A DNA stretch of 64,000 nt from Adineta vaga. Taxonomy: Eukaryota; Animalia; Rotifera. The notes beneath the pieces were generated by a model. The model was not told where the DNA came from. It worked only from the letters and a program-made list of their open reading frames with translations, and did no database searches. A program made the position numbers and the translations under genes. How positions within the stretch are numbered: the first letter of the stretch is position 1; each line of letters opens with the position of its first letter. Location: contig CP075493.1 in the NCBI GenBank assembly GCA_021613535.1, positions 3,658,001-3,722,000 on the forward strand, in the 5' to 3' direction. Of the stretch, positions 1-64,000 are shown one piece after another.

Positions 1-1008
1 GAAAAATCGAGGAAAAAGTCGTTTGTAAGGTATAAATATAAATAAATGAGCCATTTTCACTATTCTTTTCTAACACACACACACACACACATTCATCAGT
101 GTAATAGCCTACGGAAATCTGAGAAAAGTTGCTCACGGTTCATGACATTTTCTCACTATGACTATTGCTGTATTATCTCGAGTAATATAATTGATGAAGA
201 ATGTTTCTTGTCATCATCGTCATCTATTAATTTCACAAATTCAAACATAGGATCGGAAAATTGAGTAAAAAAAGAAGGAGATAAATCATTATTTTGTCTT
301 TAGAAAACTCTCTCTCTTCTATACAATGTGTTCTTACTAAATATTCGCTTCACTTAATCACATAATCATGTATATAAATATATGCTTTATTTCACTGATG
401 TTGTGACAATAGATCGTGTATCTCTATCTATATACGTAGAGAAATATCTCTCTTTTCTTTGTCATAATGACATTTTACATATGTAACGATCTTAGATGTC
501 GAATCATAATTATTTCAATGGCATATGATATTCAAAGGTGTACTGACGTCAAGATGTCGACTGATCAATTAGTTTCTGTCACATAGAATATGATCGAGAT
601 GAAATTATATGATTTTTAAAAATGATTGGCGGACGCTTTGGGATAATTGATCAGGTATCCGATAGACAGTTAAATAGGTCGTTATTCTGTACTATAACTA
701 TGAAAAATTCAAATACAATAGACGACGATAGTAAGAAGATAAGAGATTATTGGCCTTGTCACCACAACAGCAACAGAATTGGTAAAGACATATCGGCTCC
801 CATAGAGTACATTCTTTTATAAATGCAAACAGCCGGTCGACGATCGAAAGGGAAAGACGATCTAAGTCTTTCTTCTATTTTTTTTATCTCTTATTGTCTT
901 CTTATTTGCTTGTATACAAAGGGCGAAAATGGGCTAAAGATGAGCTAACACTACACAGCAAATAAAAAGAACAAGAAAAGAAACAATTTCTTTACGGATA
1001 AGAAAAAA

Positions 1009-1030
1009 AGAGAGAGAGAGAGAGAGAGAG
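1009..1030. repeat. (AG)n microsatellite
   Basis: Eleven AG units seen directly; an (AC)n run is also present at about 73-90. Confidence 0.9.
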
Positions 1031-1816
1031 GCATATGCAACAGATGGAATCGACCTTCGGGAATCAGATATTCATATAGAACAATAAACATTTGATTAAA
1101 AAAATCGCTTTCATCTATCTATCTATATAATATTATGTTATTATCAAAAACATTTTCTTGTTCTGATAATCAGTAGAAACGATTATTTGTATGTCAAATT
1201 AATAAATAATTTAGTTAGTTAATAAACATCTATAGCGACATATTAATCAACGGAGAGATATTCTTACGAAATCATTAGAAAATTAGTATCCTATTATATA
1301 AAATATTAAGGAAAATAATGCAACATACATTCTCATATATTCTTATAAATTAAATCACGTAAAAAACACATAAACACGAAGAAACTAACATCTAGACGTT
1401 TTTTTATTGTTCACTATATAAAACTATGTATGAAAGGTCAAATGAGAAACGTTTCAGTCAGATTATTTTCTTGTGTCGAAAAAGCTCTAAAAAATGATTA
1501 TTTGATTTGGTAAATTGTGTGTAATATTATTTTGTTTATAGTTGCATAAGAACAGTTGTAAATGAGCTAGAGATGTTAATTATATATTTTTGTATTGATT
1601 TGTACACTACTCGAGGGTATAATTCATTTCTGTCATCACTGAACGGTTGATTTCAACAAATGAATAAATCATTCATACAGAATATTCGAACGTTATCAAC
1701 AATTTCTTCCTGTTTTCAATCGTTATATACATTAGAGTAGAGTATTAATTATGTGACAAAATGTTTAGCTTCAATGAAAAGTTTTTTTTTGTAAAGAATG
1801 GAAACATTATGTTAGT

Positions 1817-2905
1817 TTATTCTTCAGATGATACTGAAAATGGTCGTGCTCGTGTCCAAGCATTTAAACCCATTTTATAACCATTTTCACCTGGTGGACG
1901 TCCAGCATGATATGTCAAATAGTCAAGACGTCCTTCCTTATCAACATTCGACCAGAAGATACTGTTTCCAGGTATTGGACGAAATCGAATACCAGAACCA
2001 GTTGATTTTTCATCACAAAATAGAATATCACAAAGTTGTTCATGTAATGTTTCATTAAATCGAACTTCTATAAATTCAGTTTCACCTTTTGAACAATTTG
2101 CTTGAAGATAAGTAACAAATGTTGTTAATCGTTGACCACCATTTTTCAATAGATCTGCTTGCCAAAACCAATCATAATGAGGTTGAAACTAGAAGGATAG
2201 AAATCAAATCTTGTCTATTTATGAAACTTTATCATACTTGTTGATCAGGTGTATATTTAACTATTTGGAATGGTTCGATACGTTCTACTTCAATATTTCC
2301 TTGAAATTGAGCAAATCTTTGTTCGATACATTTTACAACAGATGTTTGATGTCGTTTAAGATTTGCCGAGCTTGACGTTCGATAAGTATCATAGTTATGT
2401 GCTCCATTGACATCATAGACTTTCGAAGGATGAAATAACGGTTCTCTAGTATAGATATAATACAATATTATATATAAATATATATATATATATATAATAG
2501 TTGTTTTTCAACATACGCTAATTCACTCAAATGTTCGATTTCATTTCTAGTAAGAAATTGTTCAATATAGATAATCAATGGTTTTCGTGTAATAATTCGA
2601 GTGTGGTATCGATGATGAGGACATTCTTGTTCATATTGAGATAAATGATAATTAACAGAACCATCTATGCGTTTAATATGTTCTTCTTTATCAATAATCA
2701 ACTGTGTAGGTTGAATTATTAGTTGTCGAAGATATATTTGAAAAGTAGTTAAACATTTTATAATACTTAGGAGACCATAATCAAATAACGGAGAAGTAAT
2801 CTCTTGTGGATAATAAACAGTAAAAAGACAGAGGGAAATGATGATCATAAGGCCTACTATTAAATAAATCATAGTTATAGAATATTTTCTAATACTATCG
2901 ATCAT
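1817..2905 (-). CDS. Prolyl 4-hydroxylase-like 2OG-Fe(II) dioxygenase with N-terminal membrane anchor (3 exons)
   Basis: N-terminal hydrophobic helix, then PLIIYIEQFLT, RTSSSA and IEPFQIVKY. Splicing 2238->2188 gives the HxD motif FQPHYDWF. Downstream are RLTTFVTYL, the distal His in YHAGRPP and the 2OG-binding Lys in KMGLNAW. Confidence 0.88.
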
Positions 2906-3958
2906 ACGTACCTGATAATATACGACTTATATACATTATTATCGTATATGATTTTTACAAGGATTATTGATCATTACATTTGATTAATATCATTATGTTT
3001 ATATCTGCAGATTTTTACATCCTACAAAATTCTTATCTAAAAATAATCAAACATTTCTTTCAATGACTAAGATTTATGACTGAATAGTTCGAACAATCTT
3101 ATTATTTCAAATTCCATTGTTGTTAAGTAAACAGCATGCAAAACGAATCGTAAACGCGCATGTTCGAAAAACGAGAGCAGTAACATTTTTTTTGTTTGTA
3201 CAGAAGAAAAAGAAACTATTCGATAGTTAAAATGTATGAGAATGGATGAGTACAGACGTGAGTCTTTATGTTAATAGTTGAGAATTCGTCGATATTCAGT
3301 CTTGTTTGGTTATTTGTTAAAGTATTTCTTCGAAGAAATCAGCACAAAATTCTAATTCTTATACCTCAATCGTTGGAATAATACGCATATAAAAGTATAT
3401 GTAGAAATGAATATCTATGTTTTTCATGTTAGATCATATTCAATTGTAGTGATGACACAATTCTATGTTATTTAGAAAAATCTCTGAATAAGATCAAATT
3501 AATAGTGAAGATATTGAAGATGTAATTCGACTAGCAGATTGTTTGTGAGTAACATATATATCAATAACATACAGCATAGTTAGAATGTACTGATTAACTT
3601 CGTTCAAAACTTCAACAATATGAATAGTATCAAAAATTGATATGTGAAAGTTTAATAAAATAAGGTTGAGAATAGACGACATTTTGTACGGTTCAAACTC
3701 GAAATAGGAAATAACTGTGATAGACTTTAATGTACTTCATGAGATTTTAATTCATAGGTATGCAAATTAATAATCAAACTCATTCAAAGATATTCTCAGT
3801 CTCGTTTTCATTTATTATAAGTATGAAATCTAGATTGATGATAAAAACTGCATGTAAATGATATTGGAATCGTTTAAGATGAGGTAGACACAGTCAGTCC
3901 AATTGCGAAAAATAAACGAACATAGCAAAAACATATGTAAAAATACTGAAAGAAAGTT

Positions 3959-4628
3959 TTAAAAAACACTAGACATTGTGCCACGGTGTTGATAACTGCT
4001 AGCATGGAATTGAACAGGATTTTTCGGTGACCTTTGTGATGTTGCTTCTGCAGGAATATTTGCTAACGCATCCAAGACTTCAAACTGCGAAAAATTGAAT
4101 ACACAGGAACCAAATGCACCACTAATAGCAATTGGATTCACTGTATGTTTGAGAAAACAGAATGCATCCAACAAAATGGAATCAAACAAGGACACATAAC
4201 AAGCAAGTAGCATGTTGATTCTCCACCGGGACATGAGTCAAACGATACGCATTTGGGATTAGTTTCTATATAACTAATATCCGAAAGAAAGATCATAGAA
4301 TCAGAGCGATCTGTTTGACATCCGCATAAATGATCTTGACGAGTCTGAATTAATCGCGTTTTAGTTAAATCTACTGTATACGTTGGGCCACAACCACATG
4401 CTTTCTGTTCACATTCATATGTTTGACGTAAATCCTCTGTTTCGCTGATTCTAAAAATACTATTGGTTGGCTGGCTTGTCACAGGTGAAGATGATCCCAG
4501 TATACTCCTAAGAATGAAATTTTATTCATAGTATGCCTAGTATAAATAGTTGATATTCCTAAATAAAATACTTACATTTCATATGCAGTCTTTCGATTCA
4601 TTAGTATCTCAACTGCTTCATATGACAT
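3959..4628 (-). CDS. Cysteine-rich protein of unknown function (2 exons; one internal frameshift near 4140-4180)
   Basis: ATG at 4628; the intron 4508-4575 (GTAAGT...TAG) joins in frame to ORF 4138-4482 (CGCGPTY, CPCLIPF). The C-terminal part (NPIAISGAFGS) continues in the -1 frame in ORF 3959-4234. Confidence 0.55.
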
Positions 4629-5854
4629 GAAATTGTTGTTGGAAAATTCTGTTGTGATGAGCAATAAGAAAGAACACATTCGCCGAAAGATTTATCTTTG
4701 TTGATATAGTGATGGAGCTGTACTCATATTACTCTATCATTATCATCCAATGAAAAGTTTTTTTTGTTTAATATCATCGAAGAAAACGATAAATATCATG
4801 CTTTACCTAGATTTTTATCAATATTACGTTACATGTTGACAAGAAAAAGTCATTTCAGTTTATGTAATGAGAGAGAGTTTGAATATAGTTCATTAAACTC
4901 TATGTATCGGCGTACGAACAATTCGTCACAAATGTGTTATAATTAATTAACATTGAAACATTCTCTCTTATTAGTGGACATAGCTACAAATATAATTCAA
5001 TTCATAAGAAAACCACACCATTATCAACAATCCTGTTACTAATATCAACTGAAACCCAATATTCTGATGCTATTTCGAACAAGAAAATATTAACTAATTT
5101 GAAAACATGACACAAAATTTAAACTACGAAAAGAATTTATTAGACAGATTTTAAAAGGAAGACATTATTCCATCGGACAAAAACATCATTTTGTTCGAAA
5201 TATTAAGCGGTTTTTCAATGTCATCAATCAAGTGGAGATTCAAGCAAACTTCAGCTTTACAGAAAGATTCTACAAATGAGCTGATGGTCTTTATCATAGT
5301 TCATTTAGTAAATATTCATCTCTTTATTTTAAAATATGTTTATTTTTGTTAATGAAAATTCAAAGTGTTTTTCTTGAAAACAGATTATTTCGCAACAATG
5401 ATGGTTATGTAAAATGATTATTACGTTTTACAAATATAACCACTTTCATGAGATGTTTATCTCTCTCCTTCTACCAGTAAATTTTGTTAATCTTATTACA
5501 ATTATTGAATTCTGCGATGAATTATCGAGTCACGTAAGTATCATTACATAGTGATAAGCTATTGAAACAATATGATACAAAACCAGAAAATAGTGTTTAT
5601 CTGTATGCAATTCGAGTAGTTCAAAACAAAAGATAAGTAATGACCTATATTAATGTCTCGATGATGATTGCAAATTACTTTTGAGGCTAATATGAGTATA
5701 TGAAAAATGGGAATAATACATTTTTCATATGCAATGTTGCCTCCCTATGAATATTGTTATACAAAACAATAAATAAATGAATTTTGATTGTTAAATACAT
5801 AAAAATTTATTTCTAGATAAAAATCATACATATAAATCTTGAGATGCGATTACT

Positions 5855-6243
5855 TCAATTATAAACAGTATCTGTTGTTGAATAATAGTTATAATAAGAC
5901 ATAAAAACATTATAAATGACTAGACCTGCGATTGCAACCAAAGCAACAAACACTAAAAAATATTCTTGTGGTTTTAGTCTTATTGAACGTGGTCGTTCTC
6001 GACTAGCATGTTGTCGCAATGGTGGCTTTTTCTCTCGATAGGTATGACGTTGACTCTGTAAGGACCGTTTTTCTCTTCCAGATGCGAGTCCATATGTAGC
6101 AAGTAATGAATTGAGACGTAACCTAGATATGAAAGAATAAAGAAAAAGATCGATATTCTGTTTTCTATCATTTCACATTCATCCAACAAACACGAGCAAT
6201 TCAGATATATGTATACTATTACAACATCAAACTAAACTCACAT
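5855..6243 (-). CDS. 89-aa basic tail-anchored membrane protein, weakly TRIQK-like; start codon split by an intron
   Basis: CACC-AT|GTGAGT...TAG|G-TTA; intron 6123-6241 restores ATG. The product is MLRLNSLLATYGLASGREKRSLQSQRHTYREKKPPLRQHASRERPRSIRLKPQEYFLVFVALVAIAGLVIYNVFMSYYNYYSTTDTVYN*. It is not in the ORF track. Confidence 0.65.
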
Positions 6244-6631
6244 GGTGAAACTTTTCCAACAAGAAAAGAAGCTCAATCTAAAATAGAACTATAAAGTTCA
6301 TGTGTCTTGTTTTATTTATGCAAGAGTTTGAAGAAATTAGAGGATTATAATTTATTGTTGAATATAAATAGAACGCAAATATGTATTAGTTTCCAGTTTA
6401 ATTGTTCTCATGGCAAGTTGCTTTTTTTAAAAAGAAATTGTTATGTTAAAGACGAAAATAATGTTTGTACAAAGAAACGAGAGAGAAATCACTTGAATGT
6501 ATAATAAGAATGAGAAATATAAATTTACAATTGAAGAATGATGATCTTGATTAAGATAATAGGGAAAAACTAAGCTGTTTTTTTTATATGTTTTGATACA
6601 TTAAATGAGCAGAAGAAATCCATGTGAACGT

Positions 6632-9600
6632 CTAATGACGATGAGCAAACCAATCTGTCTCTTCAGTGCTATCGATGGTTAAAATTTCGACAACTTTGTT
6701 CAAATCATTGTTATTTTCTGTCAATAAACGTTGATTTTTTTGACGATTAACAAAGCCCATTTCAATTAAAATTTTCATTGGATCATTTGTTAAAATCGAT
6801 GTTTCTTCTTCATCTACATGCTCAAAATGATCATCATTGATAGCTACATTAACTGTTTCAATAACTGGTTCTTGTTGTTGTTGTTGAACAGGTGCCGAAG
6901 GTATCTATAAGAAGTATTAACTGTTATTCAATCTATAAGAAAGTAGAAGATCAAACCTCATCGTTTGCTTGTAATGTATTGAAAATGGCTTTTGCTGTTG
7001 AACCTGCTTGTTTAGCAACACTAAAGATATTCGTTACGACTGAATCAACAAAATCCAATGATTGACTAAAATATAGGTATGAAAGTTTACATGCTTGAAG
7101 ACGTGTTTAGTACACTTACTTAGCCCGTAAGGATTGTTGTTGACGTTCTTCGTTATTATTTCGAAGAGCAGGTCTTAATGCAATTAATGGCATTTCATTG
7201 GGCATTTCTAATGTAAGTGGTACTGCTGTAGTGGTAAATGTTGATATGCTATCATTATCACTATCGTTTGTATTTCGTGATGTGTTAATTAGTGATTCAG
7301 TTTGAGTATCGGTAGAACTGAAGCGACTTAAACTGAAACTTGACTAAAATAGATGCAAGTTATTAGTAAGGCTAGTGACAGATTGAATATACTTACACGA
7401 ACAGAACTACTGTCTGCTGATGAATTGTATGGTTTTGAAAGATCAAAGCAAGATGGTAATGGTACATCAACAAATTCGAATGTTTCTTTGACTTCCATGA
7501 TTGGTTCTAAAAAAAAGAGTAAAGAACATGTACAAAATGTTTCTTCAAAGTGTTTTTTATAGAAAGAGAAAACAAACAAAATGAAGAAAACATATTTCAG
7601 AAGAAATACGGATGCACTACGTGTTTGTAAGTTTTTCTTATTATTAATACTTACGAGATACTGTGGTTGTTGTTGCTGTTTTGGAACCAACTTGAATGGA
7701 ACACCAAATCATTGGGCCAAATGTTCGTTGACGAAAGGAAAGGATCCATTTACTTTCATAAGTACCAGCGTCACTAGCACACATATAATCTACTGTAATC
7801 AATGCTCGATCATGTGGTGCCGTGACAGGAATAACTGGTTGACGAACGATTTTGATACCATCAGCAAGATTGATCAATTCAATATCATCACTGCTCCATG
7901 GCAGAGAACCATCGTTAAGAAGAATCCAACCTTTGCGAAATACTTGTCCAGCTTCCATAGGTGTACCATCTGGTGTATTTTCATCAGCAATGAATCGAGC
8001 TGAATATGGACTGAAAAAGAAAAATCATTTTTTAGACGATTTATTCAAATTTTCTATAAAACTTCACGACTTGTAAATGTTTACGAACGATGTAAAAGAT
8101 AAAGAGACTATAAAATATGAACCTACCGAAGTAATTTAAGTTTCTCTTCGATTTTTAAAACGTCTCGTAAGTTTCCATGGCATGTTGCTATTTGAAGATC
8201 ATTATAAAGAGCAGCAATTTTGACTTTCATTGGTGCAAAAAAACGAAGAACATCTGCTGGATCCGATCTGTAAGAAAGAAAAAAAATTGAATACATATTT
8301 ATAACGATTTATTTATTATACCGATCGTAAGTTTTAATTGTTGTTTGATTTGATGATCGTTTACTCTCTTTCTTAGCATTGTGACGTTGCTGTTCTCGTC
8401 GATGTTTTCGTTTAAGTGAACGTTTTTCTGATGATGATAATAAATCCTTTAGAAAGCAAAAAAGACAATTTGTTGTTGTATAATATTCCTATTTCCTCTA
8501 TTGTTCTTACGTCAGTTGTACACTCCGTAATATGATTTCGTGAAAATAAAGGTAGAAGTACTTGTTCATCTGTACGTTGTTTCTTAATATTCTAAAATAC
8601 AATCGATTATATTCAATATTAGAGATGAGAAGAGCTTAGAATATACTTGTGGTTCCGTATCACCATTGGCCACTGTTAATGTTCGAACATTTGCAGCAAG
8701 TTGTTCATAACAATCTTGACTTTTTGATTTTTTACTGATCGTCATCTTTTTCAATGGCACAATCAACTAGAAACGAGAAAGGAAAGAGTCATTCTGATTT
8801 TTTTTGTACATCATTTTTGAACATACAGGAGCAACTGGTTGTGGTAATGATGGACTATTATCAGCTTTCGGTGCTATTGGTATTTCAAGTATTTCATTAA
8901 CTTCATCATTCATTTCATAATTGAAACAAACTTCAATTAATGTTTCGTTGAGTTCATTCAACTAGAGAAACAAATAATGATAGATCAATGAAGTATATAC
9001 AAAAACGAAATCATTTACATCTTCATTTGAACCATCACTTGTTTTCTTTGTTTGAAGAAGATATTGAATTGCTTGTCGAATAGATGCAGTAAATAATAAT
9101 CGAAAATGATGTGCTTCAATACATTGATGACATTTGGAAAAAAGTTTAAGTAAAGAATTGTATTCCTACAATAGAATGTTTAATAAATAAATTATAAGAA
9201 GAAGAGAACAAACAAACGAACCATTGTTGTTGTTTTTGTTGAATTCGAACTTTTCATTTGTTCGAATTGATTTTGAAGATTTTTCAAACCATTTTGTACA
9301 ATAAACTAAATGAAGATTTCGTTTTAAAAAAAAACATTTTCATTCGTATGGATTAACATACACGTTGAATAAGTGATCGAATCCAACCATAGGATTCCAT
9401 TGAATTCGAATAATTTGTTCGTAAAAATTCGTCATCATCTAATTGATTGACACGATCTTCTGGTAACAGTTTATCTTTATGTTTTTGAGAGAATGTTGTA
9501 TTAGTATCGAATGCCTAAAAATGAGAGATAGATTTTATTCAAATTAGAATCCTGAAAAAATCATATAACTTACGATTGCGAGTGTATTTAATAAGGTAAT

Positions 9601-10467
9601 TGGTACAGGTGCATAGCGCAGACGAATACCAACTAAATCAACAAGTAATTCTGTCATATTGAATATGCCCATTTGAATTTCATGTGGCCAGGAAAATACC
9701 GACTGAGTAGTATGTAGCTAAAAAAAATAGTATAAATATTATTCAGTTTGTCAAAAAAAAAAAGTTATATTCTGCGATGATGAATTGTATTTACTTACTT
9801 TTCGAAAAGCTTCGGGTACAATAGCTTCAGTAAATTGTTTACAATCCGCATTTGAATCAAGTTTGCCTTCAAATAAAAAATCAACGATTAGATGAAAATA
9901 AAAACAATTACACATTGATCACAACTACCTTCTTGTGCTAATAAAATTGCTGATGTTAAACAAACACCTAAGGCTTCGTCTAATTTAATCGGTATGTACC
10001 ATTTATCAACGAGAATATTATTTCGAAGATTTTGAAGTTTATCTGATGGAAAAACAGTGAATTTTGGAATATGAATTTCTTGTTGGTTTTTTCCGATATG
10101 ATATATTCCATCAAATTTATGTACATTATCAATATAAACAGCCAATGATAATGATTTCAGACCATGATCTCGAGCATACTAGAAAAGTGCAATACATATT
10201 GACATACAAAAAACGAAAGTTTTAAACGAGATTTACTTTGACATTCATATCAAATTCATCTTTATTTTCAATACGAATTTCTTCTTGTTCCTCGTCAATC
10301 ATACATATTTTAAACTTTTTGTCTGTATTTCGACAAAGATGTTGAACCTAGGAAATAGTAACAGATACAATTGATGATGTCTTACTGATCAATGTACTTA
10401 CATATTGAACTAATCCATTCCAATCTGTTACTTCAACCGGTAATTGTTTAGTAGTAGTGTCAGCCAT
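6632..10467 (-). CDS. NBR1: NBR1-type selective autophagy receptor: PB1 - USP24-N-like helical domain - FW domain - LIR - UBA (multi-exon)
   Basis: PB1 acidic motif MIDEEQEEIRIENKDEF; FW domain ADENTPDGT...GWILLNDG.PW...GTYESKW...FGPMIWCSIQV; LIR-like FEFVDVPLPSCFDLSKP (human NBR1 YIIILPECFDTSRP); UBA MGFVNRQKNQRLL...DWFAHRH*. The exons from PB1 through to the FW domain splice in frame. Confidence 0.85.
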
Positions 10468-11497
10468 ATTAGATGGCAAATGTGTCGTTTATTCTGCGTC
10501 GAAAGAAATTAAAAAAAATAAAAATCTAAAGATATTTGTATATATATATACATGAAAAGTGCATAAAGGTGCGTCGAGAATATTACTAATATTCAAACTA
10601 AACACGCGCTCGTAAGATATAGTTAACGTTGTGCAAGACACAGATAGACTAGACTCCTTCGAGAAGAAAGAAAGAAAAGAAAAGAACGCATATGACGAAG
10701 TTGTAGAATAGAGAAATGAGAGGGAGAGAGAAAAAAACAGTGAGTAAATATATCGACGGTTATTATGTTGTGTTCTTGAATCATATGGTAGCTTAGTTTA
10801 AAATGGAGAAAGAAAGAAATAAAAGGGAATTAACAATAGTGAGGGTAGACATGTACGTCGAGAATATAAATGAAAATGTTTCTTGCTCGAAAAAAAACAA
10901 GCTGATCTAGTTCTGGTGATCGAAAGGGAAATAGATTGAAAAAACTCGGATGAAACGTTTACAGTTCTCTTAATATACTCATTTTTCTTTTACGATTGAA
11001 GAAAAGTTTCTCGATTTGATTTGGAAGTTGGATAACGAATACATAGCAACATAAACTTTGCGTTGCAGTAAACTTTCTCTGTCGCAAACAACACCTAAAT
11101 CTCCTTTAATCTATTATCGTGTTCAAACTAATCTACAATTCCTGAAACTGCATTCACAAATATCTTCGTTGCACTTTCTCTCTCTCTCGGAAATAACATT
11201 GTAATCAAGCTCATAAATGCCTGAGAAACATATATCGAATGCGATAAGTTTCAGACACAAGAGAAACTTTCATTTAGAATCATAATATTGCCAAATTCTA
11301 TTCATTGATCTCTCATCTAAAAAGAAAAAGAAAGCTTTTCAATAGATACTGTTTTTCTTTAGTTGATGTTTTTATTTTTCTTTATTCTTATTCTCCTCAA
11401 GAGATATGAATAATGACGATATACAGCAAAACAAAACAAGAAAGAAAATAACAATATGTTCGTTGCCGTTATCGTATTTTATATAATATCTTGTGTT

Positions 11498-12147
<650 letters not shown>

Positions 12148-13079
12148 TGTTGATCAAAAATGATGGATAACAACAGTGAAATAGATCTAAAAGAAAGAAA
12201 ATATTATAGAAGCAGATATAGGAAACTCTTCGCTATGATTAGAGTCATCTAGCTAAGAAGATAATCGATTTCGATGTGGTTGTTCGACCTCACCAATACT
12301 CGCCATAAAAATTCCAAACGAGTCTCCGTTTGTCAATTAAGAAATAAAAGAAAAATTAAGCTTCTTTATCAATGAAAAATTCTTCTAAACTTTTTTAATC
12401 ATGTATCAAAAGTTTTAATGAGGAAATACATTTGCATTATATTCGATAGATGTCACTGTCAAACACTCAACATAGTGAAAGGTAACTCAGTAGTATATAG
12501 TGATACAAATGAATCACATACATATTTTACTTCATTTGACTTAAGCTCAAGTAGTTGTAGGACAGTTTTAAAAAATCAGATAAGTAGTTTTATCAATCTC
12601 CAGGTCATAACAAATAAGTAACAGTTATTTTGCATTATTAGAAAAGAATATATATCCATTATTTGAATACATATAGATACCCTTTGGTTTGCTAAAATTT
12701 GTCATGTAAATCTACTCGACAGTTCTAATAATTTCTTTCACATATTTATTCCTTTCTAGACAAAGGAAAAAAACAACGTTCTTGCTATACTCGATAGCAT
12801 CTAGTTGATTAATAAATATTTGTTTATATATATATATATATATTTCACATGACTTTAACAGAAAAGCGAGTTAGATAAGATATCACTATACACCAAGTGA
12901 TAAAAAGAAAAACTGCTATACTCTCTTCCTTTTCTTGTAACATCTAATCTGATTGTGAAATAATGAGTTGACAGTGAGATTTATTCAATGAATATCAATT
13001 ATTTAAAAAAAGACTTTTCCTCTGCTTGATTCAATCAAACAAAAAAATCTTAATGTATAAATGCGACATGTTTTATATA

Positions 13080-13677
13080 TTAAGGTATAACAGGTTTTGA
13101 TCGTTCGATACTAACACTTGCTTCAGACAATCCCGGTTGTGATGTAGCGGAACGTACGCGAAAACCAGCAGAACTACCAGTTCGAGAAGACTTCTGTGTC
13201 GATTGAGAGAACGATGCCGATAGATTCGCTCGTTGATTTGCCGTTTTTATCTGTCGACGACGCCAATACACGGCAAAAACAGCCAAACAAACAATGCAAA
13301 ATAGCGATATGCTTACACCAATAATCACAGCATCAGATAATGGTATTGAATCTGGTTGGGCAGTGGCACGAAACGGTACACATTGTCCATCTTTACAATG
13401 ATAATCCGCTATATAAAGAAAAGAAAAGAAAAGCTATGATTAGGATTTTTAATACTAATTGAAATTTTTACCAGAACAACATGAATATTTGTTATCTTTC
13501 GGATCGAAACATTTTGTTCCTATTAATAAACAAACAATGGCTTTCATATTTTTTTGATAGATCTGAAAAAATCTTACCTAAATGACCGCCAAAATAGAAA
13601 CAATTCTCAACACTTTGACTAATATCAAATAATATTGAAGAGAATATCAGAAATATAAATGGTAGAAGACGTTTCAT
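13080..13677 (-). CDS. Small type I membrane protein with a six-cysteine (knottin-like spacing) ectodomain, 3 exons
   Basis: Exons 13578-13677, 13472-13519 and 13080-13408 splice in frame. They give a signal peptide, CFYFGGHLGTKCFDPKDNKYSCCSADYHCKDGQC, a TM helix VIIGVSISLFCIVCLAVFAVYW, an RRR stop-transfer and a Ser-rich tail. Confidence 0.75.
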
Positions 13678-13961
13678 GATAAAATTTTAGACACAAATGA
13701 CAGTCTACTGATACTTATATTTATGTCGAAACAAAAAAGATAACTAGATGATATTCGAGTTTCACGCGACTACGAAATGTGATGTGATAAGCAGTTTTCG
13801 AATGTTGTTGAGATGAAGACCAGAGATTGTCAAAAAGAAATGAAGTTTCATAGGTCTCACTATGAATCATCATATGTTATTTCAGCTGCAAAACATTTGT
13901 TGAACGAAAGTCACGCCTAACTTTCCTTCTTGACAACTTGATTTTAGGGTGAGTATGGGTG

Positions 13962-14116
13962 CCCAGGATGGACGTTCCGGCCTCCGGATCTAGTAGGAAA
14001 GACGCGGGAAAATCACTGAAACCAACTGGAAAAATTCCTGGGCAGAATACTGCTCCTATGAAATTATCGGAATTGTACGGAACCCGCCGGTTCCAGGACG
14101 TACGAGTCGACCTGGG
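13962..14116. mobile_element. Short non-autonomous DNA transposon (MITE-like) remnant with CCCAGG...CCTGGG termini
   Basis: 155-bp GC-rich island in AT-rich DNA. The left end CCCAGGATGGAC resembles the reverse complement of the right end, CCCAGGTCGAC. There are internal CCGG/GGAA-rich motifs and no clear TSD. Confidence 0.6.
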
Positions 14117-14612
14117 TCTGTATGCAGGGTGAACACTAGCCAATCATCTACATCCACACCAAGACCATCAAAATGTAGAAATTTAGAAGTTGAAGAAGTT
14201 TAATACTCGAATCGAATTCACGATTTCTACACTACTCTCTATGCATATATTGGCAACAATCATCTCGATGATTACCCTTCGCGTTTGACATACACACATC
14301 GATGCATGCAAAATCCAACCTCCGCATTTGCTTTTATTATTGCATATTTGCAGTATTGAAAAAGAACTGCATATACATTCGATCAACATTAGTAGAGATT
14401 TTTCTTCGTTTTGCGTTCTTTGATTTCTTTTTTTTTGATATTTAACGAACACAGCAAGAGAGCGACAGAGGAAAAAATATTGGACTGAAAAAACCTTCTA
14501 TAGCCAAATAATTATCGAACATATAAATATCAACGAATCAGTGGTACCTTTAAAGAATAATACATTACAGAATAGAATTTCGATAATGATAGGTAGACAA
14601 GAACTAATCAAT

Positions 14613-15673
14613 ATGAAAACTTGTTTTATGTTGTTACTGTTAATAACGTTAGTAACAAGTTTCGATTATCGATTTAAACAACGTTCATCAAGACTTCAAC
14701 AACTGAAAGGTTAGTAAAGAGACGTTTTATGCAATTAATTAAAGAAAACTTATGTTTAGATTTGTTGAATGACGATGATAATGAACGAGAATTTGATTTG
14801 AGACATCGAAATCGTAAGTTAACTGATGATTAATGATACTGATATGTAATCGAAGATTTTTTAAGAGTATAGTTTTGACACGATATTTCGTATTCAGATG
14901 TATATTAAATGTAAATAGAATTTACAATCATTTGATATGATTATCAACCAATAAATATGATCGCATAAATAATAATAATAAAAAACAGTGTACGTGTTTC
15001 AAATATAGAATTAATGAATTGATGTTTTTCTTCGGAAATGTTAAAAAAATATCTTATTATATTATTTAGAACAAAATGAAAATGATGAAGAAAGTGATGA
15101 AACTGATTTCGGTACGTACATAAACTTGCTTACCATATGCTTGCTAAAGAAAACTTCAGCTTATATCAATGTAGGCATACACACAAAAAAAAAAGAGATA
15201 GAACATTAACTAACTTCGGTTTACAACGATACTTATGATATGTTTTCGGTTTAGATCGTCGAATTTCTGATAATGATGATGGTGAACAATATATGGAAAT
15301 TCGTGCAACTGTTGGATCCAACGAAACAAATACAGGTAAATAATTCATTTTCTTATGATTGATTTCAATATGTCATGACTCGTTAGGATCAGAGATCACA
15401 CTTCAAAATCGTGCTGCTATGAATACTCGTCTTCGTGTTCTTTATACAGATAAAGACGGTCGTCCAGCAATTGCTGAAACTGGTCGATTATGGACTGGCC
15501 AAACAAAATCTGTCCAACTTCTTGTTGGTGCAACAAATATAAATGTCATCGTTGAGAAAGATTTATTTTTTGAAACATGGCGTGAAGCCTACAAAGGTAC
15601 ATTAACTAATAGCAATCAATGTATACGTATTGTGGGTGTAACACTCTTTTCAAAAATTCATCCATGCAAATAA
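14613..15673 (+). CDS. Secreted prepro-protein with acidic propeptide and C-terminal cholesterol-dependent-cytolysin domain-4-like module (186 aa, 5 exons)
   Basis: Exons 14613-14709, 14760-14813, 15070-15111, 15255-15335 and 15387-15673 are all joined by phase-1 GT-AG introns and are in frame (561 nt). They encode a signal peptide MKTCFMLLLLITLVTS, a D/E-rich pro-region and a mature domain ending IRIVGVTLFSKIHPCK. Confidence 0.75.
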
Positions 15674-15898
15674 ACGATTAAATACAAGAAGAAAACAAGA
15701 CATAACGAAAGAAAGCTGATTATTAATAACATAAGATTTCTCTCTCTTTATATATATATATAAATAGATTTCTTCTGGCTTGGTTGAATAACAAATAAAA
15801 TTGTTAAAAGAAAATATTCAATTACAAATATATATATATATATCTTTACAAAATAAAACAGATAAAAATCAAAAGAGATGTGGCTGAGAGATTTGATT

Positions 15899-18511
15899 TT
15901 ATAAAGCATTCTGATTCTGAGACAGCGAAGCATTCTGAATTGCTGTATGCTAAAATAAAGGATTGGAATCAAAGTAATGAAATTAGGAACAAAAGAATAG
16001 ATAGTACCCAAATATCTAAAATATCAGTCACAGTATGTTGAGTCGGTAATTTAAATAAAAAGTAAACAAAATTTCGAGAGATCGTTTCGAAGAATATATT
16101 TCCATCTATAAAATTACAAATAGGATAAATCATTTGATTTGAAATCCTTTGTTTTCATTACCTGAATTTTCTAATTTAATCGACGTTGTATTTGTTGTTG
16201 ATGATATTAAGGATAGAACTTCAGGTGATTCATTAGGATATTGTATCGTTAATTTTAATTTTAAAGGTGGTACGATAGGCATATTAATTTCAATAAGTCG
16301 ACATACTAATTCATAATCATTCCCTACTAAATCTTTATTTCTCAAAATTGATGGTGTTGGAGAAATTTTATCATGCATAGGTTTTAATTCATATGTGAAT
16401 GTATTCATTGATAAATGAGCAAATTCACTTTCAATAATACGACTTAACGATGTTGAAACATGAAAGTTCGTAGATATAGAATTTTGTTCAATAACTTGTC
16501 TAGATTCTGTATCCAGACGAATATGTCTAAAAATATGAAAAATATAGAAGGAACAAAAATGATAATTCAATCTTAAATCTCTCTTTTTCATTTAGTTTAA
16601 TTTCCTTTTTTTTGTGCATACTTATGTGGTACACCATTTAAAACTTCACTTAATGGTTCGAGAAATCGCTTAGCGATATTGTATTTTAATGTTGAATCTT
16701 TATTTAAATAATCAACAATTGTACGTTGACATTGTTCGAAAACACCATTTGTCATCAAACGAGAATTGTTTATATTTGATGACATAGCTGTTGAGACATC
16801 GCTCATAGAAGGCACCATGGTTGGTCCTAACATTCGATCGACATGTTCTTTGAGACGACGTGCAGCAATTAAATGTTCAGGAACTAAATTTCTCACGAAA
16901 TTAGAAATTTGCTCGTGTAATTGACGATATTTAACTATTTTATCGTGTTGACCTAAGAAGATAGCTGAAAGGTACAAAAGGAAGTTATTTACTTTTAATC
17001 TATACCTTCTTGTTGAAATCGAGCAATAATTCGAGTCAAATATTGAATACGTTCATTGAAAAATTTATAAAGAAAGTGCATTTCATCATCAATAATCACT
17101 GCAGGACTACCCGTATAATCTGAGTATATATGTATATATTCGCATTTGATATATATGAACATAGTTACATTATATCTTACTTATCATATTCATTGGAGAC
17201 ATTTGTGGACGATAAATACTATTTTGTGGAGATTGAGACATCATATAACGTGCCAATGGACTTTGTCCAGATTGTACGATCGATGCTGGTGGTGGTGGTG
17301 GTGGCGGTGGTTGGATCATTCCAGGATGAGAATGCGGAGATGAGATACCACTCGAAGTCATCATCGAATCCGAATTTCTATAGAATGGAAATTATTAAAG
17401 TTAAGAAAAAAGATAGGAGCGTACGGTGCCATTGGACTTGGTTGCTGCTGTGCAATTTGAGAATTTGATATTGGTTGATTACGAACATTTCGATTTATCT
17501 TGAAATATTTTATTTATTTCAATACGTTGTCTCAAATTAATACTTACATTACGAAGTCTTGTTTGTACTACATTTTGTGCAGTATTTTGTGGTTGTTTGG
17601 GTGGATTTGGACTGGAGAGAAGATGTTGAAGAACTGAATAAGATTATATTTAGAGAATTCAAAATAGAATGGCTAAACATTTACTTTCATCTTGAACACC
17701 AGATGACGTCGATGATGATTGCAATAACACTGATGGGTTTGTTGGTTGCTGCAGTTGAGAAGTATTTGGCGAATCTTGTTGTTGTTGTTGATTGAGATTA
17801 CTTTGTTGACGTACTTGTTGAAGTTGCTAGATAATAAAATTACTATTAATTAACTCGCATGAATCTACTTATTATTTCTCAAAAATGTTTTGATCGGTAT
17901 TTCACGACAGAGAAAGTATTGTTCTTTATTGTAGAGAATATTAGATGATAGATATCTTTTATATAAAAATATCTCTGGTGTAAATCGAACCTAACCTGAA
18001 CAAGTGTACGTTGTGGTGGCGGCACTGATATTTGCTGTGGAGGCGGTGGAGCTGATATTGGTTGTTGTTGTTGTTGTTGTTGCTGCAGATATTGAGATGT
18101 TGCAGTTGTCATGGGTTGTTGGTTGCTGCGGTCGCATTTGTAGGACTTGCATTCCAGTCTGTTGTTGTTGTTGTTGTTGTTGCAGCAGCTGCTGCTGCTG
18201 CTGCATGGAAGGTGTAATTAATTCCTGTTTGATTTGTGGTTGTTGCTGTTGCTGTTGTTGTTGTATAGCAAAGTTTTGCATTGTTGATCTCGAATGAATA
18301 TTTGATAATTGAGATTGTGCTTCTTGTTTGATATTCATTATTGATGTTGGTGGAACCATTGCTGTTGATGATTGCATTGTATATGAAGATTGATTTGTTA
18401 AAGGTACTTGTGATTGTAATTGTTGAGATATTGCAGACATTTGTGGTTGTTGAGATTGCATATACACCTGTTGTTGCCCTTGTGGATTCATCATGGTCTG
18501 TTGTAGCTGTA

Positions 18512-18547
<36 letters not shown>

Positions 18548-18892
18548 GCTGCTGTTGCTGTTGCATTTGTTGACTTCTCTGTTGTATCAAGGCTTGAATT
18601 ACGCGACGATAGAGTGCCTAAAATAGATCACTTATAATCTGTAATCAGTACAGTAAAAATAATCAATTTACTGATTTGCCAACACTTCGGTTGAACGCAA
18701 TATCATCAAAGCGCATTGCTAATTCTCGATTTCCACCATAATGGTTTGTTCTAAACAGAAGAAAAATCAATTAGTATTCAAAACATATTTTATTTTAATA
18801 TTTATTTACAATCGTGTAATATAATTTTCACGTTCACTTTCGCTGATCTTTTGTTGATCATCTGATGATCCTGAACCATCAGCGTTCATCAT
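15899..18892 (-). CDS. MED15: Mediator subunit 15 (ARC105)-like, poly-Q, multi-exon
   Basis: Short helical N-terminus and long Q/P-rich middle. The C-terminal region LVCRLIEINMPIVPPLKLKLTIQYPNESP...HTVTDILDIW matches the MED15 C-terminal pattern (LPSVPPLELSVPADYPAQSP...HSVTALLNTW). Confidence 0.8.
18055..18566. repeat. Coding (CAA/CAG)n poly-glutamine tracts within MED15
   Basis: Several (TTG/CTG)n runs on the + strand at about 18061-18085, 18161-18203, 18240-18262 and 18513-18563. Confidence 0.9.
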
Positions 18893-19069
18893 CTTTATCT
18901 GAAAGATACAATATTCAAGTGAATTTCGATTTATTTGTATGAGCATTGACACACCGGTGTAAGGTGTATAAAGAAAAGAACAACAAACAGTAGCACCACC
19001 AACAACTAAGAAACAAAACAGAGGCGAAAAAAGCATAGGAATGATCTGAATTGAACAAAAAATAAGCAT

Positions 19070-21719
19070 CTATGATTGTGTAGAATTGTCTAGACGTTTC
19101 TTCCAAAACCATTTTTGATATTGATTCGAAGATTCGCAAGGTGCCATATAAACATCTTTATCATTTGTTGCAGATATTTCAATACAAAAACCCGATGCAT
19201 GTCGAAGTAAATCATTCTACAAAGAGAAATCTCATTATATTTTCCTTATTCTACAAATAAATGTACTTCATATTTCCACATTTGATTTCCTTGCATTGAA
19301 TGACAAGTAAATGATGTAATTTTACTTGGTTTTCGTAATTCAGCATGTCCACCGGCATAATCTAAACATTTATCTTCTCGACGAATTTCAAATGTTTTTG
19401 ATAATAGAAAATATTGATTGCCACCTTGACCGTGACATGGATAACCAATAACAGCTTTATCACTATCTTCAATCTCTTGAGAATCAATACATACATTCGG
19501 TTTCGCACGACTACGAATCTTTGAAGAACAAAAACAAGAATGAGTTAGATATATTTGAGAGAAAAGAAAAGATTGAAATATACTTCGCCAAAAAATAAAC
19601 TTTCGCCAGGTACAAACTGTTCAGGATAAATATTCTCTAAGAACCATTTGAATGATTTACATTGTAATCGTTCACGAATTTTCAATCGATCAGATACATC
19701 ACCATAATCACCCTAAAAAAGAAAAGTAATTTCTGTTGTCAATCATAATAAACCAAAATTTCTCATAGAAAATACATTGGTATGAATAGGAACTAACGAG
19801 AAAGACTATTTTGTACGTACGAAACTAATCACTATATAAATAGACATACGTAAAACCATCCAATGATTCATTAGTATCATTACTACTACAATAGATATTC
19901 TCTCTTCAAACATTTATTTAATTGAGACTGTCATATTTGTGATACAAACATCAAACAATTATCTCATATGTTATTGACAAATATTCAACGTGAAACTATT
20001 CTAATTAGATAAGAATGTATAATACTTACAAGATTATTAGAAATTCTTTCGTAATAATATTTCTATAGACGAAAAGAAAGAAAGAATATTGAAAATATCT
20101 TAATTTGGTTTACTTTATAATCATCAAGCCAAACTTCAGCAAGACGAACTGTATTCTTTTTCACAACATTGACATTACTTGGCCATTGATAAGGAGAACG
20201 TTTTCGAAAAATATGACCAACATGTGAACATGGTGCACATAAAAGTTCTCCACCACATTGCCAAACCTACATGCAATAAGATTTACGTTTGTTATTGGAA
20301 ACAAGTGAACATATTTTGATTGATTTACTTTAAAAGAAAGCTCAAGATTTTCACCACCCCAAATATCCATTCCAGGATCATACATGCCAAGTTGATCGAA
20401 CCAGTCTCGATCGATAGCAAATAAGCCACCTGCCATTGTTGGACTCCTAAGATCAATAGAAACAATTCGTCTAGAATTATCATTTATTTTCTGAATTTTA
20501 CCGAATGGGATCGGTTTTTTTCTGTCTTCGTTTCATTTCGCGTTCAGGCGTAACGTGCCAATTAAAAATAAGATTCCAATCAAAACCACCCACTTGAATA
20601 TTTTGTATTGGCGTACCGGTTATTTGAAATGTTGAATCATCAATAATTTCAATCAATGGAACGACAGCTACTTTAGGATTTCGTGCAATTGGATCTAATA
20701 AAGGTTCAAGCCATCCTACAAACAAAGATCAAGACGTGAAAATAACTTAAACGAAGATATATTTACCTTCAGCACATTCACAATGTGAATCCAAGAAGAC
20801 TAAAACTTTTCCTTTTGCAGCGACAGCACCTTTCAAACGAGCACGTATAAGACCTTCACGTTTATCCGTACGTAGTAATCGAACTTTTTTCAAGGGTTTA
20901 ATATCGTCTTCAAGCATTTTCTTCAAATGTTCTAATAAAAACGAAAACAAAAAAAAACATCCAATTAGATATTTCATGTTCATTTTACCCACGAACTTAC
21001 CAATATAACAGACCTTTATCAGAAAAATCATCGACCAATATGACTTCATTCAATAGACTAGGTGGTGAACGATCCAATACCGACCAAACAGTTCGTAACA
21101 AGGCTGAACGTGCTTCATTATGAAAGATAATAATCACAGATGTATCTGTTAGATTAGGATGTAAATCAACTTTTTTACATCTAGATAAAAATATTTTGTT
21201 TAAAATAAACATCAAATTTTTGAATAGATATAATTACTCAGGATCTCGTATATCAGGTAAATTTCTTCGTAGTGAAATCATATTACTAACATATTCATTA
21301 AATGCATTATTTTTCCAACCATCATCAAATTTTTTACGTTCCTCTGCCGATAATTTTTCTTTCTCGATGCGAACTGCATTTCCTAATTCACCTGGTCCAC
21401 CCTTTTTCGGATCATTGTGTTCTTTTTGCATTACAGGCGCAACAACTTGTACTTGACCCTGCATTTCTTGTGCTTGTTTTTTTGCTTTATCACGTTCTTC
21501 AGCTGGATGATCATTGTCAGGATGATGTTTAAATGGTAAAACACCGATGATGCGATCAACAAGAGAGGATGCCACAGTTTTATCAACAACATTAATTTGA
21601 ATATCATTTTTTGATTGAGATATTGAATCTGTACGAAAAGTGAATAATATAATAGCACCAAACCATAATGCCGGAATAAATAATATATATTTTAGATATC
21701 CTCGACGACGCATTGCCAT
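19070..21719 (-). CDS. GALNT: Polypeptide N-acetylgalactosaminyltransferase (GT27) with C-terminal ricin-type lectin domain
   Basis: Type II TM anchor; [30 protein letters not shown], DxH motif [29 protein letters not shown]; ricin repeats with CHGQGGNQ. Confidence 0.95.
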
Positions 21720-22552
21720 TACGAAAGATAAAAAATGTGTATCTTTTTTTTTAATAAAAACAAATAGGTTGCTGAAGCACCATCGCGCAAATAAGATTAA
21801 ATTTTCTTTAGTTAATAACACTCTGTTCTGTTCTCTTCCGTAAAGTTGACAATTCCATAGAATGTATTCTATGGATTTAAAATGCATAGATGCATCGATT
21901 GTAACATAGAGATTGCTGATGTATAGTAAGAACTAAGAAGAAAGAGAACAACACGCTGAAGTGAAGTGTTCCGTCTTTTCTAATTCACGAACATACATTT
22001 TTCGTATGCAAAGATGTCATTGCTTTGTACTTTTTCGAAACAAAACGCCACGTGTTTGTTGTCAATGGTTTAGATTTTGTTTGTACAGGGAATGTAAGTT
22101 CGTCATGTAACTATTTTCGACTGAATTCAGTGTTGAGAGAATCAGTAACTATAGATTAAAAATATCTTATAACTGCAGACATTAACATATATACGGTGAA
22201 TCTGAAAATAGCGATGAAACTATTCACTATATGAAAACATAACTTATGAATAGTGAATCTTCCATACTTGATAATCATGTACATCCATTTTTCTATGTTC
22301 TTGCTCGTTCGTATTGAAAGAAATCTTTACATTTCACAACATATTCTTTAATATGAATTAACACTGATTTACTCGATAATTAAAATGTTACATACAAAAA
22401 AGAACTGACATTGACTTTCATTTAAAAAAGAAGACGAACACAGAATTTGGTCATATATAGATATATACAACTATTCACAAATGCTAATTTGTTTTCTTTT
22501 GTCTTGAAATTCATCTCTTCAATATCTGACATAATACTCCTTGATGTTCATT

Positions 22553-23256
22553 TCATTCAATTTGATTGGTTTCATTCTTAATATTATTTGTAGTCAATTG
22601 ATTTTCATTCATCTGTTTTGTATAATGTCGTTTACAATATGATAGTTTCTTTGCTCGTTTCATACATTGATCATAAGTACATAATGGACGCCAATGACCA
22701 ATGCCATCATATTGTTCACGAAAACCACGTTTATTTATACGAATTTCATTTCGAACATGATAAACTGGTTGAGATAAATTTGATACTGGTGTATTAGATG
22801 TATAAAGATACGATGGTGGTGGCATAGGTATTTGAGAGATAGCTTGTAAATGATGATAATGTGGTGCATGAAAAAGAATATTGGATGATAGAATACTGTC
22901 AGAATTTGTCGTTAATGGAAGGGATGATACTGATGGTTGTTGAGACGCTTGAGTTGAAGTTGTTGTTAATAAAGATTTTTGTTTCTGTTCAGTATAATGC
23001 TAAAGAAAGAAACGACTGAATCAACTTTCTATCAAATATCTTTTCTTATATGTCTGTTTCTTTTCTCGCTAGTATGTATTTATAATCTTCAATTCAAAGA
23101 AACGATAAGACTTACTCGTTTACACCAATTGAGTACTTTGGCTCGTTTCATACATCCTTCAATGACGCATAATTTTCGCCAATATTTTTTTCCATCAAAT
23201 CGTTCAAAATAACCCTTTTTATTCCATCGAATTTCATCACGCTGATGAAAAGACAT
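22553..23256 (-). CDS. Protein with two C-x4-C-x9-C-x2-H (WRKY19-like) zinc-finger repeats, 2 exons
   Basis: Repeat 1 is EIRWNKKGYFERFDGKKYWRKLCVIEGCMKRAKVLNWCKR|HY (spliced). Repeat 2 is EIRINKRGFREQYDGIGHWRPLCTYDQCMKRAKKLSYCKRHY. They are separated by an S/P-rich linker. Confidence 0.75.
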
Positions 23257-23450
23257 TCGTTGAAGAAATCTAAAAAGTTGAATAGTATTATTGTATGAAA
23301 TTACTACTTAGAACAATATTGCAATAATGTATCTTAGTCAAATATTCGTAACAAACAAAAGAAAAAAGATTTGAAAAATGAGATCACTATTGCGGGAAAA
23401 AAAATGTTATTAGCAACAAAGAACAGATGAAAGACATTGAGATTTCGTGA

Positions 23451-25118
23451 TTAAACATTTGGATTATAGAATGAATCGACAAGAACTTCAATTTTTTCTT
23501 CATATTCAGTTGGTTCATCTTCGGCATAATGTCCTGAATCAATGTGAGCACTAACTCGACGTGGCGGTTTAGAAAAAGAACCATGTCGACGTTTATAATC
23601 AGCTGCTTGTTCAGCTAAACGATTAGCAATGGAAAATCGTGGAATGCTTAGATGAGAAACTGGAAAAAAACCCGCATTAAATTTTTTCAGAATTTTAAAT
23701 GAAAATATAATTACTTACTATAACCAAGACCTTGTAAGAATAATCGAATAGATTCAGCAAGTTTTGCTGGTTGTTCTTCAAGTGGGGCTCCACCACAATC
23801 AGCAAATTCGACATAAGAAGTTGTAGCTGGATCACAACGATCATTTGTATCGATAACATCATCTTTATGTGGAGATGAAATTCCAGTTACATTCATAACT
23901 GGACATCTGCAAAAGAAAAGATATTCATATAATTCTATTCTTACTATTAATACTAGTTGACATACTGTAAAGTTATTATTATATTTCCTTTTTTATTCAT
24001 ATCACTTGATCGTGACATTGGAATAGCTGTTCGTCTAAATAATTTAAATTAGAACACACGAATCTTTTCTCAGACATAGTTACTTTACTTTAAAAATGTA
24101 TTGAGAAGTTTAATCGCATTTTTAACATTAATGCCGTTTTCTAAATGATCACGAAGTGAATCAACTAAATCAGGCTGTGATGATCGTGTTTCCTAAATTA
24201 AACAATAATGATTCATTTGATAAAATCGATTATACTTACAGAACCCAAATGATACCACATAAGATAATTGATTAATGATTCAGTCCACTGTTGATTTGGA
24301 ATATCTTTTGTTGGCCACTAAAATATCGAATTTCATATAAAGAAATTCTATGAATTTCTCGATAAATATCATACTTTAAGAGAGAAACCTTCAAGCCATC
24401 CAACACCACGTGTAATACAATTCACCAGCATGAGACCATAAAATTTTGCTGGATATTTCAATCCAAAACGAACTAATATGTTTGCACCAAGACCAACACC
24501 AAATCCAACCGCTGCTTTGATACTAAACATATTCATAATCGGATAAATTTACCTGAGTTAGTAATGAAAAAAGCTTTCGTACTTTAAATGATCGAATACA
24601 TCATTGACTGTTTCAGCTAATTGATCCATAGTAGGATAAATAGACCTTCAGTACGACAAAAATGATCATATGAATAGAAAATCAAATGAAATCATACGCA
24701 GTTGGTAATGACTGTCCTTGATCTTCTTGTCCTGGTGCATTAATATGATAGATGGTAAAATGTGCAGTGATCGGCATCATTTCTGGTGTAGAAAAAAAAT
24801 TATGAAATTGTGTTGTTGCTAGAAATAGAAATAAACTTGAATCAATGTTATTAATCAATTACTAGAACATACAATTATATGCAATATCATGATAAGTCAC
24901 AATAACTGGTCGATCGTGTAAACCCTGTTGTGTTACTAGAACATAGCCATATTTTGTTGAAACTTGAATGATCTGTTTGAGAAAAACAATCACATCAGTA
25001 CGATGGTTCTCTATTTAGTAGAAATAACCTTAGGAGTTGTTAATACATCATTGCCATCAATATCATCTCTAAGTAAGCGATCTTTTGAATCAGGGGATGA
25101 GAAATCTGTGTTCGTCAT
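23451..25118 (-). CDS. NDRG: NDRG family protein (alpha/beta-hydrolase fold), multi-exon
   Basis: Motifs VTYHDIAYN, HFTIYHINAPGQED, YPTMDQLAE, GFGVGLGANILVRF, LMWYHLG and ADCGGAPLEEQPAKLAESIRLFLQGLGY. Confidence 0.93.
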
Positions 25119-25419
25119 CTAAAAAGCAAGAGTCATAATGTTCGATGTTTATAATTAGATATAAAGTAAAACACGAGACAAAAACGAGGGTGGATACATC
25201 ATCAAATGAGAAGTTAAAGAAAAGAAAAGAAAGGTGAAAAGGTGAATGTGAGGAAAAAAATATATAGACGCATATACATTGATGATCATCATGAGTAAGA
25301 ATAAAAAATGGACAACGAACAGGATGTGCTTATAGGAAGAAAAATGTTAGTCGATATCTTACGCCATCTTTCGTGTAGAAGAAAAGGACGGAACAATCAT
25401 TCGAAAAGGATAGATGAAG

Positions 25420-25974
25420 TTATAATTCAGTTGTTGAATATGTTGATGATTGAGACTTTTGTTCGTCTGGTAGATTGAAATGAACTTTTGGTTTGGAAGA
25501 TATTGAATTGAGCTGTGATGATTTTTGTTTGGTTTTTAGTTCGATGAGATCATCTTGTTCTAATGAATAGAATGCTTTGTGTTTGTATAACCAAAACCAA
25601 ATGGCAATACCGAGAAGAAAAAGTATAGTTGTTGATAGTAAAAAAATTGGCAAAAAATATCTTTGAAATTCTTCAAATTGTTTATTGATCATTTTACGAT
25701 TATTAACTAATGCTGAACTAATTTCATGTGCTAGAAGATTATCAAAAACGGGAGAATAAGTTGCATCAAAATTCGAATCGGAATCAACTTGAATTTCTGC
25801 CATATCATGATATTGATGATGAGGTGGACAACAGTAACGATACGTATCTGTACCACAACAAATATATTGAATTAAATTTTCAATTGGACACGTAAAACCA
25901 TTGTTCCATGTGCCATTTGTATAGAAAAATCCATTACAAACAGTATTTATTAAATGAGTAGTTGTACTTGCCAT
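25420..25974 (-). CDS. Shisa-like single-pass membrane protein without signal peptide
   Basis: CNGFFYTNGTWNNGFTCP...ICCGTDTYRYCC Shisa cysteine pattern, followed by a TM helix FLPIFLLSTTILFLLGIAIWFWLY. Confidence 0.8.
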   Translation of the reverse strand: MASTTTHLINTVCNGFFYTNGTWNNGFTCPIENLIQYICCGTDTYRYCCPPHHQYHDMAEIQVDSDSNFDATYSPVFDNLLAHEISSALVNNRKMINKQFEEFQRYFLPIFLLSTTILFLLGIAIWFWLYKHKAFYSLEQDDLIELKTKQKSSQLNSISSKPKVHFNLPDEQKSQSSTYSTTEL

Positions 25975-26464
25975 TGTCGGTCGTCATTATTGTTCACTGA
26001 GTGAAACATTGTAAACAATGATCAACATTTTGAAAACATATGATATGAGACATAAAACTTAAGAACATTGCTGAACTGGAAATCTCATCTGTTTAGTTAA
26101 TAATTCTCTCGTATGTCGAATGATAACAATTCCTCTTTGTCTTCCGTTCTGTATGTAAATACAAGTTATATGGTGTATCGATAAAAATCTTTTTTTGTCC
26201 TTCATATTCTGAAGATATAGGAGAAGAAAAAAGAAGAAGACAGAATTTGTCATGGATAATTAACAGTAATACATTGTAATACGAAAGAGAAGATGACTTC
26301 GATTAGTTACATTTATTAATAATGTCGTAGATGATTATCTTGCAAAATAGAAAACATCATGCGCAAGTCTATGTTTACTTAATAGCATACCCAATATACT
26401 ATGAATAATCAACTTATTTTATCATTTACATGAACTAAAACAATGGTATAAGTCAATTTATTTT

Positions 26465-28544
26465 TCAAAAACTTGTTCGAACTGTTGAATGATGATCATC
26501 ATCATCGTTATGTTCAACGGGTTTGATCGTTTCAGGTTGAACTACAAACGTTGGATTATCATAGGTAATAGAATCGACATGATTGGATGTACGTATAATA
26601 CTAGTTCTATTTTTGCCGGATTCAAAGAGTGGAATAATTGTACTTGAATCATTTCGTGTATGATGATTAGCCATTAGAAGTTCTTTATGATCTAATACAT
26701 CCAATTCGTGACGTGAAAGATGTTGTACAATAGCACAACCAATTGAATCACCAAAGACATTGATTGCTGTACGAAATCGATCACTAAGAGAAAGAATAGA
26801 AAATGAAAATAGTTGAGAGAAAAACTTGTTTTTCAAGTCAATTCATTTACAGTAACCAATCAACAGCATAGATTGTTCGTACTTCATCGGATGGTAAACC
26901 AAGTGCATTGAGAACAATAACCATAGTAACAAGACCTGCTTGAGGAATACTTGCAGCACCTATTGATGCTAATGTAGATGTTAAACTAAAATCAAATAAA
27001 TATACTCTAAACTTCAATCATAGCAATTTGAACTTACCTGGTAACAATAATTTTCACTGCATTCAATGGTATTCCATTCAATTGTGCAATATATATTGCA
27101 GCTACAGCTTCATATAATGCTGTTCCATCCATATTTACTGTTGCACCAACCGGTAGAACAAAACGTGAAACTCTTGGATCAATATGATTTTTTTCTTCTA
27201 CACATCGATATGTTACTGGTAATGTTGCGGATGAACTTGCCGTACCAAATGCCGTAACTAATGCTTGACTCATTCCACGGATATATTTAAACACATTCAT
27301 ACGTGTTACAATAAAGAGAATTAAAGGTAAAACAATAAATCCATGAATAAACAAACCAGCTAAAACAGTCACCATATAGAGACCTAATGATCCAACGAAA
27401 TCTTTTAAAGTATCCATTTCCAGCATTTTCGCAACAATTAGAAAGAAAATACCAATTGGACTATATAACATAGCGATACGTACAAGTTGCATAACAACTT
27501 CAAGCATTGCTTCAAAAAATTGTTTGAGAATCAATGCTTTTTCTTTTAATCGACTAATAATAATACCGAAGAGAATACAAAAGAGTAATAAACCAAGGAC
27601 ATTAATACCATCTCTTTTCACGACTTGTGGATCATAAATTGTTTTATTATAAACTAAATTTTCATATTTGTCTACATATTCTTATTAGTAAAGCTAACGT
27701 TTTACCTATATTATTAGGACCAATCACTGTTGTTCTATTGACTTTCAGATCTGTGCCAACCTATTTGAAATTTAATGAATAGGTTCTATATATCTTTGAT
27801 AAATATTTACCGATCGAAATGCTGCTTCCATAATATTATCGGGAAATAGATTTCTATTAGATAAATTTGAAAGACGAATAAGAATAAATTATGCTTGTTA
27901 TTTACCTAAATAAATCCAAAACAGTATCAACTGTTCGACCTTCAGCTGATTTTGCACCGGCTTTTATTTCGATTGTACCACCACGTTTACCCGGTCGAAT
28001 TGTTAATACAAGAACAATGCCAACAATAGCGGCAATAATTGTTGTACCAAAATAATAGACCAATGCTCGTATACCCATTTTGCCTGATGATTGAGCATCT
28101 AATTGAGCTAATGATGAAATAATACTTGATACGATCAATGGAAGTATCAGCATTTTAAGAATATTAATAAAAATTCTGCCAGGAAAATCAATATAAGTTA
28201 TATCTTCCTTTGTTATACGACATCCATTCACATATTCATCTAGTAGATAACAATGAAAGTAGAATAAACGATAAAAAGAAGTTTACCTCCAGAACATTTG
28301 AGACCTCGAAGTGCAATTCCAACAGCAATACCAATGATAACAGCAGCAACTGTAGCAATAAGTAGAGCTTGTTCTTTAAGATTTTCTTTACTACAACATT
28401 GTTCACAAAAACCACTTCGTGCTAATGGTAATACAATAGGCGGTTGTGATCTTCGACTATTGTTGAGGGAGCACGTGAACGTTTACGATCAGAGATAACT
28501 AAGGGTGTAACCCTAGATATCGATGTTCTCTTCACACCATGCAT
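26465..28544 (-). CDS. SLC1A: SLC1A excitatory amino acid (glutamate) transporter; the N-terminus needs one frameshift correction
   Basis: [72 protein letters not shown] and DWLLDRFRT; C-terminal PDZ-type RTSF. The start codon is uncertain. Confidence 0.93.
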
Positions 28545-29124
28545 GGACTATTCGAAAGGGAAAAAGAAGAGTTCGATAGATAATAGCTGTAAGAATTGAA
28601 TTTACCTTTTATTTTTTTAAAAGAAGTTTCTTGGATTTGAATGCTAATCAATAAATATATTTGATAAAAAACATAAACGAAGAATATAAGAGTAAAAGTC
28701 TATGTATATAGAACTTTCTTCAAGGATAAGAAGCAATAAGATATGCTATCGAATAAGAACGTTTTTAACAATTGAAAAAATAAATTTCGATACGAGATTT
28801 TGCTAAATATAGTTCATGAATTATTAATTTCGTTCTCTTCACTGTTAAATTAGATAAATAGTATGAAGATTTGGTCTGTTCGCTTTTTCTCTTCGAATGA
28901 AAATGTTGACATGATATTTATGCGTACGAGTATCTCTATCGATTTGAAAGAGCATCAATTCACATTAATGATGAAAACAAGAAGAAATACATCGTTGATA
29001 AAGTGTATAGTCTTTTTTTCTCGTCTATTCGATGAGGGCATCTATCATTCGAGATAAAAGAACATAACTAAATTCAATTTCAATCGAATTATTTATTATA
29101 TAGAACATGATGAATGTGTGAAGA

Positions 29125-29901
<777 letters not shown>

Positions 29902-30079
29902 TCTGACTGAAATGAAATAATCGTTTATAATAGAACAGATCACATAATCGCCATTTAAAAATTTTTCTAACTTAACAACCACTGCCTAGATGTCGTGTGA
30001 GACTTCACTTTTCAATGAATCATCACTTATCAGCCGTACGTACTTTTTACTCATTTTAAATAAATTTTGAGAAAATAAA

Positions 30080-31523
30080 ATGTCAAATACACAATTACCA
30101 TTTCGAAATCGTCTCCGATCGAATTCCTATGATCAAGCTATGTCTAGTGAACCATCAGAAGGAAAAACACAAAATTCCGCATTATCGCAACCCAAAGAAC
30201 AAAATTCAGATGAGATATATCTAGTCAAATGGATTGAATTCAATCGTGAACGATTACCAATTCTTTTGCAAAATGTCAATGGACCTTGTCCAATACTTGC
30301 AATTGTTAATATTCTTCTATTAAGAAAACGAGTAAATCAATTCCGACACCAATAATATTACACGAAATGCATCTTATTTAGATATTTCTTCGTCCGAATG
30401 CGACCACAATACGTACAGAACAAGTCATAGCATCGATTGCTGAATATATCCTTCAAATAGATTCAACCGTAAATGACAAATATTTAAATCATGTTTTAAT
30501 TGTTTCTCTCATTTTCTTTTTTCTATGAAGAAATTACTAAATGAACAACAAGCTAATTATGAACAAAATATTGAAGATGCACTTGCTGTACTTCCTAAAC
30601 TTACAACAGGAATAGATATTAATTTAAAATTCAATGGGTAATTAGACAAAAAACAAGTTAATCGTCTAGTATATATTCTTTGTATGTTTTAGTGTCGATC
30701 AATTTGAATACACACGAGAATGTATTATATTTGATTTACTTGGCATACAATTATATCATGGATGGATTATTGATCCACAAGATCAGCAATTACAAGCAGT
30801 AGTCGATTCAAATGCTTCAAGTTATAATCAATTAGTAGAGAAAATGATTCGACAAAAACAATCTGATAATGGAAATCTTTCACGAGAAAGTAAATATTTT
30901 AGAAGAAAAACTATGTTGAATTTCTACAAAAGATCATTGAATATATCCTTATTTAGGTTTAGTAATCGAGCAATTTCTCGAAGAGAATCGTTCACAATTA
31001 ACACATTATGGTATTCTTAAATTAAATGAAGCAATACGTGATAATCAATTAGCTGTTCTATTTCGAAATAATCATTTTAATGTAGTATGGAAAAATCAAG
31101 TAAATCATTTCATAATTTCGAATAATCAAAGTAATAAATGGCATTGTTCTAGCATCAATTACTTCTACTGGTTTCTGATCAAGGTTATTTAAATCATCCA
31201 TCAATCGTCTTCGAAACATTGACTGATATTGATAATAATAGTACATTTACGGATGGTTATGGACAAGTTTGGCAAAGACCAGTGACAGCAAATACAACAC
31301 GAGAGTGTGTTTCTTTATGAATATTAGCAGAACAATTTTTTTTTCTTTTTTATTTAGTCGTGATTTAGCTGTTGCTATTTACAATGAAGAACGACGACAA
31401 TATTATCAAGAACCACCTCGTCAAGGATATTATTATGAACGAAGTTCAAGAAAATCGAAGAAGAAACATCGAAATCGTTCGTTGGATGATGATCATTATC
31501 ATGATGATTGTATTTTATTATAA
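30080..31523 (+). CDS. MINDY1: MINDY1/2 (FAM63) K48 deubiquitinase with C-terminal CaaX
   Basis: Catalytic Cys in QNVNGPCPILAI; LPKLTTGIDIN; LYHGWIIDPQ; catalytic His in FRNNHF; SDQGYL; ends DCILL* like vertebrate MINDY1. Confidence 0.92.
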
Positions 31524-31624
31524 TTTATTTAGTTTTGTTTTTTTCTCTTGATAATTATTTTACGAATTAAAATACAATAAATACTGATAGTTGTAAAAAC
31601 TTTCTCCCTTTTATTTTTGTTTGT

Positions 31625-32609
31625 CTATTTACAAAGATGTTCGAATTCATTCGGAAACATGTAATAAGATGATGATGATGCTGTTGAATCACGACTATTT
31701 CCAATTGGATAACGGTTTAATGGTGTGTTTAATATTATCGATGTTTCTGTACATCGTGATTTTGCATCACTTGGTGTCATACTAATTGTTGATATACGAT
31801 TGGACAAAGATCGATTATGTTCTAATAAAAGTGGTGAAGCAGCTGGTAAAGGCATTTGAACAAGTGACATTCGTCGTTGTTGACGTTGTTTACTACGACG
31901 AATTGATATTAAACATTGACAAACCATAACAAAGATAAGTAATGTCATGGCAAGAAAGATACCAACGGTACATATTTGTAAGAAAAACCATTTTTCTGGA
32001 AGAAAATTATTTGAAGGATGAAGAATGTAATCATTTGATGATTCGTAAACAATATCAGATGATGATGTTGTTGTTGTTGACGATAATGATGATGTTAGAA
32101 TACAACAGTAACGATCTGTTTCCGAACCACAACAAACACGAGGTGATGAACAATCAAAACCTAAAAATAAGTTCATAAATGATTTACAATGTCTTCATTG
32201 ATAAACGGCAAGGTCAAATAACATCGACGTAATGGTTTAAATAATTACAGATCAACATAGATAACTTCATAGAATACGAGACAGCTTTCGTATTATGTGT
32301 CCTTCTACCTGTCAGCGGGTGTTAATATTGGAAAAAGATCTTATTTACAATCAATAGATGTATGTAACAACAAGCAACAAAATTTTTGTTTTCTTTCTAT
32401 AGAAATAAGATCTTAACTTAAGAAATCTTGAATAAATAGTCTTCAAAATATATGATGAACTACGATCTAGAATTAATTTGACTATCATTGCTGTGTTAAG
32501 ATATAGATTGACTAAAGTATATAGTACATTGAAAAAAATAACAAAAATCTTTCATACCATTGTTCCATATACCATATCGATCAAGAAAACCAGGACATGA
32601 TGTGATCAT
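31625..32609 (-). CDS. Second Shisa-like single-pass membrane protein, 2 exons
   Basis: Spliced MITSCPGFLDRYGIWNN|GFDCSSPRVCCGSETDRYCC, followed by a TM helix ICTVGIFLAMTLLIFVMVC and a Ser-rich tail. Confidence 0.8.
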
Positions 32610-33472
32610 GATGAATGAATGAATGGATGAATGAAAGTTAGTTGCAGACGGTGTTCGTTATTCTCATGAAAATGTTCTGTCTGTCATCAGACAAGAAAAA
32701 TAAGACGAAGAAGACAGCAGTAATGTAAAAAAAACGGAAAGTAGCTCGTCTTTCTTATATCTATCAAATCAGATAAGTGAAAGGAAAAGAAAAGCATCAT
32801 TTTCTCTCCGGAGAGAAAAAACAGATTAATCATGAATAGTACAGACGATGATATCGTTCAGTCTCATATCTCAACTGAATAAAAGTCGATTCCATCTGGC
32901 AGTAGAGATAATTGATGAGCTGGGACATACATGCATATAGATAGATAGATCGAGAGTAAAACGTATACGAACATTTGCACTGTTTATAGAATCACCAAAA
33001 GGAAAACGACAGACATGTCAGTTCACATATTTCAATTAGATGTGGACGAAAGACAGACCAGAATTGATTGACAAAGAGACAACTTATGTTAAGGATCATT
33101 ACCTATACACAAACGGAATATTTCAAATTATATGACCTTCTTATCATGCAAAATCTTCCATACAATTGAACTTTCTTTCTTTCATTGTGTTTTTTCTCTT
33201 TTGTTATCACTCAACTCATTTACCCTGTTTACATAACTTATCATTTTCACACATTATAGAGAAATAATAGCAACAAAAATTGCTGTCTCTTTCCGTCTCG
33301 TCAATTCAACATATCGCATACTTATATAACTTCTCATTGTTGTTATTGTTTATTTATTGTACAACATTCATCAATCCTTTTATGTTACTAGATACTAATA
33401 ATATATTATGAAACGACATGTTTTGTTATTCTCATAACACTCTTGAATACACATAGATTAGAAAACAATTAA

Positions 33473-34843
33473 TTAGAGATATTTTTTAATGAAATCCAGT
33501 TTAGCTGATATTGATGAATAAACACCAGGTTTGATTGTTTCAGTATTAGCTCCATGTGATGTAATTCCAAAGAGATACCAACGATGATTTGTTCCATTGA
33601 GAATCATCAATGGACCGCCACTATCGCCCTCTATAAAATAAAAAAATGAAAAAGAAATTGATAAGTTTGTGTTTTTTTATAAGTTGGAAAAAACACAATC
33701 TTTCACAAAAGAAAGAAGAAACTTTTACTTCTTGTTTTATTGGAAAGATCAACTAAGAATTCTATATAGTCGTTTATATTCAACAGAGAAACAAAATGAC
33801 GGATGAAAAAAATGGTCAATGGTATTGGAATGCTAATCATGATCCATTTGCTAATCAACAAGAAGCACAATGGACTGCTTACAATGAAGAAGATAATAAT
33901 TTGATTGAACAACGTTATAAATCTCAAGCAGACAAAGCTGAATTAAAAGATTATATTATTCATTTTGACTTTTTAACTCAAATTCACAAATATGATCATA
34001 ATAAACAACGTCAAGTAAAACGAGAAATCAAAGAACTTACCACGTGAATCAACATTATCGTGTGTATTCGTGGCGCATATTTCATCATTTTCATCGAATG
34101 AACTAAAAACTTGTTTACAATAATTATTTGATTTGATATAAACTAGACCTTGTTTTAAATGAAAGGATCCAAATGTATTTAATTCACCCACAGGATATTT
34201 TCCACCCCATCCAGCAATAAAAGCTGTTGTTTCAGATTTTAATTGTTGATGCTTCTCATTAGGTAAACATACGGAATTGACCATTTTTGAACGTTCAAGC
34301 GTTTTTTTCAATTTAATAATTGCGATATCATAATCACAACATGAAACAAAATTAGGATGGATAATTACTTGAGAGACTGCATAATAATTGAAAAGATTGA
34401 GACGACCAAGAAGAGTAGAGGCACCAGCAATTACACTGAGATATTTCGTTTCATCGACAATACAATGTGCCGCTAGAAAAGAAATTTTCTTGGAATTCAT
34501 ATGTATCAAATCATAAGAAATTACCTGTAACAATTGTATTAGGACCAATAATTGCTCCACCACATGATTTCATTGATTTGACATTGAGAACGTTAACCAT
34601 CCATGGGAAAGAATGATCAGCGGCAGATATACCACCCGTTACACGTGGTGTATCCATTTTTGCTGGTAATATCTGTGGAACATCTGATTTTCCACAGTCA
34701 AACGAACGTTGTGATTCATTTCGATCAAAAGTACGTTTGATTTTATGCCAAGCCCATTCAAGAAAATGGTTTTCAACTGGTTGTATACATAAGATAAGGC
34801 ATAGAAGGCATGTAAGGATGAAAATTTTCATTGTAACAATCAT
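33473..34843 (-). CDS. Secreted trypsin-family (S1A) serine protease, 3 exons
   Basis: Signal peptide, activation site PR|VTGG, FPWMV, TAAHC, DYDIAIIKL; the spliced junction gives DSRE-GDSGGPL; KPGVYS. The catalytic triad is intact. Confidence 0.92.
33796..34047 (+). CDS. Stand-alone WWE-domain micro-protein nested antisense in protease intron 2
   Basis: QWYW...DPF...WTAYNEEDNNLIEQRY...YIIHF..LTQI......RQVKR has the WWE signature (W, W, E, Y-x-I-x-F, Q, R-x-V-x-R). AAAATG context. Confidence 0.7.
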   Translation: MTDEKNGQWYWNANHDPFANQQEAQWTAYNEEDNNLIEQRYKSQADKAELKDYIIHFDFLTQIHKYDHNKQRQVKREIKELTT

Positions 34844-36546
34844 ATGTAAGTCGATATTTCAAATGAACTTTATGTTGATATACGTGCACACACACACACG
34901 GATTGATTCGTTCTCACTTCGAGGTTATTCGAATGTTAATTTCTCCTTTTTTTCTTTGTATTTATCGTTCTCTTTGGCCTTCTTGCACATATATATATAT
35001 ATATATATTGTATCCTAGTAGCATTGCTCGATATATGAGTGAACAAAGAACAAATCGTCAAGGCGAATGATATGTGCACGAATATTCGTTCTGCGACTAC
35101 TATTGCATAGATGTGTCTAAAATTCAAACGATGAAATAAATACGTATATTCAAGGAGAAAAAGTACTAGCATATGATTCACTAATAGCAGTTTTTATTTA
35201 TACTTCTTTTGATTTTAACATATCGAGTTTGAGATATATATTGTATGGAATGTTTCTGATAGTGATATCGTTATAATTAGATGTGTTACTATTGATATTA
35301 CTGTCTGATGTTTATAGACGAATAGATGATCGAAAGCATTGACTTAATGAGACCTCACACATAATGCGTATGAATATTATCTGTTAGACAGAGTATGTTC
35401 AAGGAAATGATATACGTTCAGTTTATCTATTTTCACACAATTGTATCTATTGTTCGAACAAATGTAGAAAAACAGTTTCTACTTGCATGGATTATAAATA
35501 AATACGATAAAATGAGTGTTGTATTCAGTTTTTTTAGAGAATGATATTTGATATCGTCGTTTGAACAAAAAACCAAATTGCATACATATTTTTTTATCAA
35601 TACACTACCGAAAGCTAAAGAAAAAGTGATAACCCCTTAACTCATCTTTCTATTTCTCAGTAAAGTCATTCAAAAGATATTTTATCATCTTTCTAAACAG
35701 TCAGTCAAAGATCTCTTCATTGAAATAACACTGACAAATAAGACAAGACTTCAAAAAATATAACTTTTTTTTGCATTCAATGTAGTCCTTTCTTCTATCC
35801 TACAATATTAAAATAAATAGTATGCTCGGAAATTATCTTTCTAGATGTCAATTGATTATTTTGTATGATTTGAAATCATGCCATGACAAAATCTAAATTT
35901 GGCTTTACCGAAAACTCGTGTTAAATTTCCAGACTGAATATTATTTATCATAGTGAATGAGAATTATCTAATATTTCCACTTAATAAATTTCTTTCATTC
36001 AATGATACCTACAAGATGCATTCGTGAACACACACAAAAAAATGCTTGTGACAAGTATCATCAATGTATGCATGTATTTTTCCATCAAACCCATCAAGTG
36101 TCCATTTTTTTTTCAATTATTATCATCATTATTTTCATTTCGTCACATATTGAACATTACACAAGATAAGAATAGAAGAAGCAATTCTGTTGTTCTTTTT
36201 ATCACCGTTTTCAATGTACTCAAGGGAGACAGTTGATTAAATAAATGCATGACATTATACTACTGTTTTTCAGGTGAATACATGTATATGTTGAATGAAT
36301 GAAATTGAATTAGCAATTGTCTTTCTCTCACTCATTCCTATTCTTTTACAATTACTCAATAGAAAAAGAAAAGAAACGTTGTTGACTTCCTATGACTTCA
36401 TATCGGCGGTGAAGATCGATTGAAACAAAACAATCATCGCACATATTTACATTTCATTCTATCAACTGTATATATTTATATGAGAATAGAAGATTAAAAG
36501 ACAAACGAAAATGAAGAAGAAGAGGAGAAGAGAAAAAAAATTGAAT

Positions 36547-37434
36547 TTAAACAGATTTGTTCGGACTTGTAATTGTTGGTGACAATGAATCGGATGAAGA
36601 TTTATTTGTATCTATTAATGATCTTTGTTGAAGAGCAAAGAGAGCATCAACAGCTGATGTTGCTGTCATGTAAGGTGAATACCATAATGAAGGATGTGTA
36701 CTAGCCATACCAGTATTTGTTTGATGCTGTTGAAACAATCGATGAACAGCAGCTAAACTATTTTGTTGTTCGAAAAATTCAAAACTAACCGCAGTTTGTC
36801 GTTTCCATTTAGTTCTAAATAATGAACATACGAGATTTTTTCCGAATATCTTTGATTGGATTTACCTTCGATTTTGATACCATGTCTTAACTTGTGTATC
36901 CGATAAATTTAAACGAGCAGCAAGTTCCATACGATCTTGAACACTTAAATATTTTTGTCTTTCAAAACTTTTCTCTAAACAATTTAATTGTTGATCGGTA
37001 AATGCTGTACGAGCTTTTCGTGGTTTTTTATTTGTTTTTAATGAATTCATATGAATACCATGACCACTATCTGATGTACCACTTCCTTCGTCGAGATCTG
37101 ATTCTATAAAAGTCAAAAATTAAAAAACTTATCAAACCTATTCTGATTGGTTAAAAAGATCTATTGGTCAAGAACAAAAACGCTTACCATTATCATCACT
37201 GTCGTGTAACATTGTCTCATCTTCATCGATGATTGATGTTAAAGGAAGTTTATGATCAGGTGAAGGTGATGATCGACTATTATTTTCGAGTATGTCGGTA
37301 ATGAAAAATGAAGAACAACAACGTCGTTTGGATTTTAATGTTGTTTGCATTGTTGTTGCTCGAAGTATATTTGGTGATAAGAATAAGAAACTGGTCGATG
37401 AAGCCATGCGACTTTCTGTAATCGGGCGTGACAT
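36547..37434 (-). CDS. BarH: BarH-like homeobox protein (copy 1), 3 exons
   Basis: eh1/FIL motif FFITDIL; homeodomain [53 protein letters not shown]|TKWKRQ with the BarH-diagnostic Tyr in WYQNRR. Confidence 0.95.
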
Positions 37435-39698
37435 GAAATATAATTGGAAAAATTTAAATGTATATACTATGTTCTGCTTCTCTTTTTTCTCATTCTGTCT
37501 CTCTATAATCTCTTTCTTGATTGGTTCTAAAAGAGAAAACGAAGTGTATGACTCGCTACCTTGTCTTCATTTTCTTTTCTCGTTTGCCGATCATCTCTCT
37601 TGAGACTTCCTTTCGATCGCAAATTGTTTTCTTTAACATCGATCAAATGTTCTCTATTTCTCATTTTTTTTCTTTGTAAAATGTGTTCGATTTGCTTTCT
37701 CGCTCTCTCTCTCTTCATAATATACACGCATGCATCAAGATTGATGTTCAACGAACTTGTTCGATTGACTCAATTTATTGCAGAAATCTACATTTCAGAC
37801 GTAAACGAATTAGAATCATCTCGAGTGAGACAAAGAGGCAAACAAATTGACAACAGTTTCCTAATAATGATGCGAATGGATAGATTTACTCAACCGTGCC
37901 AATATTGAACTTTATTTTCTCTTATTTTGCTTTTGAATCAATCTGTTAATTACTATTAAATTAGATTATATTTAAGCAATAGCAACAACTTGGTTGTTGT
38001 ACATGTTACCGCCTATCCATCTGCTAGTTTTAACTCAACATCAAACATATAGATAAAAACCCTAGAGGCAACATGAGATGATGCTTGAATATAATAAAAA
38101 AAAAAGAAATCGAAAGACAGCAAAATTTATGATAACAATTGCACGCGAGCCGATCATTTGTAATGAATATGAGAAGCTAATCTTTTTGCAAGTAATACAG
38201 TTTTGTTCTATTTCATTGTCGAAATCCGTCTATCATTTCAATACTATGATCAATTTTGAGACGACACGCTATCTATCTGTCTATCTACGCGATCTATTCA
38301 GGTAGAAGAAAATTGAATCGGAACGAGTCATTTGGGGATGAGAATGAAGAAAGAGTAAAAATGACAGGTATGATGATCATTTGTATTTATATTTTAGTGT
38401 TATGAGTCTCATGATAGACACCTTCTGATATTCATACACATTTGAAACAATGACATTAGTTCTCATTTTTATATTTTAATTCAATAATAATGATTGATTG
38501 AAGTTTTCTTGTTTGAATAAAACAAATTTGATCTATAACTTCATTTCAATTCAAACACCGCATGTTATTTTTCACTATCATCTGTAGTCGAAAATAAAAT
38601 TCTTTGTTTTGTAAAGTATGCCTCATTGAACTTGAAAATTGAAAATAATTGATTAGTTTGAACACTATTCGAAGTGAATGACAACATCTTATACAACACC
38701 TTCGGTTTCGGCTTTTGCTAACGGATTTAAACCTTAAGTTATTCTCAAAAAAAGGGTGAGACATAGACTAACACCTTATGTTCAATCATTGAACCATACA
38801 ACGAACAAACGATAATAGTCAATATGTGACATTAAAATAAAAAAATATACAGGTGACTTATGACCTTGATCATGATCACCTGCTCTCTAAATATCAATTT
38901 ATTATTGACAAAATCAATATCATCAAAGCATGCGCTTGTGCACATACTAAAAAGAAAACGAAAGGAAAAGAAATGTAATGTATGTCTATCTCATGATCAT
39001 CATCCATTAAACATTTGTATAAGCACGAGCAGGTCTATCGATCGATTATTATTATTAAAACAAGCACCTTCAAAGTGTCAATCCGATCCGTATTGTGAGC
39101 ATACATTGTGTAAAGAACATGATGATCTCGATAATGATGAGAAAATCATTTTCTTTCAAATAGAACGAATGATACAACGTTGATTTTTCTGATTTGCATC
39201 TCATAAACATATATAATCAAGTGAACAAGAATATGTATTGATTGACTGACTGATCAATCAATTTATGTACACATATATATATATGTGTATCTAGTTTTGT
39301 CACACAATCACTCTAGTAGAGGAAATGAAATGTTATTTTCAAAAGATACATTGAGTCTTTTTTCTCTTTCTTTCTCTCTCTCTCTGTCTAATACTCTAGT
39401 TGATCTACCAATCGTTTCGTTCGATCTTTTTTAGTCTTTTTTTTTCTTACACCAATCAAGTGCATTTGTAGATATACGTTCGTTGAAGGAGAGAATGTAC
39501 GTAAAATGTCAATTATCTGCCTTTTCTCTTTTGTACTTCATTGCAAATGAAAAGAAATCCTACTTGTCATCAGAAAGAAGAAGAGAATAACAAAAGAAAT
39601 GAGAGTGAAAAGAAGAAAAAAAAGAAAATGCTATATTATAAATCTACATCGATTTGATTGACCGACTTAGTTACAATAAGTGTTAGAAAAAGGTAATC

Positions 39699-40547
39699 AT
39701 GACGAAACAACGGCGGACATTTTTTGTTGATGACATCTTATATAAAGTAATGCCAATCAAGGAAACACTTTCTTGTTCAAATGATCAGAGTAATGATGGT
39801 AATAATAAAAAGAATCATTTGAAACGTAAACGATCATCAGATATATCCAATAATGATAATCGAGATGAAGAAATATCAAAAAAAAAACGTCGATCTTATG
39901 ATGATTACTCGCCAGTTGTGGATGTTATAGGTGAAGAAGAGTCATGTACTAGTGAAAATAGTCACAATACTGGTAAGCGAAATCATGAAAATTCATGTTT
40001 TATAGTCGATAATTTATCATAGATGATGAATTATATGCATCAAGTTCATCTTTGCCATCAATGACATTACGATCAAATAAAAAGCAACGAAAACCTCGTA
40101 CTGCATTTACTGATGGTCAATTGAATTCATTGGAGAAAAGTTTTGAACGACAAAAATATCTCAGTGTTCAAGAACGTTTAGACTTAGCTAATCGTTTACA
40201 TTTATCTGATACACAAGTTAAAACATGGTATCAAAATCGAAGGTTTGTTTCTTATTGAATTGTTTAATCTGAACTTGAAACTTTTCTCTAGAACAAAATG
40301 GAAACGACAAGCATGTTTTGGTTTGGAATTCTTTTCTGGTAATGCATTGCAACAATGGATGCATCGACAACCACATTTATTGACGGCTGCGGCTGCTTCT
40401 TCTCTTTACCGATCATCATCAGATTCATCAAATACGATCGGACCATTTGGTTCAGCTCTTCTAAACGAAGCCAAAGCAGCCATGATTACTAAATCTCTTT
40501 CTCAACGATTTCATCCCACGACTCTTGCTTGTCAACGACAAGAATAA
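39699..40547 (+). CDS. BarH: BarH-like homeobox protein (copy 2), 3 exons
   Basis: eh1 FFVDDIL; homeodomain [53 protein letters not shown]|TKWKRQ, with the same intron position as copy 1. Confidence 0.93.
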
Positions 40548-40923
40548 ACAGAACAAATAAACTAATTTGTAAGAATATATGACAAAAAAAATTGATCTTA
40601 TTTTTGTTTTATTTTATGCCATATTGATGTGAATCGATGATGTATCTTTTTTAAGAAAACAAATTTCTTTTTTGTTTTACTTTTGAATATGTTTTCATGT
40701 AATGACTTATATAAAAGAAATCATATTTAGATTAACAAAGATATATGAAAAGTGAGGACGTGTATTGACGAATCAAGATGATTGATATATTGAACATAGA
40801 ACATAAGTCACCGATCGTCTGAAAAGCATAAAAAAATTCTAGTATAGCTACCTATGATAATTTTTGAATCTTAAAAAACATTTTAGTGTGTATCGATTGT
40901 TTTTTCTAAAATGAATTGAAGTT

Positions 40924-42398
40924 TCAAGCATTTTCAAGATGAATAAGTAGACGATATGGAATTACTGACGAACGTCGATCAGAAAAATGTTCAATAATGT
41001 CGTTTGGAACGATATTACAAATATGTTTATCACCCCATCCAACTGTTTCCCCTTGAGTTTGAAATGTTCCTGGTTTTTGCTTACATTGCAATACAATTTG
41101 CGCATTATATAATTTACTTGTTTGTGGTGATGTGAATGACTTTACTTGACTATACACATGTAGACTGGCATAGCGAATTGATGGAGATGTATAAATATGA
41201 TTTTTTCCTGGAATGTGTCCTGCACGGATGGCTAGTTTAGTTCCATCGAGTAAGCGATCACCTGGTAATAAAAATTGACGATGAGTAAGGATTGATTGAG
41301 CTGCTAGTGGTGTTGTTCCATGATAAACAACAATCCATGTGTTCCATAGATCATCACCACGAAACGGATCAACGCCAAGTCCAAAACCAGCCCAACCTCG
41401 AGGGACAACATAATCGGAGTCTGCAACTCGTAGTGTATTTGGTAAATTGTTTGAATAACATGATTGACAATAACAACGATTATGCTTCTTGTTAAAGAAT
41501 CCAAGAGACCATCCTAATTGTTTTACATACTCTTTGCATTCTGCAAAGTATATACAAGTAAACATTTTTCTTGGATGAGATGACGCTCCTCTACTGTTCG
41601 ATCGTCCTAACCTACCATGACCATGTCGATCGGATGATGCTGTTTGTGCTCTCGCCTGACCAAGATTCATATCAGTTAAACTTCTCTGAATTTGATCTAC
41701 TGGATTAGAATTAGATACGTCAGCTTTGTTCGCAATAGATTTTCTTCTAGTTAGAGATTTTCCAGCACTAGCTGCACTATACATATCTTTTTGCAATGAG
41801 AACATACAAAAGAAAGTGTAGTATTTTGTGGATTTTTCCAAAAATTTGATTTTTCACAATGGGGACATCGCATATGTGCATAAATTTGCTTGCACGACCA
41901 GCAAGACACAAGACTACCCGGAGTATAATTGCAATCTTTCCATATTTGCCCCTTACTACAAAAGGGACATTGAATATATTGATGGGTTTTATGGCATGAA
42001 TGACATTCAAGTCGTTGACCTTGAATAGATCCATCAGTCGAATAAACGTTAGGTTCATGACAATGTGCACAGGAGACATGTTGAAGAGATCGAGTACAAG
42101 AAATACACTTGTACGTTAAACCTTGCTCATAGTTTGCTGCTGACCACATATTGACAGTTTGACAATGAGTACAACAGAGAAATTGAAATGATTTGGTACA
42201 TGATGCACATTTAATTATTTGTCCTTCAACCGACATCGAAGGATTATTCCAGGTGTTGTTTGAAGAACAATGAGGACAAAATATTTGTTGCAATCGAGTT
42301 GAACATGAAACACAATTAAAGAACAAGCCTTGCTTATATTGATTGTTATACCATGTATTATTTTGTTGACAAGCTGGACAGACAAGTGTTGTTGTCAT
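40924..42398 (-). CDS. Zinc-ribbon repeat protein fused to a NEURL4-type ADP-ribosyltransferase-like domain (one frameshift at 41788-41792)
   Basis: 12 CxxC motifs in ORF 41751-42434. The downstream -1 frame has RCYCQSC, YVVPRGWAGFGL, WIVVYHGT, LLPGD, YTSPSIRYA, QIVLQCKQKPGTF..QGET and IIEHF...PYRLLI. Confidence 0.75.
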
Positions 42399-43281
42399 TA
42401 TTTTATTAAATCTACAAAAGAAATCATAATACATGAAGTAATTGATAATACTTATTCATCTGAGCAATAGACTTTCTTCGAAAAGAGATTTCTTATATGT
42501 CAAATCACATTCTTGATACAATCATTATGAATCTTGTTTCTATAAGCTTAAAAGAAAAAAATATAGGCATGATTGTCTAACAATACGTACAACTTTTTCA
42601 TAGAAAATAATGATTTTGACTAAATGAACTGACCAATTACTGATTTAAAACTATTTGCAATGATCCGAAGAGTAGAAAAGACTTTTTTAATAATTTGAAT
42701 AACCAAAAAGCCGGACGAAATGTTTTTTTTCTTTTATATGAAAAACACTGATACTTTTTACTTTTCTTCCGACTTAACAATAAAAGAAAAGTCTGAAGTC
42801 ACCTTTCAATGGTGTGATGTGTGGTCTATGAAAAAATAGACTTTTTTCCCAAAACAAAGAGACTTGTTGTTGATCTAGTCAAAGAACAAGTCATTCATTG
42901 AATTCAATATTCTAGATTGATGACTTTCAATTTCGAGACGTTCTCTTTCGTTAGTACCTTGACATAAAATTAATCCTTGTACTCTAGCACTCCCTATTAA
43001 CAAGTAGTGACATCTATTTCTCTGATGTTATTTCTCGAAAATTTAAATTTTTCTCAAATAAATTCTATATTTTAATTATTTTTATTTTGTTTATAAATTA
43101 ATTTACGGTAGATTGAAAACAATAACATAAATTCTTTCTCACACCTATGTCATGTCATATAAATGAATCAGAATAAACATTGCATCAGACAGACTGTTTC
43201 GATTTATAGGAAATAAAGAAAAACTGAAGTAACCTACCGTGATGGTTTCATCATTTTTGCTTTTTTTTGACAGATTTCAAC

Positions 43282-43296
43282 ATGATACTAATTTAG
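43282..43296 (+). promoter_or_regulatory. ATF4 uORF1 (ATG ATA CTA ATT TAG, 4 aa)
   Basis: Short ORF 8 nt after a strong T-tract...GACAG acceptor at 43273, upstream of uORF2 and the ATF4 CDS. Confidence 0.7.
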
Positions 43297-43439
43297 CAAC
43301 GTTGCGACCTTCGTAGGCGCCTTAGCTTCGGCTAGCAAGCACGCTCTTCTCGTGCCCAACACAAAGTAAAGAAAATTTAAAGTTAAATTTCGTTAATTTT
43401 ATAAGTCATATCAATTATCTGTCATCTTAGCTCTTCAAT

Positions 43440-43589
43440 ATGGAAATCAAAATGGCGTTCGCCAAATCTTCTTCTTCAACTTTATCTTTATCTAAATCTA
43501 TAGAAAGAAAAACTCCAACTCATGTTATTCGAACAATATTGTTCTCAAGATCTTTTGACACCATCCATCAACGATGGTGGTGTCCATAA
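43440..43589 (+). promoter_or_regulatory. ATF4 inhibitory uORF2 (49 aa) overlapping the main CDS out of frame
   Basis: ATG at 43440 (second in-frame ATG at 43452), open to TAA 43587-43589. It overlaps the ATF4 ATG at 43522 by 68 nt in another frame. Confidence 0.75.
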
Positions 43590-44282
43590 ATTAAATTCAA
43601 GTTTAACATCACTTGATTTTTATTTGCTCGATGATATCGAAGCTTACTTATCTCTTCCACAAATTAAAACAAAAAAAAATGATTTAATTAACGATACTAT
43701 TGATGATCTTAGTCAACATCATGAAGATCTTTTTGCAGATTTCGATTTTTCAGAATTTGACGAGAAATCAGGTAAAATAAAGAAAACAAACATATCTAAA
43801 TTATATTTTCTTGTTTGTCCTTGATAGATTTTATCAATTCTATCGGTATCGATGAAGTAGATATCGAAAAATGGATCACTCAATCATCATTTCCATCACC
43901 ACCAATGGATTCAGATCTATCTTTTCACGATACAACAAATACAACCTCAACTCTTGATGAATATCCAATAAATATTGATATGGTTGTTCCACCATCGCCG
44001 CCACTATCATCAACAAGTTCATCTCCAGCGCCCTCAACAAAGAAAACAAAATTATCTACGGTTGAGCGTAAACTACGAAAGAAAAGCCAAAATAAGAATG
44101 CAGCCGAAAAATATCGAATAAAGAAAAAGTCGGAACGTCACCATCTACTTGAACGACATGACCAATTGAAGAATACCAATAAAGAATTGAGATTGGAATT
44201 AGAAAATTTAAGTTTTCGTGTCGAAAAATTTAAACAATTATTTGTTGATTTACTTCAAATCGATCCCTCAACAGGAAATTAA
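43522..44282 (+). CDS. ATF4: ATF4/ATF5-family bZIP transcription factor, 2 exons
   Basis: Acidic N-terminus, P/S-rich linker and bZIP ERKLRKKSQNKNAAEKYRIKKKSE...L..N..L...L (human ATF4 KKLKKMEQNKTAATRYRQKKRAE). The uORF layout supports the call. Confidence 0.88.
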
Positions 44283-44735
44283 ATCTGTTCTTTGTTCTTT
44301 TGATGTTCACTATCATTATTATCACTAATATCGTTCTTTATATCATATATATCTCTTCTTTTTTTTTCTTTTTCTTTTTCTTTTTCTTTTTCTTCTTCTT
44401 TATTGTCTGTGCTGTTCATCTATTTACTCAATAAATACGATCACTAGTATACGAAAAAAAACAACTAATCACAATAAATGTAAGCATAATGACAATTGAT
44501 ATCGAGATACTTTGAAAAAACAACATGAGAATACCAAATAAACGAATCTTTGTGAAGAGAGAAGAATGAGAAGAAAAAACAATGAAGAAAATAAAATTGT
44601 TTGAATCTAAGTCGCGACATTCTTCAACAGAAGTATAAAGTGCACCATCAATCTTATCAAACAATAACGGTATAATTCGTGCGTATTTTACATTTAGAAT
44701 GATTGTAAATTTGATTTAGATATTGAAAAAGTACG

Positions 44736-45330
44736 ATGGAACGTTCATCGATTATCTTAATAGGAATTATCTCAGCTATTATCCTTCTTCTTTTATTTCC
44801 AATAAAAAATCGTAAGTTGTCAATTTTTGTCTTGCATTCGATTTTTTAATCTTCTTGTAAAAGTAACATGAATACTTTCGTTCTTAAAGAATACTAATTC
44901 AACGGTAAGTATTCAATAACATTGGACAAAAAGAAGAATAACAATTCACCTCGAGTCGTTTTCACATTCAATTGCAAGCTTTTATGCATGTGTGTTTTCT
45001 TTGATGATTAATCTATTCAATATTTCAGATACGACTTGGTCAACGGACAATGAAGATGCAGAAACATCAATATCTCTCTGTCAAATACATGTTCAATCTG
45101 ATGAATCAAATCTATTCGATGATCAAATACTACTAGCATTGTTAGCAACATTTAAAATGCATGATTTTCAAATAGGACAACCAGTATGGGGACCATCGAA
45201 TACGCGTCTTTATCTCTGTGAACATCCACTTAAAGCTGGTTTAAAACAATCAACCATTGATAATGATCTGAATAGTATTATAAGAAATGGTGGAGATGCA
45301 TCGAAACGATTTGCTTGGTCATGTGCTTGA
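44736..45330 (+). CDS. Small putative signal-anchored protein of unknown function
   Basis: MERSSIILIGIISAIILLLLFPIKN exon with a GTAAGT donor at 44812 can splice in phase to the acceptor at 45028 and ORF 44992-45330. A second donor at 44905 makes the model uncertain. Confidence 0.4.
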
Positions 45331-45937
45331 TTGTAAGAAAATTTCTATAATATATTCATGTGTGTCTGTGTGATTTGAAGTGAAAATAAAGTTTCGTAGT
45401 CATTAGAAAATATTTGTGCTCAATCAATTTGGCAGAATAAATCGATTCTTATTATATTTTGAGTAAGTAATTGATGCGAATTAATACAAACGCAAACATT
45501 TCCTAGTACCCATCTTGTGAGTTCATTTAGCATAAATGAGTGGGCGAAAACGCATTATTTTGTTTTAAATGGTTCTTTTTCTTAACTATTCTTATTTGCG
45601 TCATCCCGTATTTACTTATTACTTTTCAAAACGAATGTGATTTTTCCCTCTTTTGTTCCTATCTCATTGCAATATATTTGTAAGTACTTCCGCTGATTAT
45701 TTTGTTAGTTCGAAAAGAAAAACAAGTAATATATTCATTTCATTAAATAATATTTTTATGAGATTGTATTGTAAATCAATAAAAGAAAAGCAAGTCAAGT
45801 CATAATAGGAAATAAAACAGAGAATTTTCAATTATCAATAAAATTTCATTCTCTCACGTCGAAACATTGCAGAGAACAAAAAAACAAGGGCGCACAAAAA
45901 ATACATAATTATGTCTTTATTTTTTTTTCTCTCTTCT

Positions 45938-48900
45938 CTAAAAACGTGTTTCTACTGTAACACTTTCATTATCATCAAATGTATATAAATCTTCCGTTGG
46001 TGTACCATCATTAGTACCTGTTGTATAATAGGGAGATTGTTGTTGATTTCTTCTTGTTCGTGTAACAAATTCATTGAGTTTCGTACGTGCTTGCCATAGC
46101 ATGGAATTTTCTGAAATACAATCTTCATCATCCGATTCTATATGTCGTTGTTGTTCTTGTTTCCATCGATCAATATTACCAAGATGATCCGTGGTTTGAT
46201 ATTGTTGACGATCTTGAGAATAAGCACGTTTATTATAATGAGAATTGGAAAACTGTATATGAGTTATAATATTACCACCAGGATGAAGAGAATTGTTACT
46301 TGTTGAAGAAGAACGAAAACGACGAGAATAATGACGTTGTACAGGTAAATTTTGGGCTAAATTCGAATCATAGGATGAAGTTGTCATTGGAGCATATCGA
46401 CTAGTTGATTCAGGAGTATCTGAATTCGAAGAAAGATTATTTAGCTCTATATTTCCATGAAATTCTCTTACCATTCATTGGTCTTGTATAAACTTTTTTC
46501 TTTTTTAAACTTTCCAATACTTTATTCATCATCTCCTGTCGTTGTTCCAATTCATCGGTTGGGTTTTGTTCTTTCGTAGTCGATAGTATTCGATCATTTT
46601 TTAAATTATCCATAGTTGTTATCGATGCCGCTTGAGAGATTGATGAAACGCATTGTTGTCCAACCATTTTTGTTTCAAAAAATTTCTTCAATGATTTAAC
46701 AGAATGTAAATGATTCATAATTACATTTTGTGTACTATCATCATTATCAATTGATGTTATTTGTTTTTGTACAGTGAATATATTACTTGTTGTTGGAGAA
46801 TATTCATTGCAACTCTCTGTTGTGGATGGAACTAAGGAAGATTTGAGTAAAGGTGGAGGAGCTGGTATAGTTTGATCTATATCATTAGAAATATCATAAG
46901 TATCGAATATATTTGATGATGTGTCCGGATTAGTTATTGTATTAAATGACGATGGTGGTGGAGAGATACGTTGAGTAACATGTTCTTCTATATAAGAAAA
47001 TAAACATACAAATTAGTAATATGATCAAGATCACCATTTTCCGGACAGATAAAATTCATGTCTATGAATTTTGATTCGATTCGTAATTGAATTCCACTTA
47101 CCTTGAAATGAAACACGTTTTGCAGCTTGTCTCCATTTTTGTTTATTTGGATTGCTAAATTCATTTGTTGTAAAATGATTCATTGGTAAATCATCATCAT
47201 CTTCGTCATCTTCACTTTTGGCTAATAATATATCATCCATACTCATATGTCTATCTCTCTGTTCATTATGTAAACTATTTTCTAGTCCACTATTCGCATG
47301 TGTAACAGAAAAACTTCCAACTGTTTGTTCATCAACAAAACCTGAATCATGTGTTGAAAGTGGTACTATAGATTGTGAACTACGATAAAATTGTTGATTG
47401 TCATTTGTTGATTTAAATAATAAAGTTGGATCAAGTGATTGAAATTCCGTTTGACATACACCGATTATAACAGGATTATTTGTACGTGGTTTAAATGTAC
47501 TAATCGATGGTTTAGTAAAAAATGGACCTGTGTTATTATTTGGTTGAAGATATTTTGGACGTTGGCACTGAAAATAAAATAGATAAGAAAAAAAGAAAGA
47601 TCAAGACGCTTATGAATTTTACTTCAACAAGAGATTGAATCGAATAATGTGGATTATAAATGGAATCATCTCCATCTGTAATTGTACCTGCATCATCCTC
47701 TCGTCTTAACATTCTTGGTACACTGACAAGTATCGATCCTCCAGCATTAATTTCATTTCCTAAACTTCGATCTGTTTCTTGATCGATTAGAGATGATTCT
47801 CGAGGCATATTTTCAGGCATCGTTGTATAATTAGAATCATCTACACTATTAGCAATACGTTTATAGTACTCATCACTCAATTGTTGATCATTATGGATCA
47901 ATGCTTGAATTGTTTTTGTTGTCTACAAATTTTAGATATAATAGAAAATAAACTGAAGAGAATAGAATCAAATGATTTACTTGTTGTTGATGTTGTGGTG
48001 ATAAATCATATTTACGTTCAGATTTAATCAAGGGTTGTTTTTGATGTCGTCTGTTTGAATTATTTAATGTTGTAGCTGAACTTCGAATTACTATATCGGA
48101 TAAACTTAAATCTGATGAATCATAATCATCGGCTTCTGGTACGGGAGAAAGAGTCGCAGCTGAAATTTATAATGAAATAAAAATGTCCTATCATATTGAT
48201 TCATACAAGTACTTACTGTCCATAAGCAATGGAAATTTAAAAGCTTGTTGTGGTGTTGGATGTGTCTTTGGAGTGATCGGTGGTTGATGATGCTGTTGAT
48301 TATTTTTTTTATCCGAATGACGAATTAAACGAAAACGTGATCGAAAACTATAAACAGACATATTCATCATTATCTCTGATGAAAATAGATTACCTTTTTG
48401 ATAGTGAACTTTTAGTACAACTTTTAAATAGATTACTACCGAACCATTGACGTCCTTCAATTTTAGCCCATGCACCATTATTATCAATCATATAACCACC
48501 TTGATCTTTTTCATCCCAAATAACGATTTCACCTGAAATTTACAATGAAATAATTCCTGTTTTGATTACAAAATTTTCATACGTACCAACAGCTGGTAAT
48601 ATATCATTATTGTTGTTATTTGTTGTATGAATTAAATTATTTGTTGAATCACCATATATTGGTCCATGAAAATGACCATTACCTCCAAGACGTCGATCAT
48701 CTAATAAAGATGGAATTGAAGTACTAAGTAAATGCTGACCATGTACTCGATGACGCTGTCTAAAAAAATTCAACCATTGAATTTTTCGTATTAAAACTCT
48801 TTTTCTCTATTTACCTTCGAACAGCAAAAAGAATTAAATTAATAATTGCCAAAAGAATAACGAATAGAATTGATACAGCTACAATCGTCATATCCGTTTT

Positions 48901-51900
48901 ACTTAACCATCCATACTCCATTGCATTCTTTTTATTTCTTTGTTCAATAGCACTTCGAATCATATTATGAGCATTGAACGGTGTGACGTGTGCTAAATTA
49001 AATCACATAAACAATGAATTATTGTCGAGAACAACTTCAAAACAAATGATTTATCTTAATTTTTATTATACCAGGTATATTCGTTGAACAATCGCATATC
49101 GGACAAAATTTACGTCGACGTAGATATCTCATTATCAATAAATGATATGATCATATACGTCATTGAAAGAACATGTAAGACTTAAATCAATAAATAAATA
49201 GAGATGGAAAGAAAAATGATACGCCTTAGTCGTTATGTAAATAGAACTGCTTGATGAAGTCAATTGACTTTTCGGATGATGGAATTTTCCGAAAAAATCA
49301 TCGCAAAATACAAAAGATAGCTGCTTGTTATAAGTAGCGAATTATTTAGTTCTATACGACTTTTTTGAAACTACACAACATCTAATTCTCGAAAAGGATG
49401 AATGATGAAATTTTTCATACCATCAGCTTGAATTCCGACAGCATTACGTTCACTAACACCTGGATATTGTTGTGGATGATAACGTTTAACTGGAGGTGTA
49501 TTGATAGAAATTACTTTCCAATTCGATTTGGTTGAAATTAAGTCGATTTGCTGACGAGGTGATACAGATAACAAAGAATTTGTCGTTACAGTTGTTTCAA
49601 TCTTAGATGTTGGTTCATATTGATCTGAATCATCATAATTCTCATCAACGAAATTACTAGGTTTTTTACTTGACGATTTGAACCAGAAAAGATTTGTTTT
49701 GTCTGTAGTACTTGTAGGTATTGGCGTCTTTTTATCAAGAAAATGTACCATACTTTGTGTAGTAGTAGTAGTAGTAGCTGTTGTTGTTTTGTTGTATAGG
49801 GAGTCGTAGTCATTGTAGAATTGTCGTGAATGTTTGTTGTGTTGTAGTGGTTATTCGTGTCGTGGTAGTTGTGAATTGTGTAGTTGAATGGATATTAATT
49901 GATGATTTTTGAGGTCTAGTAGTATACCATTGCCATTGCCACCAATCAAAAGGACCAGCAGGTGAATACCAAGGTGTAGGCACTGGTAGGGTTATTTTTG
50001 CTGTAGAACGCATGGCTGATGTAGTAGTGATTCGTGGTGTAGTGGTAGTAGCAGTTTTGGTTGTGGTGGTTGTTTTTGTTGTTAACATTAGTATTCTAGT
50101 TGATGGATGAGAGTTACCGAAACTATAGTATATCCATGGTCTATGTGTAAATAATAAACGTCGATGAGCTGTAGCAGTTCGAGTAGCTGTCGTGGAAGTA
50201 GTGTGAGTGTAGACAAAAAAGTTGTAGATTTCGTAGTCGTAGATGTAGTGGTAGATTCTAAATGTGAGAATACATATAGATCATTCATAAGAATCACTCG
50301 CAGATATAGAAAATTCAAAAAATCAATCAATTTATTTACTTGTTGTGGTTGTGGTTGTGGTTGTAGTTGTTGTCGATTTTGTTGTTATTCGAGTACTGGT
50401 TGTCGTCGATCGTTGTGTTGTGGTTGATGGACTATCATGCCATGTAAAATTCCATTTGACCACTGGTAATTGATATGTTGTAGTTCGTAGTAAATTTGTT
50501 CTTGATCTATTCGATTTCTGTGGTCGATTTTTTAAGAGCCATCCATAAGGCCCATACGCCACATTAACTGTTTGTAATGCTCCATATGGATATGTAAAAG
50601 CACTTGATACTGTTGATGTATTTGTTTCTAGGAAATATTTAAAAGAAGGAACTAAAATATGCGTATATTTTTCACACGTGTTTGTTGATCCATCCATTTT
50701 TGTTGTCTCAGTATGCTAACACTTAATCTTAACATCTTTCACACGCCACACCTCTATTCTATTCATTTGAAAATTGACAAGAATGTGAGGACAAATGGCT
50801 ATACATGTGTACGTAGAAGATTATCACGACGCCACGAAAGGTAAGGCCATTGTATAATACAAAATCGAGGTGACAATGTGTGTGTGTGTGTGTTTACCTT
50901 CAGTATAGATTAGAATGTATGATAGACTTACTAGAGTTTATATCAATAGATGATGAATGAGGCGTGGTCGTTGTCATACGTATATGTAGCATGTGATTAT
51001 TGTTCGATATTGTTGGATTGGGTGGATTATTAAATGCTAAACGACTCCAACCATGATCGGATGATGTTGAAATTGAAGGCGGTGCAATTGATGCTGCTGT
51101 GGCAACTAATGGTACACCAATATTATCACGTGATCCACAATGTAAATGAACTTCTGCAGCAGGATGACTCGCTTTAATAAATAAAATTTAATAAGTAATT
51201 GTAGAGAAAAACATGATACAATCAAACCTTCATAAACAATCCAAAATCCTCCACGTACAGTCGGTATATGACTATAAAAATTGATATATAAGGAATTAGA
51301 ATCACTTAAATAATTATGTCCTTGTTGTAAATAAGTACATTGTGTACTTCTTTGTTCATTACTACTCTGTAAATAAAGACCAGCACCAGCACAATGTTCT
51401 ACGAGAAGAAAACGAAAAGATCCATTTTCTATTCTATGACGTAACAAACAAAATACAAACGATCATAAGGAATTAGTTGAAAGACAATAACAGAAAGTAA
51501 TAGACGATGTTGTAATTGTGTCGATAATTTACACCAACAATCATCACTTGATGTATACGGATTTGGAAAATTTGGTGTTTGTAATGTCCCCCAAGACGAT
51601 GTGATCGCTTGTGATGAACATACATCATGAATAAATGCATCTTTATTAATAAAGAAAACGATATTTTCTCAATTTAAAATTATAAAATTCGGTTTTTGAT
51701 CTCTCACTCTCTCCCTTTGTTATTAGTATCTTGTATTATTTTTCTTTATCTATTCACACCTTTGCTCCTCCTCAATTGTCAAGAGATTAATTGTACAACG
51801 TTCGATTATTATTACTTGGTGACATAGAAGAAAGATGTTGTAATCTAATCTCACTAGTGTTTAATTGCTCTCTCTTGTCTGATCTCTCTCTCTCTCTCTA

Positions 51901-52444
51901 CTCTTAAGTTTTCTTATTTTGATGAACGTGTTTAAAGATATATTTCTATTTAATCCATTTAATTAATTATTTTTTATCGTACCTGATATACATTCGAAAA
52001 ATGCCATCGTATAATCAATTAATTGATTATGACAATTATCTTTTGGACTATTTAAACGTATACGTTGCATATGTAATGAACAATTTTCTCGTCCTGAACA
52101 AGCTGATGTAAAACTTGTATGAACTTTACAATCGACACCATTTGATTCTTTTGAAATTTGTTTTTGTTTTAAACATTGAATTGGTAAACGTGAACTATTT
52201 TTAACGGATGCATCAAATGCATCTAACATACGAATTTTTTCATTTAATCCACAACGTATTTGCATGATACCTGGTTCATCTGAATTATGACAATAGACAG
52301 CTGTTAATGCATCTAAATCAAAAAGAAATCATATTAATAAGAAAGAAAATGAATGTCATTACTTGTCAATGGTACAACTGGAGGTATTTGTGTTAATGAT
52401 TGTTGAATGAAAAATACGAGTAGACAAACTGAAATTTGTTTCAT
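45938..52444 (-). CDS. Large type I membrane protein: SUEL/Gal-lectin-like domain, CUB domain, Thr-rich mucin stalk, TM, long disordered cytoplasmic tail
   Basis: Signal peptide at 52444; IRCGLNEKIRMLDAF...CSGRENC...FECI (SUEL-like); GTLQTPNFPNPY...CWC...GGFWIVYE (CUB); poly-Thr at 49770-50430; TM at about 48820-48890; tail ends ETRF*. There are frameshifts in the Thr-rich exon. Confidence 0.75.
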
Positions 52445-53797
52445 GTTTCTGGTCAAAAATCAAATACTGATTTTCTGTTGTTCTGAACAATACATATATA
52501 ATCGATTGAAATAGTTCGTATTCATTTGATTTTCGTCGTTGTCTTTAGCAATTGATTGATTGAATGAATAATAATAATAATAATACATTCAGCATGTATC
52601 GTCTGTAAAGATAGACAAATGTTAAAATCGATGTTTGAATGTCTCTATTGAATATTGTTTCTAGGTCGTTGACTTTATTTTCAGAGAAGAAAGACATGAA
52701 TAACAAATCGAATGAGGTCAACATTAATGAATTGACTTTTGTCTTTAGTTAAATGTATATTTAATACTTGCATCTTCTCTCTTAAAACATTAGGAACAAA
52801 AAAAAGAAGAAGAAAACTTCATACCAAATGAGTAACGACGCGACGATGACTATGCTATGTCAACTTGGCGGCATGTTTAACAAGGCAGTGCAACGATAAA
52901 AATGTACAAAAAAAAATGATCAAGAAGACAAAGAAGAAGAAGAACATGTCATCCCCAAACTACTATCAATGTATGCATTAATCCTATCTCGACAGGAGGA
53001 AGAGAAATAGAGCTATACATCTTTGCTCGTACATTGTCTTTCTCTCTCTTTCCCATTAATGTATGATTTTAGATCATTGATGTTCTTTCTCTTACTGTTG
53101 GCGCGTGAGTAAATAATAATGTGAGGTGTATACTGGACTATTTCCCTTAAAGAAAGGGACTAACGAGCGGAAGATGGACTTGTTTGAGATATACGCGATT
53201 AGTGTTTCTTTTTTATTTCCTGAGAAATAATAATAATGATTATTATGATTTCTATCCTGTTCATCGAATGTACACTTACCGTATTTATTCAAATGAAAGA
53301 AATGAAAATTTTAAAGACAAAAAACAACTGTGATCAACTAATAGAATCATTGGATTGTTTTTTTTATCTTGTCTAGACATATGATGGATTCAAGACGATA
53401 AAAAATAGAAATGCGAAACGAATGATGATACTGTATATGATTCAAAATCACGTACATAGAACTATTAACAGAATTATGAACGTGTATATCAATAGAAACA
53501 AAATGCATGTTGAAAAATCTGTTGATGTTAAAAAAATACACGAACTTAACAATGATGTTTTGTGAAATTAAAGTATAGTAAGTGATATCATTTTACTTAA
53601 GTTATGTTTATACATTCTGACTTTTAGTTAAAACAAAAGATATGTTCATTCGTTATGAAAAAATGAGGAAATATTTGCATTAATTGAGTATTATATTTAT
53701 TTGAGAAGAAGAAAAAGAAACGAAAAGACACAAATCTACTAAGTCTTGTATACACAAATCAATTAACTTCTAAAAAGACATTCACACAATAAAACTA

Positions 53798-56700
53798 CTA
53801 ATGACGACTACTACTACTACTTTTGCGGTTCATTGCTTCTTGTATTCGTCGTTCAAGTTCTTGAATTAAAGCATCACTATGTGTATAAGTGCCTGTTTGT
53901 AATAGTGTATCTCGATGTTCAATTAAAACACCTAATTGTTGATCGACTTGTTCATAATGATCATTATCATCAGATAGTGTTGAAATTGTTTGTAAACCAT
54001 GATCAATAACGGTTGGAGTAGAAGAAACTTCTTTTAGTCTACAAAAGAAAATTTCATCGTTATGAATTATTGATTTTGTTTTCTTACTTATATAATTCAT
54101 TTTTGATACCTTCTAATTGTTTATGATCATTTTTCATAATTTCATTTTCTTCAGCTGCTAAATATCTATGATTAAAATAAAGAATAGAATCATTTATTTT
54201 TTCTTTGTATACATAGCTTCTTAAAATCTCACCGTAATCGCATATGTTCTAATTCTTGTTGTTGTTTTTGTACTAAAACTTTCGATTGTTCTTGTTCTCG
54301 TTGTTTTAAACGTTGATATTCTTTTAAAGCTTTAAGCCATTGTTGTTTATAACGATCACTAGCTGTTAATGATGCATCTAATTTACGTTGAAGTTCATTC
54401 TAAAGAAGTATTTATTAAAAAAATTCGAAAAATGATCAGTAAATTTGTACATTACTTTTTCAAGTGTAAGCATATTGATTTCAGCTTGAAGTTTAACTTC
54501 AGGTGCAGTTCGTTGTTTGTCTTTGTAAGAAAACAATTCTTGTTCTTTATCACGATAACGTTTTTCCCATTCAGCTCCAGAACGTTTTAAACGAATGATT
54601 TCATCATCGAGTGCTTGATTTTTGCTTCTAAAAAAAGAATATTCTTTAGAAGATTATCCAAATGAAATAAACAGGATATCTTTGATATCGCAAAACAATA
54701 TGTGTTTTGTTTTCTTTCTAAGAAAAGATTACTAATGAACTATCAACTATAGAAAGAAAAAAGAGATGTAAAGAACAAAAATATCTATAATCTACTTTTC
54801 GAGAGTAATTGTATGTTCAGATTGTTCTTGTAAACGTTTGGAAGCTTCACGTATTTCAATATGTTTATTATCATATTCACGTTTTAAATCAACTTGCATA
54901 CGTTGAAGCTTTAAAGAATAATAAGAAAGAAAAGATATAAGATTGAATTTAAGACATGCTTTACTTCTTGTTCATTATTATTCAATTGTTTTTCACGTTT
55001 TTCAATATCTGCTAAAGCTTTTTTCATTTGTCTTTCTAATTCACCATATTCTTTCATCTATAAATCATGTAACATTTAGACAAAATAAAGAAATTGAATT
55101 TTAATCAAACTTTTTTCTGTAATATTGATTCACGTTCACGATCTTTTTCTTTAAATGCTTCCATTAACTCATACAATTTCTTTGCTTCAACTTCACGTAA
55201 CTATATTGAATTGAAAAGAATAAACTTTCTAAAACTAAGAAGGTGAATACAAACATGTTTTTCGAATTCAAGTTCTTTGCTTTCTTTCCATAATTGTAAT
55301 TCATATGCTGCTTGTAATTGTGCATCATCATTTGGACGTTGAAAAACATGATCAAGACCAAGATGTTGCTAAAAGAAAAAAATCAAATCAAATAGTGATG
55401 TGTATTTAAAAGAATTGTTTTAATTATCAAATCATACTGGTGGTGGTACTGATTGAGATCGAGGTGTGACTGTTGAATTGAGTTGTAATGCTCCAAGGTC
55501 TTCGATTACTATAGTAACTAATAATTCTCCACATTTTCTAGAAAATTTTAAGTATAATTGTAAACTTAATTAAAAAGATATCTTACTCAGTATTTCCACC
55601 AATGAGTGACAATGCTTGAGTCCAAGTTTGTCTCCATCCAAGAATTCCATTTGTAGTAGACGAACAACGTTGTTTTTCCATTTGTAAAACTTTATCTAAT
55701 TGAAGTCGAACAAGAGCAAATAATTGATCTTTACGTTCACTACGTTCATTATCCCGACAGTAAACTTCGATTGTTAACGGTTCATGATGAAAATGTGTTT
55801 GTAATTGTTCAGCATTAACAGCGAAATTAAATATACATAAACCATGTGGTAATAAATGTTCATTCGGTGGTGCAGATGATGTATAAGGAATATGTAATGG
55901 TGGATGAGTTAATATTGGTGTTGATGTACCAAGAAATGGATAAACATAACGACAATATAAATACGCTGAATGTGATAAACGTAAATTACGAAGAGATTTC
56001 AGATCAATGGATAAACAATAATGATGAGTTAGATGATGATGATTATTAGAATTATCAAATATAGGCGACGGAAGACGATCATCAGTTGTTGCATGATTAT
56101 TGATAGATAGTTGTTGCATTCGTGGTCGAATACTAGATAAAAATATGAAAACATTTTCAAAAATAGAAGATTTTTGCAGTACCTGTTTTCATTCTCAATA
56201 TTTGTCGTACTTGAATTATGATTATTCATACTGTTCGTTCTTGTTCGATTTTGTTTTTCATGATTTATACTTTGATCATTCGCAGGTGTTTCACGTGCTA
56301 ATTTAATTTCAATTTTAACTGTTGGTTGTAAATCTTCATTATCCATATTAGACTTAATCTTTTCATTTCCAGTTGATGGACTTAGATGAAGATAAAACAC
56401 TTCTGTTAAAACATCAAATGTTTTATCCATGCCAGATCTTTGCTGTAATTGTTTGACAATTTTATGTAAAGGAATATGTGTTTGACCAACAATATCATTT
56501 CCTGAACATAGACGAAATTCAATTGGATGAAATGTTTCAAGATAAGTTCGAAGCAATTGAATTGATGAACGTATACGAAAACTTGCACGTTCGGGATCAA
56601 AATTTGCTTGAATTAAATCATGAAATTTTTTTGTAACAACATTATTTTCGAAGAGTGTATAGAAGAAAAAGTATTCATCTTGATTACTTAAATTTGTACT

Positions 56701-57516
56701 TGATGGTATTAACTAGAAATATATCAAATCAATGAAACTAGTTGTTCAAAAGAAAATGAATTACATGAATAAGATTTTTAGCAGAACAAACTGTAATTGC
56801 TAATGAAAATATCTCAGCAGATGAGACATCAGCACCTAATTGATAGTAATTCTTATCTTTGAGAAGAACTGGTTGAAGATGTTTAGAACGTGTGGTTATT
56901 GAACTTATATTTGATGATGTTTTGCCTAGAAGATATTGTTAAGAAAATAGGATAAGAGAATTTGAACAGTTTTACTAGGTTTTGATATTGTCGATGTACT
57001 TTTTGGTGCTTGATCATCTTCAATATACGCACAGATACTAAATTCAGGTTTTAGTTTTGGAAATTTTGTTTGCAATAAACGATGCCAACGAATCGTCTAG
57101 AGAAATACTTTTACAATTATGAACTATATAGAAAATAATGATATACTTGAGTAGTAGTCAATGGACGAACATCAATTATAAAATAACCAAGATTTTCACG
57201 AGATCCTGAAGTTGTTGTTACATAAGCATTACATTTAATAACACTACGTTGTAGTTTATGTTGTTGAAACGTTTTTTTGTCAAGTTCCCATGCTAATTCT
57301 TGATTGATATCAGGTGTCGAAGAAAATTCTACAGGATCAGTAAGAAGAATTTCACCATCGAACTTTGCATCGACAGTTAATTGGCATGAAGATTGACTTG
57401 GAAAATTTCGACCTAATAAAAGGCATGATTGGTTTCTCATACGATTGTAATTTACATGAAAAGAACTTACCTTCGAGAATAGAAACAACTAAAAGAAGAC
57501 GATCTTGTTGAGGCAT
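53798..57516 (-). CDS. CEP120: Centrosomal protein CEP120 (three C2 domains plus coiled coil), multi-exon
   Basis: N-terminus LLLVVSILEGRNFP...DAKFDGEILLTDPV...ELAWELDKK..QQHKLQR; RYVYPFLGTSTPILTHPP; AAYELQLWKE; C-terminus LIEHRDTLLQTGTYTHSDALIQELERRI. Confidence 0.95.
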
Positions 57517-57610
57517 TTACATCAATTGATTATCTAAATCTCTTTTAATTTTCTATACTTGAACAAAGAATAAATTTCGTGATGAGTCATCAAAACCATC
57601 AAATGTATTT

Positions 57611-57624
57611 GTTGGTATGGAAAC
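57611..57624. promoter_or_regulatory. Candidate RFX X-box upstream of CEP120
   Basis: GTTGGTATGGAAAC (reverse complement GTTTCCATACCAAC) has one mismatch to GTHNYY-AT-RRNAAC and lies about 95 bp upstream of the ATG of a centriole/cilium gene. Confidence 0.45.
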
Positions 57625-58245
57625 GGACTCGATGAAAACTTAGATTGTTATAGAAAACTTAATCATAACTATCGTACCTAATCGTAAGATAAAGAAAGAA
57701 AACATTACAAACTAGTTATTTATAAGATTAAACGACTTGCAAAATACCATCGATAGATGTCACCATATGAACACTTTGAAAATATCATGTATCGTTTTAA
57801 CTGTTCTTCTCCAAACATCCAAAAAACAAGTTGTGAAGACTCTCTCATTAGCAACTTAGAACAAACAAATAGTTTCAATTGCTTGAACAAACACTTTTTT
57901 CTATAGTACTTTTTATGGCAAAGTTCATGCTCTTTTTCTCGAAATAACAACAACAACTTGAATATAATCTTACTGATTTGCGAGTATGGAAGCATTATAA
58001 CAAGCTTATTTTCTTTTCTTGACAAATCTTTACATAGAAACTTGAAAAAAATCTCATTACAACTTCTAATCAACTTTTTTAGTATTATTCGAGCCGTACG
58101 TGAAGACAAGTTTTCTTTCTCCTTCTCTCTCGCTCTTTAGTGATTCTTATTTCATACCTTGATGACGAAAGTAATGTTTATAAAAATACAAAACTCTCTT
58201 GATTGTGTATCACATTATCCTATTCATATTTTTGATTAAATACAC

Positions 58246-59544
58246 ATGAAACATAAATCGGTCGAACATCTCCTCGATGCTATTCAACAAGGTCAATTGA
58301 GTAAAATCATTTCCTTGATTAAATATGGTCATAATATCTATGTTAAAAATAAAGTCCAACAAAATCTTCTTGTTTATATTATTCAACAACAACGTCATCA
58401 GCAAGATTCTTCCTTAATACAAAAACGTTTTCAAATATTTAAATACTTAATTAAACATTATAATCTCGATATTCATTCATTGGATTCTTATGGTAAAAAT
58501 CTATTTAATTGGACAACAAACTTGAACTGTACACAAGAAGCACTCTATCTATTGAATACTTATCCTGGTGATATTGATATACTTCGTCGTGATCGATCCG
58601 GTTCATGCTCTTTACATTATGCTGTCGAACATGGAAATGAAGTTCTTGTTCATGCTATTGTTAATTATCTCTTACGTTATCGAATGAGATTTGATATTAA
58701 AGATGCATATGATAATACTCCAGAAGATTTAGCAAATAAATTAGGTTATGAAAAAATATCTCATTTTTTAAATCAAGCATGTCGTTCAACAATATTTATG
58801 TCAAGAGAAATACCATTTAAACTAGTAGAAACAACAAAAACACCATCATCGACATCATCATCATCATCATCATCATCATCAATCGCGATTTTATCGGAAT
58901 ATTATTTCACTATGGAAACACGAATTCATGCAGCGAAAAGTGTAGAAGATTGGGAAACAGTTAGAAAATTGAGAGCATTTCGGAAAAGTATGAAGATTAA
59001 GAAATCTAATAAAACACGTAAATATCTTCTTTTTTCTCGTAACTATATACAGTCAGATTGACCTTTGTACATCATTATTTTTCTGATGTAAGCGATTAGT
59101 ATTCGAACGTTATTCTATTTCTATGTTATAGTTGACCCTCAGCCACAAACACATACAAAAACATCATCTATTCCTTGTCTTCCGAAAATTGTCTCATCTG
59201 AAAATACTTCCTCATCCAATGACATTAGTGGTGGTGGTGGTGGTGGTAGTGGACAATCTGAACAGATGTTACATTTATTTGAACTACATTTATCATCTTC
59301 ATTTCGCCGACCATTTGTACCTATTTGTCAACGAACTATAGTTCCAACTGTTATTTTTCAACGTTCACAGCATGGACATCATAAAATTGGTCATTCATCA
59401 CCTGCACATATATCATCTGCATTAAACCTTCGTAGAACAGATTTGGAACCTAGTCAAATAAGTCCCACGGGAATACAAGAAAACCATCTCTCTATTCCAC
59501 CAGTTTATAGACAACATCGTCAGACTGCTCCGACAACGAATTGA
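58246..59544 (+). CDS. Ankyrin-repeat protein, probably 2 exons
   Basis: Ankyrin-like units LLDAIQQGQL, DSYGKNLF, DRSGSCSLHYAVEHGNEVLV and KDAYDNTPEDLANKLGYEKI; low-complexity C-terminal exon from 59132. Confidence 0.8.
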
Positions 59545-61539
59545 TTAACCTTCAGACATATTTTTAATTAAAATATGACAAATAAAAAATTATACAGTGC
59601 TGAAAATAGTTATGAAACCATACGAAGCTTAAGGGTGGTATTCATCATCTTGAGAATATGTAATTTATAGCCACTCTTGGTTGAAATATTTGTTTGATTA
59701 TTGTTAAATTTAAGCGTCATTTTATCGAAGGATAATTATAAAAGACACTTTTTTTAAATTTATTTCTAAAGATGTCATGCATCTTATTCAATTGTTCTTT
59801 TCTTCTCCTGTAATCAAACATTTGATCTCCGATCTTTTGATTTCTTTTTAAAAAGGGAAAACGAGATGGAGAAAGCTATTCTCACATCATCATCACCACC
59901 ATCTTTAGTGACATAATTTGATAAAAAGACCAACGAAATCATCTGATCTTTTCACTTTTGACAATGATTAGAAGAAAATAAGTATATGAAGACAACATGT
60001 CAATTTGATGATAATTAACGCTAACACATCTATCCCTCCATATGATCATTATGAGAGTAAATGGACAGGTCACACATTCATCACATACTGCATTATAGAA
60101 AGACTTAAAATCGTTAATTCTGTTAACAAATCAATAAGGACGAAAGAAAGAAAGTGAAGATTCAATTAGAATAGAGAATTTAATCTTCTTCACATTAATT
60201 AAGATATAAAATCACACATCATGTCAGGAAATTACTCTTGACAGTAATAGTAGCGAACTAGCTAATCATTAAATGAACTTTACGCTCGTTTCTTTTTTTC
60301 ATTTAATTAAAAAATCTCTCGATTAAATTTTCTTTGTATTCAAAATCCAAAAAAAAGTTTCTTCATTGCATGTTGATGAACTTTTCATCTCACATCTTTT
60401 GTTGTCATGCCATGATTAGCACTATAGATAGTATATAATCAGGTGAGAAAAGCTTTGATATGAACTAAGTTAATGATGACGTTAATTGTCAAAGACAAGA
60501 TTCATCCTACATCATGTCATTGAAGTTAGCCTCTTTCTCTCTTCTCTTGTCCTCTTCTTTTTGACGATGAAAGAACGTGAATTTATTTCGAAGACTCGTT
60601 AAGACTAATTGACTTTTCACAGCAGGCAATCAAGTCAGAAAAAAGTGAGTTGTTCTACTGTCGTTACAGAAACCGCTAATTAAAATTCAACGCATAGGAT
60701 ATGACACATCAAAAAAAAAAAGAAAAGAAAGAAAAATCATCCATCCACTCCATGTTGAAGCATCTCATTGAAGAATAATTTAATCAAATATTAAATTCAG
60801 ACAATCAATTCATGATGATGTATTATCTACTCATTTTTGCAAAGTGATCATTATAAAACTGAACTCTAAGAAATTTTGCTTTCTTTTAAAGACGTTAACG
60901 AGAAAAAAAAAGTCGCATTTATAACCGTAAATAGAAATGTCACGCTAGTTAATTATGTATTAGAATAAACATAAACATATTCATTATATCTATAATTGAA
61001 ATTTGTTTAATAATGTTAATAATGATGAATCGTTTCATGTACTTTATTCTTATGTATATAAAACAATTAGAAAGAGCATAACCAAATATAATTAATAATA
61101 ATAAAAAGAAAAGAAAACGTTTTTAATTCTATATTTCGAAATTTATTTATTTTTAAAAACATATCAATTCAATTTGTTGAGAGAAGAAATTAGTCCGCCT
61201 CATATTCATTGGTTAAACGAGTTTATAATTACATCCGCCTTTGCCATTCGTTCGATGGGTGTTATTTAGACGAATAGAAAAAGAAATGAAGGAAAGAGAG
61301 AGAGAAAGAAGAGAAGAATAACCATTTTGATTAATATTTTGCTTCATTTCTTTCTGCTCTTTTTTTTTTCCTTCTCTTTCTCTCTTTTCATCATTACAGT
61401 ACTAACCTATTCAGCACAATCATTATTAGATTATTCATTAAATAAATTAAAAAAAACAACATAGTCACAAGTCAAGAAGAAATCTCATCAACATTCATAC
61501 GAGTAAATTATCATATTAATAGAAATAAACCGAACTAGA

Positions 61540-62778
61540 ATGAAAAGTGAAACAAATAAAACAACAAATACGATTCCACTTGTGGCAACAACAAGTGATG
61601 ATTTGTCGGATCCAAATAATCTCAAAGCAATTCATTCAATCGAAGCAATTTTAGGTATTAAAAATGGTGAACATTATCATCAACAACATCCATTTGCTTC
61701 ACATTTTTTCCCTTCATCTGCACAAATGCATCATCAATCAAGTAAGAAACGACATTCCCATCGGCCTTATTCAGATGGTATGCTTTGAAAAACTGAAATT
61801 TCGTAAGATTTATTGTTTCTCTTTCTTCTATTCAAATAGTTAAAACAGTTCGTCGTGTTAGTAATGAAACCGATGTCTTAAGTAATAGTAAAAGTAATGG
61901 TAATTCTGAAGATGATCTCGATGATGATGATGATGATAATGATAGTATTGATCATTGTTTAACAAATTCTCAACATGATTCGAAGAAAAAACATCGACGA
62001 AATCGTACAACATTTACAACATTTCAATTACATGAACTTGAACGAGCTTTTGAAAAATCTCGTAAGTCATATAAAATTTAAATAGGATTTAACTGATTTC
62101 TGTTCTTTTTCGTTCCAGATTATCCTGATGTATACAATCGAGAAGAATTAGCAGTTAAGATTAGTTTACCTGAAGTTCGAGTGCAAGTTTGGTAAGTTAA
62201 TAGTGTTGGTTTTTTTCAACTTGATATATTTTTAATCGTTTGATTTTGATATTAGGTTTCAAAATCGTCGGGCAAAATGGCGTCGACAAGAAAAGGCTGA
62301 AGCAACTACATTGAAAATCAATCCCGATTTTCCTATGTCAAGTTTTCCACCAACATCCAAAAATAATACAATGGCTTCTTCATCATCACCATCATGTTCA
62401 TCAACAATACCAATTGATCCGTGGCTTGTAAATCCATTTTCACCATCGAATTCATCTTTTGGTACAAATACAAATGGCTCCAATAATCCTGGTCATATTC
62501 CTTTTTTTTCAACAAATTGTAATGTATCCTCACTTTATTCATCATCAACATATCCCACACCACCACTTCATCATCATCATCATCATCCGTATGGCTCATT
62601 TTCTACAGATACGAATGATATTTCAAATGAAACAAACAACAACAACAATAATAATAATAATAATAATAATACTACTTCAATTGCTCATTTACGTATCAAA
62701 GCCAAAGAATATATGAATGCTATTATTGGTACAACAAATACTACGAAAAATCATCTTGTATGGCCTCAGGGTGTATAA
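61540..62778 (+). CDS. rax: Retinal homeobox protein Rx/Rax, 4 exons
   Basis: Octapeptide HSIEAILG; spliced homeodomain [63 protein letters not shown]; Rx motif IPIDPWL; OAR motif [13 protein letters not shown]. Confidence 0.96.
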
Positions 62779-64000
62779 AAACATGACGTTATCTCTTTTC
62801 TTTCGAAATTATGTGTATTCAGAGAGAATTTTCTTTTCTTTTGTGCTGCTAAGATTTGTTTTTCTTTTTCTATTCACAAAATATAATTCATTGAATTAGC
62901 TAAGTACCTAAATCATGTTCCTCTTTCTGTATAGGGTTATTACTTTGTTTCTTTAGCACTGAAAAGAAAAAAAGTAAGTTGACATTGTAATATAATTGCT
63001 GACAGACATCGCCATCATTCCCTTCTTTTACTTATTCTTTCTCGTCTCTATTAATTCATTGTGAATATAATGACGATCAATTTTATGTATTGCAAGCAGT
63101 TAAATGCACGCGACGAGATTAATAGAAAGGTAAGAGACCGACCGGGTAAAGAAAAAAAAAAGAAAACGAAGTAACGAAAACTCAAATATTATTACTTCAA
63201 TTAACGTCACGCTATGTCAATTGTTTAGATGAAGATTCACCTTTTTTTCTCCTCCCCATATAACATAATTAATTTTCTGCTCGAATGGACTGATGTGTGT
63301 TGATTACTTCATCATCATCACACCATACAAAGATGATAATTGATTTCGACTATACAATTGATTTCTTATCAAGAAAAATATTTCAAGACATTACCTTTTG
63401 TCACACAATGATAATGATGATAGACCCTACGGCAATAGAGAGAGAAGAAGAAAAAAAGAAAATTTCTCAAGAGATAATATCAAAAACAATAATGTCATTT
63501 GAATCGGAAACAACTTTGTCTATTTACATATATAATGAATCACAATTTCATTCAATTGTACGCATGTATTGTTGTATATTTACATATAATTATTATCATT
63601 AATTATATATTTAATTAATCGCATGATAATGTGTACCTAAAGACTTTGACAAACTTGTGAAGTGAAAAATATGTAATAAATGACGTAGTAATTGTGTAAA
63701 GATAGATTATTTATTATCCAATTCAGAATTAAGTATACAAAGTACCAGGTTTCAAGTTCTTTAATACTATTCTATCTATCATAGTTTTAACAAATCCTCA
63801 CAGACCTACGATTTGAAAATACTACAATTGATATGCAGATTAAATTATAATCCTAATTGATGTTATTTTATATATAACAACCTAAACATCGTTCTATTTC
63901 TTTGAGTTTACCCCGTTGTCTGTAGATTTTATCTGACCTAGATTATATATACTCAGTGAAATTTCTTATAAAATGTTGAATTGATATTAATAGAGAGAAT

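Follow-up and report, generated by a model that had tools for sequence, protein, structure and literature searches.

The analysed window is a 64,000-nucleotide stretch of Adineta vaga contig CP075493.1, read on the forward strand. It holds one copy of a five-exon gene (14613-15673, + strand) encoding 186 amino acids in a frame that is open throughout, with the contig joints placed on GT..AG (Table 1). The introns measure 50, 256, 143 and 51 nt; all four have GT..AG borders and all four are in phase 1. This structure, proposed by a first-pass annotation made from the DNA letters, is borne out by spliced contigs: all four junctions are joined in one 625-nt contig of run X4 and again in runs X2 and X3, which come from another study, and the first junction is also joined in run X7 of a third study. 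Because they skip the introns exactly, these contigs indicate cDNA, the run type "RNA" itself being only a guess. Contigs of run X10, whose kind is not on record, read through the introns unspliced. In the listed contig cover, X6 and X8 reach the 3' end only and X1 gives nothing over the coding part, gaps that are uninformative.

Table 1. Features of the locus and its neighbours (window positions; aa, amino acids of the 186-aa product)
Feature	Position	Strand	Content	Support or remark
NBR1-like gene	7400-8300			neighbour
Ribosomal S17-family protein	11400-12150			neighbour
5' UTR region	14454..14612	+		contigs; some reach 14454-14467, one begins at 14554 after a non-genomic, adapter-like end
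Optional 5' UTR intron	about 14544-14592	+	49 nt, GT-AG	skipped in one contig
Exon 1	14613..14709	+	probable signal peptide (aa 1-16; 14613-14660), then the first part of the pro-region	spliced contigs
Exon 2	14760..14813	+	acidic pro-region, aa 33-50	contig joints
Exon 3	15070..15111	+	acidic pro-region, aa 51-64	contig joints
Exon 4	15255..15335	+	RR (aa 66-67), acidic run, conserved YMEIRA (15290-15307), linker	
Exon 5	15387..15673	+	94-aa D4-like beta-sandwich; stop 15671-15673	
L2-equivalent loop	15407-15427	+	exon 5	
L3 Leu-Trp	15488-15493	+	exon 5	
Shortened Trp loop	15554-15583	+	exon 5	
Cys170	15620-15622	+	exon 5	
Thr-Leu	15641-15646	+	exon 5	
Cys185	15665-15667	+	exon 5	
3' UTR	15674..15732	+		contig cover; beyond 15732 cover is cut by the repeat filter
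Med15-like gene	16005-18900	-		downstream of the gene
Family-2 glycosyltransferase	19070-21930			neighbour

The 94 residues of the last exon are identical to the C-terminus of A. vaga I4U23_001108. That NCBI model has another N-terminus, which matches frames upstream near 13.8-14.0 kb and replaces the signal-peptide start (13860-14612); the spliced contigs do not support it, and the gene is mis-modelled in NCBI. Proteins of A. ricciae, A. steineri and Rotaria have N-termini similar to our reading of exon 1. Exon 3 is absent in some ortholog models, for example P0004 and P0028.

The region is AT-rich (about 31% GC in the window). At 15521-15523 the window encodes Leu where Pro is near-invariant in the family, and contigs of X2 and X3 carry T15522C, which yields Pro. 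The optional 5' UTR intron overlaps an upstream in-frame ATG. A longer 5' contig has a loose end matching about 14361-14390, which suggests a further upstream exon; the region 14360-14612 is variable. Many contigs match a short stretch at 14174-14240 and then diverge; an imperfect 20-nt inverted repeat lies at 14174-14231, and the stretch is likely to be an interspersed repeat.

The product contains one folded domain, the 94 residues encoded by exon 5, and lacks the pore-forming domains 1-3 (PF01289) of cholesterol-dependent cytolysins (CDCs), as the first-pass annotation had maintained; the protein falls outside the pore-forming CDC family. The annotation had further assigned the domain to CDC domain 4 (D4) and had suggested comparing folds. 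With the AF2 model of the domain (pLDDT 87), all 27 Foldseek rows listed at E<=0.001 were CDCs (32 matches counted), and in an exhaustive VIA alignment against 48,161 chains three CDC D4 chains came out on top (Z 11.5, 11.3 and 11.0; rmsd 2.6-2.7; 94 residues aligned), the next unrelated fold reaching Z 8.1. Direct sequence evidence is marginal. PF17440, the D4 family named for the corresponding profile check, was the top Pfam match of the last exon, but its score (E=0.032, 14.8 bits) lies below the gathering cut-off of 23; among 51 aligned relatives, 11 reach E<=0.1, the best 8.6e-4. Rotifer-only profiles gave no significant match to CDC sequences (suilysin followed at E=0.13, below chance xylanase matches), and the significant CDC matches from another profile are partly circular, that profile having included two bacterial D4-like rows.

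Proteins that bridge this distance were nevertheless found. Among 1.84 billion representatives there were 15 matches, comprising 12 rotifer-type proteins, one tectonin protein (P0023), one Sarcina protein with four repeats and one autotransporter. P0023 contains PF17440 domains (E 2e-20) and matches the query at E 2.5e-7. By its predicted fold and through intermediates (P0023 and P0077), the last exon is a remote member of the D4 superfamily, the likeness going beyond chance at the fold level and by way of these bridging proteins. The autotransporter (P0024, E 4.5e-5) was judged a chance match, as were the sterol carrier protein 2-like entries, the only matches of a single-sequence search of PDB sequences (E about 0.05); their best stretch is not significant, and they are absent from the fold search list. 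Among viral structures nothing matched at E<=0.001, and viral contigs yielded no match either.

Compared with D4 of perfringolysin O (PFO), pneumolysin, listeriolysin O and suilysin, the rotifer domain has the same predicted fold along its full 94 residues and keeps both the Gly-x-Thr-Leu of loop L1 and the Glu...Trp-Arg frame of the Trp loop. It differs in standing without domains 1-3, in a hairpin ten residues shorter, in an extra Cys pair and in its sub-cut-off Pfam score. The Trp loop is two residues shorter than the 11-residue undecapeptide in all of the 47 distinct complete rotifer-type domains on which our residue counts rest (26 of 73 sequences, partial or identical, were dropped), and has one Trp and no Cys or Thr. 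The family adds hydrophobic residues in this loop. Its last Trp is present in 47/47, followed by Arg or His; the Arg equivalent to R468 is kept in 41/47, Arg and Lys being strongly conserved, and the net charge is positive in 46/47.

All motifs quoted in the first-pass annotation are present in the spliced product (RR at 66-67, MEIR at 78-81, the Trp loop at 148-157, Thr-Leu at 177-178, Cys at 170 and 185), but its emphasis on a retained Thr-Leu pair stands only in part. In the 16-member clade holding this gene the pair is kept in 15 and the L3 Trp in all 16. Across the 47 domains, Thr is found in 46 and a hydrophobic residue (L, F or V) after it in 46, but the pair is Thr-Leu in only 28, with Thr-Phe in 12 and Thr-Val in 5; moreover, the position of PFO V403 is Asn in 43/47 and the T460 equivalent is never Thr. 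The Thr-Leu pair is essential in PFO and a key sterol contact, to which L2 and the undecapeptide also contribute (available parts of PMC5744101). The pair is likewise described as essential in PMC11416283, where V403 and T460 are reported as intolerant of change in PFO selections and cholesterol binding is shown for other motifs too. Of the domesticated leafhopper CDCs, one in which Thr-Leu is mutated failed to bind cholesterol, and RdCDC3, for which no Thr-Leu mutation is reported, bound it (PMC13670155). Bdelloids carry sterol C24-methyltransferases (PMC10692144). Judged from the residues, the lost V403 and T460 equivalents and the short, single-Trp loop speak against a sterol-binding reading of the rotifer domain.

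Upstream of the domain, the protein is likely to be secreted, its signal peptide having been judged by hydrophobicity and conservation in place of a dedicated predictor. The pro-region (aa 17-81) contains 21 Asp or Glu and has a pI of 4.3; the domain is basic (pI 9.6), and the product predicted from a cut after RR has a net charge of zero. The exon 4 linker contains one N-glycosylation sequon at aa 87. The MEIR sequence had been put forward as a cleavage site, and in its favour the E-x-R pattern (here EIR) fits the quadruplet motif at which the acidic propeptides of toxins and antimicrobial peptides are processed (PMC6832493). On the other side, YMEIRA forms an extra beta-strand (pLDDT about 72-79) in the predicted model of the A. 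ricciae precursor, where it pairs with the sandwich. Instead of serving only for cleavage, the segment may thus cap the fold and be removable, or belong to it permanently. Its distance to the domain varies, and the motif is absent in P0013. Propeptides that block an edge strand are described as gating the activation of CDC-like toxins (PMC11169675, available parts). A likeness of YMEI to the CDC strand preceding D4 is likely to be chance, as it extends over 2-3 residues, has variable spacing and lies in a separate exon.

With the YMEIRA strand included, the confidence of the domain rises and the model becomes an Ig/C2-like sandwich, in which CDC D4 (Z 8.0-8.6) loses its lead over de novo Ig folds (up to 9.0) and C2 domains (up to 8.2). 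This model-based result weighs against the D4 reading. It would suit a product that keeps YMEIRA after the RR cut and serves as a stable Ig/C2-like extracellular structural or signalling protein, for example of egg coat, mucus or adhesive, with no membrane attack. The zero net charge after an RR cut, a fixed single locus under purifying selection (see below) and a third Cys in 19 of the 47 domains would agree with such a role. The fit of E-x-R to the processing motif, the varying spacing and occasional absence of YMEIRA, and the retained hydrophobic tip loops point the other way, and we regard this explanation as decidedly unlikely. Among the rotifer-type proteins P0014-P0076, the third Cys lies in the first hairpin and is found mostly in a faster-evolving clade; a covalent dimer or a link to a partner is possible. 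A homodimer prediction scored 0.19, which speaks neither for nor against a dimer.

The nearest relatives found outside rotifers are bacterial. Our genome sampling covered one bacterial phylum, plus plasmids. A rotifer-only profile matched in 1 of 401 genomes of this phylum, hitting a stand-alone ORF of 102 aa (E 2.1e-6 per genome) identical to WP_129052485.1. In hhalign, the rotifer domain aligns with this protein at a probability of 93.8 over 87 columns (about 23% identity), as against 15.6 over 31 columns for intact CDC D4. In the ESM Atlas, the rotifer domain and the 102-aa protein share their top two clusters (105 and 110 aa, 86-95% bacterial). Related genes of 110-134 aa occur on Clostridium novyi plasmids (including WP_012669514.1 and WP_004445051.1), Sarcina MGL5244109.1 belongs to the stand-alone or repeated D4-like modules, and a Leptolyngbya plasmid encodes a secreted-looking form of 126 aa. 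PF17440 matched 1 of 301 genomes of one order. With P0077 as the query, none of the other 137 genomes of its class held a relative and the 401-genome phylum sample gave a single weak match, and plasmid tblastn with the rotifer domain gave nothing significant. For the bacterial stand-alone modules we found no function in print.

On the C. novyi plasmid pCN1 (L017:323-3209), four of five adjacent genes encode D4-like proteins of 110-134 aa with Cys-rich ends; they are annotated as hypothetical and have no evident signal peptide, and only weak scores against the rotifer profile were obtained for two of them. That they are spore-surface proteins is a guess. An unannotated 111-aa Cys-rich ORF (L014:2037-2372), without a Pfam match, immediately precedes the bacterial stand-alone D4-like gene in the same orientation. 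Unrelated bacterial proteins can likewise carry an appended D4-like module (L011:2555-4675, L012:2486-4297, L021:2-1945, L022:1495-3177 and P0023), with B-lectin, ricin plus metallophosphoesterase, GDSL lipase and tectonin as partners; the atlas clusters add fusions to lipase_3 and M4 peptidase. D4 looks like a mobile targeting module.

For the origin of the rotifer gene, we compared the 47 rotifer domains with 10 stand-alone or repeated modules, 9 other short modules (8 appended and the Leptolyngbya form) and 4 CDC-type domains, the latter drawn from an intact CDC, an incomplete ORF of the CDC family and two proteins that have a long D4 without being CDCs. The short, Cys-stapled stand-alone modules are a working group and not a curated family. 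The hairpin spans 20 residues in all rotifer domains, 18-20 in stand-alone and 30 in all four CDC-type domains; the Trp loop spans 9, 8-9 and 11, respectively. The Cys pair is present in 47/47 rotifer, 10/10 stand-alone, 4/9 other short and 0/4 CDC-type domains. Profiles of the stand-alone, other short and CDC-type groups score the rotifer domains at medians of 41.7, 32.1 and 14.8 bits. In the reverse direction, the rotifer profile gives 20.8-32.0 bits for 6 of the 10 stand-alone domains and 7.4 for the intact CDC, shuffled bacterial domains reaching at most 11.2 bits. The bacterial modules differ from the rotifer protein in having no evident signal peptide or acidic pro-region in those examined, and Thr-Leu in 1 of 10.

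A phylogeny, which the first-pass annotation had called for, leans the same way: in an LG+G4 tree of 33 rows, rotifer and stand-alone domains are joined with support 96/89, although the AU test does not reject alternatives (p about 0.22) and a quick tree of 70 rows under a mixture model does not decide between the groupings. A single acquisition, with a bacterial family of stand-alone D4-like modules as the source, is made likely by these sequence comparisons, which stop short of naming a donor because the stand-alone set was partly gathered through rotifer-based searches and the sampling covers one phylum plus plasmids. Uptake of a truncated CDC toxin by rotifers would account for the Thr-Leu pair kept as in CDCs, and a single clade of rotifer and CDC-type D4 is not rejected by the AU test (p=0.218); against this, the hairpin, Trp loop, Cys pair, both sets of profile scores and the LG+G4 support side with the stand-alone modules, and we hold such an origin to be very unlikely. 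The annotation's notion of a bacterial-toxin module domesticated with introns therefore survives as regards the bacterial-type module and the introns, but the best matches are non-toxin stand-alone or repeated modules.

Under the favoured stand-alone origin, the missing pore domains, the shortened loop and the disulfide are all likely to be older than the transfer, since the short hairpin, short Trp loop and Cys pair already occur in the bacterial modules. In the strand layout of the model, Cys170 and Cys185 are symmetric about the Thr-Leu hairpin, and a disulfide between them is plausible. The earlier view that the pair suits secretion from an animal cell is not supported: being common to all 10 stand-alone domains, the pair was inherited.

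Given Thr-Leu in 28 of 47 rotifer but 1 of 10 stand-alone domains, the donor class may not bind sterol. An alternative with the same origin and processing has a ligand other than sterol, the cationic, hydrophobic-tipped domain binding anionic lipids, glycans or protein in a lectin- or opsonin-like manner. It would explain the lost V403 and T460 equivalents, the variation of Thr-Leu, the strongly conserved Arg and Lys and the adjacency of bacterial relatives to lectin domains (tectonin, B-lectin, ricin). It fits less well with the retention of Thr-Leu and the L3 Trp in the ortholog clade, and with P0023, whose three accessory modules all keep Thr-Leu and two of them a CDC-like Trp loop. We consider a non-sterol ligand unlikely.

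Within rotifers, the gene is not a recent arrival. The named eukaryotic matches are all from Adineta or Rotaria, absence from other animals being bounded by search sensitivity. The gene has non-metazoan relatives, introns and synteny with core genes, the marks of a horizontally acquired bdelloid gene. Seven of eight metagenome loci are true relatives (the eighth, L008, was judged chance, with 32 aa and then a stop); all seven are syntenic, with the same downstream Med15-like gene, and in each of them an AG acceptor directly precedes the domain, two pairs of loci being near-copies. L006 is collinear with the window over about 7.4-21.5 kb, and the order of neighbours is kept in L004-L006. Compared with six loci, the domain encoded in the window gives a dN/dS of 0.22-0.25, which shows purifying selection; comparisons with L007 give 0.34-0.60. 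This last locus, syntenic and of the Thr-Phe, three-Cys type, is likely, by inference, to be the second copy of the degenerate tetraploid genome. The gene is old and fixed among core animal genes, and is neither a contaminant nor a recent expansion.

The neighbourhood also bears on whether the protein could act with a partner. In aegerolysin/pleurotolysin systems, a small lipid-binding subunit recruits a separate pore subunit, and the rotifer protein could by analogy be the binding half of a two-component pore former, or else a competitive decoy against bacterial cytolysins. The gating of CDC-like toxins by edge-strand-blocking propeptides (PMC11169675) speaks for these proposals. According to that source, however, the CDC-like platform subunit recruits through a domain 1-3 core, which is absent here. 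No gene with such a core was found among the 7 neighbouring exons scanned, the scanned neighbours being ordinary (Med15, ribosomal protein, NBR1-like, glycosyltransferase), nor is one annotated or otherwise apparent next to the bacterial stand-alone genes within the short loci examined. Both proposals strike us as highly improbable.

Together, these observations point, if only tentatively, to a secreted pro-protein with a single D4-like domain that would bind sterol-containing membranes extracellularly without forming pores, a model-based reading that stops just short of being probable. The signal peptide would route the protein to secretion, the acidic pro-region would offset the cationic domain, and the last pro-region strand (YMEIRA) would cap the edge of the sheet; a convertase would cut after RR or after EIR. 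Cys170-Cys185 would staple the hairpin displaying the Thr-Leu-Phe loop, which, together with the Leu-Phe-Phe...Trp loop and the Leu-Trp of L3, would insert shallowly in the target membrane with the assistance of conserved Arg and Lys. For such a processed, cationic, non-lytic membrane binder, to whose sterol-directed nature we would give slightly less than an even chance, the likeliest role would be to coat or mark eukaryotic membranes that are foreign or have been ingested, such as those of fungal or oomycete parasites and of algal food, either in the gut or on the body surface. Effectors of an arms race do not usually stay at one fixed locus under purifying selection, which counts against this reading. 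In a fungal-infection study (PMC11258130), a term search of 12 of the 16 supplementary files returned no cytolysin entry.

A more elaborate variant of the proposal, which we think unlikely, is a protease-gated secreted sterol sensor, in which the pro-strand would act as a cap until cleavage and two diverged copies would read different sterols, one of the Thr-Leu/Trp type and the other of the Thr-Phe/Val type with the third Cys. If true, the animal would tell its own membranes from those of parasites or food by means of a pore-less cytolysin tip.

Domestication of the CDC superfamily in an animal is already in print: leafhoppers have gained full-length CDCs by horizontal transfer, of which some form pores and others are non-toxic (PMC13670155). 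The rotifer case resembles theirs in that a bacterial CDC-superfamily sequence was domesticated, the proteins are mostly secreted and paralogs diverge in the sterol motif. It differs in that the leafhopper proteins are full-length (490-680 aa) and nested among Gram-positive toxins, whereas the rotifer gene encodes the module alone, in another lineage; the word "rotifer" is absent from the main text of that paper. The precursor layout recalls spider toxin and antimicrobial precursors (PMC6832493), which share the order of signal, acidic propeptide and mature part, Arg at -1, Glu at -3 and a dibasic alternative; no homology is claimed, the rotifer motif is a predicted beta-strand and its cleavage is putative. 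In a search covering few subscription journals, we found no publication on a D4-only rotifer protein or on the bacterial stand-alone modules.

With this gene, the membrane-binding module of cytolysins gains a form that is encoded by an animal and has no pore. A wider bacterial family of D4-like modules, both stand-alone and appended, also comes to light, for which we found no description. Ordinary BLAST-based screens for horizontal transfer would likely miss the gene, because its direct matches to solved CDC sequences fall short of significance and its NCBI model is wrong. The natural Thr-Leu, Thr-Phe and Thr-Val variants lend themselves to testing the reach of the CDC sterol-recognition rule, and the small disulfide-stapled domain, if it binds sterol, could become a new lipid probe.
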